DNA of 64,000 bases from Macrostomum lignano (Eukaryota): positions 98,269 through 162,268 of the forward strand of contig NIVC01002548.1 in assembly GCA_002269645.1 (NCBI GenBank), given 5' to 3'. Positions 1 through 64,000 of this stretch are shown piece by piece. Below the pieces are notes generated by a model. That model worked only from the letters and a program-made list of their open reading frames with translations. It ran no database searches and was not told the DNA's origin. The translations under genes were made by a program, and so were the position numbers. Position 1 is the first letter of the stretch. Each line of letters begins with the position of its first letter.

Positions 1-171
1 TTTTGCTCTGCGTTGTAAACAACCATTTGACCTATGTTGCAACTAAAATAATTCAGCTTAAAGCAAAACAAATCCTTCTTTGCAATTCGTGAGAAAAAAA
101 TGAAAAGAAGTTGTTAATATCTCTTTTAATTTCTGAATTGTAAAAAAATTATATTGTAACTCTGGGATTGG

Positions 172-500
172 ATGACGGGTGAATGTCTGGGGCGGATGGT
201 GTGGGGATGTCTGAAGCGGCCGTTGTGGGGATGTCTGGAGCCGATGGTGTGGGGATGTCTGGAGCCGATGGTGTGGGGATGTCTGGAGCCGATGGTGTGG
301 GGATGTCTGGAGCCGATGGTGTGGGGATGTCTGAGGCCGATGGTGTGGGGATGTCTGGAGCCGATGGTGTGGGGATGTCTGAGGCCGATGGTGTGGGGAT
401 GTCTGAGGCCGATGGTGTGGGGATGTCTGAGGCCGATAATGTGGGGATGTCTGAGGCCGATGGTGTGGGGATGTCTGGAGCCGATGGTGTGGGGATATCT
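172..500. repeat. 24-bp tandem repeat (GCCGATGGTGTGGGGATGTCTGGA), about 13-14 copies
   Basis: Directly visible 24-nt period; it explains the DIPTPSAP / GADGVGMS ORFs on both strands. Confidence 0.95.
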
Positions 501-719
501 TTACTGTACCCTACCGGCGTGGACATGCGCGCACTTTGCGTTTCGTCAACTGCCTGGTGGCTGATGCTGGCGCCCCGGACACTGCCGGCGGCGCGGTCTA
601 CGTCCGCGCCCAGGCCTTGAAACGCGCTCTGTGACGTTGTCTTTGCCTCTCATGACTCGCTTGACTGGCTGACGTGTTTTGTTGTTTTGGTTGTAATGTG
701 AAAAGCGACCCCAAGTAGA

Positions 720-997
720 CTAGACTAAAGCGAACACAGAGTTCCGCCAGGTGCTGCCGCACCTCTGCTCAGGGTTGCCAGTGCAGGCGCCTCGGCAGTC
801 GCTCTCCGCGGCCACACCGTACCGCCCGAGTGCCCGCAGGAAGAGCCGCAGAAGCAATGAGACCTGCACTGCACGCCGAAGAATGGCGAGCCCTTCTGAG
901 AGCAGAAGCTGCTGCAAAACTCGTGCGACATCTCCCTGCTGCTGGTGGATCGGGCGTCTTTAAAGCAGCCAATGAAAGCAGAGTTCTTGCGGGACAT
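720..997 (-). pseudogene. WSC (carbohydrate-binding) domain, frameshifted
   Basis: FIGCFKD...EFCSSFCSQKGSPFFGVQCRSHCFCGSS in one frame continues as LGRYGVAAESDCRGACTGNPEQRCGSTWRNSVFALV* in another. Cys spacing matches WSC; frameshift near 835. Confidence 0.7.
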
Positions 998-1129
998 TTG
1001 GTACCGTTTGCTGTTGGCGAAGGTTGCTCAGCGTTCCTGCTCTTATACTCACCATCACTGGAGGCAGCTTGTTGAATATTTCTCAGTGTACTACTTATAG
1101 TAACAAATCTAAGCATAGACTATACATGT

Positions 1130-1455
1130 AGGTTGTAGCCTAGTGGGTTAGAGTGGCGGACTCACGACTGAGCGGCCAAATGGCCGGAAAAACTTCGATT
1201 CTCTAACACTGCGAACAATTTGTGTCTTTGAGCAAGACACTTAACTCTGCATTAATGCTCAGTTCACCCAGCTGAAAATGGTACACGAGCAATGGGCATT
1301 AAGCTGGGGTAATTGAAGTTGTACGTGGCGACCCCCAGTCCTTGAAATGAGCAGCCGTACGCGGCTTTCAGTTCAGATGCGCCGCGCAATAGCTGCGGCT
1401 GAGCTGTCGGTTTCAAATCAGCCCATTGGGGCAGGTGTAATAAAAATCGAGCAGA
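1130..1455 (+). mobile_element. tRNA-derived SINE with CORE-like central domain (copy 1)
   Basis: A box TAGCCTAGTGGGTTAGAG, B-box-like CTTCGATTC, CORE-like GTGTCTTTGAGCAAGACACTTAAC...CACCCAGCTGAAAATGG. Colinear with the second copy at 29321-29598. Confidence 0.85.
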
Positions 1456-1677
1456 AGATAGCTGCATTTGCTCACAGAAATTGATGCCATTTTTGTCGGC
1501 TTTGTATTGTCATCAAGACTAATGTTTTAGCTGTTAGAATTTCTTTTATAAACTATTTCCAATGTGATAGAATTGGACTCTTGTAGTGTGAATCAATAGA
1601 TTTCATTATCACATGTAGATGCTCATAAGTATTGCAGTTTGACAATTAGTCAATAGAAAATCAAGCGCATAATTGTG

Positions 1678-2716
1678 TTACAAAACCAGCATCTCGAACT
1701 CCATCAGTGAGTAGTAGTAGCCGAAGGACAAGCTCCAAATGACACCTTGAGCATAGGGATCTTCAGTGGCCACAGAGGCGTCTCTGTACTCCCCATTCGG
1801 GTGCGTGCAGTGGCAATTGGTGAACCACCAGGCTCCTCGAAAAAACGCTGCGCAGTTACCAGGATGAGTGTCGTGATCGGCGTCCTTTGTGGTGAACTGC
1901 TGCCCTTTTCCACCAGCGAAGCAGTCGCCGATGCCGGCGCTGCCGCGGAGAAGCCGGAAACGCTCAGCCGGTAGTTGTCGGACTCGGGACCCACGGAGAA
2001 GCTGGAGTACTCAGCCCAGTGCTCAGACCCGTTCCAGGCTTTCATTAGAAACCGCACCTTGTGACTTCCATGCTGCGTGATTTCGTGAAGAGCGTTCAGA
2101 CCTGAAATAGCAATTGCCAAACTATTAGCAGTAGGCATTTGAACATGCAGATATTTTAGTCTGTACAATAAGCTCTAATAGGTCACAACTTTTTGGTCCT
2201 CACCAATCCAGTAGTTTCCGTCGGGTCCCTCGCCGAACTCGCTCTGGTACTGAGTCCAGTTGCGCTAAAATTCCACTGAGCCGGACACCCTGTGCTGCAC
2301 GGTGGTCCAGCAGTCACTGCCGGCTGTCTGCAAGGAGACGTCACGCATTCTAAATGAAGGCATTCGGAGAAACAACGAAGAGCCAACTCATTATCTTACC
2401 CATAAACCACGCGGAGCTGCCTTGTTTAAACTGCAGCACTTCCTGCAGTGGCTCAGGCCCAGGCGACACCTGAAGTGAGCGCACAGGCCGGAGCTGGCGT
2501 TGAACGCCACCAGCTGCACAGCGGAGTCGCTGCTGGCAGCAGCTGAGCACTCAATTCTGGACAGGTCCGAGAACGATATCTGACAACTTCGTAATCAGAA
2601 AGGCTCTCTTCGCTTGCCCACCACCTGCGCTCAGAGGAAGCTGCGTCAATGTGACCTGCAGCTAGCAGTAGAAGCATGAAAGCATTGAAGTTTTGCAACT
2701 GCATTTCTCTTTTCAT
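1678..2716 (-). pseudogene. Secreted fibrinogen-related domain (FReD) protein, pseudogene
   Basis: Signal-like MLLLLAAGHIDAA; FReD motifs CWTTVQHRVSGSVEF*RNW...NYWIG|LNALHEIT...WAEYSSFSVGPESDNYRLSV...FTTKDADHD...CAAFFRGAWWFTNCHCTHPNGEY. In-frame TAG at 2265-2267 plus at least 3 frameshifts; two GT-AG introns. Confidence 0.85.
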
Positions 2717-3958
2717 TGCGCTGCCCGAATGAAAGCAAAAGCTACATTGGCTGACACTGCTTTCTTGCTTGTTTTCATCTTTTATGGCTTTAACACAAAG
2801 CGTGGAAGCCACTGCAAAGACACCGACTGTTGATTGACAAGTCTGTTGTTGCGGATGCAACAAGCAGGAAGTCTTATTCATGGTTTGAGACCATGCTTTG
2901 GGCGGCCGGTCTGACTCACTCATCCCAAAGCTGAGCACCGCCAGCTTCCTCCGCTTCCTGCGTCTTTGCTGGAAGAAACTTTCGGGCAGACAGGAAGGAA
3001 TGCAGATGCTAGCAGGCGGTGTCGAAAAAATTCCCAAATCAATAATAGCGGCATTGTCGCAGCTATGTGCTTACCTGAATGAAGTTTCCTGTTTAGTGAG
3101 AAAAAATTCTGCGGACACATTAGAATGAGTTTTTTTCTGAATCTTTGTCTTCTCTGAATACACTGTTGTCGATCATTGATCTTGTCAGATGGGAGAACAA
3201 AAATCTCTGAGACTACTTACAACAGAAGTATTATATGTGGCACAAGTACCTCCAATTGCGCGCTGCATTAAATTCATTGCTGCTGCTTATCAAGTTTTCT
3301 CCTATAGTAGAAGTTGATTGCCATCAAGTGCGCTTTTATCTAGCATTTATCCCACTGCTCCAGGGCGTGGGAAGGGAGCTGAAGGTTAGACATATCACCA
3401 AACTGGAATCGCCATGGGCTGTGTAGTGTACGCTCTGCGCGGTAATAATGTACTTGGCTTGGTCGATGAACTAACTCGTAGCAATACTCTTATTACGCAA
3501 TGCTCTCGTGCCTATAAATATATTGAATTGAGCAATCGGCTCATTTAAGTGCATCGTTTCTCTCGCCAAACTAAATAGCTAGTCTTAGTCATTACAGGCT
3601 GTAGAACCGGCCTTGTCTTCCATCATTCAGTCTGGCTAGATTTCAATCACACAAAATCTCTAACAAAAAATTGAAAGAAAACAAACATATTGTTTGGAAA
3701 AGTGGCCTTCAAAACTTTTTTCCATAGATTTCGAGTGTTGCGTCCTTCTACTTTAGTAGTCCTTGGAATGTTCAACATCAACAGTCTTTGAAACCTCTGC
3801 ACAAAAGACGCAGATTAGAGTAGAGCATAAACAAGTAAGTAGAGCAGAGACGTTACTCTTGAATCCACACATACATTGAGCAGTTTTCAGCAGTTGAATT
3901 AAAGATACATGTAGGTGTTTATTAATAACTTGTTCCTCGTCTTGGATTGGCTTATCGA

Positions 3959-5534
3959 TCAAAGCTGAGTATAGTCCTTCTGGTCAGCAAGAAACCCGTG
4001 TCTGAGCAGTCTCTCAGCCGACCACCTGTCTTCGCGTGTCCATGCGGTGCACCTGCTGTAGAAGTCTCTCAGATCCTTGCTGATTGCGGTAATTTCTGGT
4101 AACCTAGGTGCGCCATGAACTTCACTTAGTCTCCTGGCCATAGCCAGCATGTTCTGGCAGTCGGTGTGCGGTCTGCCACCTGTCACCATCAGGTACACGG
4201 TGCAGCCGAACGCCCAGATGTCGGACTTGGCGCTGTACCGCGCCGGGTCCTGCTCATTTTCAGGCGCAAGCAGCTCCGGAGCCATGAAGTTGGCCGTGCC
4301 TTCGGATACGCAGAGATGGTGGAGTGGTGGCTGGCTGCCTCTTTCAGCTTCATCGACAGCCCAAAGTCGATCAGCTTGACCATCGGTCCATCAGTTTGCT
4401 GTTGTTGATGCGTACCACGCAGCACCATAATGTTCCAACCGTTGATGTCTCGGTGGATCACAGGAGGCTGGCGGGTGTGGATGTACTGCATGGCGCTGCA
4501 AATCTGCAGATGAGGTGAAGGAACGTGTAAGGTTTTATTTCTAAAGCATCTGACTAGAATCTATTTAGTTTTTTACCTGTCCACAAATCGACCTCATCTG
4601 GGATTGGTCGCGCATTGGATTGCCTCCGATGAAGCTCTCCAGTGTGTCTCCATCCAGCAGCTCCATAAATAGACAGACCTTGAATTGATCTACTGTTTGC
4701 ACAATACCCAGAAATTGTACTATGTTTTGGTGATTCAGATCACACAGATTCTGCTCTCCATCCACCGCCCGTCTGATGCCAGTTGTACAATCCTCGCAGT
4801 CATTAGCTCCAGCTTCCACTGGCAGTCTTATCACTTTGATGACGCATCTCTGCCAGTCAGCTGAGTTTAGTTGAACCGAACCTCTGAACACTGAGCCACC
4901 ACCGCCTCGAGCCAGCAGTTTGTCTTTGCGCCATCGTATTTGACCACCGCAGTTTAGCGAGCCGTCCAAACTCAGTTGCGACTCCCATTGATTCATTGGT
5001 AGATCCCGTTCGATGATGGTGTCCTCATCTTCCATGAACTGGGATGCAGTGGACCTCAAACTCACAGAAGGCTTTCTAAGACGAATTGAAGAAGATGGCT
5101 GACTGGCTTCCGGCTGATTTGTGGTACCCTGTTGTTCCGCAGCCATGGGTGGGAACTGTTGCTGTAAGGATCCTGAAGCCTGAAGCAGCACGTTTGGCTG
5201 CTGCTTTACGGCACGCTGTGACGCCAGCAGCGCATCGTGCCATTTTTTGAATTGAAACGGATCCTTGGTGGTCAGTCGCAGTGATGAATTACCGGTGTTG
5301 ATCTGTGATGGTAGCAGGGTAGATAAGACTTTTCCCCTCTCCTCTCGATCTCTCCTCTCCGCGCCCCTCTCCTCTCATCTCCCTTCTCTCCTCTCTTCTC
5401 ACTCTGGCATATGGCGGCGCTGAATGCACAACTCACCTGCATGAAGCTTCTCTCTTCACTATCGTGTGCCTCCACTACTGAGCACCCGTCACTTTGCAGC
5501 AACACGGAACAAATAGTCTTTTTTCTTGACGAGT
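3959..5534 (-). CDS. PH-domain Ser/Thr kinase (MAP3K/STE-like), 5' end not resolved, one frameshift
   Basis: Exons 5534-5437, 5302-4577, 4503-3959 with consistent GT-AG phases. PH C-terminal half (SFMQ|INTGNSSLRLTTKDPFQFKKWHDALL); kinase motifs ARGGGGSV, CVIK, HRDINGWN, DFG, (K)GTANFMAPE, SDIWAFG. GG at 4299-4300 needs one more G to keep frame; the paralogue reads PKGTPNFMAPE. Confidence 0.85.
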
Positions 5535-7324
5535 CTGCTTAATAAATGACAGAGAGTGGGAATTCATTCGATTCTAACTTAAGAATTCAGCGGTTTCTCA
5601 ATCTATCAGATTCCATTATTGGATCCGCACTGAGGGCAGAATCCAGTTTCGCCAGGTTCGCAGGCGGAGGTAAGGTGCATGGGTGCCTTGATCAACCGCC
5701 CCTCCCATAGGGCCTACATGTACATGGGGCCTTAACTACAAGCGTACATGGAGTGTTGGGCGAGAGGCGTTGCAGGGTGAGGGGCAGGACGAGATGTTTT
5801 CAACCAATGGGAGTTGCGGTGATCGGACGCCCACCTCATCTCCAAAAAGGGCCCTTATCTGCGTTCTTAGTAGTCACGCACAAAATCGCTCAGATTTCGA
5901 TGGAGGCCGGTGGTTGCTGCAAAATGCTTGAGCCAGATAGGAATTTTTCAGTTTTTCAACGCTAAAATCCCAATATCTCAATTTCTGCGCAATATCTCTG
6001 AATTTCAAATTAAGCAACTAGTATTGCGCCCCCTAAGATATGTTTGAGAGTTTTAAGATTTGTTTGAGACATTTATTTTTAGATGACGTCTTCTTCAATA
6101 GAAGAATTTAATCCGTAAAAACCCACGCTCGAAAAATTACTCTCGAGAGACGGTAAAACAGAAATTTCTACACAAAGTTTTGCTAGATTAGATTGTCTGT
6201 CTCCAGTAGCAATTTGTCCGGTCGCTTGAGTAGCTAACTGGTATAGTTGCACCTACCTACACGAACACATGCTTGCTTCATTTGCAGCAGTTTATAGAGG
6301 TCATATTGTCAATCTAGTGCTCAGAAAACTCAAAACACTTTCTGTATTATTTCATGCAGCGAAACCGCGGCCTCCAGCAAACCTGGCACGAGTCGAGTCG
6401 ATCGTGCTCGCAGCGTCCTTGTAGCTCGTACGTCAGTTGTCCATGACTATTTTGCCATTCCCCCATAGTGGAATCCGACAGAGAAACCGCAGCTCTGATA
6501 TACTGATTTTTCGGACTATATAGAATAATTATTAAAAATACGTACCTTTAAAAATGATCAATTCGTGGGATGCGTGCAAAACGGCGTATCGCTTTTTCCA
6601 TTTGCGATTCCCCTGCAAGCAGAATGATAGAAAGCTGACGTCTCTCTGTCACACCCGTGTGAACTGGTGATTAAACATTGCTATAATATTAAATATCCAT
6701 AACTATGTTGAGTACAATTATCGAGGTATACTCTATACTCACCTGATAGAGCAGTACGTCACCTTTCTTAATAACTTGCATTTTTACTTGATCTTATTTT
6801 ATGGCAAGCAGAGGCAACAAAAATTTGAAGCGATTTGCTTTTGATTTGAGTTTTCAATTTTTTAGTAGTTTTATATCCATTATTTATTTATATTTTAAGT
6901 TCTGACACAAAAGTTCTCTTTCCTCACCTAGCTATAGCTGTACATTCAGATGCTTTGAGATGCTCTTGAGATTTGCTACTTGTGTTGTGTGCCAATATTT
7001 GGAAAGAAAATTTTTACACAAGGCAATTGTTCGTCTGGTTTGCTTTTAATGAGTACACTGTATTTCGTAGCGCATGGCTAACGCACACTACGGCATGGAT
7101 GTTCTGTAACGTGCTTAACGAGCTCGTAATGTACTGTTGAGTATAGTCCATGAAAATTTGTAAACTATGACTACATATGACTATGTGTGAATGTCTAACA
7201 GAAACGCATGCAAAATAACCATTAAAACCGATTGGTTAGGCGGCCGGATCTCATTATATGCACTGCTGCCTGTATTATTACTCGTACTATAGTTAAAATA
7301 AAAGGCGCTAAAATATATATCACC

Positions 7325-7936
7325 TGCGGCGCTCGAATGAGTGCCTGTGCGACGCTAAAATGAGTGCTTGTGCGGCGCTAAAATAAGTGCCTGCGGCGCT
7401 CAAATGAGTGCCTGCGGCGCTCAAATGAGTGCCTGCGGCGCTAAAATGAATTTCTGCGGCGCTAAAATGAATGTCTGCGGCGCTAAAATGAATTTCTGCC
7501 GCGCTAAAATGAACTTCTGCGGCGCTAAAATGAATGTCTGCGGCGCTAAAATGAATTTCTGCGGCGCTAAAATGAGTGCCTGCGGCGCTAAAATGAATTT
7601 CTGCCGCGCTAAAATGAACTTCTGCGGCGCTAAAATGAATGTCTGCGGCGCTAAAATGAATTTCTGCGGCGCTAAAATGAATGTCTGCGGCGCTAAAATG
7701 AATGTCTGCGGCGCTAAAATGAATTTCTGCGGCGCTAAAATGAATTTCTGCGGCGCTAAAATGAGTGCCTGCGGCGCTAAAATGAATTTCTGCCGCGCTA
7801 AAATGAATGTCTGCGGCGCTAAAATGAATTTCTGCGGCGCTAAAATGAATTTCTGCGGCGCTAAAATGAGTGCCTGCGGCGCTAAAATGAATTTCTGCGG
7901 CGCTAAAATGAGTGCCTGCGGCGCTAAAATGAGTGC
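7325..7936. repeat. 21-bp minisatellite (CTGCGGCGCTAAAATGAATTT), about 29 copies
   Basis: Visible 21-nt period; explains the CGAKMN / ILAPQK ORFs. Confidence 0.95.
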
Positions 7937-9727
7937 TGAAAACAGCCGACTCTCAAAATAATGTAGATGTAGGAATTCAGTCATTTACATGTAAAATTAT
8001 TTGCTTTGTACCCCCACCATAAAATCCATGGCGACGCGTTTGGTTGTAAAGCTTGCAATACGATCAACTGCATAATATTTTAATTTATGGTTTCGATAGT
8101 TAATGTTAGATAGTTAGAGCGCATGATCGGTACGTCTGGCTGAAGAACTCAGTTTACATCGCATGAATTCACAGCAATTGGCTGTTCGAAGTTCCAGGGG
8201 GAATATCGATCACTTTATGGTGCGAGATGTGCATGCATGTGCATGTAGTTTAAGGGAAAGAATAGTTTAGGAGATTGATATGTAGATCGAGAGATGTTTA
8301 GCAGTTCTCTGTCAGCGGCCGGAAGAACGTCCAGTAGGTTGAGTTTTGACGCACAAAACACTGATCATGATCGCACGAGCCTGAAATGAGCCTGAGGTAA
8401 CTTGACTCTTACTTAGCCTTAGCCAGTTATTGGGAAAATTCTGCAAGGGAACTCGAAAGGTTCAACGCAATTGTGACACGCAACATGTGACGACGGCTGG
8501 GGCTCTGCATGATTTGATATGGGCAACAGGTCAATTAAGTATCGCGTACGTCACGATCGAGTGTCAGATGTGACTGTCACCTGTCCTTGAACCGTTTTGC
8601 TGCCAAGCAAACCGAGGGTCGTCTATAGTAGCGCCAGTCCTACTCCTGATTGGCCAATGCACGCCTCCGCACTTATTTGCACGATTCCAAAGGAATTGCC
8701 GAGAGTAGGGCATCTAACATTTGTGTAGCAGCCCCGCGGGGCCCTGGATTCCGACTGTCAAAAGACCAAGAGGGCACAAAAATGGAGAACATTTAGGGTT
8801 GAGAAGCGAAGTCAAGAAAATAATAAGGGCAACTGTTGCATAAGTTGTTCTATTTCTCAAATATTTTCTGCTTCAAAACTAAAAGTAGGAAAGAATTTAA
8901 GCAAATCCATTTACTGTTGCCTAACCAAAGTACTTTGTGAAGAAAACAATTTAGGAAATTTTCAAATCTGCCAGTACTGATCTGACAAAATCCAGCAGAG
9001 AAATTTGAAAACCTAATAGTTCAAGTCTTGTTTGTGATTAGTTGTGTGAGAGAAGTAGCAATTTTACTTTCCTCTCTTTGCTTGATTTGTATCTTTTGAA
9101 AATCATAAAATGTTTTTATGTACCACCGAGCTAAAAAATGCTTGTGAAAACTCGTAAGATCTTACAAGGCGAAGCAGACAGCAAATCTGGTTAGAAATTT
9201 AGGTAAGAACAGATGTCAAGAATGAGTGAACAGATTGTCAACTAGGGTCTTGGTGGGCGCCCCCCCCCCTCCTGTTTCTCTTGGTGGGCACCCCTGCAAC
9301 TGTCTTAGAGAAGAGCAATTTGGGTGCGATTGTGTGGAGATCACAGCCCCTCCTGCCCCTCCTCTGCGTACGCCACCAACGTCGTATAGACGTGCATGCA
9401 GTGTACGCGGTGGTAGAGAAGATTTTGCAGCCCTCGACTGACACAGCCATGACACGTCACAGGCTGGTCTGCCTGGGACAGACGTTCATAGACAGAAGAA
9501 TACTCAGGAAGGTATTATTCACGCAGAAATAAACACCGCAGGGCTTAACCGTACCGTACAGACACTTTCGTGTACAACTATAGATTAAGGGAACGTTTTT
9601 CTCTGTCACTATAAAACCTGCTAGCAGACCTTGGGCTGTCATCTGCAATTGTTAGATAGCACCAGTTAGTTAGTTAGAGCAGAAAAGAAAAGCTTACACA
9701 CTGCTACCACAGATTGCAGCTGATAGA

Positions 9728-12022
9728 ATGGCAGTTTCATCTAGCTTAGTGTTAGCCGGCGGTGCCGCAGCTCTGGGACTGTACTGGTACGGCCGGAAGC
9801 GGCTGGAGGACGCCAGGGAGCCTCCATCGGTTGGTCGCTACCCTCTGGTTGGCAGCATGCGCCACATCCACGAGCCGCTGTACCTCTGGCTGTACGAGAA
9901 CTTCGGCTCGGAGCCCGTCGTTCGGGTGCACTTCGGCACCCAGTGCGTCTACGTGTTTAACAAGTGGTCCGCATTCAAGGAGGCCATGGTGGACAACGCC
10001 GATCAGCTGTCGGGACGTCTGAGCCAGAAACTCACCGCTCGTCTGTTTGGCGACGTCGGCGGCATTGTGGCCTCCGACGGCGAAGTGTGGCGCGACTACC
10101 GGCGCTTCACATTGAAGACACTGCGCGACTTCGGCTTCGGCCGACGCGGTGCCGAGGAAATCATTACCGTTGAGGCGGAGCACCTGCGCCAGACGCTCGA
10201 CGAAGCGGCTGGGAAGCCGGTGGAAACTTCGGTTCTGTTGAGCACGGCGACCAGCAACATCATCTGCCAGCTGGTGTTCGGCTCCCGGCTGGCCTCGGAG
10301 GACGAGAAGTTCGGAGAGATTCTCGAAGTGTTTCGCAAGATCACGCACAACGAAGACTCGAACTCGACTAACGCGATGTTTATGACGATTATTCCTCTGA
10401 TCGAGAATCTTCCTTTCATTGCCGATCTGTTTTTTAAAACGCCGGCTTCCAAGGCTGCCATTGATGACTTTTTGAAACTGCTGGGCTACTGCAACGAACA
10501 GCGGGACAAGCACATCGCCGAGATGGAGGGCGTCGATACAGCCAGGTAAGCTTATGGAGTGATTGAGGTACATGTCTTACAGTGAGGTACATATCTGGCA
10601 GTGACGTATATATCTGACAATGAGGTACACGCCTGATAATGAGATACATCTGACGAGATGCAGGGTCAGTAACAGGGCATATAAACATGCACATGCTCCG
10701 TAGTCCGTAATTGTGGCACAAAACACAGTATATCTGACTTAGGATTTTCAAGAAGTATCATACTTTAGTTACATTTACTTTCATGTACATATTTACCTGT
10801 ACATGTACTTCTCCCCGTGACAAAAACGCTACGACACAGAGACTACATCGAGGCGCACCTGTTGTACCAGCGCGACCAGCCCGAGATGTTCAACGACACG
10901 CGTCTGACCATGGCCGTCAGCGACCTGTTCATCGCTGGCACCGACACCACTGCCAACACGCTGCGCTGGGCGATTCTCTACATGATTGACAACCCGGACG
11001 TCTGCGAGAAAGTGCACGAGGAGGTGGTGAAGGCCATTGGAAACGACCGGCTGCCCACTATGCAGGACAAAGCGAGACTGCCGTACACTCAGGTTGGGAG
11101 AAAATTAACTCGATGTAGAGGCGATATTATCCGCACAATACCGGTATATTTTATCCTGTGGATGACTGCGTTTAACTACACATGTAATTTCCTTTTGTTA
11201 AATGGCAGGTGACGTCTGTGTACCTGTGTGTGTGTGATATATTTAATATTTTGACAAGGTGATGTCGGTTGGCAGATATGGTACCCTCAAATATGCAATG
11301 TCAGTAAGTCAAAAAGACGATGTCTTTGACCAAAGTCTATATACGAGCTACCAATACTTAATTGTCCGTGACCACATCCTCTAAGCAATGTCCTCGTTTC
11401 AGATGATGTTCTCAGGCAATGCCCTTATTTCAGATGATGTTCTATAAGCATTGTCCTTGTTTCAGATGATGTTCTCTACGCAGGCAATGTCCTTATTTCA
11501 GATGACGTTCTCTAAGCATAGTCAATGTCCTCTTTAAACAATGTGCTTTAATTTATTTTCAAGGCCGTGATCGAAGAAGTCCACCGCAAAGCCAGCCTCG
11601 TCCCAATGGGAGTTTTCCACCGAGTTGTGGACGAAGTCACTCTGGCCAACAATGGCGGCTGGAAGCTTCAACCAGACAGCGTCTGCACCTTCAACACGTA
11701 CGCCATCCACCACGACCCGGAGGTGTTCCCGCAGCCGGAGAAGTTTCTGCCGGAGCGGCACCTGAAGGAGGACGGGCAGTTCGCGGCCAGCCCGCACCTG
11801 TCCACCTTCGGCCTGGGCAAGAGGGCCTGTCTTGGCGAGAGTCTGGCCCGCATGGAGCTGCTGGTGTTCTTCGTGACCCTCGTGCAGCGCTACAGCTTCA
11901 GCCTGGACCCCGAGGACAGCCGGACGATGTGGCAGCTCACAGAGGATCCGAGCTTCTCCAAGGGCACCGTGCTGAGGTCCCCGCCGCTGCACAAAATCGT
12001 GTTCAAAGCCAGAAACATTTAG
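9728..12022 (+). CDS. Cytochrome P450, CYP2 clan
   Basis: Exons 9728-10545, 10840-11092, 11564-12022 splice in frame. N-terminal anchor, WxxxR (WRDYRR), I-helix AGTDTT, ExxR (EEVHR), PERH, heme motif FGLGKRACLG. Confidence 0.95.
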
Positions 12023-13296
12023 CCAGGGATCATAAACTGTTCTCTTAGATTGCACGTTAAAATTCTGAACAAAACTAACTATTGGAAGCATGCAAGAAGA
12101 CAAACTTTTGTGGAAATTTCAATTTAAAATTTTGTTGTTTTGATCTACCATAAATTTAGTAGCTTTACTGTATCGCCCCACCCCTCAAGGTAATATGACT
12201 CCGTGCACGTGTGTGTAAAAATAGTGCCCAGACATGTAAATGCATATACCTTTTGATACTTTTTGCAGTAAAACGTGTGTTATGCAAAACAAAAACAAAA
12301 TTTTATTTTTTAATCTCCATTCCCACTCAGTTATTGTTTGTGAAGTTTACATGTAGAGGGTTATACACAATTTTTTGTATTTTTAGGATGAAAGCATGCT
12401 TTGGAAACGATGCTTTGTACTAAAAGTAGTTCGGACAGACAGTAGAAACAGATTTTCAAACGTTTTAATATATATAAAAATATTATCCAGTGCAAAAGTA
12501 CAATTTTTCGAAATAAACTTTCCTCTGGAACTCTTTTATGATTCCCGCGTGACAGAAGATAAGGCAGCTGCAGCTATGTGAGCCGAAGCTGCAAGCGATT
12601 CCTACTAAATTATTGATTATATTGGAATCGGCCGTTTCGTTGCAACCATAAAAATATTATTAAGCTACTACAGTGGGATATAAAAGCATATACGAGTATT
12701 GTTATAGTCGTCTAAGACGCAATTTGTTCAGCAAGCAATTCCTAAGCAATATTCGATCACAAGCAAGCTAGCTTTTCCTTCATGGATCCATGAATCGTGC
12801 AGAATGAAAATTCATCATTCATCTTTTTTCGAAATTAGAGATGCAAGGACAACCAAAGCAACGCACCGACAGGACGCGTCACGCGACACTGATATTTCAT
12901 GGAAAAAAATTGTGACATTATTTGGAAAATTATATTGGCCCTTCAAATAAAACATTTTCATAGATTTCGAGTGTTGCGTCTGTCGTAGTTTGAACACAGC
13001 TGTCGGCAGAGTTTATTTAAGCATAGAAAATTATTATAACATAAGTGAGAGGCTGAGAACGAAAGCTTAAGAACATATAGCTGATTGCTACCATAGACAT
13101 AACGCGGATATGGGTAAAGTGGGTAAAGTGCAGCAACGCTAACTCTAGCTAGCAGCTACTACAACATGTCCCCGTCGGCGAAGGAAGACGATGGATAACG
13201 ACGCCCGCAGGACAGTCAAACAAACAAACTTTAAGAACTAGCTAGTAAACTTCGAAAAGTCAGTGATCACGCGATCACGGTTTACTCAGTCTGAGC

Positions 13297-14455
13297 CTAC
13301 TGCACAAGGCGATTTGGGGGATTCCTCACCCTAGTGCTTCTTCTTGTCGGAGCGATCTCTGGGGGAATCTCAGGCATATTAGTTTGTGGTTGTTGGTGAA
13401 CTTCCTCTTCTTCCTCATCGACTTCAGAGGCAGGAGCCAGCGGGCCGAATTGATTGTTTGAAGCCAGGTGTAGTTTGGCGCCCGTCAGTAGCCTAGAGGT
13501 GTTGTGCCCTTGCGACATCAGGAACTCAGCTCGAGAGCTGGTGGTGTCGCCGTTGGCCTTGAACTGCACCGGGTCGCCCTGCTGGAAGGTGGAGACCACC
13601 GGAACCCGAAGTCGCCGTCCTAGCACGAGCTCGGCAGGCGTTCGTCCGCGTGAATTTGAAGAATTGCGATGATGCAGCAGAGCCTTCTGCAAAAAAGCGA
13701 TTAAGCTGCCATGTGTTAGACGCTGTGTCCATGCCTGCAAGGCCTTCTTGATAGTCTGAACGGCTCGCTCAGCTGCACCATTAGATTGAGGGGAATATGG
13801 AGGGCTCTCCATCTTACGAGCACCGTTCTTTTCCAACCAGGCCAATAGTGGAGCTGAGGTGAACTCCGCTGCGTTGTCCGAAACAACCAGCTCCGGAACG
13901 CCAAAGCGAGTAAAAACCGTTCGCAGCGAGTTGATGACGCTGTCTGCTGATCTGTCCTTTGCGGGGAAAGCTTCTATCCAGCCCGAGTATGCATCAACCA
14001 CGATGAGAATGTTGCCGACGGCTGGTACAAAAGCCCAGTCCATGTGCACTCTTTGAAATGGAGCGGTGGCAGGTGGCCAAGTGTCCCGAGTTTTTTGTAG
14101 ACGAGGTCTTAACTGAGTGCATGCCTGGCATTGATGAACGAATTGCTCCACGTCCCTCTGCATACCGGGCCACCAACAGGTCTGTGCAAGCAACTTGTGC
14201 GCTGCGTTGGAACCCGTATGAGTGTCGTGCACTGCGTCGAAGGCCTCTCGTCTGAACCTTGGTGGAATGCATGAATGCTCGGCGGCGCATGTAGATCAGG
14301 CCATTCTCTAGGGTCAGGCATTCCGCGACTTTCTTTAAGGCTGCCTCTGCTTGTGTGCAGTCTCGCCAGTCACCCGACCGAATGCGGCGAACTATTCGTT
14401 GAAGGAGTCTGTCTGACTCAATTTCGGACGTAAAGTCGGTACGTCTGATGCTCAT
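13297..14455 (-). pseudogene. Gypsy integrase (HHCC + DDE) with upstream pol linker, frameshifted
   Basis: HDTH...CQAC zinc motif, HMDW, VSDNA, SNGAAERA. Frameshift (4-nt insertion) near 14270 separates ORFs 13994-14455 and 13297-14232. Confidence 0.9.
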
Positions 14456-14777
14456 CTCTGGCCTGCAGAACCCAGAAGATCAACGACGCATTCTGGGAGC
14501 CATGCAAACGAGACTTGAAGATCACCGAAATCGTGGATATAGCCAGGACTATCGAACAAGTGTCGAAGTTCGTAGACAGCAGCGATCTTCGAAACGCTGA
14601 CACAGAGCCTACCCAAGAAGGACACTCCATCAACTTCGCAGGGAAGGGAGCTCGGCAGCATCGAGGCGGTAGCATGACCATGTCCGATGAACGGCACATA
14701 GGCGACTGCAAGTTTTGTGGCAGATCTCACCCAGCTGGCAAATGCCCGGCTTACGGCAAGACATGCAATAAATGCAA
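14455..14777 (+). pseudogene. Gypsy gag C-terminal fragment with zinc knuckle
   Basis: GLQNPEDQRRIL...LKITEIVDIARTIE...CKFCGRSHPAGKCPAYGKTCNKC, typical of Gypsy gag; truncated by the LTR fragment. Confidence 0.8.
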
Positions 14778-15128
14778 CAACGCTAGCTCTAGCTAGCAGC
14801 TACTACAACAGCGTCCTTCTACTTTAATAGTTTCAAGGACCGCATGAATATGTAGTCTAGTAGTCCTTGAGTAGTTCTAGTTCTAGTAGAGATGGAGTTG
14901 GAGTCGGAAAACGGGTGGATCATTCATTCTTTATTTTAAACAAAAGAACAATAGGAATGAGATAAATGCATAAATTTAGCTAAAAAATAAATGTAATTTA
15001 AAAAGCAATAGTTTTTATCATTTGGTTAATTAAATGCTAGACATTTAGCCTTGCCTTTGTTGGCAATGAAAATTTGTTTATCTTTATTGCATCTAGAGTT
15101 AAAATTTAAAGTCGGTTGCATTGCGTGC

Positions 15129-15262
15129 CAGTTCAGACAATTCAGACTGGGGGACAATTTTGTCTATGGCTAAACCTTGCTTCGGTGGCAGAATGCTTTG
15201 AACTGGGGTTTGTTTCTATTGATTTTCTGTAAGCGTTGCCCCAGTCTGAATTGTCTGAATTG
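15129..15262. repeat. Short inverted-repeat element (25-bp arms)
   Basis: CAGTTCAGACAATTCAGACTGGGG at 15129 mirrors CCCCAGTCTGAATTGTCTGAATTG ending at 15262; no TSD found. Confidence 0.6.
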
Positions 15263-15686
15263 AATTTCTGCTAGTTTTTTTTAGAACTGGACTTTGGTCA
15301 AAATTAGAGGTGAAAAGGTGTAATATTATAATATATTAAGCCTATTAGGCCTATTTTTAGGGATTACAGTCATTTCGGTGACAAGACGTTTTAGTGACAA
15401 GCAAGTCATTTTGGTGACAAGAAAAATCCCTTTAGTGATGTCCATTTTGTTTTTCAACAGTAAATTACCTTGCAACTCTTAAGGGATATCATACCCTAAC
15501 TTTTTAATAATTTTCTGAAATGGTTAAGTAATTAGCTAATTGATTAACTACTAATTGCTTAATTATTGCTTATTGCTTATTATTATTAGTCCTTAATCAT
15601 ATGAAAATAGAATGAAATGGGCCTAAGCATATAAAAATTATATTTATAGATCAAATTAGGTCTAACTCTAAGGCTAAGCCTAGGCC

Positions 15687-16360
15687 CCATAGTCAGGAAG
15701 GTGGCAGTTTGGTCGGAAAATTCCGGCGCACACAAGCCCTTTTTGGGCACACAACGGCGCACAACGGCGCACAGCGGCGCGCCACAACAGCGCACAGCGG
15801 CGCACTGGCGCACAGCGGCGCACAACGGCGCACACCAGAGGACACCGGCGCATGGCGGCGCGGCGGGGCGGGCGCCGCGCCACATGCAGCGTTACCCTTG
15901 TGGCGATCCCATGTAACGATGTAAGTCGTTACTTGTTACAGTACACTATTCACTGTTCTATCTAATGTAACACTGCATTCTACCAAAAAAAAAATAAAAT
16001 AAAATATTTTCCTTTTCCTTTTTACCTTTGTTTTTGCCATTTGCTTACTTTTTATGTTTGTTTTGTTTTAAAAATTAGAAATTAAATTAAAAATTTTTTA
16101 AATTTCTATTTTCGAATTTCTATTTCTATTTTCAGATCTCAATTTCTCATAATATAATATAGATAGCCCGTAACCGTCCCGTATATTGGCGCACAAAAAT
16201 TGTTGCTATGTTGTAAAAAAAGGTCTTTTATTGTCGCAAGGCAGGTAGTGGCGGGCGCACAACGGCGCACACGAGGGTTTTTGTGTCGGCGCACGGCGCA
16301 CAATTTTGGGAGAGGCCAAAATTTGTTCCGGCGCACACTCTGCCACCTTCCTGACTATGG
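15687..16360. mobile_element. Non-autonomous TIR element (MITE), 8-bp TSD
   Basis: Perfect 21-bp TIR CCATAGTCAGGAAGGTGGCAG; TSD CCTAGGCC at 15679-15686 and 16361-16368; subterminal CGGCGCACA arrays at both ends. Confidence 0.85.
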
Positions 16361-17119
16361 CCTAGGCCTAAGGTTTAGTTTAATCACAATAATTTTTTTA
16401 AATCAGTTTATAAGCTAAGGTGTGCCTTTCATTAGTCTAGGTTAAGGCTAGTCTATACCTACCATAGGGGTGCCAATCATTTTGTCTACTGACAGTTTGT
16501 CTGCTGAGCAAACGAAAAGTTTTCTCTTTCTGGGGTGGGAAGCTGCCCAACCCGCAACTTCTTTATTCATTAACATTGTTAAACTGCTGTACGGATGGTT
16601 GATCTCTTCAAAATGAATATCTTCAAAATATGTCATGTGTGGATTATAGTGCCTACTGGAAATTTTGTCAATTTGAATAATTTTGAATAACTAGGCCTAT
16701 TTGCCGATATTTTATCTTTTTCAAATTTTTAGCAATTTCCTTCTACTACTTCCTTCCTTCTACTTTCCTTCCTTCTAGCAGTTTGTTAAAATTATAAAAG
16801 ACTAGGCTATATGCAGCGCTTTATAACAATGTTAATAGACAAAGGCAGCTCCCCCAGTCCCTCAGCTCCCTAGCTCCCTACCCCTACTCTTTATCCCCAC
16901 CCATTTCCCAGCAGACAAACAGTTTTAGAAGGAAAGGGTGTTTCGTCTACTCAGTAGATGAACTGTTGGCAGACAAATGAACTAGAAACCCTACCATAGC
17001 TACACAAAGGCAAAGCTACATGATTGCACTAGGCCTAACATAAATTTTATATTAGGCCTATTAGTAGGAGCTAGTAGGGTTAGGCCTACCTATGACTATA
17101 TTTAATATATATTATGAAA

Positions 17120-19575
17120 TAAAGGTTAGACAGGATTGAAATCTTTGGGCAAGATTTGGATTGGGAATAATTTTTTTTCTTAGGATTGGGATTAGGATTG
17201 GGATTCGGGAATTGGGATCAATACTTTTAATATATTGTAGCTTGTAGGTCTATATAAAGTTAAACAAAATTGAGCAAAAATGTCAAGATCAAAAATTAAA
17301 ATATGTTGTAGGGCTCTTTTATTATTCTTAAAGTTCTTTTTCTGCTATTAATGTTGTCAAAGGCTTACTTCTGCAGGTCTATTAAGTTTCTAATGTTGGT
17401 AGCTGCCACCAAGACTATTCTATTAATAAATTATGAGTTTATTAACCTTATAATAAGTCTAATAATATTGTTTCTTAGAATATGTCTTAGTATTTGATCT
17501 GAATATTTATCTAAATATAAGTCTAAGTACTTGGTCTATGAATTATTCTTATAATACTATTTGGCCCTCATGAGTATCATTCTTCTGTTATTCTGGTAGT
17601 GTTTCTATTAGTAATTTGGCCTGAGTGGTAGGGGGCCTATATTGGCTTACTGGTATATGTATTGCATATACTTTCCAACCCTATTGGAATAAGTTTTCAG
17701 ACACTGTGGACAGTGCATCTAGTGCGCCATGGCAATCATAAAGTGGCCTGGACGGTGCGTCATGACAATCTTCAAATCCTAAGGTGGTATGGACGATGTG
17801 TCATTCAAATCTTCAAATCCTAGGGTGCCATAGCACTCTAGGTTTAGGTGATATTGTGCATGACTCCAGTCTCTATCATGTTCATTCTGATGATGCATCA
17901 CTCGTTTTTGAGAGATTTAAAGAGATTGAGAGAAAGTTGTGTGTTTTACCGCACTTGTGTTTTACTGCACTCTGTTCTGTACTGTACTTCTGCCCCCTTC
18001 TGTTGTAGTTGTATCTATTTCTTAATTCTTAGTCTACTCGTCTTTTGACTTACAAAGTTACATTGTTGGTCTATTCAAAGAAAAATAAATAATGTAAATA
18101 GTGTGGCAATTGCATCAGTGAGTACTTAAAATAATTACGAACACTGAAACCCTTTACTTCAATTTGGCTAATCGGTTAATACAAAATGAAGAAACTCCGT
18201 GATGAACAACACAGAGTTCACGAACAAACAAAATTGTCTTTGCCTTATCCACACACTTTTTCAGTAGTAGTTGTAGCACTTTGGCTCGGGTCGGGTTATC
18301 AAATCTGATAACTATTTAGCATGGTGTTTCGAAGAATATTTTCACATTTAAATGTCAGCATAAATAAATGTACGCGCAACCAATCAAAAAGATAATTAAA
18401 CAAAGCAGAAAATTTGTTGAGACTTTTAATAGAATTTAGTTTACTTTTTTATTTCTTGCAACTGCGTTATAAGAGAACATTAAGAGCAATTAGCATTTGG
18501 CACTATGTTATAATGTTTATGAGGCAATAAAGAACATTTCTGCTGCGATCTTTCAACTACAATTTCCAATTTTACGATTAACTTGCATGCATATTCTAGA
18601 TGACACAGCAATCAATACATATGATAGGAGATATGCTATACTATAGCCCATAGCAATATTATCAAAGTTATAGAAATTAGAAAAACAAGTTTTACTTACA
18701 GTTTGCTGAATTTCCACCGTGCTGCTGACTTTCTCCTGTGCATGCTTCTCATCCTTGTTCAGCAGCGCTGTATGTAGCGCGTGATGTCCTCCTTGCATCT
18801 TACCTGTGAGCTGCTGTGCGTCATGGCGCATGGCGCGCATAGCGCGCCATGCGCCATGACTATGAGGAAAAAGAAAAAGTGCGCCGGACGCCGTCCGCGA
18901 AAATACCACTTATTCCAATAGGGCTTTCCAAGTCCTCCAAGCCTCCAGTTATTCTTAACATATGTCGATTCAGATCTACTTTGTATTCTCTTACTACTTA
19001 ATACTGCTGCTTCTTAGTAGTATGTACTGTATTTGCTTCAGTCTACTTTACTCTTACTTTCAAAAAAAATTAACACAGGAAAACACCTTCAATTATATTT
19101 TTGGAACTCTTATTCTTTGCTATTAACTGTTTTGTTAGTGAACTGCAATGCGCGAGATTGTCTTTTCCTCTGCCAAAATTTGCTTCTATTTCTACTATTT
19201 TTACTTGTAAATTAAAACAAAACTTGTATTTGTAAAATATTATGAGAAAATCGTACAATATAACAAATCATTTGCTTAGTTTTAGGCATGAATTTGAAAA
19301 CATTGTTACTTGTAGAAATATAGATTGCCCTGCACAAATAAAACAAAATTGATGCAAAGTTTTATAACCAACAAAGTAATAATGTAATGGATGATATGAA
19401 TACAAGGTAAAACAAAATATATTCAAGCAATCACTAATTCTATAAATTTTTAATCAAAAGACCTATTCCCGATTCTTGTATTTTTTTAGGGTTGGGATTC
19501 TAGTCCCGTGGAAATCCAATTCTCCTCAGGATCCCGAGATTTCAGGATTGGGATTGGAATCCTGTTTGACCTCTA
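17120..19575. mobile_element. hAT-like non-autonomous element, 8-bp TSD, carrying a nested MITE
   Basis: TIR TAAAGGTTAGACAGGATT versus revcomp TAGAGGTCAAACAGGATT (15/18); TSD TTATGAAA at 17112-17119 and 19576-19583; GGGATT subterminal repeats. Confidence 0.8.
17679..18923. mobile_element. CCCTATT-ended TIR element, 8-bp TSD (nested)
   Basis: Perfect 15-bp TIR CCCTATTGGAATAAG; TSD CTTTCCAA at 17671-17678 and 18924-18931; shares subterminal AAAAGTGCGCCGGACGCCGTCCGCG with 58982-59573. Confidence 0.85.
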
Positions 19576-20472
19576 TTATGAAATCTTTTTGTACCTATTG
19601 GCATTAGGTCTAGCTTTTTATGAATCTAAAAAGAGGCCTATATTTTTCTACTAGGCCTAATATGAATGTTTTTTTTAAGTAAGGTTAAGGGCTTAGATTT
19701 AGAAATATTCTTTTATCCTAATTTAAATAAAATTAGTTAATTTTAATATTTAAATAAATCTTGCTTTGGACTTTGGAGCCTTGGAAACTGAAAGATATAA
19801 CTTAGCTAGCCTTGGTCTTGGGCCTAATAAAAATAACAAGAGATAATAGTAATGTAGCTATAATAGTATAGCTAAGGGAAGGGGAATACAGGGATATATC
19901 CCCCCATTTGATGATTTATAAGAAATAAAAATTAGGTTTTTTTGGAAAAAAACAAAATAAAGTGGCTTAGACTTAACAAAATTGCCAAAAATTGATCTAT
20001 TTCACTTGTAAATTACTAATAAAATGTTTTAAACAATATTTCTACAAATTCCTAGTTCCTAAAATGCCCTGGCCTAGTCAAGATAGATGTCTACTGGCTT
20101 TATTTTGATTTTAATAAAGTAAAGTTTTTAGCCTAAAAACATTATTTTGGTACTTTCTAAAGGTAATATTTCAAGCAAAAAAAATAAATAACTATTTTAT
20201 TAGTCTATAATTTTGTCCCTAAAAGCTATCCCCTCCTTTTTAAAATATTAGCTACACCACTGATTTACTATAATATGTATAGATAGCTATTAGGCCTAGT
20301 ATTAGTTAAATAATTATATTAGACTTTTAGGCTATAGCATAAAAATGATTATCTTGAACTTTCTATTTAATTGTTTTGAAAAATCAATAAAGAACCTAAT
20401 TAGAAACCACTTTTACAACTATGTTAATATGAGTAGTTGAATTCATTTACTTGCTGTATTTTTTAGTTGCAG

Positions 20473-23400
20473 ATGTCAAACACAACAGGCATGGCTAATT
20501 TGAATCTAACTGGTGATGATGGCACAGTGCCAACTGAGGATGAGGTTAACCCATGGGAGGTGCACGCCTCATCTGCTACTGGTGTGGACTATGACAAACT
20601 TATAAGTGAGTGCACTGCAGTGGATGCTAATTGTCTTCTCCTCTAAAATTTAATAGAGCCAACTTATAGACGATATGATACTCATTTTCAGAGATAAAAA
20701 GTCTAGAAAACACGGGGATTATTGCTTGGGTTATCAAGGTTGTCAAATTCCAGATTTCTATGAAACACTAGGATTACGACTATTGCTTCAGTTATCAAAG
20801 GTGTCAAATTCCAAATTTTTAGGAGACACGGGATTATTGCTTAGATTATCAGTGCTGTCAAATTCCAAGAAACACGGGGATTATTGCTTGGATTATCAGT
20901 GCTGTCAAATTCCAGGAAACACGGGGATTATTGCTTGGGTTATCAGTGCTGTCAAATTCCAGGAAACACTGGGATTATTGCTTAGATTATCAGTGCTGTC
21001 AAATTCCAAGAAACACTGGGATTATTGCTTGGATTATCAGTGCTGTCAAATTCCAGGAAACACGGGGATTATTGCTTGGGTTATCAGTGCTGTCAAATTC
21101 CAGGAAACACGGGGATTATTGCTTGGATTATCAGTGCTGTCAAATTCCAAGAAACACAGGATTATAGCTTGGGTTATCAGTGCTGTCAAATTCCAGGAAA
21201 CACGGGGATTATCGCTTGGGTTATCAGTGCTGTCAAATTCCAAGAAACACAGGATTATAGCTTGGGTTATCAAAGGTGTCAAATTCCAGATTTCCAGGAA
21301 ACACGGGGATTATTGCTCAAATATTTTGTTCCGAATTCCCACCTTGATGCCAGAGCGATTCGGCAGCAGTCCCATTGACTCAGCGCTGCTCAGCAAGTTC
21401 GAGACCGCCCTCGGCCAGCCTCCGCACTTCCTTCTTCGCCGCGGAATCGTGTTCTCCCACCGGGACATGGACCAGATCCTCGCGCTGCACAGTCAGGGCA
21501 AGCCCTTCTTTCTCTATACCGGACGGGGTCCCTCGTCCGAGGCGATGCACATGGGCCACGTGATTCCCTTCCTGTTCACCAAATGGCTGCAGGAGGCCTT
21601 CAACGTGCCGCTGGTGATCCAGATGACTGACGATGAGAAATTCCTGTGGAAAGATATCAGCTTGGAGACGGCCAGGAGTTACACTACCGAGAATGCTAAG
21701 TGAGAGCGCGGTGGGGAGCGATATTGCCTTTTGTGCTACTTTTAGTAGCATATAAATCGTATCAGTTATAAAAGCTTTATAAAAAGCTTTAGCTGAGACA
21801 TCATTAGAATCTCCCTCTACAATCCTTAGAATCGCCCTCTATTATCTTCAGAATCGCCCTCTATTATCCTCAGAATCGCCCTCTATTATCCTCAGAATCG
21901 CCCTCTATTATCCTCAGAATCGCCCTCTATTATCCTCAGAATCGCCCTCTATTATCCTCAGAATCGCCCTCTGTTATCCTCAGAATCGCCCTCTATGATC
22001 CCCAGAATCGCCCTCTATTATCTTCAGAATCGCCCTCTATTATCTTCAGAATCGCCCTCTATTATCTTCAGAATCGCCCTCAATTATCCTCACAATCGCC
22101 CTCTATTATCCTCAGAATCGCCCTCTGTTATCCTCAGAATCGCCCACTATGATCCTCAGAATCGCCCTCTATGATTCTCAGAATCGCCCTCTATGATCCT
22201 CAGAATCGCCCTCTATTATCCTCAGAATCGCCCTCTATTATCCTCAGAATCGCCCTCTATTATCCTTAGAATCGCCCTCTGTTATCCTCAGAATCGCCTT
22301 CTATTATCCTCAGAATCGCCCTCTATTATCCTCTGAATCGCCCTCTATTATCCTCAGAATCGCCCTCTGTTATCCTCAGAATCGCCCTCTGTTATCCTCA
22401 GAATCGCCCTCTATGATCCTCAGAATCGCCCTCTGTTATCCTCAGAATCGCCCTCTATGATCCCCAGAATCGCCATCTATTATCTTCAGAATCGCCCTCG
22501 ATTATCCTTGACTTACTTCTTGACTTAGCTGCAGGGCTGTCCCGAAGGGGACACAGCGGGAAGGCGCGGGCGCCCATTCCGCTAGTCCCTGAACGGCCGA
22601 CGCGTCGCTATGGACGGAGGGTTGGCGCCGCCCAGGGAGGTCCCCCAGTGTCGCCAGCAGCTATGGTGCTCTCTGGAAAGGAGAGTTCAGCCCTGCGGGT
22701 GGCCCGAAGGTAGCGCATGAGCTGATTAAAGTTTTCGGGTTTGCACGCTTGAGTAATAGATGTGTGTGGCCCGAGGTAAGTGAGTCTGGCCCGCGTGAAG
22801 GCGGGACAGATGCTGACGAAATGCTCAGCGGTTTCGTCACCTGAGTTGCAGAAGCTACAGGTGGCGTTGGTGGCGTTGCCCTGCAGGTACTGGTGCCTGG
22901 AGAAGCAGCCGTGACCAGAGAGGGTCATGGTGGCAGCCCGGATGTCTCTGCGCGAGAGGCGCAAGAGGAGCTTCCGGAGCTGGTGAGAGGGCTGAGGGAC
23001 AGCGTCTCTGGATTGCCTGCAGTTCGTGCGGTTCGCCCAAGTCGAGCGGTGCTGAGTCCTGATCCACGCTTTGATGCGCGAGTCGATGACACAGCCAGGA
23101 ATCGGGACAAGAGGTTCGGGGCCGAGAGAGGAGCCGGAGGCACCAACTTTTGCAAGGGTGTCAGCCAACTCATTTCCTCGGATCCCCACATGCCCCGGAA
23201 CCCACTTAAGGGTAATTTTGTTGGCGGAACCCAACATGTTGAGGAGTTTGATACAGTCGAGGACTGTAGCAGAGTTGGTGCTGCAGCCACTGATGGCGTG
23301 CAAGGCAGCTTGGCTGTCCGAATGGAAAATGATGTTCTTACCAGTGTTCTTCATCAGATTTACTGACGCAGATACGCAATGCTGTAAATTAATTTGCAGA

Positions 23401-26400
23401 CAGAATGTCGCTCCTTTGGCAGCGTGGAGCTTAGTCATACTGTATTAAATGCAGTGTCTGGCTAGAGCCCAGGGCCATCAAGGAGACTTGGACAACAGAT
23501 CGTCCTCGTCCCAGGCCGCTGGGGCTTGACTGGGAGATGGGAGTTGGTCGACGTCCATGGCCTCCTCACCCCCACCGGCCCCCCCAGCAGAGTCCTCAGG
23601 CTCCGATGACAGGATGGAGGAAGCTTCCTCACCTGCATCTTTACCTTCAGACCCCACCAGGGTGGCCGAGGAGAGCTCGGATTCCGAAGACCCGGCCTCG
23701 TCCTCAACTCCTTCTCCGACTGGCAGGTTTGGTTCCCGGGGCTTGGCCGGAGCCGTTACCACGGTCGCCGAACTGCTGCTAGCAGAGGGGCGAGACGCAG
23801 CTTTGGCTTTGGGATCGGCTTGCGCCTTTCCTTGGGCCTTAGACTGCGCCCCGCTCTTGCCGGAGATGCCGGGGTTGGCAGTAGCCTTCCCTTTGGCAGA
23901 CTTTCCTCGGCGCATCTTGAGCTTGAGGGCACCCAGCTGGAAAGAGGATCCATTAGGGTACCGACTCGCCCAAGTGCTGGAAAGGCCGAGGACAATTGAG
24001 TTGCCCGTCTCCCCCCTGCGGACTTTGCGGTGATACACCAGTCCACTAGCAGGGAGGTCGGGGTTCAGACGCAGTAGGACCCGGCGAATAACGTCTGGTC
24101 CAGCTGCGGTGCTCTTAGCAGGGACGAAAACCACATAGGGTATCGTCTTTGGACGCTGGCCCTCGCGAAGAAAAAGAGCTCCGCCAAGGTCAGCATCCAA
24201 GGAGACCGTCGGTAGCCACTGGAGCAGCTGCCGAGCGTTCTCCTCGCTGCTAGGAGCAATAAGAACGAATGTGCTTCGCAGCACCATCCGCTCAATGCCG
24301 ATGGAGATTCCCTCCTCGACAGTCAGCTCAATCAGATAGGAGTCAACAGCACTCCACACTTTTTGAAGCTGATCAGTGGTCCAGTCCTGGTCGCGACCTT
24401 GGATGATCACTCCCGGGAGTTTGGCCTTGGCCTTCGCCGCAAAGGTAGCTCCCGAAGGAACCTCCTTGTTGGCAGTGGCCATTTGTTGCGCCGTGGTTTC
24501 GGCCTCAGCAGCCGCAGCAGCATCTCCAGGGAGCGCCGCCGCTGAACTACCGGAGCTTCCACCGGCCGGCCCGTCTGGTTGCCTTGGGACGCCAGTCGCT
24601 TCAGCATCCATGGTGGACGCCGCCGCTTTGGCCCCCGCAGCTCCCTTCTTGGCCTGCCTTTTGGCGCGTTGTTTAGCGCGTTTGCGCTCAAGCCGAGCCC
24701 GCTGAGCTTCGTCGGATCTGCCAGATTTGGCCGGTCCTTTAGGCTCAGAGCTCGCGGTTCCCTTAGATCCACCAGCGGAGCTGGCAGGTCTTTGGGTATT
24801 TTGAGTTTGGTAGCTCTGGTCGAATCTGCCAGCAGAGCCAGCCGGTCCTTCCTTTGCCACAGTTGAATCAGTCGGTTGGGATCTGCCAGCAGGGCCGGCC
24901 GGTCCTTCGGACTGAGGTTGGGGTTTAGAAGGGTCCCCGTCCCTAGAAATAGCTTGTTTATCCATAGTCGGCTCGAAGGCCATGATAGAAGGTTGGTGGG
25001 CTACCCTCAAAGGGGCGCGGTACCCACCCGGCCGCTCCACCTGACCGGGCAGTAGGCCAATAGCACCCTCAAGGCTGGCCCGACACCAGGAGGGGACCGC
25101 TTGCGACCGGACTACTCCCCGGCCTTCCAGCCCATCGGCACGGTCAACACCTTAGGCATTAGAGAGTACGTTGAGCAGTACCACGGCCTGCAGGTTGGCG
25201 AGCCAGACCCGCATACCCAAATTCGGCCGAAGCCACTGGATAGGGTCGCCAGCGCCGGAGCCCAGTCTGTCCAGCAGCCCTAGGGACTGCCTTGAACACA
25301 CGCGGGGACGAGTACCCTGGGTCGACTTGCGAGACAGCGTGGGGGGGTCTGCGGCTGCCAGAGGCAAATAGAGGGTGCAGACCTCCCACCAGCCTTGACC
25401 TGCTGAAGATAGGGGCAGGCGTGAAGCATCGCAGACCTTAGCCCATGGGCCTAGTCTGTCTCATACTTCACTGGCATGCTGAATACGCCTTCGCGTGCAC
25501 CTTCGCGTGCGATTATCCTCAGAATCGCCCTCTATTATTCTCAGAATCTTCTCTATTATCTTCAGAATCGCCCTCTATGATCCTTAGAACCGCCCTCTGT
25601 TATCCTTAGAATCGCCCTCTGTTATCCTTAGAATCGCCCTCTGTTATCCTTAGAATCACCCTCTGTTATCCTTAGAATCGCCTTCTATTATCCTTAGAAT
25701 CGCCCTCTGTTATCCTTAGAATCGCCCTCTATTATCCTTAGAATCGCCCTCTATTATCCTCAGAATCGCCCTCTATTATCCTCAGAATCGCCCTCTATTA
25801 TCTTCAGAATCGCCCTCTATTATCCTCAGAATCGCCCTCTATTATCCTCAGAATCGCCCTCTATTATCCTCAGAATCGCCCTCTATTATCCTCAGAATCG
25901 CCCTCTATTATCCTCAGAATCGCCCTCTATTATCCTCAAAATCGCCGTCTATTATCCTCAGAATCGCCCTCTATGATCCTCAGAATCGCCCTCTGTTATC
26001 CTCAGAATCGCCCTCTATGATCCCCAGAATCGCCATCTATTATCTTCAGAATCGCCCTCTATTATCCTCAGAATCGCCCTCTGTTATCCTCAGAATCGCC
26101 CACTATGATCCTCAGAATCGCCCTCTATGATTCTCAGAATCGCCCTCTATGATCCTCAGAATCGCCCTCTATTATCCTCAGAATCGCCCTCTATTATCCT
26201 CAGAATCGCCCTCTATTATCCTTAGAATCGCCCTCTATTATCCTCTGAATCGCCCTCTATTATCCTCAGAATCGCCCTCTGTTATCCTCAGAATCGCCCT
26301 CTGTTATCCTCAGAATCGCCCTCTATGATCCTCAGAATCGCCCTCTGTTATCCTCAGAATCGCCCTCTATGATCCCCAGAATCGCCATCTATTATCTTCA

Positions 26401-28858
26401 GAATCGCCCTCGATTATCCTCAGAATCGCCCTCTGTTATCCTCAGAATCGCCCTCTGTTATCCTCAGAATCACCCTCTATTATCTTCAGAATCGCCCTCT
26501 GTTATCCTCAGAATCGCCCTCTGTTATCCTCAGAATCACCCTCTATTATCCTCAGAATCGCCCTCTGTTATCCTCAGAATCACCCTCTATTATCCTCAGA
26601 ATCGCCCTCTGTTATCCTCAGAATCACCCTCTATTATCCTCAGAATCGCCCTCTATGATCCCCAGAATCGCCATCTATTATCTTCAGAATCGCCCTCGAT
26701 TATCCTCAGAATCGCCCTCTGTTATCCTCAGAATCGCCCTCTGTTATCCTCAGAATCACCCTCTATTATCCTCAGAATCGCCCTCTGTTATCCTCAGAAT
26801 CACCCTCTATTATCCTCAGAATCGCCCTCTGTTATCCTCAGAATCACCCTCTATTATCCTCAGAATCGCCCTCTGTTATCCTCAGAATCACCCTCTATTA
26901 TCCTCAGAATCGCCCTCTGTTATCCTCAGAATCGCCCACTATGATCCTCAGAATCGCCCACTATGATCCTCAGAATCGCCTTCCCCAAGAATGTAGAATA
27001 AAAAAAACAATTTGCTATCAAGTTTGTTGCGCTACTCACAGTAGCACCTAAGCGCATGCATCCCCCAATCCGCCACCTTCCAGAGACATAATCGCCCTCG
27101 GCTTCGACCCCGAGCGCACGTTCATCTTCTCCGACCTGGACTACATCGGCTCGTCCCCGGAGTTCTACCGCAACATGTGCCGGGTGCAGAAGGCGGTGAC
27201 CTTCAACCAGGCCAAAGGCATCTTCGGCTTCACCGAGAGCGACTGCATCGGCAAGATCTCCTTCCCGGCTATCCAGGCTGCTCCATCGTTCTCATCGAGT
27301 TTCCCCCGGATTTTCAACTCCCGATCGGACATCCCCTGCCTGATCCCGTGCGCCATCGACCAGGATCCCTACTTCCGCATGACCCGGGACGTGGCTCCGA
27401 GAATCGGCTGCCCGAAGCCGGCGCTGCTGCACAGCACCTTCTTCCCTGCGCTGCAGGGCTGCCAGACTAAAATGTCCGCTTCGGATGCGAACTCGTCGGT
27501 CTTCCTGACCGACACGCCGAAGGCTGTGAAGGACAAGATTAACAAATACGCTTTTAGCGGCGGCGGCGCCACAGTCGAGGAGCATAAGAAGAATGGCGGC
27601 AACTGCGACATTGACGTGAGCTATCAGTACCTGCGATTCTTTCTGGACGATGACCAGCGATTGGAAAAGATTCGACAGGTGGGTTTTTTGTTCGGCCGAT
27701 TCCTAAGAGTCTCGTTTTCTTGGAGAGTTTATTTTAGGAATCATTCAGTGCTCTAGTTTCGGAGAATAGTCTAGTTTCTTACGAAACATCCGTCCATTCT
27801 CATTTCTAAGAATCGCCATCTATTCTCATTTCTAAGAATCGCCATCTATTCTCGTTTCTAAGAATCGCTATATCTATTATTATTTCTAAGAATCGCCATC
27901 TATTCACCTTTCTTAGAATCGCTATATCTATTATTATTTCCAAGAATCGCGTCTTTTCTCATTTCTAAGAATCGCCGTCTATTCTAAGAATCGCCATCTA
28001 TTCTAATTTCTAAGAATCGCCATCTATTCTCATTTCTAAAAACCGCCATCTATTCTCATTTCTAAGAATTGCCATCTATTCTCATTTCTAAAAACCGCCA
28101 TCTATTCTCATGTCTAAGAATCGCCATCTATTCTCATTTCTAAGAATCGCCATCTATTCTCATTTCTAAGAATCGCCATTTATTCTCGTTTCTAAGAATC
28201 GCCATTTATTCTCATATCTAAGAATCGCCATCTATTCTCATGTCTAAGAATCGCCATCTATTCTCATTTCTAAGAATCGCCATCTATTCTCATTTCTAAG
28301 AATCGCCATCTATTCTTATTTCTAAGAATCGCCATCTATTCTCATTTCTAAGAATCGCCATCTGTTCTCATTTCTAAGAATTGCCATCTATTCATTTCTA
28401 GGAACCGCCATCTATTCTCATTTCTAAAAACCGCCATCTATTCTCATTTCTAAGAATCGCCATCTATTCTCATATCTAAGAATCGCCATCTATTCTCATA
28501 TCTAAGAATCGCCATCTATTCTCATTTCTAAGAATCGCCATCTATTCTCATTTCTAAGAATCGCCATCTATTCTTATTTCTAAGAATCGCCATCTATTCT
28601 CATATCTAAGAATCGCCATCTATTCTCATATCTAAGAATCGCCATCTATTCTCATCTCTATGAACCGGCCACCCTTTGCCAATGAATTCCAACCCGCAGG
28701 ACTACAGCAGCGGCGATTTACTCACTGGCTACCTGAAGAAGGAGCTGATCGAGCTGCTGCAGGCATTCCTTAAGAGCCATCAAGAGAAGCGCAAAGCTGT
28801 CACTGATGAAGTTGTCAAACAGTTTATGACGCCCAGGAAGTTGAAATTCGACTATTAA
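20473..28858 (+). CDS. WARS1: Tryptophanyl-tRNA synthetase, cytoplasmic (4 exons)
   Basis: Exons 20473-20605, 21354-21699, 27084-27678, 28700-28858 join in frame (DKLI-K-RFGSS; ENA-K-DIIALG; IRQ|DYSSG). [25 protein letters not shown]-like [18 protein letters not shown] motifs. Confidence 0.97.
20700..21316. repeat. 47-bp minisatellite filling WARS intron 1
   Basis: Unit GGGATTATTGCTTGGATTATCAGTGCTGTCAAATTCCA(A/G)GAAACACG, 47-nt period, about 12 copies. Confidence 0.9.
21800..22508. repeat. 22-bp minisatellite, WARS intron 2 (left of LINE)
   Basis: Unit CAGAATCGCCCTCTATTATCCT. Confidence 0.95.
22608..23438 (-). CDS. Truncated LINE ORF2: APE N-terminus fused in frame to RNase H C-half plus C-terminal CCHC
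   Basis: [13 protein letters not shown] (APE start motif as in R1/LOA) joined directly to [13 protein letters not shown]...[23 protein letters not shown] (RNase H) and CSFC...[11 protein letters not shown]. No RT motifs anywhere. Confidence 0.85.
   Translation of the reverse strand: MTKLHAAKGATFCLQINLQHCVSASVNLMKNTGKNIIFHSDSQAALHAISGCSTNSATVLDCIKLLNMLGSANKITLKWVPGHVGIRGNELADTLAKVGASGSSLGPEPLVPIPGCVIDSRIKAWIRTQHRSTWANRTNCRQSRDAVPQPSHQLRKLLLRLSRRDIRAATMTLSGHGCFSRHQYLQGNATNATCSFCNSGDETAEHFVSICPAFTRARLTYLGPHTSITQACKPENFNQLMRYLRATRRAELSFPESTIAAGDTGGPPWAAPTLRP
23478..24983 (-). CDS. LINE ORF1 (gag-like), about 501 aa, uninterrupted
   Basis: First ATG at 24983 (MAFEPTM). Low-complexity basic/acidic termini around a globular core (GVIIQGRD...PYVVFVP...IVLGLS...[11 protein letters not shown]) resembling the DUF4780-type ORF1 of LOA elements (inference); no zinc knuckle seen. 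Confidence 0.8.
   Translation of the reverse strand: MAFEPTMDKQAISRDGDPSKPQPQSEGPAGPAGRSQPTDSTVAKEGPAGSAGRFDQSYQTQNTQRPASSAGGSKGTASSEPKGPAKSGRSDEAQRARLERKRAKQRAKRQAKKGAAGAKAAASTMDAEATGVPRQPDGPAGGSSGSSAAALPGDAAAAAEAETTAQQMATANKEVPSGATFAAKAKAKLPGVIIQGRDQDWTTDQLQKVWSAVDSYLIELTVEEGISIGIERMVLRSTFVLIAPSSEENARQLLQWLPTVSLDADLGGALFLREGQRPKTIPYVVFVPAKSTAAGPDVIRRVLLRLNPDLPASGLVYHRKVRRGETGNSIVLGLSSTWASRYPNGSSFQLGALKLKMRRGKSAKGKATANPGISGKSGAQSKAQGKAQADPKAKAASRPSASSSSATVVTAPAKPREPNLPVGEGVEDEAGSSESELSSATLVGSEGKDAGEEASSILSSEPEDSAGGAGGGEEAMDVDQLPSPSQAPAAWDEDDLLSKSP
25258..25510 (-). ncRNA. Predicted HDV-like self-cleaving ribozyme at the LINE 5' end
   Basis: Minus strand: P1 GCACGCG (25510-25504, duplicate 25498-25492) / CGCGTGT (25304-25298) with G1.U wobble; P2 GACCCA (25323-25318) / TGGG-C-TC (25264-25258); P3 GGG/CCC; L3 TACTCGT; P1.1 AC/GT; P4 GCAGTCC-CTA-GGGCTGC; J4/2 CAGA with catalytic C at 25269. 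Confidence 0.8.
25511..26985. repeat. 22-bp minisatellite, WARS intron 2 (right of LINE)
   Basis: Same unit as 21800-22508; recurring variant blocks suggest higher-order duplications. Confidence 0.95.
27796..28660. repeat. 26-bp minisatellite filling WARS intron 3
   Basis: Unit TCTAAGAATCGCCATCTATTCTCATT, 26-nt period. Confidence 0.95.
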
Positions 28859-29320
28859 AGCAAATTTCGACCAAATTTAGCGTTGATTGGCTCTGTTCGC
28901 TTTTATTCGGAATTTTTCCTGGTTTAGTTTTCGTTTTAGGCTTTACCTGGAGGGCAAATAATTTAAAGTCAATGAATTAAAGAACTTCAAGGATTATTTA
29001 TTTGTGTTAAAAATTCCAATGACGGATTATGCCATTAATGGATTATCCATCCTAACAGCTCTTTCTTTGATGCCTTTCGAAGCTATAGATAGCTGTATGT
29101 CTGTCACCTGAGTTTCTGTGTAGACCTAACCGCGATATATCTGATCTGATAGCTATGTGTTTACAAAGACCCTGCGTGTGCTTTGCTTTTTGTTCATTAT
29201 CAACTGCTTGTTGTCTGCTTGTGCATATTGTTCCAGATATTTCCGATTCAAGGCTAGAGGTGGCATCTGGATCAGGAGAATGAAATCCTGATTTGACAAG
29301 TTAGATTCAGTTTCTCAAAG

Positions 29321-29598
29321 GTTTGTAGCCTAGCGGTCAGAGCGTTGGACTAACGACTGAAAGGCCAGGGGTTCGATTCTCGATCCACTCGGAACAATTT
29401 GTGTCCTTGAGCAAGAGACACTTAACTCTGCATTGCTTCAGTTCACCCAGCTGTAAAATGGGTGCCAGAATTAGCTGGGGTAATTGAGGGTGTGTGGTGA
29501 CCCCCCAGTGCAATGGACTGAGCAGCGCCGCGCTATAGCTGCGGCTGAGCTGTCGGTTGCACATCTGGTCATTAGGGCAGGTGAAATCAAGAAAGGAC
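29321..29598 (+). mobile_element. tRNA-derived CORE-like SINE (copy 2)
   Basis: A box TAGCCTAGCGGTCAGAG, B box GGTTCGATTC, GTGTCCTTGAGCAAGAGACACTTAAC...CACCCAGCTGTAAAATGGG. Candidate 7-bp TSD CTCAAAG at 29314-29320 and 29599-29605. Confidence 0.88.
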
Positions 29599-32281
29599 CT
29601 CAAAGTGAGATTTAGGAGCTCAAAGTGAGATTTAGGAGCTGAAAGTGAGATTAGGGAGCTCAAAGTGAGATTTAGGAGCTGGAAGTGAGATTTAGGACCT
29701 TAAAGTGAGATTTAGGAGCTGGAAGTGAGATTTAGGACCTTAAAGTGAGATTTAGGAGCTGAAAGTGAGATTTAGGAACTGAAAGTGAGATTTAGCAGCT
29801 CAAAGTGAGATTTAGGACCTTAAAGTGAGATTTAGAACCCTAAAGTGAGATTTAGGAGCTGAAAGTGAGATTTAGGAGCTGGAAGTGAGATTCAGGACCT
29901 TTAAGTGAGATTTAGGAGCTCAAAGTGAGATTTAGGAGCTCAAAGTGAGATTAAGGAGCTCAAAGTGAGATTTAGGAGCTGGAAGTGAGATTTAGGAGCT
30001 GGAAGTGAGATTTAGGACCTTAAAGTGAGATTTAGGAGCTGGAAGTGAGATTTAGAAGCTGAAAGTGAGATTTAGGAGCTCAAAGTGAGATTTAGGAGCT
30101 GAAATTGGGATTTAGGACCTTAAAGTGAGATTTAGGAGCTGAAAGTGAGATTTAGGAGCTCAAAGTGGGATTTAGGACCTTAAAGTGAGATTTAGGACCT
30201 TAAAGTGAGATTTAGGAGCTAAAATTGGGATTTAGGACCTTAAAGTGAGATTTAGGAGCTCAAAGTGAGATTTAGGAGCTGAAATTGGGATTTAGGAGCT
30301 GAAAGTGAGATTTAGTAGCTCAAAGTGAGATTTAGGAGCTCAAAGTGAGATTTAGGAGCTCAAAGTGAGATTTAGGAGCTCAAAGTGAGATTTAGGAGCT
30401 CAAAGTGAGATTTAGGAGCTGAAAGTGAGATTTAGAAGCTGAAAGTGAGATTTAGGAGCTGAAAGTGAGATTTAGGAGCTTAAAGTGAGATTTAGGAGCT
30501 CAAAGTGAGATTTAGGAGCTCAAAGTGAGATTTAGGAGCTCAAAGTGAGATTTAGGAGCTCAAAGTGAGATTTAGGAGCTCAAAGTGAGATTTAGGAGCT
30601 CAAAGTGAGATTTAGGAGCTCAAAGTGAGATTTAGGAGCTCAAAGTGAGATTTAGGAGCTGAAATTGGGATTTAGGACCTTAAAGTGAGATTTAGGAGCT
30701 CAAAGTGAGATTTAGGAGCTGAAATTGGGATTTAGGACCTTAAAGTGAGATTTAGGAGCTCAAAGTGAGATTTAGGAGCTGAAATTGGGATTTAGGACCT
30801 TAAAGTGAGATTTAGGAGCTGAAATTGGGATTTAGGACCTTAAAGTGAGATTTAGGACCTTAAAGTGAGATTTAGGAGCTTAAAGTGAGATTTAGGAGCT
30901 GAAATTGGGATTTAGGAGCTGAAAGTGAGATTTAGTAGCTCAAAGTGAGATTTAGGAGCTGGAAGTGAGATTTAGGAGCTCAAAGTGAGATTTAGGAGCT
31001 GAAATTGGGATTTAGGACCTTAAAGTGAGATTTAGGAGCTCAAAGTGAGATTTAGGAGCTCAAAGTGGGATTTAGGACCTTAAAGTGAGATTTAGGACCT
31101 TAAAGTGAGATTTAGGAGCTGAAATTGGGATTTAGGACCTTAAAGTGAGATTTAGGACCTTAAAGTGAGATTTAGGAGCTGAAATTGGGATTTAGGAGCT
31201 GAAATTGGGATTTAGGAGCTGAAAGTGAGATTTAGTAGCTCAAAGTGAGATTTAGGAGCTGAAAGTGAGATTTAGGAGCTCAAGGTGAGATTTAGGAGCT
31301 TAAAGTGAGATTTAGGACCTCAAAGTGAGATTTAGGACCTCAAAGTGAGATTTAGGACCTCAAAGTGAGATTTAGGACCTCAAAGTGAGATTTAGGAGCT
31401 CAAAGTGAGATTTAGGAGCTCAAAGTGAGATTTAGGACCTCAAAGTGAGATTTAGGAGCTCAAAGTGAGATTTAGGAGCTCAAAGTGAGATTTAGGAGCT
31501 CAAAGTAAGATTTAGGACCTGAAATTGGGATTTAGGACCTCAAAGTGAGATTTAGGAGCTCAAAGTGAGATTTAGGAGCTCAAAGTGAGATTTAGGAGCT
31601 CAAAGTGAGATTTAGGAGCTCAAAGTGGGATTTAGGACCTTAAAGTGAGATTTAGGACCTTAAAGTGAGATTTAGGAGCTCAAAGTGAGATTTAGGAGCT
31701 CAAAGTGGGATTTAGGACCTTAAAGTGAGATTTAGGACCTTAAAGTGAGATTTAGGAGCTGAAATTGGGATTTAGGACCTTAAAGTGAGATTTAGGACCT
31801 CAAAGTGAGATTTAGGACCTCAAAGTGAGATTTAGGACCTCAAAGTGAGATTTAGGAGCTCAAAGTGAGATTTAGGAGCTCAAAGTGAGATTTAGGAGCT
31901 CAAAGTGAGATTTAGGAGCTCAAAGTGGGATTTAGGACCTTAAAGTGAGATTTAGGACCTTAAAGTGAGATTTAGGAGCTCAAAGTGAGATTTAGGAGCT
32001 CAAAGTGGGATTTAGGACCTTAAAGTGAGATTTAGGACCTTAAAGTGAGATTTAGGAGCTGAAATTGGGATTTAGGACCTTAAAGTGAGATTTAGGACCT
32101 TAAAGTTAGATTTAGGAGCTGAAATTGGGATTTAGGAGCTGAAAGTGAGATTTAGTAGCTCAAAGTGAGATTTAGGAGCTGGAAGTGAGATTTAGGAGCT
32201 CAAAGTGAGATTTAGGAGCTCAAAGTGAGATTTAGGACCTCAAAGTGAGATTTAGGAGCTCAAAGTGAGATTTAGGAGCTC
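29599..32281. repeat. 20-bp satellite (AGGAGCTCAAAGTGAGATTT), about 134 copies
   Basis: Exact 20-nt period across 2.7 kb with a few recurrent variants (GGACCTTAAAG, GAAATTGGGA). Confidence 0.97.
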
Positions 32282-32689
32282 TACTGCGTTGTAAAGCAAT
32301 TAATTTTATTTAATTCTCTTTCTTAAGCTATGTTTAATCTCGTTATAACAAAGTTAATTAAGCTATTATATAGATAATTATATTAACTGCCTTCTCTAAT
32401 AAACCGAAAGCTGCTGTATTTGCTAAAAAATGGATACTAAAAAATCAAATACATGCGCACGCCGCTTGTGCTTTGAGTAGTCTAAATACAGCGCGCGAGT
32501 CTGTGAGCTTTACATGACTAATGCGAAATTTACTTTGCGCCATTCTATTGCAAGCTACTTGTGGACTGCTAATTGTTATTCATTAAATCTTCGATTGTCT
32601 GCTTTTTTGCCTGGAAAGGCTACGAGCGTACATGTACAATCTGCATCTAACCGACACAGATGGGCCTGTAGCGCTGCAGCGTCGCATAG

Positions 32690-32911
32690 AAGGCGGTACA
32701 CGTATCGACGGGTTCAGACCTGACCCCGACTGTATGGGCCCTGCAAGGTGAGCAGTAGGACGTCCTGAACAGGTTGGGGGCAGTAGCCTTCGGCCTGGAT
32801 CACGTGGCCCGCCAGGTAAAGTCTCCGAAGGTGCAGGACGATGGACGGGCGCTGCAGCTTGGCCCGATATACATGCACTAGCTGTTTACAGTTTGCATTC
32901 ACAGGTGACAA
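32690..32911 (-). mobile_element. LINE (RTE-like) C-terminal remnant
   Basis: RRLYLAGHVIQ...P...VLL...GPYSRG resembles the RLxWAGHVxR post-RT region of RTE-group LINEs. Confidence 0.45.
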
Positions 32912-33593
32912 GATAAATAAAAATCAGAGGCTTTAGCGCTACCAGATAAAGATCAGAAGAGCTCTGCAAGAACCCATGCAGTCAGTCGGGTGCCAACACA
33001 GCTGGTTCTGCTGCAAATGCTTGATGTTTACAATAAGCTCAGGGCCATCTTAAACTAAACTGCTTGTAACTATATGAAAGATTTTGACAGTTTCTTCCTA
33101 TTTTAGAGTCTCATCACAGACTAAAGAAGAAATAACGAGCCTACGCTCGTACAAGGGAGGGGCTTCTTCACCTTCTTAGGGTGGGGCCTCTGTGCAATGG
33201 CTCGCTTGCATATGTTTATGATGCGTTTTTGAATGCTTATGGGACTCAGCAGGTAACAAAAAACAAAAACAGCAGCGACCAAGCCCTGTCAATACGAGCA
33301 TATGTCTAAAAATAGGAGCTGCGTCACAGCGTATAGCCAAACAATTTATGACACTCCCTTCTCTCTACCATTTTTCATCTTATTGTACAAGCGTACAAGC
33401 CAGGCCGCCAAAGCGCTTTCCATTAAAATATTTGTTTGACCTGCAACCATGCAAGTTTGCCCGCGTAAGAACAGTATGTACAGGAGAAAAGGCTAAATAT
33501 AAGCGGTGGGAACAATTCAAACATAAAGATGGATCGATCGATACAAGCCAAGCTGCGAGAGCCAGCCTTAAAATGTACTCTGACAGGTTTCTG

Positions 33594-36500
33594 TCATTCA
33601 TTTTCGTTCACTAAAAATCGTGACGCGAAGTCCTCCTCCTTACACTTCCCAGCCGTCAGGAACTCGTGCTCCAGCAGCTGCTGTGCCGAGTTTCTCTCCT
33701 TGTGCTCCTTGGCGGTGCAGCGGCTGTAGAAATCCCTCAGCTCTGCGGATCGGCCGTCGGGCAGGGCGGGGGCGCCGCTTCTGCCGATCAGCTGGGCCAT
33801 TTCTAAGAAGTTTCTGGCGTTTGCAAACGGTCTTTCGCCAGAGGCCATCTGGAAGACCGAGCAGCCGAACGCCCAGATGTCCGACTCTCTGCTGCACTGC
33901 ACGCTGTCCGACTCTCCCGCTCCGAGCAGCTCTGGCGCCATGAAGTTCGGAGTGCCTTTGGGTGACTGAGTTGAGGCTAAGATGTGGCTGACTGACTGCT
34001 CCAGCTTGATTGACAGGCCGAAGTCGATCAGCTTGATTCGCGTGTTGTCAGCACAAACGATTATGTTCGAGCAGTTGATGTCTCTGTGGATCACGGGCGG
34101 CTGCCGGCTGTGCAGGTAGAGCAGCGCGCGGCAGATCTGGGAGCGGTCGGTCAGTGAGCAGTCATCATTCATGGGAACATGGAACAGGAGCATCAAGGAT
34201 GCACAATGCTCACCTGCTTGCTGAAGTCTCGAATCGTCAGCTCGTCCAGCGGCTTGTTGTGGATAAACCTCTCCAAGCTTCGGCCGTCCAGCAGCTCCAT
34301 GAACACAACGACTGTGGCGGGCTCCGGCTGAGCGATGTGCAAGAACCTGACGATGTTGGGATGCCGCAGTCGGCACAGGTTTCTCTCGCTCTCGATAGCT
34401 CTGAGAATCTCTGTGCTCACAGAGGGCAGCTCATCACCGAGCTGTAAAGGTAGTCTGAGAGTCTTGGCAGCGCACTTGACGCCCGTGTCAGTTCGAACTT
34501 CGTGGACTTCACTGAAGCCTCCACGGCTGATGAGGTGAACGGCGTCCCAGCACTCCAGGAACGGGGGGCCTTCGGGTCTGAGGGGATGTGAATTCAGTTA
34601 TGGAAGAACTTGCTTCGGAATTTTAGGAGAATGTGTTCAAACTGAGTTTGCTCTGAAGGAACTCACGGAGGCTCATCGAAGTAGTTCTCGTCTTTGAGCC
34701 TGAAGCGTGCATGCAGAAACTCAAATTAATATTCGCGAACAATCTAGCTTAGAGAATCAAGTTTGCATGTTTCTGAGCAATACTCGAAATTTAAAACTGC
34801 ACAAAACACTTGGATGTGTAGTGGCTGCAAAGTAATTAATCAGATATACATGTACCATATAGAATGCCCGTCAATAATAAATATCGATCAGAGAAACATT
34901 GTCATGAAAGCTCACCCACGCAGCAGCTCAGCCAGTTCGCTCTTTCCCTTCTGTGTGGCCAAATCCAGCGCAGTCATGCCATAGCAGTCCTTGATGCTCC
35001 AATTTGAGCCTGAGTCCAGCAGAACTCGACCGACCGCGGCGGCGGTGTCTGAGGGCGCCAAGAAGGCAGCCCACATGAGAGGTGTGAGCTCGGCTCGTTC
35101 CCTGGCATTGGCGAAGGCTCCGGCAGCCAGAAGAGCGGAGACTGCGACACAATTTCCAGCCCTGGCTGCATGTTGCAGGCAGCTTTCAGCCCACATGTCA
35201 GCACAGGTGGGGTCACCCAGCTGCACCAGCTGCTCCCACAGAGCCTCATCACTGCACGAGCTTTTCATAGCTGCCCACATCAACGCGGTTTGACCCCAAC
35301 TATTGGGCAAATCAGGACTACCGCGAGTCGCCGCTCGCAGAAGCCCCGCCGAGTCGCCCGCCTTCACCAACCGCTCCAGTTCCTGTCGATCCGCCTCCTC
35401 CTGCAAAGGCGAACGAGAAATTTGAGCACAGCTGCTCAGCTGCAGCCAAATCGGCACTGCAGATGCCGCTTACCTGGTCGGTAAGGCCGGAGATCCTGCC
35501 ATTTGCGACCACAACCAACCGCATCTCGCTGCAATAAAAATTGTGATTATGATTTTGAAAAATAGGAGCGATTGGCGAACCAGTAGCGCAACGTCGAACT
35601 CAGCCCTGCATGCGCATGAAGTTTTCAAATCGATTACTGCAGCTCTGCAAAAGTCAGCATTGACGAGATCGCATACAACTTCACACACGCAGCTCATTTC
35701 CCATTTTTTGCGGCACGAGTTTCCTTCCATCTCACAATGTCTTGCAAAGCACTCACACACAGCCTCCCAGTTCTCAATCTGCAGCTCAAGCCACACTCTC
35801 TCACTGCACATCGAGGCCCAACAGCTTCCATTCTTAACTGAGATCAACCGGCACCCCATCTCGAGGCAGCCAGCCAATCACAGCTCTCTTCCATCAAGCA
35901 GTCGGACAGAGACAAGCTCAGCTGACTGGCTCTGATTGGCTGGCCTGAGACTGCATGCTCTGAATGCTCCAAAGATGGACACAGCAGCAAACTGCTGCTC
36001 ACTCACCGCTCGATGTAGCCGGCCAGCTCTGAGTGGCCGCTGAGCCTCGCCAGGTCCAACGCCGTCCGGCCTTCGAGATCCTCCATTTCGAGCAGCCGCG
36101 ACCTCTTCGAGTTTCCGTGCTCCTCGGACTCATTGAACCTGGGCTGCCTGAGCAGGTGCAGCAGGTGCTTGGCGCATTTCCAGCTTCCAGTCCGCGCTGC
36201 CTCCATCAGCGGAGTTGCGCCTTTGTCGTTCCGCAGCCACTTTGCATCGAACGACAGCAGCGTCAGCAGCCGCAGGTGATCCCGCTGGGCTGCCAGGTGC
36301 GCAGCCGTGTCGCCGTTTGCGTCAGCCATCTTGGGGTTCGCGCCCAGCTCAAATAAGTACAAGATACACTTTTCAGTGTGCATGGAAGTCTCAGAAGCGT
36401 CGGCCACCAGCATGAGGACGGTTCGACGAGCCGCATCAGCGCTGGTGACCAGCTGGCGTGTTGCCAGCCTCCGCACCTGGCCGAAGTCACCTCGGATGAC

Positions 36501-36731
36501 GTTGTGGGCGAGAGTCTGGAGATCGGCTGTTGAGTCTCCGACGCTTGCCCGGTTGCTGGGGACCGGCTGAGTGAGTTCCTGAAACTGCAATTGAGGCACC
36601 TGGGACCTACATCCAAGCACAGATTACTAATAGTCGATTTCTGTCGCAATTCAACTTACCGCACAGTCAGGGAACTCGGTTACTTCTTCGTCTTCCCAGG
36701 ATGAATTTGAATCGTCTGAAGCGCTGGCCAT
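33594..36731 (-). CDS. Ankyrin-repeat Ser/Thr kinase (7 exons, intact)
   Basis: Exons 36731-36660, 36599-36007, 35528-35474, 35400-34916, 34699-34667, 34577-34214, 34136-33594, all phase-compatible GT-AG. ANK motifs (GDTAAHLAA, GATPLMEAA, GRTALDLA, GQTALMWAA, LTPLMWAA, GMTALDLA); kinase SRGGFSEV, CAAK, HRDINCSN, DFG, GTPNFMAPE, SDIWAFG. Confidence 0.9.
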
Positions 36732-37260
36732 GGCAAAGCGCTTGGTGATTTTGGGGCACTACGTCAGCTCTGCTCTGCAACCTGGCAGGGCAGCGAGGTC
36801 CCGTGCTGCAAATTTTATAGCCCTGGCTGCCTGTGGCGGATTGGCTGAACACTATATCTGTTTATTTGCTCTGTACTACTGTGAGCAGTATAGGGTTGCA
36901 ATGCCGCATACTGATGCAGATTTTATTTTACTTTTAGTTGCTGTGCGGTGAAACAACAACAGCAGCTCCGCGCTTGTCTCACCTGTTTCTTTAATTAGCA
37001 ACTACCTATTTCTGCCTCTCCCAGCCTCCATTTTTTCTTCTTCTGCACTAGCTCAGAATGGGCAGCAGAAGCTCAAAGTGATGCAGCAGAGATGCTGTGC
37101 TCATTCGGCAAGGAGAGGCAGGTGCACAGCTAGTGAAATTTGTGCAGGGGCTTTTTGACAATGGGGCAGAACTGATGAGGCATCGCTGAGTGCAGCTGAG
37201 CTGCTGTGCGCGGCCACTGCATCTCCAATGATGTCTCTCCTCCCTCCTGTCCTGTAGTAG

Positions 37261-37599
37261 CTGGGGCTGGGGCTGGGGCTGGGGCTGGGGCTGGGGCTGG
37301 GGCTGGGGCTGGGGCTGGGGCTGGGGCTGGGGCTGGGGCTGGGGCTGGGGCTGGGGCTGGGGCTGGGGCTGGGGCTGGGGCTGGGGCTGGGGCTGGGGCT
37401 GGGGCTGGGGCTGGGGCTGGGGCTGGGGCTGGGAATGGGGCTGGGGCTGGGGCTGGGGCTGGGAATGGGGCTGGGGCTGGGGCTGGGGCTGGGGCTGGGG
37501 CTGGGGCTGGGAATGGGAATGGGAATGGGGATGGGAATGGGAATGGGAATGGGGCTGGGGCTGGGGCTGGGGCTGGGGCTGGGGCTGGGGCTGGGGCTG
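37261..37599. repeat. (GGGGCT)n hexamer microsatellite with GGGAAT variants
   Basis: About 56 units; explains the PQ, SP, AP, AG and GL repeat ORFs. Confidence 0.97.
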
Positions 37600-37874
37600 C
37601 ATGAGGCTCGAAATCTATAAAAACGAAAACTCTGTGTGTGCACAATTTTGTTCGCTCCCAAAACGCTCAACTAAATGACGCCAAATTTTGCACCCACCCA
37701 ACTTTACCTTACCTTAAAATTTCCTCAATCCAAGTTTTTGGTACCTAAAAAATTAAGAATCCTGCTAAATAAGCGGCATTTTTCACTAATTATTTCATAG
37801 TTTTGCTCCAGATTTCACAAACCCTCGTCAAATTTGACACAAACAAACGTTAACAACTTAGCTATATCTATCCA

Positions 37875-38805
37875 GTGGCCGCAGATCCAGAATGTATCCT
37901 GGAGGCGATACATTCCATACATTCCATATTCTCCAAGGTCGACCTACTGGTACGTGGCTACCACCAGATCCCCGTCGGCCTTTTCGAGTTTCTCCGAATG
38001 CCGACATTCGGCTTGAAAAACGCGGCCCAGACTTTTCAGACGTTTGGTGAATTCCATCTGTCAGGACGTGCCCGTCCGTCTTCGCCTACATTCATATCGA
38101 CGACTTTTTGGTAGCCAGCAGCAGCACCATACCGAGCTGTTCTGGCGCTGTTCCAGCCTCCTCTGGTCTACTGCTCAACTCAGAAAAATGCCAATCGACT
38201 TTCTGGGCGACAGGATCAGCAGCCAGGGTGCCGTGTTGCTTTCCGACAAGGTCGACGCCACAACCGCGGAAGTTTGCGCCGCCCTCCACGCTACCATGGT
38301 GAACTTTTACCACCGCTTTGTACCGCGAGCCGCCCAGCTTCTGTGCGACATCTACCGCGCCATAGCCGGAAAGGAGAAGCTGATGAGAGGGCACTAAGTG
38401 AACGCTGGCTGAGGCAGTCATGCTGGTACATCCCGACCCCAACGCTCCAAACGGTGCTCACTTCATGCCGACGCTTCCCAGACAGCCGTCGGCGCCGTCT
38501 TCGAGCAGCGAGTGGGCGGTGCGTACGTGGAGACCACTGGCGTTCTTCAGCCGGCGACTGCGTCCTTCAAAGCAGAAGTACAGCGCTTCTGGCTACGAGC
38601 TTCTGGCGTTTTACCAAGGCCACCCGTCATATCCATTTCTCCTAGACTCCTTAGAGGGCCCGTCCTTTTACCGCCTTCACCCACCACAAGCCGTTAGTCA
38701 CGGCCATGGCCAAGCTGTCCGATCCGTGGTCGGCGTAGCAGCAGCGACATCTGGCCTACGTGTCGGAGTATACGGCCTCCGACATCCGGCACGTCGGAGG
38801 CCATA
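37875..38805 (+). mobile_element. Degenerate Ty3/Gypsy RT-RNase H remnant
   Basis: Fragments IFSKVDL..RGYHQIP, FEFLRMP.FGLKNAAQTFQ, IDDFLVAS, WRPLAFFSRRL...KYSA...ELLA, THHKPL spread across several frames. Confidence 0.85.
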
Positions 38806-40104
38806 AAAACACTGAAATGCCCGCTAAAAATTGCCGTTCAATCCATTATTTAAAGATATGAACTGTCTTAATGGAGTGAACCATGCTTCTAGAGCTACAT
38901 TTTCATCATGAACGCCTGACCTGACGCATCAAGTCAATCGATCGTAATTATTGTCCGGAAAGCAGTTGGGGTGTCAAAATTTTGCTTTTTGTTAACAAAA
39001 AGAGCGTGTTTTCCGATGTAATAAAGATTGTAGTTGATAAAATTTGCTAAAAGATGTGTTTTCCTGTATTATCTAGATGAATAGCATCAAAAGCTTAAAT
39101 TAATAATTTGCATCTCGAAGGAAGACAAAATTTTCGCTTTTATCGTTTAAAATTTTAAGTTTACAAGTCTCCGGGCCGCGAGTACGACTTACGAGCTACG
39201 CCAACGTACTCCTTGTAGAGTTATAGACATCGAACTTTGACGAGTGGCGTAAACAAGTCCTGAATTTGAAAAAATTCCTAAAATATTTTATTCATTTCAA
39301 AGAGCATTTAGCAGTTAAATCTTAAAAAATTTGACCCATAGCTAGTGAGCGAATGAAGAAATTTTAAGTTTTCAAACATTTAAGCCAAAAGTTTATTAAA
39401 GCTAATTATCGTGTTAATTTGCTTTGTAGTAGCTAGCACAAAAAGCTATAAGCTAAAATTGTGTCACTAATTCCCTCTTATCTCTAATATAAGATTAGAT
39501 AACAATTTTTACTGAGTACACGATTTTTACACACTTTTTTCGAATATCTGAATGTATATTAGCTATGTGGGCATATTTAATAACTAAAATTACATTTTTG
39601 AAATTTTCAATTACTTGTAATGGTTGAATATACTATTATTTTCTAATTTTTTTAATTACGAAGATATTATATGTGGTGAATAAAATGCTATTTGCTAATT
39701 TAATTGAAATTCGTGTTTATATATTAATCAAGATTTTAAAACATGTTAATTAGTTTGTTCTAATCTAGGGGTGCATTAAAGTTCAAGTATGGGTACATAC
39801 ACTGGATAGAAATGAAATATCTAGGTTTGGTAAATAATATTTGAGCAACCCGCATGAGCCATAGAATCTCAACGAATTAGTGTTTGGCTTTATTATATTT
39901 TTTGTCGAACTTGCTTTGCCAAATAACTTTCTTGGTAGTTTTAAAACTATTAGAATAAAATATTTTCGAGCAACTTGAGCTAAACGTTCCTGTTTAAAAT
40001 GAAAATAATATATTATAAAATCCTATTGCATGAACAAAACTTCGACCAGACTGAGACAATGAAAAAACCTGTTAATTTCAGGTGAATACCCATGCTTGCT
40101 CATC

Positions 40105-43100
40105 ATGACTTCAAAGCACACGCAAAATGCCAAAGCCACTGCCAATATTCAATTCGCAGTCAGCCTGCTTAGCGAGTCCCTGCGTGACATTCTCGAGAAC
40201 AGTTTCAACATCAAGGATCGACTCGATTTTAACAAATCACTAGAAATGTTGGGCGATAAAGTCAAAGAAATATTTCCTAATTTGGAAAGCCAGAAGCAAC
40301 GGCAGCTGGAGCAATATTTGCAAAGAGCAAAAGCAATCACTAGTAGATTGTCTACTCAAAATTTTGATTTCGACAGGTGTGAGCATGATTTAGAGTGTCT
40401 GTTGAGGCTGGCGACTCTGCTGGGTTTTAGCGAGTGTCACAAACAAATTATAAACTTTTCTGGAGTCATAATTGAAGACTGGGAGAAGCTAAAGGCCGAA
40501 GGCAATGATTTTTATAAAAATAGAAAGTGGACGGAGGCCATGAATTGCTATTCTAGGGCAATCAAAAGCACTTCAAATGTTGCTGTATTGTTCTCAAACC
40601 GAGCTCTGTGCGAAATTAACCTGCGCAAGTTCGATCTCGCACGCGAGGACGCAGAGGACGCGATCGAGCTGGACCCCAGCCCGGTTAAATTCTACAGGAT
40701 TCTTTCCGAGACGCTTTTCAAACTGCGGCTGTATCAGCAGGCAGCTGATGTGTGCAAAGCCGGTTTGAAAATCTCTTCAACAGACGAGACCCTTCTTATG
40801 AGAGTGCGTCTTTGCGATGAGCTTGTCCTAGACAGCGAGCAGCAGTCAAATGCAGATCGGAGCAAAGTAGGGCAGGACCCAACAGTTCACAAGAAGCTGC
40901 GAGACTGCCAAGTGGAAAGTACATCGGACATTTCACCTGACGAGGTGCACCCCATGGACAGCGCCGTTTTGCAGAGCATCAGCGAGCTGGATAAGGCCCA
41001 CCAGATTCTGCAGTCAGGCAGAGGCGACATCGGTGAAGAGCAGAAGGCGTTTGAGATCTTCGAGTCCGTTGCAAAGCAAGGCAGTGCACAGGGTTTGTAC
41101 AACATGGCCATCATGTACAAAGACGGCAATGCAGGACTGGCTCGAGATCCAGCAAAGCATTTCCAGCTGTGCCTCCAAGCCGCCGAGCAAAATCCGTACT
41201 TATCGGCCATGGACGATGTGTTTCTCAACATTGGCGTGGCGGAGGCGGAGAACGCCCTCGGTGTGGCTTACAGAGACGGCATGGCCGTGGACAAGGATGA
41301 CAAGCTCGCTTTCAAATGGTTTCTGAAGTCCGCTCGTCACGGCTACGCATCTGCCATGAGCAACCTCGGGCTGGCCTTCTACAACGGAACTGGCTGCGAG
41401 CGGAGCCCGACCTCCGCCCGATGGTGGCTCCAGAAAGCCGCGGACCTCGGACAGTCGGAGGCGCAGCTGAAATTAGCTGGGATGCTCATCGAAGGCGAGG
41501 GAGGACCAGCCGACTCTGAGAAGGCGGTTGAGCTGCTCAAAGCAGCTGCAAACCAGGGCCTGCCAGGTGCTCTGGAGGCGCTACAGCAGCAAATGCGGCG
41601 CGGAGCCACGAAGGCAAAGCGCATGAACTCAACAAGAAAAATCGTGGAAGAGAAGGCAGCTGCTAACGACAAAGAGGCACTGTTTCTTCTCGGAATGAAC
41701 TATTTGCAGGGAGAAGGAGGATTCGAGCAGGACTTTGAACTCGCGGAATCGTACTTGAGAAAAGCATTCGATCGGAATCACGAGAAGGCTGCTTTTGTGC
41801 TTGGTAATTTGTTTTTGCGATTACGAAGGAACAAAGATTCCGTGTACTTCCTACGGCATGCTGCTGAGAACGGTAATGAAGAGGCCCAGTGGACACTTGG
41901 GTTCCTGTTGAGTATCGGGCATGGCTGCGATCGAGATGCTGCCGAAGCTCGGATTTGGATGCTTCGTTCCAAGAAGCAGAGTAAAAAGTGTATCGATGAT
42001 CTGATTGAACAGAGTTCACAATTTGTACGAGTGGAAGCTGCTAGAGGTCTTTCAACAAAAGATGGACTCAGCCAGCTCGAGAGAATCGAAAGACTTTGTA
42101 TAGCTTCGTTGTCGAACTCAATGGCGCGGGACGCTACCAAAGAAGTTTTCGAGCTTTTGAGACAAGAAACAGAATGCGAACTACATCCTGGTACGAGTAG
42201 CTGGTGTGAAATGGTAAACATGCTGACAACTGAGAAATTGATGGCAAAAAGGGTAGCAGAGGGATCGAAAACGGCGCAATTGTATTTCATTGCCCACGAT
42301 CTCCTGGACCAGATGCGCTGGGCCCTGAAGAGTAAAAATCCAGAAGCCTTTCGCCTGTACCGACTTGCTGCAAGAGCTTGGCAGCCCCTTATGTTCGATA
42401 TGGACACCTGGGATGAACTGCTTGCTGCAGCAACTGAAGCCTTCGAGAAGAATCCAAGGGACGCGGATGCTTATTTCGCCATTTGTCAGTGCCACGCTTG
42501 TAAAAATATGTCGAATAATAAAGAGCTTGTTCGCATGGCGCTGACCTGCACAAATCTGAACCCCAATGTTGCGGACTACTACGTTTTTCTATGCAACATG
42601 TACGCCTTTGTTGAAGATGGCGTGGGCTCATTGAAGGCGGTCGAAAGAGCTTTGGAGCTTGAATGGGAGCCTACCTGGCTTTTGGAGAAGGCCAAGGCAT
42701 TGGTGCAAAAATATATTAATCGGCAAGATCGCAGCATCATTATTGAGGCGTACAAGGAGTTCATTGCCGCCAACGAAAAGGACCAGCGGCATATCCCGGA
42801 AGCGAATTATTACCTCTCTTATGAATACATGGAAATGAAAGACGAGGAAATGGCCAGAGAATATTATCAAAGAGGTCTTCGCGCTGAAAGTCCAGAAGTG
42901 AGGCTGCCCTGCTTTGAACCGGTGCAAGACTATCGACCCAAGGAAATTGTTGAGGCGATGTTCAAGATTCTCGATTCGAGTCGATCGAATCCCGGCATGA
43001 GTTTTCCGTTTCCTAATGGCGAGTCAAGCGGCGGAGCCTGGTGCGGCTCCTGCGGAATGCCGGACGCTTCGCGACGGTGCAGCAGGTGCAAAAAGTCTAC

Positions 43101-43163
43101 TACTGCAACAGAAACTGCCAGCTGGAGCACTGGAAGCGGCACAAGAAGCACTGCACCGCTTGA
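40105..43163 (+). CDS. TPR + SEL1-like repeats + C-terminal MYND zinc finger protein (single coding exon, one frameshift)
   Basis: TPR (LKAEGNDFYKNRKWTEAMNCYSRAI...FSNRALC), SEL1 repeats (AENALGVAYRDG...AFKWFLKSA, AMSNLGLAFYNG...ARWWLQKAA). MYND CGSC...CSRCKK is completed as VYYCNRNCQLEHWKRHKKHC if A5 at 43090-43094 is A6. Confidence 0.88.
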
Positions 43164-45801
43164 GGATTGATGTTTGTTTTTGAAAATCCTAATGATAGCA
43201 GATATACTATTATAATTTGCTTACTATGCAGTTTCTCTTACCATTATTGCTGCTCTGGCCACCTTGGTGGCTCTCAAGTCTTTCCGAATTAGGCCATAAA
43301 AACTAAGAAATTAGTTTTATATTTTGTTTTGTTTAGTTTTAGTTTTAGTTTTTAGTTTTCATATTTTTAAGAGGTTTACAAATCCAATCCTAACGCTGAG
43401 GGGGGAAGAGTGGCTTAGCGTCAATCTGGTTTCGAACGTTTCGAATGTACATGTAAGCATAGCAAGTCTTAAAGAAAGAAAAGGAAAGCTGTAAAAGCTG
43501 GGCTTTGGCTGGGAGTTAAGGTAATAGATATAACTGTAAAGAATCAAGGCTAAAATTGAAAGAGCAAGAAACGGTGGGGGCGATCATGGACTTCTATGCT
43601 AAGTATAGAAGTCCATGGTGAAACCAACGATATTTGCATGGCCCCTGTTAAATAAACGATCTAAATAAATCAGACCAACGATTAAGCCACAGGAAATTAC
43701 TCAAAGATAGACAACAAACTATAATATTGTGCGCTCGTACAACGAACAGTTGTTGAACAGCTTTTTCGGCTTGACAGTTCAAAGTGAGTCGATTGGTCTT
43801 AAAGGATCAGCTCAATCAAAACGTAGACAACCACGCGATTAGTCTCCCCGCGCAACTCCACGCAATCACGGAACTCACCAGTTGTCGTGGACCATCTCTA
43901 CCAAGCACACCTTCAGACCAGAGCATCTCCTCGATGCTAGGTAGAACAGATCCTGCACGACGCAATCCACTACCCGTTCCGTGACGGGTACTCCGCTTGA
44001 TTGAAGCATCCAGCGCAGGTCGGCTCTCATTGAACCCCACGTCCTTCCAGAGGCACCATTGCTTTCGCATTCGTTGTTGATCACGTAGTATCGCAGCATG
44101 CTGAAGCAATCTAGCTCGTAGAACATAGAAATGCATCTGTCAGATACGAGATAAACCACTTTGAGATCGCGCTTGCTCATCTCGGATAGATCGGCCAACA
44201 CCAACAAACTCGCTTCATAAATTCTGCCTTAGCCCATTAAGTATTCTCCTCGTGCCACGATCGAAAGATTTTTACTGTCTTTCCAGTAGATTCCAGCACA
44301 ACAGACGCAATCATTTCGTTGAGTCTGTGCTAATCTTCGTTGTTAGTCGGTTGCGGGAGCCAATGGCAAGTCACTTAAGACAGCTTTCGACTTCAGCAAG
44401 ACTAATTAAAAAATTAAAAAATAACGCTGTCAACATCAATAACGTTGAATATATAACTCGAAAGTGTCACACTCTATAGAGACAACCGCTCACTCTTAAA
44501 TACCCACACAATACATTCGTTTTCGTGAACTGCACGAAGTCAGTATTTTTCTATGGTTAATTAAAAGGTACAATGCCAATATGGCCAAATGGGGTATAAA
44601 TATATTTTTACCGTTTATTATTTCCGGTCTGGAAGCGAGTCCTCTGCTTTTGCTTCAGACTATAGAAGCAAGTAAACGGAAATAACTTATACTCGTATCT
44701 ATGTGATCTCTCGACATTAGGAGGGCCAACCGCCGTCTCATCATTGCTTGGTTGCGGGTCAACTGATTTCCGATTAATAAAGCTTATAACAGTGCGAGTA
44801 TATATATATATCTGTAGTATAACTAACTGCACTAAAACTGTTGCTTTCATTTTCGCTTTTTAGATCCATTGTTGTTCTTCCTACTACCATAAGTAATCAT
44901 ATATAGACATGAAATTGCTGCGCCGTTGCAATTTTGCGACCAGGCCCCATCAAGTCTTCCACATCCCTTTAATCATTTTCTACTTAATTTTTTCTACTTA
45001 AATTAGCGATACTGAACCTAAGAACATGTTTGAACAGTCTAAGCAACTCAAGATGATTAATAAATTTACATGAAATTATGGCAGTTTAGCCCGCCTTAGC
45101 TAATTATTTCTGCTGACTCGGATGTCAGAAAGCTTAAGTTTTGATTTATTAAATGGATATATTATATCCTAGAATTGTAGCAGAAACGTGTCTTAAAACG
45201 TGTCTTATTTGTGTTTTAAAATTCAATATCAAATTGTTAGTGCAATACTGTACATATATACACATGTATGATTCACCTGCAATTCAGAGACCGAAAAAAG
45301 AATGTCACATCTCTGTCTGAGTCTGTCCTACGAGCGTATTCACAGAACTTACACAGAAAGAGCTACGCGAACACGCTACTTTAAAGATGAAAAAGAATGT
45401 GTAGCCATAAAGCATAGACAGATAGACTGCGTTGATGTTGATGAGTTGCAAATAAGAAAGTGTACATGTATTAAGACATTTCCTCATAACTTTCTAGATA
45501 TTATTTCAGAGTAACTTTTGCAGGTAAAAATGTACGTGTATATTGGTAGCCGAAATGTTAATCAAACAAATATTCAAGCAAATAAGCGATGGATAAAAAT
45601 GCGTAGCCCTGTCGCAACTTCAATTATATGCATCTGACGGCTTGCACTGCAAGCTTTGTGTGTAAAAGTGCAGCCGAGTTTTGGAGGCCTAGTGGTACTT
45701 TCTGTGATGCTACTTATGTAGATTTCACCTCGGCAAGGCAATCCCACAGCTGACTACGAGCCTTGTGGCAACTTTGCAGACACGTTCTGTACGGGTCCCG
45801 T

Positions 45802-45992
45802 CAGGGACTACTCAAACTCGGGACGAGAAACGACAAAACTTGAAGGCCTATCTATTAATATCCTAGCCCTCGAAAAGCATTACTTCGATATGTTCTACCT
45901 TGTAGTCATAAGTTTGTATCTGTGGTCAAAACCTATCCAGTTAATAGGTCTTCAAGTTTGTCGTCTCCCATCCCGAGTTCAAGTAGTCCCTG
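45802..45992. mobile_element. hAT-type MITE
   Basis: About 55-bp imperfect inverted arms starting CAGGGACTAC; TSD GGTCCCGT / GGTCCCAT (7/8). Confidence 0.8.
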
Positions 45993-46202
45993 GGTCCCAT
46001 CTGTCCCATCTGTCCCACCCCATCCCAGCGCAAGCAGCGGCCATCAGAGACCCTCAGCCATAAACTAAACCCGAGTTCGCACTGCTCAGAGCAGCAAAAA
46101 GAATTCAGTTTCTTTCAAGCAGCCCCAATCTCAATCTCAAGCATTCGCAAAAGCAGCCAAAAGCCAATCAAAAGCAGCATTTGAAGCCCCTCGCAGCTTC
46201 CC

Positions 46203-46296
46203 ATGCAGCAGGCCGTTGTGACCCGCACCTGCCGCCCCTGTGGCAGGCAGTTCACTGCTCAGACCGGGACATTTGAGCTGCAGGGCAAAAATCCCG

Positions 46297-46328
<32 letters not shown>

Positions 46329-49300
46329 GAGAGTCAATCAGAGGAGAGTAGAACCCGAGGCCAGCTCAAGCCTCTCAGACTCGCCCTGGCAGACTGGAAT
46401 GTGTTCCCTGAGACCACCGTGTTGGCACCTCAGCAGGCTGAGGGAGTTGTGTGCAACTGGCTGCAGACCACAGCTGCCCAGATGAAGCTGCTGGATGACG
46501 AATCCAGACTCTACGGCAAGGTGATCTTCGATCCGCTGGGTGAGTCCTGCCGTGGGACCCTGGCTTGTGAGCCGCTGACATGAGTAGTGAGGGCTGTGTG
46601 TGGACTGGATAGTGAGGGCTGAGTGTGGACTGGATAGTGAGGGCTGAGTGTGGACTGGATAGTGAAGGCTGGTTGAGGACTGAATAGTGAGGGCTGAGTG
46701 TGGACTGGATAGTGAGGGCTGAGTGTGGACTGGATAGTGGGGGCTGTGTGAGGACTGGATAGTGAGGGCTGAGTGTGGACTGGATAGTGAGGGCTGTGTG
46801 AGGACTGGATAGTGAGAGCTGTGTGTGCAGTGTAACTGGATAGTGAGGGCTGTGTGTGCAGTGTAACTGGATAGTGAGGGCTGTGTGTGCAGTGTAACTG
46901 GATAGTGTGGATCGGGTCTCTGACCTTCAAATATCCCTCCTCCCAAAGGTGAGCTGTACGACTTTGAGATCTCAACTCTGAGTTCGAAGATGCTCAGCCC
47001 GGGCTTCGGGAACTGGATGAGCACCCTGGCCAGTGGCGAGGTGCTGCTGGACATTGTGAACTGCCTCATCGACCACTGCCTGCCGGCCGCGGTTGGGAGA
47101 AATGAGGCTGGGAACATCTTCGAGGTGAGGGCTGTCTTGACAGGCTGCGACAGGTGGGACAATGCCTGTGACAGCTGGGGACACTGTCTGTGACAGGTAG
47201 GGACACTGTCTGTGACAGGTGGGGACACAGGTGGGGACACTGTCTGTGACAGGTATGGACACTGTCTGTGACAGCTGGGGACACTGTCTGTGACAGGTAG
47301 GGACACTGTCTGTGACAGCTGGGGACATTGTCTGTGACAGGTAGGGACACTGCCTGTGACAGGTGGGGACACTGTCTGTGACAGGTAGGGACACTGTCTG
47401 TGACAGCTGGGACAATGCCTGTGACAGCTGGGTACACTGTCTGTGACAGGTGGGACAAGCCTGTGACAGGTGGGACAAGCCTGTGACAGGTGGGACAAGC
47501 CTGTGACAGGTGGGTACACTGTCTGTGACAGGTGGGGACACAGGTGGGGACACTGCCTGTGACAGGTGGGGACACAGGTGGATTTCAATGCTGTCAAGGC
47601 ATTCTCAAGCATCCCAGAACGCCTCGAAATCCTGCAGATCATCACAGCCGAGCCGCTGAAGAAGGTCCGGTTGCTGGACGTCGCCCCCAACCAGCTGGCG
47701 GCCTGCATGTTTCTTGGAAACCACAACCGGCTGATTGACGATTTTCTGGACCCCCTGCTGGCCTCCGTGCGGGACATCGGGCTGCCGCCTCCAGGAGAGA
47801 AGCCGGGAACTGCGGGGAACATCCGGCAGGCCCTGCACCTCATTCGCCCCGTGGGACACAACCTGCTGCGGAGCTGCCACTCGACTAGGGTGAGAGTCAG
47901 ATTGCAGATCCCAGATCCCAGATCGCAGATCCCAGATCGCAGATCCCAGATCGCAGATCCCAGATCGCAGATCCCAGATCGCAGATCCCAGATCGCAGAT
48001 CCCAGATCGCAGATCCCAGATCGCAGATCCCAGATCGCAGATCCCAGATCGCAGATCCCAGATCGCAGATCCCAGATCGCAGATCCCAGATCGCAGATCC
48101 CAGATCGCAGATCCCAGATCGCAGATCCCAGATCGCAGATCCCAGATCGCAGATCCCAGATCGCAGATCCCAGATCGCAGATCCCAGATCGCAGATCCCA
48201 GATCGCAGATCCCAGATCGCAGATCCCAGATCGCAGATCCCAGATCGCAGATCCCAGATCGCAGATCCCAGATCGCAGATCCCAGATCGCAGATCCCAGA
48301 TCGCAGATCCCAGATCGCAGATCCCAGATCGCAGATCCCAGATCGCAGATCCCAGATCGCAGATCCCAGATCGCAGATCCCAGATCGCAGATCCCAGATC
48401 GCAGATCCCAGATCGCAGATCCCAGATCGCAGATCCCAGATCGCAGATCCCAGATCGCAGATCCCAGATCGCAGATCCCAGATCGCAGATCCCAGATCGC
48501 AGATCCCAGATCGCAGATCCCAGATCGCAGATCCCAGATCGCAGATCCCAGATCGCAGATCCCAGATCGCAGATCCCAGATCGCAGATCCCAGATCGCAG
48601 ATCCCAGATCGCAGATCCCAGATCGCAGATCCCAGATCGCAGATCCCAGATCGCAGATCCCAGATCGCAGATCCCAGATCGCAGATCCCAGATCGCAGAT
48701 CCCAGATCGCAGATCCCAGATCGCAGATCCCAGATCGCAGATCCCAGATCGCAGATCCCAGATCGCAGATCCCAGATCGCAGATCCCAGATCGCAGATCC
48801 CAGATCGCAGATCCCAGATCGCAGATCCCAGATCGCAGATCCCAGATCGCAGATCCCAGATCGCAGATCCCAGATCGCAGATCCCAGATCGCAGATCCCA
48901 GATCGCAGATCCCAGATCGCAGATCCCAGATCGCAGATCCCAGATCGCAGATCCCAGATCGCAGATCCCAGATCGCAGATCCCAGATCGCAGATCCCAGA
49001 TCGCAGATCCCAGATCGCAGATCCCAGATCGCAGATCCCAGATCGCAGATCCCAGATCGCAGATCCCAGATCGCAGATCCCAGATCGCAGATCCCAGATC
49101 GCAGATCCCAGATCCCAGCGCACGCCTCTCCCACAGGAGTGGACCTGGAAGGCGCTGATGTTGCTGGTGCTCATCCTGATGGCGCTGTGCGGCAGCCTGA
49201 CCGCAGAGCAGGAACACCTGTTCAGCTGCCTCACCGGGGAGTTCGATGCCTCCCAGCTGGTTGTCCCGGAGCTGCAGCTCGCGCTGAGCGCCATCCAGCA

Positions 49301-49436
49301 GGCCGCCAAAGGGATCACCGTGGCGGAGCAGCCCTCGGTGCAGGAGCTGCGGTGGGCGCTGCCGTACAGGCGGGTGATGAAGCAGGGCCCCATCGAGTTC
49401 CAGAGCGTCCTGCTTCGGGACTTCGAGCTGGAGTGA
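46203..49436 (+). CDS. Uncharacterised protein with a divergent calponin-homology-like domain (4 exons)
   Basis: Exons 46203-46539, 46949-47124, 47578-47889, 49137-49436 splice in frame. EGVVCNWLQ / TLASGEVLLDIVNCL / VRLLDVAPNQL...GNHNRLIDDFLDPLL echo CH helices (inference); hydrophobic ALMLLVLILMALCG near the C-terminus. Confidence 0.75.
46585..46910. repeat. 25-bp minisatellite, intron 1 of the CH-like gene
   Basis: Unit GATAGTGAGGGCTGAGTGTGGACTG. Confidence 0.9.
47140..47577. repeat. 22-23-bp minisatellite, intron 2 of the CH-like gene
   Basis: Unit GACACTGTCTGTGACAGGT(A/G)GG. Confidence 0.9.
47904..49118. repeat. 14-bp perfect tandem repeat (GCAGATCCCAGATC), about 86 copies, intron 3
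   Basis: Essentially invariant dimer of two heptamers; explains the 959-, 530-, 509- and 523-aa repeat ORFs. Confidence 0.97.
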
Positions 49437-49611
49437 CCGAGCTCACGGGTCCCGAGATCCCGAATCAAAGTTTTGATCCCAATGGCTCTGAATTGAGGAA
49501 CTTGGTTCGATTCAAATTTCTGAAAATAAACTTAAAATATAAACACGATTTTGACTTGTCTTTGTCAAAGCGAATAGTTATTGAATGTCAATGATCTTGA
49601 TGATCTGCGGT

Positions 49612-50095
49612 TTCTAATATGGCGCCCCCGATTTCTAATATGGCGCCCCCAATTTCTAATATGGCGCCACCGATTTCTAATATGGCACCCCCAATTTCTA
49701 ATATGGCACCCCCGATTTCTAATATGGCGTCCTCCGCCAATTTCTAATATGGCGCCTCCCGATTTCTAATATGGCGCCCTCCAGTTTCTAATATGGCGTC
49801 CTCCGCCAATTTCCAATATGGCGCCTCCCGATTTCTAATATGGCGCTCCCGATTTCTAATATGGCGCCCCCGATTTTTAAAATGGCGCCCTTCCCCGATT
49901 TCTAAAATGGCGTTCTCCGCCAATTTCTAAATGGCGCCTTCCCCAGATTTCTAATATGGCGTCCCCGATTTCTAATATGGCGTCTCCGATTTCTAATATG
50001 GCGCCTCCGATTTCTAATATGGCGTCCACGATTTCTAATATGGCGCCTCCGATTTCTAATATGGCGCCCCCCCATTTTCTTTAATATCGCGCCCC
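49612..50095. repeat. 19-21-bp degenerate minisatellite (GATTTCTAATATGGCGCCCCC)
   Basis: Visible repeated TTTCTAATATGGCG core. Confidence 0.9.
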
Positions 50096-50675
50096 CGACT
50101 ATATGAAAGTTTTGAGTTTCTAGTGAAAACTTTTCAAAATTGAAAAACTTTTATTCTTCAAACGTAATCCGAGTTTTTGCAAAGAAATTTCCAGAATATT
50201 CTGCAGAGGCTGGGGCTTACGTTAGTGGAGTCTCGCAGTGGGTAACAAATACAGCGAGCCAATGCTTCATCAGCCAGATTGTCAGCTCATTTTGCTTTTG
50301 TCTTTCAAATCTGTCAAGCTAGCCTGTAATTAACCTGTCACTATGAGCACCGCCTACTCGACAAAGCCGTTGTCAACTGTCTCGCAATTGCCCCCTGGCA
50401 ATGAGGCGCCTATACTGTAAGATCGCCCACATTTTAAGTCGATTCGCATTATTCAACCATTTTTCCTCCTGCATTCCTCCTGCTCACTAAATTCCAGATG
50501 TAAAAATTTGTTTACGCAATCCGCATCCTTTATAGAAGCCACCCGGATATGCAGCGGATGTATTGTTATTATAAATACGGACCGGTAAATCCGCCGTAGG
50601 TCTTTAAAACAGTCGATCTGACGCTCATAGTCTTGAAAATTTTCTGAGAAACCAGCGATTGTTTACACCGAGACC

Positions 50676-51254
50676 ATGCAGCCACTGGTTCGGCTGACTG
50701 CCATTGGCGCACTGTTGGCAGTCTGTCTGGCTGTCACCTGCATCGGCAGCCCTGCTGGCACGATTGATGAAGATGCCTATGCAGCTGAGGATAATTATGC
50801 CCGTGACTTGGAGGATATGGACGAGGACAAACGGAGTTTAGCGTTCAAAGACAATGCTGACTATGGGCGAAGGCCTGAGCTGCAGTCTGGAGAGGAGGTG
50901 AGATGCACGTTTAATTATAGTTTAACTAAATTTATATTGTTGATGTCAAGGCATCTGAGCTCGTCCGTCAGAATGAGTCCACAGACACTCATCTGAGTCT
51001 GTCAGAATGAGTCCACAGACACTGATCCGAGTCAGTCAGAATGAGTCCATAGCCATGGATGAAGGAATCATCCTTCCTTCATCCATGTCCAGGCATAGCA
51101 CACTGTCATGATTTCAATACTTAGTTTTGTTCATATATTTATGTTTCAAACATTTAAAATTTTACAGCCAATTCAAAAGTCTCCATCTGCCAAATGGTTC
51201 ATCAGACACCACATCTCTTCTCGAGCTTCGCGGCGCGGTGGCTGGGGTCGTTAA
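50676..51254 (+). CDS. Neuropeptide precursor candidate (102 aa, 2 exons)
   Basis: Exon 1 50676-50897 (signal peptide, acidic spacer, KR-SLAFKDNADY-G-RR), phase-0 GTGAG donor; exon 2 51168-51254 after TTTTACAG ends ...SRASRR-GGW-G-R*. Confidence 0.75.
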
Positions 51255-51645
51255 AATACTGAATCTTTCCCATTATGTATGCATGTACACGTATGTGCGT
51301 CGTAAAGGTGCCCATTAAGACGATCAGGAACTTTTGAAAACTTTGGACTTACATGCATATATATCTCACAGGAAACGTGCATGTCATGTAAGACGAACAT
51401 TATGCACTGTTGTTTTAGTAGCGAGCCATATGCTATTACCTGATCTCACCTATAATCGTGTTATCCTCCTTAATATTAAATGCAACGAAAACTATATCAA
51501 TTGTTGTTAAAGTGTTTTGTCACCTTCGAGGATTAAAACTGCTGGTCTGTCGTTTTTATTATTGTATGAAGGAAACTTAATAATCGAACCTTTGCTTGGA
51601 TTTCCTTTCAAAACCATGCAGTCTTCCGTTGTTTCTCACTCACTC

Positions 51646-51868
<223 letters not shown>

Positions 51869-54800
51869 AGACATTTTTTAAATATATATAGTATGATACT
51901 TTGATCGAGAAATACAAGTTTCTCTCGCGGTGTCGCGTTTAATTACTAGAAAAGACAGAAAGGCACAGACAGACAGACAGACATGTAAAAGATACATGTA
52001 CATCTTGTAATAAATGTAGCAATTAAGTAATGCAATGAGTATTAGGACTAAAACAATTCCCTGAGATTTGTTGCTCATACTTGCGGCTAACATGCAACTA
52101 GCTTCAAATTCGGGAACTTGGAATGTCAAACTTTGCAATCTAAATGATACGGAGGATGTTCCCAGTCTTCAATTATTGTTCTTGAAAAAAATTATGGACA
52201 TATGTTCGGTCTTTTCTTTCAAGCTGTCGTACAATATTTGCCATTAAAAATAAAAGTCTAAGGCCCACAGAAATATGACCACATTGTCATAAATTGTCGA
52301 CTTATCGTTGATCGATCGTTATATCACAAGTTGTATTTTTGCAACAATTTAAAAACCCACTTTTCGGATATTCTTTCGAATAATTGCCAGCAATCCTTTC
52401 ATCTGATTTTTTTGTCTGATTAATACATATAAACTTATTTTTATCACCTACGAATTCAAGTGATACCATACTTGTCTTTTAATTCCTTACTTAAATACTT
52501 CTTGCTTTGTTTGCCGTTAAAGATTTTTGAAGTTTCGTAGAAAAAAAATTGGCGCCCTTTCAAATACTATATTATTGTAAAACTCGCCGCACAGGGGTCG
52601 TTCTCAAAGCTAGGTCACAACTTTTTGTTATTGCAAAAAAAGTTTATACATCGACCAATAATCGTACAAAAAAAATTATTTCGACAATTTCTGTAAGAAG
52701 CTGCTACTAAAACCACAAGAAAACTTGAAATTGAGAAGAAATCAAGGCTATTTGTTATTCTTTGTTGCGGAAAATAAACGACAAAAATATTAAAGAGAAA
52801 ATAAAATTTTCTTCTATTTTTATTTTAAATATGCAGTTAAATTTCTTTTGCAAAAATAAAAGAACAAGAAATTGACAAAGGAAATGTTTTTGAGCACAGC
52901 ATTTTGTTACTCTGCTCTAAATCCCAGACATTTAAAATTATCGTGTGCGAAAAAGTGCGAAATTATTATAGCATGCACTCGAAAGGACTTCGATCAGTTT
53001 AACTAATCACTGAATTAAGAAGTCTAAATAAGTCTTGAAAAGTTGAATTAAAAATCAAGTTTTCACTATGTATCTTTTCAAAGTCAAGATGATTCGACAA
53101 ATAAAGAATGTTCATTTTTACGGTGAATAGAATTGTTCATTTTTACATTAAATATAATAAAATCTAACTAATAATAGAAAAAGTCAGGGAACTATCCTTG
53201 AACACCAAAAAGCACATTGTGGATTTAATATCAACTGCATGTTCCTTAATAAAGGAATTCGGATTCTAGTATATATTTGATTATTTGTAGCATAATTTCT
53301 GAAAACTATAACTTGCTTGATTTTACTTTAAGTACTTATTACATTAATACTTATACCAAAGCTGCATGTACTTAAAATAAAAAATTATAGTTACTTATTA
53401 GACATTTTACTCCAATTAACTTAAAATAATTCAAATTTATTTTAATCAATTCATTTTTTGAAACTTTTTGGAAAATAGACAAAATTGAATTATTTAATTA
53501 CCAAAAACCTACTAGCTTAACTAAAATAGCAGTTAGTCTTTAAAAAAAGATTTCACTTGTTAATTGAGAAAAATGAGGGTGTGCGAGGTGTAAAAATGCG
53601 AAAGAGCATGCAGGAAACAGAGACAAACAAAAATGTAGGTAAAAGACACTGCACATGCACATAATATGATAACCAGACATAATGCGCACACTGAAACACC
53701 AGTAGCAATGACGCCCAAGCTTTTGATGATCACAAGCGAAAAGGCAAAACCCAGCCATCAATCAAAGAAGTAGACTATAGCACGCATCTTGAGTGCATCA
53801 CGCATTTTTTGCAGAGAAGCTCGAAAATTAACATTGTATTCTGTGCACAACCACCAACTGCGACAGGGTCTGCCGGGGGATTTGTGGGCACGCGGTCGCG
53901 GATACAAATCGGAGGAGTCGCTGACCATTCTGAAATTACTAGCTAGTACATGTAATTTTGTGTATTAATATATTTAGCCCGCTTTATTTCTATGCTCTCG
54001 TCCGCCTCTCGTTAATGCATCCCCAGACTCATGGAATAATCAAACTTATGATCGAACTATGCATGGCTTCCGTCCCTCGCTTTGAATCTCTCACCTCCCC
54101 ATAGTTCCATCAACCTTACCGTAGTGGCTTCCTATGCAAAAATCATCCCTCCGCATCTTACACAGGCTACTTCAGGCTGTAGACTGTACTACACTATTAA
54201 TTAGTTGCGCTAAGGAATCTACATGTATTTTGCTCGCAGCGCAACGCGCTGCTCAAAGAAGTTTAGATCTATCTAGATATTCTAGTAATTTCAGGTTTGT
54301 CCATAGACTAGAGCTCATGAGATGAGAATTCCATTAACTAGTACATTTAATATGAATGAACTGCGTGTGTGTGTGCTGTGCATACATATGTATAATATAC
54401 GAGTAGTTTATGGGCCAAATTATTGTGTGGCACAATTCTTGGCATCACTCAGCAGGCACAAGATGCAGTTAAGCAGCGCACGAAAATTCTACAAAAGAAA
54501 TTGAGCCTGGTTGAGGTGATGCGAGGAGGCAGATCCACACAATCTCAGTGAATACACCAGACTGCACCAGATACGAGTCCAGTCGAATGTGCGCACTGGT
54601 CTAAGCAGCACACGCATGTCCTTCTGACAATGACGGCACCTAGCTTCGTCCAAGCCTTTGCCAGCGTCACTGACAGCGTCAATACTACCATGCAGTGCCA
54701 CCTGCAGCACCGACAACGGCAATTCCTCCAGTTAGCCCACAACAGTGGCTAAACTGAGGGACATGGAACCTACCCGCAGAAGACACACACATACACACAC

Positions 54801-56544
54801 AGCACCGGCAGCAGCACTCTGACAGCATAACCTAAAGCTCCATGAGCTCAGTTTTCAAGCATTGAAGAAGCAGAAGCAGTCATCTTGAATCCAGGGATCA
54901 GGAAGAGTGTTGCATGTCCGACATGTGCTGTTTCCGTGGCAAAAGGTGATGGAGCAAATTAATCAACACTTACTATCTAGCTCGTATTAAGACTAAAAAA
55001 CTGAGGCAAGCTGGGATTAAACCAAAGAAAATTTTTTACTATACTTTTTTACCATGTACTTTTACTATACTTCTATAGTATAGTAGAGAGGTACTCTATT
55101 TAAATGCAGTAAGAAGTGAAACAAATTTATATATTTAATTATTAAAATTAAATTAATTCAAGGTAAATAACTAATTTAACCAATTTATTAGAAGTATTTA
55201 ATATTTTAATAAATTGATTTTTATACCTTACACGAAATAAGCTCTACATTCATTTCTTAGCTTGGGGCCCATCTGTATAAGGTCAGTTTCTTCAAAATGC
55301 TGATTAATTAATTAAGGCCTGTTGTCTTTACTTAAATTTATAAGGGCATCTTAGAAGTTAATATTACTATATAATACATGTATAATATTATTACTATATT
55401 ATAATAATATAGTTGCAATTTTAATGACTATTGAATAAGTCTAAATGCTTCCCCTATTGACTCTAAATATATGGTATCTTTACCTTCAGAAAAAATTAGC
55501 ATAGAATGACTTGATGAAAACAAAAAAAATCATTTCGAGATACACATTTGCTGATCATTCAGGTCAAATTTCAAGGTCCAGTTTTGCACATGTTTCTCTG
55601 TAGCTTGGTTACAAGGATTTTAATAAAAATATAATAAATATGTCCAATGTACTAACTGATACATAGCCAAATTGAAGTATTTTCAAAAACAAAAAAAATC
55701 ATTTGCTCAGTTTACTTTACTGGATATCTGTGTAAAATTTCAGCTCAAAAGGTGCTCCATGGAGAATGCTAGTGTGGTTACAGGATATTTATTTTGTGCT
55801 TCAAAGTAGGAGTTTATTGCGATGCATGGTTGCTTTTAATTATTTTTATCAACAATAGTGCTCTATTTCATAACAATTTTTTACAAAAAGATAAAAAGAC
55901 ATGTTTTTCTAATTATCTGCATCAAAATGTATCATTTTAAGCGCACATTCTAGACGTCAGCTGAAAAAATACATTTTGTGAGACGCAAAGAGGCTATCCC
56001 ACCGGAAATTCTAGGCGTACAGTTAAGCGTCTATAAAATCATTTATAGTGCAGTTTATTGAGCTTTAAAAAAATCCTAAATTAAATTTATATAAGCTTTA
56101 ATTTTAAATGTAATATAGCAAGGTTTCAACACAACAACAACTTTTTTTTAGCTACAGACATCTTGTAGTACCAAAAATTAACATCGGTGAAATGATTGAA
56201 TTTGAATTTTTTCATCGCTAATTATCGCTTAATACCGCCAGATGATTAAAAAACACTTTTGCATGATAAAGTTTAACCCAAAAATTATCTTTATTCACAG
56301 ATAAAAGTGTCCTATTATTTTCAATATGGCAGTAACAATAGTAAATGTTCGGAAAATTGTTAAAATTTTTGCTCCTCCTAGAATTTGCGAACGACCCACA
56401 TGTGATCCCATTCTATCGAAATAATATTAATATTAAATACACTGACTATACTGGCCAAACAGGCTTCTTGCCTGAGCCAAATTACTACTACTACTTACTA
56501 CTACTACTCTTCGAATATTGACCTCCTAATCTTAAAAATACACA

Positions 56545-56797
56545 GGGCCTTTTCATATTGCTTGCTCTGGTTCCAGAACCAGAACCAATTTGTGAAGTAT
56601 AACTTTTTGTCTCCATAACTAGAGGGAGATACGTGCTATAAAGTTCTTATTATTGAATGAAAATCGCCAAGAAGAAAGTGAAAAATTGTGCTAAGTTAGG
56701 TTGTTAAGGCAGTCAAATATTAACAGAGTTTAATAGTTATACTGCTGTTTTTCTTGGAATTCCGAACCGATTCTGGTTCGGTAATATGAAAAGGCCC
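56545..56797. mobile_element. Small TIR element (GGGCC-ended, Harbinger-like)
   Basis: GGGCCTTTTCATATT mirrors AATATGAAAAGGCCC; possible 3-bp TSD ACA. Confidence 0.5.
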
Positions 56798-58149
56798 ACA
56801 GAAATATATTGGCCAAACAGACTTGTCATTACTTACTTAGATTAGGCCTTATTCTCATAAGCACTGCAATTTGGTACTTAATTCGAATGACCCAGATTAA
56901 GTTTTGACGTGTTGGATTTTATTTTATTATAGCTAAGACTAGCCGCCTCGGCCCTAGGCTTGGCTATGTTTGCTGATTTCTAGCTATGCTTCCATTGACT
57001 AGGCCTATGCTATTGTTGGGCTTGGGCTTGGGGCTTGGGGGCTTAGGGGCAGGGCCGATGTGACGATGTCTTTTCGCCGATGTGACGTGCACCCAGGGCT
57101 ATCTAACTGATTTGTCTAGGCCTATGCCATTGCTGCAGCACTTGGTTTTCTAATTTTTAGTCAGGTGTAATACTAATTAGACCTAGGCCCTATTAATTAA
57201 TCCAATTTATTTAGGGTCAACTTTTCTCTTGTCTAGCCAAATTACAGGCCTAGCCAAAAACTGATTATGAATCGTTGTCTAAGTTTAGAAGTTTTTTATT
57301 TAAAACAAATTTAAAAGTATTTTTATTTTGTTAAGCCCACGCTGCCCACCCTAATTCAATTTTTTCTTTTTATTATAGCCTAGTTAGGGGCTAGGGCCTT
57401 TAATGTCTTGGCTAGACCCTACTAGCTTCCTAGACACTGTCATCTTATATTTTTGTAGACCTAATCTACTTTGAAGTAGATCTTGCCAATTAGGCTTAGA
57501 TAAAAAGCATAGGGGGGAGGGGCTAAAATACACATTTAGGATTTGTTCTTAAATTTAGGTAAAATGCCCAGGCCTAGCCTATGATAGTATATATCTACAC
57601 AGGAAAATTCTGGTATACAGAGGGACTTAGAGTATACTAAACACTATTGGTATACAAATTGGTATATAGAGGAGACTGGCATGCCTTCTTGCTCTTAGTA
57701 GGCCTAAATAGCTTAGCATACAAAGATTGCCAAGATAGGCCTAGCAAATAAGACCAACATTCTGAATCCTAATCAAACTATATAGCTAGCTTACAAAAAT
57801 GAGTAAGTTTATATTTTTATAGTCTTCATATATATAGAGTAGCTAAATTAAATTTTGTTATAAAGAATAGCTTTTAGCATTCTTAAAAAACAAAATTTAA
57901 AAAATCTTTAACTTTTTCTAAGAAATAAAAATAAACAAAACTGGGCCCTATTTAAAATAAACTAGTTCTTTATGGTTAAGTAAAAGGTCTATTAGTTTTT
58001 ACTAATCATTTTTTCAATATTAAAATTTTGCAAGTCATTAAATATTGGTTATAGTTAGTTTTTTTTGGCATACTTTTATATATAATAAGTCTGCTGATAT
58101 ACATCCCTATAGGAAAATGTTATAAAACTGTGGATGGTATCCAGTGGCA

Positions 58150-58430
58150 ATGGCTAGAGTCCTGGCATCAGAACCCATTTTCAAAAGGCTATAGATCTAG
58201 CAATAATATTCTAGTAGTGCAATTTATGGGTATAATATAGTAGAAACATTTTACTTTTTAATGGGTGGTTGATATTAAGATTTTGTTCAAGATAAGATTG
58301 AAACAAAATGGTGAAATTCAAAATAGGATACTTCTAATGTTCAAAGAATTAATTATTTGATAACTGACTACAGAATATTGCTAGATCCATAGCCATTAGA
58401 AAACAGGTTCCGGTGCTAGAACTCTAGCCT
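58150..58430. repeat. Long imperfect inverted repeat (MITE-like)
   Basis: GGCTAGAGTCCTGGCATCAGAACC...GCTATAGATCTAGCAATA mirrored by TATTGCTAGATCCATAGC...GGTTCCGGTGCTAGAACTCTAGCC. Confidence 0.6.
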
Positions 58431-58981
58431 TTATTAAAATTTAAGTGTCTAAGAGTTGCTGAAAAAGTAATTTCTGCTATATATACATGTATTTTGTTTT
58501 GCATAAGCAGTAAATCAAAGGTTAAAAAGTGAGTTTTAGATATACAAAACTTTGTTTTTCTGAATTCTAATTTTGGAAAATTTCAATTTTGATTTTGATT
58601 TCAATAGAAAATGCAATGCTCTTTTGGAACATCTATAATAATGCTACAGTGCAGTAAAATAATTTGACTCTATTCTAGAGCACGCATCTGCAGGTTTTCA
58701 ACATTTATTCCAAAAGGGGTATACATTGGCATATATGAGCTAGGAAAACAATTTTCATTCAGTGGTACATAGGTATACAATCCTAAGCTTGGGCCACAGC
58801 AAATGATAAGAAATATCATTCTCAGATAGTATTTTCTGATTAATTATGAAAGTGTGAGTGCTAGATAGATATTCTTTGTTTCTATGATTAGCAAGGACCT
58901 CTATATTATACAACTAGGCCTATTGTAGTTTCAATTTATAAATGCTATTGCATGTAAGTATAAATAAAAACTGAGGCTAAA

Positions 58982-59573
58982 CCCTATTGGAATAAATGTT
59001 AAAAACCCGCAGACGTGCGCTTTAGAAAAAAGTCAAACTATTTTACCGCGCTTTAGGATTATTAGAGATGTTCCGAAAGATCTACAGTTTCGTCGAAATC
59101 AAAATTCACTAACTTTCCAAAATCAAAATTGAAATTTCCCGAAATCATAATTTAGAAAAACAAAGTTTAGTATGATCAACACTCACTTTTTTACTTTCAA
59201 TTTACTGCTTAAGCAAAAAGTAATACATGTATATGTAGTAGAAAGTAGTTTATTTTTAGCGACTTTTTAGACACTACCAAAATTTTCACTTCTAAATTTT
59301 ATTTCGAAATTGAAATTCGCTCTAAAAAATTTCAAATTTTGGAAAATTGAAATTAAATTTTCGGAACATCTCTAAGCTTAATAAATTACGAGTGTATAAG
59401 CCCCTTCAACAGAGGTATTATACCCATTTCCATGTATATGTATTTGCTAGAGCAGCAGCCAGTAAGAAAGGGCAGCGCGCGCAGGCGCTGCGCCTGTGCG
59501 CGTGCTGCGCTTTAGAAAAATTTCAAAAGTGCGCCGGACGCCGTCCGCGGTTTTACAACTTTTTCCTATAGGG
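58982..59573. mobile_element. CCCTAT-ended TIR element, 8-bp TSD (same family as 17679-18923)
   Basis: Ends CCCTATTGGAATAAATG / CTTTTTCCTATAGGG; TSD AGGCTAAA at 58974-58981 and 59574-59581; shared subterminal AAAAGTGCGCCGGACGCCGTCCGCG. Confidence 0.85.
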
Positions 59574-60498
59574 AGGCTAAACTATCAGACTTCAAAGCTA
59601 TTCAATATAATGTTTCCTCTTTTCTCATTCTAGACTTGAGACCAGACAATTGTAGAGTTATTGGGTGAAACAGAAACTTCTTTCAGTTTGTAAAGATAAG
59701 ACTATAAAATTTCTGGAAGCCATATATTTAGAAGTATAAAAAAAGGCCATTGACTAATGTAGATAGTAGAGCAACCCAAGTTTAAATCTTAGCTATAGTG
59801 CTACAGTACTAATATATATACTTCAAGTACTTAATTTCATAGAAGGCTTCAAAAACTGTAAGAACTTCCCATTTTACCCAATATGAATGTAAAAACATTT
59901 GCATTGGTAAAATGTGTCATATAAGTCATATATGTCATATAGTATGATATAAAATGCAATTTAAAAGAAAAATGCAAAGATTCGCTTTGCATTTGCATTT
60001 CTAAAATAAATTGGACATTCACTCACACCTATATATAAATATATATATATAGCCACCTTACTTGCTGTTTTGCCCAAATTCAGGCATGGAATGTCCCAGG
60101 TGCTGATGCCCTTTTGGCCACAGATGTGCCGCATATCCCTCTCTGCATATGCAAGTGCTGCACAAAGTAACTTAACCTTTTGAGTGGTGCACCATTGTTT
60201 GTGGTCTTGGTCCTCTGGTAACACTGGTTGATTAGTCATCCTGGTAAAAGAAAACACTTTAAGGTTCTTAGAGAATGGAGCTAACTAAGTAAATTTTCAC
60301 ATGCATAACTTCTAAAGCTTCACTGATTATGTAACTTAGTTTGACTAGTAATGCAACAAGTTGCTTTGGCGCCATCCTCAAGTTAAACAGTGCCTGCAGA
60401 AAATAATTATTATTTCTGTTTATTAAGTATTGCATCGAATGAACCAAAACTCTTCTGAGCTGCAGTCAGTCTCAGCAGATTGATAGCTCTCTTACCTC

Positions 60499-63400
60499 AT
60501 GGCCACCGGATCAGCTTCCGCTCAACAATTTTACAATGGCAGTGCCAGCAATAATTCTTATCTGACTTCTACACTGGAAGATCTCATGTCAGACAGCTTG
60601 GACGAGATGGCGCCCTCAACGATGTCGGCTGGCTTGCCGTCTGGAGGTTCCGGACAGCCAGGTGCCAAAGCTGTTGAACTGCTGGACCAGCTCAGATCCT
60701 GCATGACTGACCTGTCTGATGTGCGAGGCATCTTTAGAGCTGCGGGTGAGACCGGTGAACATATTTATCAATCATGTCAGCCTTACTTGCCACCTTCCCA
60801 GTTGATTGAGATTCCGTTTTAGGCTCCCAGAATACTTTCTATTGGGAAGATTGTGCAGAATTTTTAAGGCGCCAATGCGCCTGTGTCCAAGTTGGACTGT
60901 CGGTAGCTGTGCCTGTCCACCTGTCCATCTGCCGTCCACCTGTCTCATCTATCTGTCTGTCCACCTGTCCATCTGCCGTCCACCTGTCTTATCTATCTGT
61001 ATGTCCACCTGTCCATCTGCCTGTCCACCTGTCTCATCTGTCTGTCCACCTGTCTCATCTGTCTGTCTACCTGTCTAACCTATCTGTCTGTCCACTGTCT
61101 CATCTGTCTGTCTACCTGTCCATCTGCCTGTCCTCCTGTCTTGTTTATCTGTCTGATCACCTGTCTTGTCCATCTGTCTGTCTACCTGTCTTGTCCATCT
61201 GTCTGTCTACCTGTCTTGTCCACCTGTCTAGTCCATCTGTCCACCCATCTTGTTCATCTGTCCACCTGTCTTGTCCATCTGTCTGTCTACCTGTCTTGTC
61301 CATCTGTCTGTCTACCTGTCTTGTCCACCTGTCTAGTCCATCTGTCCACCCATCTTGTTCATCTGTCCACCTGTCTTGTCCACCTGTCCACCTATCTTGT
61401 CCATCCTGTTCACCTGTCTTGTCCATCTGCCTGACCACCTATAAGAGCGCACAATGACAGTATCTCAGCCTAGAAATATCCCAGACTCAAACTTGCCCCT
61501 AAATCCTCAGGCGCTGAGAACGCCAGGTTCGTGCGCCAGCTGGCTCACGAGCTGCCGCCGAGTTCGCCGGTGCCCACCGGCACTGCTGCGGCGCCTTCGT
61601 CGACTTCAACCGCGAACGGCGTCGGCCAGTCGGACTTGAAGCGCCAAGTGGCCGAGCTGGAGTCCGAGAATGCCAGCCTGAGAGCCGAGTTGGCGACTGT
61701 CAGGCTGCAGCTCGACCAGCTGCTCACTAGAAGTCCTAGGCAGTACTCCGGCTTGGCCCCTGTCAAGGAGGGCGGCGATGCAGCGACCGCGGCATCCGCT
61801 CAGAGCTCCGTGCTGGTTGGCATTGCCGCGCCTGAGGCCACTTCGACAGCTAAGAAACCCACGGCTCTGGTTAATGCCATGCCGGCTGTTCCAGCGGCTT
61901 CTAACACTGGTGCGTGTGGCTTAGCATGCGTTTGTACTTTAGTCAGTCAAGTCGCAGACAGGGCTTTTGATGCCAGCAGTTACATCTTCCAATTTTCTAT
62001 CAGAGTTTCTCACTGAGAGTTTCCCACTGAGAGTTTCCCATTGAGAGTTTCCCACTGAGAGTTTCCCATTGAGAGTTTCCCACTGAGAGTTTCCCATTGA
62101 GAGTTTCCCTCTGAGAGTTTCCCATTGAGAGTTTCTCACTGAGAGTTTCCCACTGAGAGTTTCCCATTGAGAGTTTCCCATTGAGAGTTTCCCACTGAGA
62201 GTTTCCCTCGGAGAGTTTCCCATTGAGAGTTTCCCACTGAGAGTTTCCCATTGAGAGTTTCCCACTGAGAGTTTCCCACTGAGAGTTTCCCATTGAGAGT
62301 TTCCCACTGAGAGTTTCCCTCTGAGAGTTTCCCACTGAGAGTTTGCCATTGAGAGTTTCCCATTGAGAGTTTCCCATTGGCATTGAGAGTTTCCCACTGA
62401 GAGTTTCCCATTGAGAGTTTCCTACTGAGAGTTTCCCATTGAGAGTTTCCCTCGGAGAGTTTTTCCACTGAGAGTTTCCCACTGAGAGTTTCCCATTGAG
62501 AGTTTCCCACTGAGAGTTTCCCAATGGCATTGAGAGTTTCCCACTGAGAGTTTCCCATTGAGAGTTTCCCACTGAGAGTTTCCCACTGAGAGTTTCCCAT
62601 TGAGAGTTTCCCACTGTTAGTTTCCCATTGATAGTTTCCCACTGTTAGTTTCCCATTGAGAGTTTCCCTCTGAGAGTTTCCCTCTGAGAGTTTCCCATTG
62701 AGAGTTTCCCACTGAGAGTTTCCCTCTGAGAGTTTCCCTCTGAGAGTTTCCCATTGAGAGTTTCCCACTGAGAGTTTGCCATTGAGAGTTTCCCATTGAG
62801 ATTTCCCATTGCATTGAGAGTTTCCCACTGAGAGTTTCCCTGAGAGTTTCCTACTGAGAGTTTCCCATTGAGAGTTTCCCTCGGAGAGTTTTTCCACTGA
62901 GAGTTTCCCACTGAGAGTTTCCCATTGAGAGTTTCCACTGAGAGTTTCCCATTGGCATTGAGAGTTTCCCACTGAGAGTTTCCCATGAGAGTTTCCCACT
63001 GAGAGTTTCCCACTGAGAGTTTCCCATTGAGAGTTTCCCACTGTTAGTTTCCCATTGATAGTTTCCCACTGTTAGTTTCCCATTGAGAGTTTCCCTCTGA
63101 GAGTTTCCCTCTGAGAGTTTCCCATTGAGAGTTTCCCACTGAGAGTTTCCCTCTGAGAGTTTCCCTCTGAGAGTTTCCCATTGAGAGTTTCCCACTGAGA
63201 GTTTGCCATTGAGAGTTTCCCATGAGAGTTTCCCACTGAGAGTTTCCCATTGAGAGTTTCCCACTGAGGTTTCCCTTGAGAGTTTCCCTCTGAGAGTTTC
63301 CCATTGAGAGTTTCTCACTGAGAGTTTTCCACTGTGAGAGTTTCCCACTGTGAATTTCCATTGAGAGTGGAAATTATTTTTCATGTTTCTCCCAACCACC

Positions 63401-64000
63401 CCGCGAGCAGACTCACATCACTCTGTCAAACGCCTCGACCTCAGCGGGCACAATACCGCAGGCGCTGCGCTCCGGGCGCACCGACTGCCGATCCCGCCGA
63501 GGCCGCCATCGTCAGCGTGTCGCCGACACGGCCGCAATGGAGGCGGAGGCTCGCCGCAGCAGATGATGCTGCGCCGCTGCCGTGTCAACAAGGACTCGCG
63601 GCGGCTCCTCCGGCCAGGAGCGGCTTCCGCAAGCTGGTGGCCTCCATGCGCTGGAAGAAGAGCCGCGGCAGCGTAATCTTCAACGGGGCGCAACTTCCGG
63701 TCGACAATTGCGGCGGCGGCGGTGGAGCTTCGGTGGCGGCGCGGCTGGTTCGTCGTCCTCCTCGACGCTGCCCTCGCCGCCTCGCCTTCTGTCGGCTCCG
63801 CTCACTCCGTCTGGCGCCGCCTTCGCGCACTGGGACTCGCGCGGCTGGCTAGATGGTTCACCGACCTCCGGCTGGACATGTACGTCACCGCCGTGGTGTC
63901 TGATGGGTGGCGTGGTGCCCGACTGCTGGCCAGCAGCGACAGGGAGCTGGAGCGGGCCTGCAGCTGCGACACCCGCTGCACCTGCGGAAGCTGCGCCTGG
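60499..64000 (+). CDS. Liprin-beta/kazrin-like SAM-domain scaffold, partial (runs off window), frameshifted in exon 3
   Basis: Exons 60499-60745, 61511-61909, 63411 onward splice in frame. Coiled coil LKRQVAELESENASLRAELATVRLQLDQL; GFRKLVASMRWKKSRGS; SAM1 pieces AFAHWDSR / ARWFTDLRLDMYV / GARLLASSDRELER / RHPLHLRKLRL in shifting frames. Confidence 0.7.
60910..61437. repeat. Degenerate CTGTCCATCT-type tandem repeat, liprin-like intron 1
   Basis: Direct observation. Confidence 0.9.
61995..63366. repeat. 14-bp minisatellite (GAGAGTTTCCCA(C/T)T), liprin-like intron 2
   Basis: Direct observation; explains the GNSQWETL ORFs. Confidence 0.95.

Follow-up and report, generated by a model that had tools for sequence, protein, structure and literature searches.

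The LINE copy and its insertion site

The window analysed here (a 64-kb stretch of Macrostomum lignano DNA) includes a WARS intron with a 22-bp satellite, and in this satellite we found an internally deleted copy of a non-LTR retrotransposon (LINE), inserted antisense to WARS (Table 1). The phase of the satellite is regained once the LINE and one copy of the target-site duplication (TSD) are taken out. Together, the TSD and the regained phase place the 5' end of the LINE at G25510. The preliminary description of this DNA had taken the same G for the first nucleotide of the element. It is correct that the predicted ribozyme cut falls on the base that directly follows the TSD, but because the base after the 3' TSD copy is also a G, so that a G adjoins both copies, the LINE start is defined only to within 1 nt; the TSD may be 10 bp long, and G25510 may belong to it.

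Table 1. The LINE copy, its flanks and the segments of the predicted ribozyme fold (positions in the window)
Feature	Coordinates	Strand	Remarks
Upstream 22-bp satellite array (on the LINE's own strand)	25512..26980		flank
5' target-site duplication AGGATAATC	25511..25519	-	identical to 22500-22508
Internally deleted non-LTR retrotransposon (LINE) copy	22509..25510	-	3,002 bp; interrupts the 22-bp satellite
P1 5' strand copy a, GCACGCG	25504..25510	-	7/7 pairs with 25298-25304; predicted cut 5' of G25510
P1 5' strand copy b, GCACGCG	25492..25498	-	identical to copy a; alternative predicted cut 5' of G25498
J1/2 peripheral domain	25334..25491	-	predicted branched set of four hairpins
P2 5' strand	25318..25333	-	CCCA 25321-25318 solid; 25326-25323 and 25332-25329 optional
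P3 5' strand GGG	25315..25317	-	
L3 UACUCGU	25308..25314	-	U25314/G25309 candidate reverse-wobble pair; fits the U..CG pattern (PMC6326823)
P3 3' strand CCC	25305..25307	-	
P1 3' strand CGCGUGU	25298..25304	-	directly after the P3 hairpin
P1.1 3' strand GU	25296..25297	-	G25297-C25312, U25296-A25313
P4 hairpin	25273..25291	-	8 bp (25291-25284 with 25280-25273), 3-nt loop, -11.6 kcal/mol
J4/2 CAGA plus extra C25265	25265..25269	-	C25269 candidate catalytic cytosine; CRRA consensus from PMC6326823
P2 3' strand	25246..25264	-	UGGG 25264-25261 solid; 25257-25254 and 25249-25246 optional
ORF1	23478..25040	-	520 aa as listed; first ATG 24983; without Pfam domain
ORF2 remnant	22608..23438	-	about 30 aa of APE N-terminus joined to C-terminal RNase H half plus Cys-His motif
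3' UTR	22509..22607	-	6-bp hairpin 22553-22538 plus AAGTCA-type terminal repeat
3' target-site duplication AGGATAATC	22500..22508	-	9 bp
Downstream 22-bp satellite array	21806..22508		flank

The 9-bp TSD, ORF1, the APE stub, the half RNase H and the short 3' terminal repeat assign the element to the APE-type non-LTR retrotransposons; RT is absent from this copy and present in its relatives P0019 and P0021. Both APE and RT are deleted from the ORF2 remnant (compare P0021 and P0003), in which the Pfam RNase_H match covers profile positions 58-140 only. ORF1 shares 98% identity with M. lignano entries of UniRef (the homologue search returned three M. lignano chimeras only), and a more diverged ORF1 with 87% identity is represented by P0002. 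A second homologue search with the non-repetitive core of ORF1 found nothing. The same 5' UTR segment occurs at three other M. lignano loci, two of which encode RT. In the M. lignano proteins P0019 and P0021 this segment and ORF1 are joined to APE/RT sequence, thus the LINE family is autonomous. P0019 agrees with the whole predicted ribozyme core (25346-25170) without any amino-acid difference, and P0020 and P0021, which like P0019 represent other M. lignano loci, do so over 25283-25170. Judged by these sequences, the copy at 22509-25510 is a deletion derivative of the autonomous family and, lacking APE and RT, could move only in trans. It had previously been called an RT-less element, which is true of this copy only; the family has RT. 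No second LINE was found among the large ORFs of the window. The current M. lignano gene models wrongly splice the LINE 5' UTR into host genes.

The predicted ribozyme fold

The minus strand between 25510 and 25246 contains, in the order of a nested double pseudoknot, P1, J1/2, P2, P3, L3, P3', P1', P1.1, P4, J4/2 and P2', the predicted fold spanning about 265 nt from the first base of the LINE. P1, P2, P3, L3, P1.1, P4 and J4/2 follow one another in the order and at the distances laid down in the published descriptor of HDV-like ribozymes, which specifies G1-Y, U..CG in L3 and CRRA in J4/2 (PMC6326823). The preliminary description had proposed P1, P3, L3, P1.1, P4 and a CAGA in J4/2, and all of these were found on the minus strand where it had placed them. 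It had also pointed to a long J1/2, which was borne out: this domain measures 180 nt from P1 copy a and 168 nt from copy b, the two P1 5' strands being carried by a 12-nt tandem duplication (25510-25499 and 25498-25487). P1 consists of six Watson-Crick pairs and a G1.U pair at the cleavage-site end, has no mismatch and falls in the expected range of 6-7 bp. The L3 closed by the 3-bp P3 has the conserved U...CG.

The candidate also has features that deviate from the descriptor. Position 2 of L3 is an A, where the descriptor fixes a C. P1.1 has two Watson-Crick pairs, the outer being A-U instead of C-G (canonical CC/GG). This had been interpreted as a compensatory swap unlikely to arise by chance, an argument that we cannot uphold, because a single sequence is not covariation and the complementarity has a chance probability of about 1/16. 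The joiners of P4 are 4 and 3 nt long. The earlier reading of J4/2 as C-A-G-A was right for 25269-25266 but overlooked the unpaired C25265 between CAGA and U25264, the first base of P2', thus J4/2 is effectively CAGAC. P2, which had been named as the weak point, indeed has just 4 contiguous base pairs, where at least 5 are expected and about 7 are typical. A drawing of P2 as 4+4+4 bp with two internal loops is possible, but this extension to 12 bp is matched by 16% of shuffles and is not significant. The alternative P2 partner UUGGGU, reported at 25216-25221, is in fact one base off, at 25220-25215. An alternative J4/2 (CGAA 25225-25222, followed by UU and UGGGU 25219-25215) would require P4 to be a domain of 70 nt, which fails to close, and was judged less likely than CAGA(C)/UGGG. 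The P2 5' strand has a stronger distal partner at 25211-25185 (-18.3 kcal/mol), and C25511 (position -1) could lengthen P1 onto G25297, in competition with P1.1.

Possible chance resemblance or loss of activity, and the predicted site of cleavage

A GC-rich, highly structured LINE 5' UTR, in which the structure serves promoter function, translation or packaging, might resemble an HDV-like ribozyme by chance, and it must be noted that the author of the preliminary description had searched specifically for this motif. In dinucleotide shuffles of the 471-nt 5' UTR, with P1 fixed at nt 1, 34% of the shuffles had a partner somewhere that could serve as P1', and the window showed no excess of the P3/L3/P1.1 core alone (4 observed vs. 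5 expected). The HDV-type models of Rfam gave no match at gathering score in the whole window and none at E<=10 in 701 nt or in the 106-nt core. This miss weighs little, because the models are lineage-specific, blind to pseudoknots and penalise a 170-nt J1/2. What speaks against chance is the joint arrangement anchored at nt 1. A P1' partner directly flanked by P3/L3/P3'/P1.1 occurred in 16 of 200,000 shuffles, and when CRRA and a P2 of at least 4 bp were also required, the number dropped to 3 (1.5e-5). Even with relaxed rules and a P1 start allowed anywhere in the first 15 nt, the full motif appeared in only 4 of 40,000 shuffles (1e-4). The fit to the HDV-like descriptor is far beyond chance (approximately 1e-5 to 1e-4).

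On the two strands of the window (128 kb) the candidate at the LINE 5' end was the sole match to a descriptor that tolerates an extra base after CRRA and wider P4 joiners; a stricter version misses it. If P1 is not required, 0.145 matches to the core plus CRRA and P2 are expected from shuffles. The unconstrained MFE and centroid structures of RNA 25498-25266 recovered P1 (copy b), P3 and P4 (z = -2.26), which also argues against a fortuitous resemblance. The nested part of the fold lies 10-17 kcal/mol above the unconstrained MFE, thus the pseudoknot helices are needed for it to compete. Taken together, we consider a chance origin of the fold very unlikely. No further copies of the ribozyme core or of the 5' repeat were found in the window. 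As comparators, relatives of the RNase H ORF from insects (Exocentrus, Episyrphus) and fragments from metagenomes were tried and rejected: all six loci were AT-rich and either fragmentary or 5'-truncated, and none had a descriptor match. There were no full-length elements among these insect relatives, and metagenome contigs scanned for the exact pattern of the core, with P1' unconstrained, yielded 0 matches.

In our opinion this family of M. lignano LINEs is likely to encode, in its 5' UTR, an HDV-like self-cleaving ribozyme, a nested double pseudoknot with a large structured J1/2, and the LINE 5' end is probably a new member of a known ribozyme class, newly seen in M. lignano. The LINE would be transcribed as part of a longer RNA, in which its first 7 nt would pair with 25304-25298 to form P1, and the core consisting of P3, L3, P1.1 and J4/2 would assemble. 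C25269 and a bound Mg2+ would then catalyse transesterification 5' of G1, and the freed LINE RNA, starting exactly at the first base with a 5'-OH, would be the template for target-primed reverse transcription. With the cleaved RNA as template, it would be understandable that the genomic copy has G1 as its first base, immediately next to the TSD. Catalysis, the choice between G25510 and G25498, the dependence on read-through and any role in translation are inferred.

It is also conceivable, but in our view unlikely, that the fold goes back to a genuine HDV-like ribozyme which is now dead or very slow, and that the 5' end is set otherwise, e.g. by an internal promoter. The short P2 (4 bp), the additional C of J4/2 and the A-U pair in P1.1 would be responsible for this; in a Leishmania SIDER ribozyme a 3-bp P2 results in very low activity (PMC4035085). 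Such a relic would be consistent with the deviations from the descriptor, with the non-significant P2 extension and with the copy being a deletion derivative. Well-folded yet inactive candidates are known, namely in the R2 elements of sow bug and horseshoe crab (PMC3774820) and in the SIDER1-beta elements of T. brucei and T. congolense (PMC4035085). It is harder to reconcile with a relic that the genomic 5' end lies exactly at the predicted G1, and the 98% identity of the ORF1 copies, together with the identical core in an RT-bearing copy, points to recent amplification with the same 5' UTR.

Another possibility, about which we are doubtful, is that a real ribozyme cuts 5' of G25498, using the inner P1 copy, and that the outer unit of 12 nt was added at integration or by later slippage and does not mark the true 5' end of the RNA. 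The two P1 copies are identical, and with the satellite leader included the fold constrained to P1b was 3 kcal/mol better than that constrained to P1a. Moreover, 5' duplications creating two alternative P1 sites have been described for R2 (PMC3774820, Fig. 8 text). However, an RNA cut at G25498 would give rise to copies without the outer unit, whereas the TSD-flanked copy begins with G25510, and the GCAC/GUGC hairpin between the 12-nt units is weak.

A more far-reaching reading, a promoter-less LINE family that lives in satellite arrays, relies on read-through and, having two equivalent tandem P1 strands, can be cut at two alternative sites separated by 12 nt, seems to us quite unlikely. If it were true, an APE-type LINE would offer a live example of what has been proposed for R2 in the 'duplicated P1 shifts cleavage site' model. 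The earlier suggestions that a promoter-less LINE is cut out of satellite read-through transcripts, and that the antisense orientation spares the WARS pre-mRNA, are speculation based on a single copy.

The freeing of LINE RNA from longer transcripts by a 5' ribozyme is an already known route, and the general picture of LINE ribozyme use is unchanged by the M. lignano candidate. M. lignano, whose genome is very rich in repeats, serves as a transgenic model of regeneration. If the HDV-like ribozyme is active, the range of HDV-like 5' processing includes an APE-type LINE with RNase H from a free-living flatworm; the flatworm cases that we found in the literature were only predicted planaria R2 ribozymes and Schistosoma twister variants. 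An active ribozyme would also explain uniform LINE 5' ends originating from read-through transcripts, the 5' module would aid the annotation of full-length LINE copies, and structure-function work would gain a naturally occurring ribozyme in which a large J1/2 is combined with an unusual A-U pair in P1.1 and a 5-nt J4/2.

Comparison with known ribozymes

HDV-like ribozymes cut at the 5' junction of R2, R4/Dong, RTE, Baggins and L1Tc elements (PMC3774820). It is interesting to compare the M. lignano candidate first with those of R2 and R4 (Dong), which likewise occupy the 5' end of non-LTR elements and have a P1 of 6-7 bp, a P3 of 3 bp and the conserved U/C/G in L3. They also share with it a large J1/2, documented from 23 to >700 nt in R2, and a variable P4 (PMC3774820). 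In Drosophila R2 and in R4/Dong the cut falls at the first base of the element, as predicted here, and duplicated P1 sites at the 5' end, such as those of the M. lignano LINE, have been described for R2 (PMC3774820). The elements themselves differ: R2 has a restriction-like endonuclease, is specific for 28S rDNA and is co-transcribed by Pol I, whereas the M. lignano LINE has an APE stub, RNase H and a 9-bp TSD and is inserted in a satellite. Many R2 ribozymes take upstream 28S bases for P1, whereas P1 of the M. lignano LINE is wholly internal.

A large structured J1/2 (P1.2) domain is also present in the RTE-associated drz-Agam-2 (PMC4908430), where it is formed by a single P1.2 helix and not by several predicted hairpins as in the M. 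lignano LINE. In drz-Agam-2 P1 and P2 are 'pinched' together by a P2 that is extended to about 12 bp (PMC4908430), whereas the M. lignano extension has two internal loops and no statistical support. A P1.1 made up of a U-A and a C-G pair can be read, by our own reading, in the sequence of drz-Mtgn-1 printed in PMC10879173.

The L1Tc/NARTc/ingi Pr77 ribozymes of trypanosomatids resemble the M. lignano case in that an APE-type LINE, and likewise its RT-less derivatives, carry an HDV-like ribozyme at nt +1 (PMC3185411, PMC4035085); such derivatives with a ribozyme are already known as NARTc, RIME and SIDER (PMC3185411, PMC4035085). P1.1 is non-canonical in both, the active L1Tc ribozyme having a P1.1 of 1 bp (PMC3185411). 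In Pr77 ribozymes downstream sequence can weaken activity through alternative pairing (PMC3185411, PMC4035085). In contrast to the M. lignano fold of about 265 nt, L1TcRz is compact (77 nt), and it doubles as an internal promoter. Perere-3 of Schistosoma mansoni belongs to a different LINE clade (RTE-like, single ORF) and its ribozyme is a twister variant, not HDV-like, but it is, as the M. lignano candidate would be, a 5' self-cleaving ribozyme situated beside the TSD of a flatworm LINE (PMC8501958).

The HDV-like motif at the 5' end of the LINE

In this window, which comes from the flatworm Macrostomum lignano, the HDV-like structural arrangement at the 5' end of the LINE was confirmed, and it goes far beyond chance. 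Each of the pairings listed in the preliminary description was found in the minus-strand sequence (Table), together with two features absent from that description: an unpaired C25265 between the CAGA and the first P2' base, and a P2 of only four contiguous pairs (CCCA/UGGG). P2 could be extended to three segments of 4 bp each (25318-25321/25264-25261, 25323-25326/25257-25254, 25329-25332/25249-25246); 16% of shuffled P2 strands pair equally well, thus the extension is no evidence. A 12-nt tandem duplication at the element's 5' end creates an identical second P1 strand at 25498-25492, and either copy may be the one used.

Table. Features of the LINE insertion and of the candidate ribozyme
Feature	Position	Strand	Description
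22-bp satellite arrays	21806-22508 and 25512-26980		enclose the insertion
9-bp direct repeat	25519-25511 and 22508-22500		AGGATAATC; flanks the insertion
LINE insertion	25510 down to 22509	minus	3,002 bp; between the two 22-bp satellite arrays
5' UTR		minus	about 470 nt (470-471)
ORF1	23478-25040	minus	
Second ORF			276 aa; first ~30 residues are the APE endonuclease start, fused straight to the RNase H C-terminal half and a Cys-His motif
3' UTR			short; terminates in AAGTCA-type repeats
WARS exons	about 21400-21703; about 27370-27700; 28676-28858	plus	KMSAS in the second
P1	25510-25504 with 25304-25298	minus	GCACGCG with CGCGUGU
P3		minus	GGG/CCC
L3		minus	UACUCGU
P1.1		minus	AC/GU
P4	25291-25284 with 25280-25273	minus	clean 8-bp hairpin, -11.6 kcal/mol
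J4/2	C25269	minus	CAGA; C25269 is the candidate catalytic base

The descriptor was coded from PMC6326823 (G1-Y, 3-bp P3, L3 of the form U...CG., 2-bp P1.1, CRRA, P2 adjoining P3). In the whole window, on both strands, the P3/L3/P1.1 core by itself was not enriched (4 found vs. 5.1 expected). For the core with CRRA and a P2 of 4 bp or more, 0.145 occurrences were expected in 128 kb, and one was found, at this site. What decided against chance was the position of the motif, with P1 at the element's first base. When the 471-nt 5' UTR was dinucleotide-shuffled with P1 fixed at that base, 34% of the shuffles contained some stretch of the UTR able to pair with P1, but a partner directly after P3/L3/P3', followed by P1.1, occurred in 16 of 200,000, and one so flanked with CRRA and P2 in 3 of 200,000. 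Relaxed rules, with P1 starting anywhere in the first 15 nt, gave the full motif in 4 of 40,000 dinucleotide shuffles. We regard a genuine HDV-like ribozyme, which cuts read-through transcripts so that they begin with the first base of the element, as the best explanation and a rather likely one.

Predicted folding and catalysis

P1, P3 and P4 were all present in the unconstrained MFE and in the centroid of RNA 25498-25266 (z = -2.26), in both of which J1/2 folded as four hairpins. With the satellite leader included and the pseudoknot strands held free, the nested part of the fold lay 10-17 kcal/mol above the MFE, about what P2 could give back, thus the fold is plausible but not dominant. In such a model co-transcriptional folding would matter. 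The 5' strand of P2 (25318-25335) has a distal partner at 25211-25185 (minus strand, CGGGUCUGGCUCGCC...), which at -18.3 kcal/mol is stronger than the proposed P2'. By analogy with L1Tc, where an attenuating helix downstream of the ribozyme was described (PMC3185411), this helix could be a competitor or attenuator.

Three sequence features make the predicted catalysis less certain: P2 is short, J4/2 has an additional C, and one P1.1 pair is A-U. The -1 base is C25511 at the outer site and U25499 at the inner site (minus strand). At either site it could extend P1 onto G25297, competing with the P1.1 pair C25312-G25297; in published R2 and L1Tc work P1 extension of such kind moderately lowers cleavage.

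The insertion, its setting and its family

The base beyond the 9-bp repeat is G on both sides, thus the insertion boundary is certain to within one base; satellite phase is restored when the insertion and one repeat copy are taken out. Because the WARS exons on either side are encoded by the plus strand, the LINE is antisense within a WARS intron. The proposals in the preliminary description that the element is promoter-less and excised from satellite read-through transcripts, and that its orientation spares the WARS pre-mRNA, are speculative. Its ORF1, in which no Pfam domain was found, is 98% identical to three M. lignano UniRef entries, and its second ORF, an APE start joined to half an RNase H, shows that the element is an internally deleted LINE. 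The 3' UTR contains a hairpin whose 6-bp stem carries a CUUC loop (UGUCCC-CUUC-GGGACA, 22538-22553, minus strand) and ends (22509-22530, minus strand) in the imperfect repeat AAGTCA-AGAAGT-AAGTCA instead of poly(A); hairpin and terminal repeat may be an RT recognition module.

The WARS introns are full of four tandem arrays (20821-21289, 21806-26980, 27796-28664, 29594-32281) with units of 47, 22, 26 and 20 bp. The 22- and 26-bp units share a AGAATCGCC core, and the 47-bp array creates a long spurious ORF reaching into a WARS exon. Elsewhere in the window there is a 959-aa ORF without Pfam match in a GC-rich block (46338-49217, minus strand), overlapped by several long ORFs on both strands, and an integrase remnant (rve and H2C2 zinc finger; 13297-14232, minus strand) from an LTR retrotransposon or retrovirus-like element.

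No second copy of the candidate core was found within the window. A profile-free search with the translated 5' UTR identified three further M. lignano gene models carrying it as an 'exon'. In the protein entry P0019 amino-acid identity was complete over nt 25398-25342 and 25346-25170, which takes in all of the core, P2 and P2' included, the sole difference being a 1-nt length change in the J1/2 C-run (C7, 25341-25347, minus strand), deduced from a switch of protein frame. In P0020 and P0021 identity was complete over 25283-25170. As the copies are identical, they offer no covariation. P0019 and P0021 run on into ORF1, APE and RT (YADD) sequence, thus the 5' UTR comes from an autonomous, recently amplified family, of which the window copy is a deletion derivative; the earlier term 'RT-less element' fits this copy but not the family. 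The RNase H ORF has relatives in insects (34-50% identity), which were fragmentary and gave no descriptor match.

The three gene models behind P0019, P0020 and P0021, which have segment 25170-25283 (minus strand) as an apparent exon, are the UniProt entries A0A1I8IE52, A0A1I8G3E6 and A0A1I8JA99. This exon starts after CCCUAG (AG acceptor inside P4), ends before GUACUC (GT donor at about 25169) and is joined to ORF1 in two of the three; either the annotation is a chimeric error or the LINE 5' UTR is truly spliced.

Comparison with known ribozymes

Rfam HDV-type models did not match the candidate, which carries little weight as these models are lineage-specific, pseudoknot-blind and penalise a 170-nt J1/2. 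The literature search found no substantive link between Macrostomum and ribozymes; among other flatworms, planarian R2 ribozymes were predicted (PMC3774820), and Schistosoma Perere-3 has twister variants (PMC8501958).

Cleavage at the element's first base by HDV-like ribozymes is established for R2 (Drosophila), R4/Dong, RTE, Baggins and L1Tc (PMC3774820). In R2 the J1/2 loops range from 23 to more than 700 nt, and it was suggested that the site of cleavage moves where P1 sites are duplicated at the 5' end (PMC3774820). In Agam-2 ribozymes J1/2 is large and structured, and P2 measures 12 bp (PMC4908430). The L1Tc ribozyme is active with a single-pair P1.1, and NARTc, the RT-less partner of L1Tc, carries the same ribozyme (PMC3185411, PMC4035085). 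In the drz-Mtgn-1 sequence printed in PMC10879173 we parse P1.1 as U-A plus C-G. HDV-like ribozymes at LINE 5' ends are already known, and the M. lignano LINE adds a candidate case.
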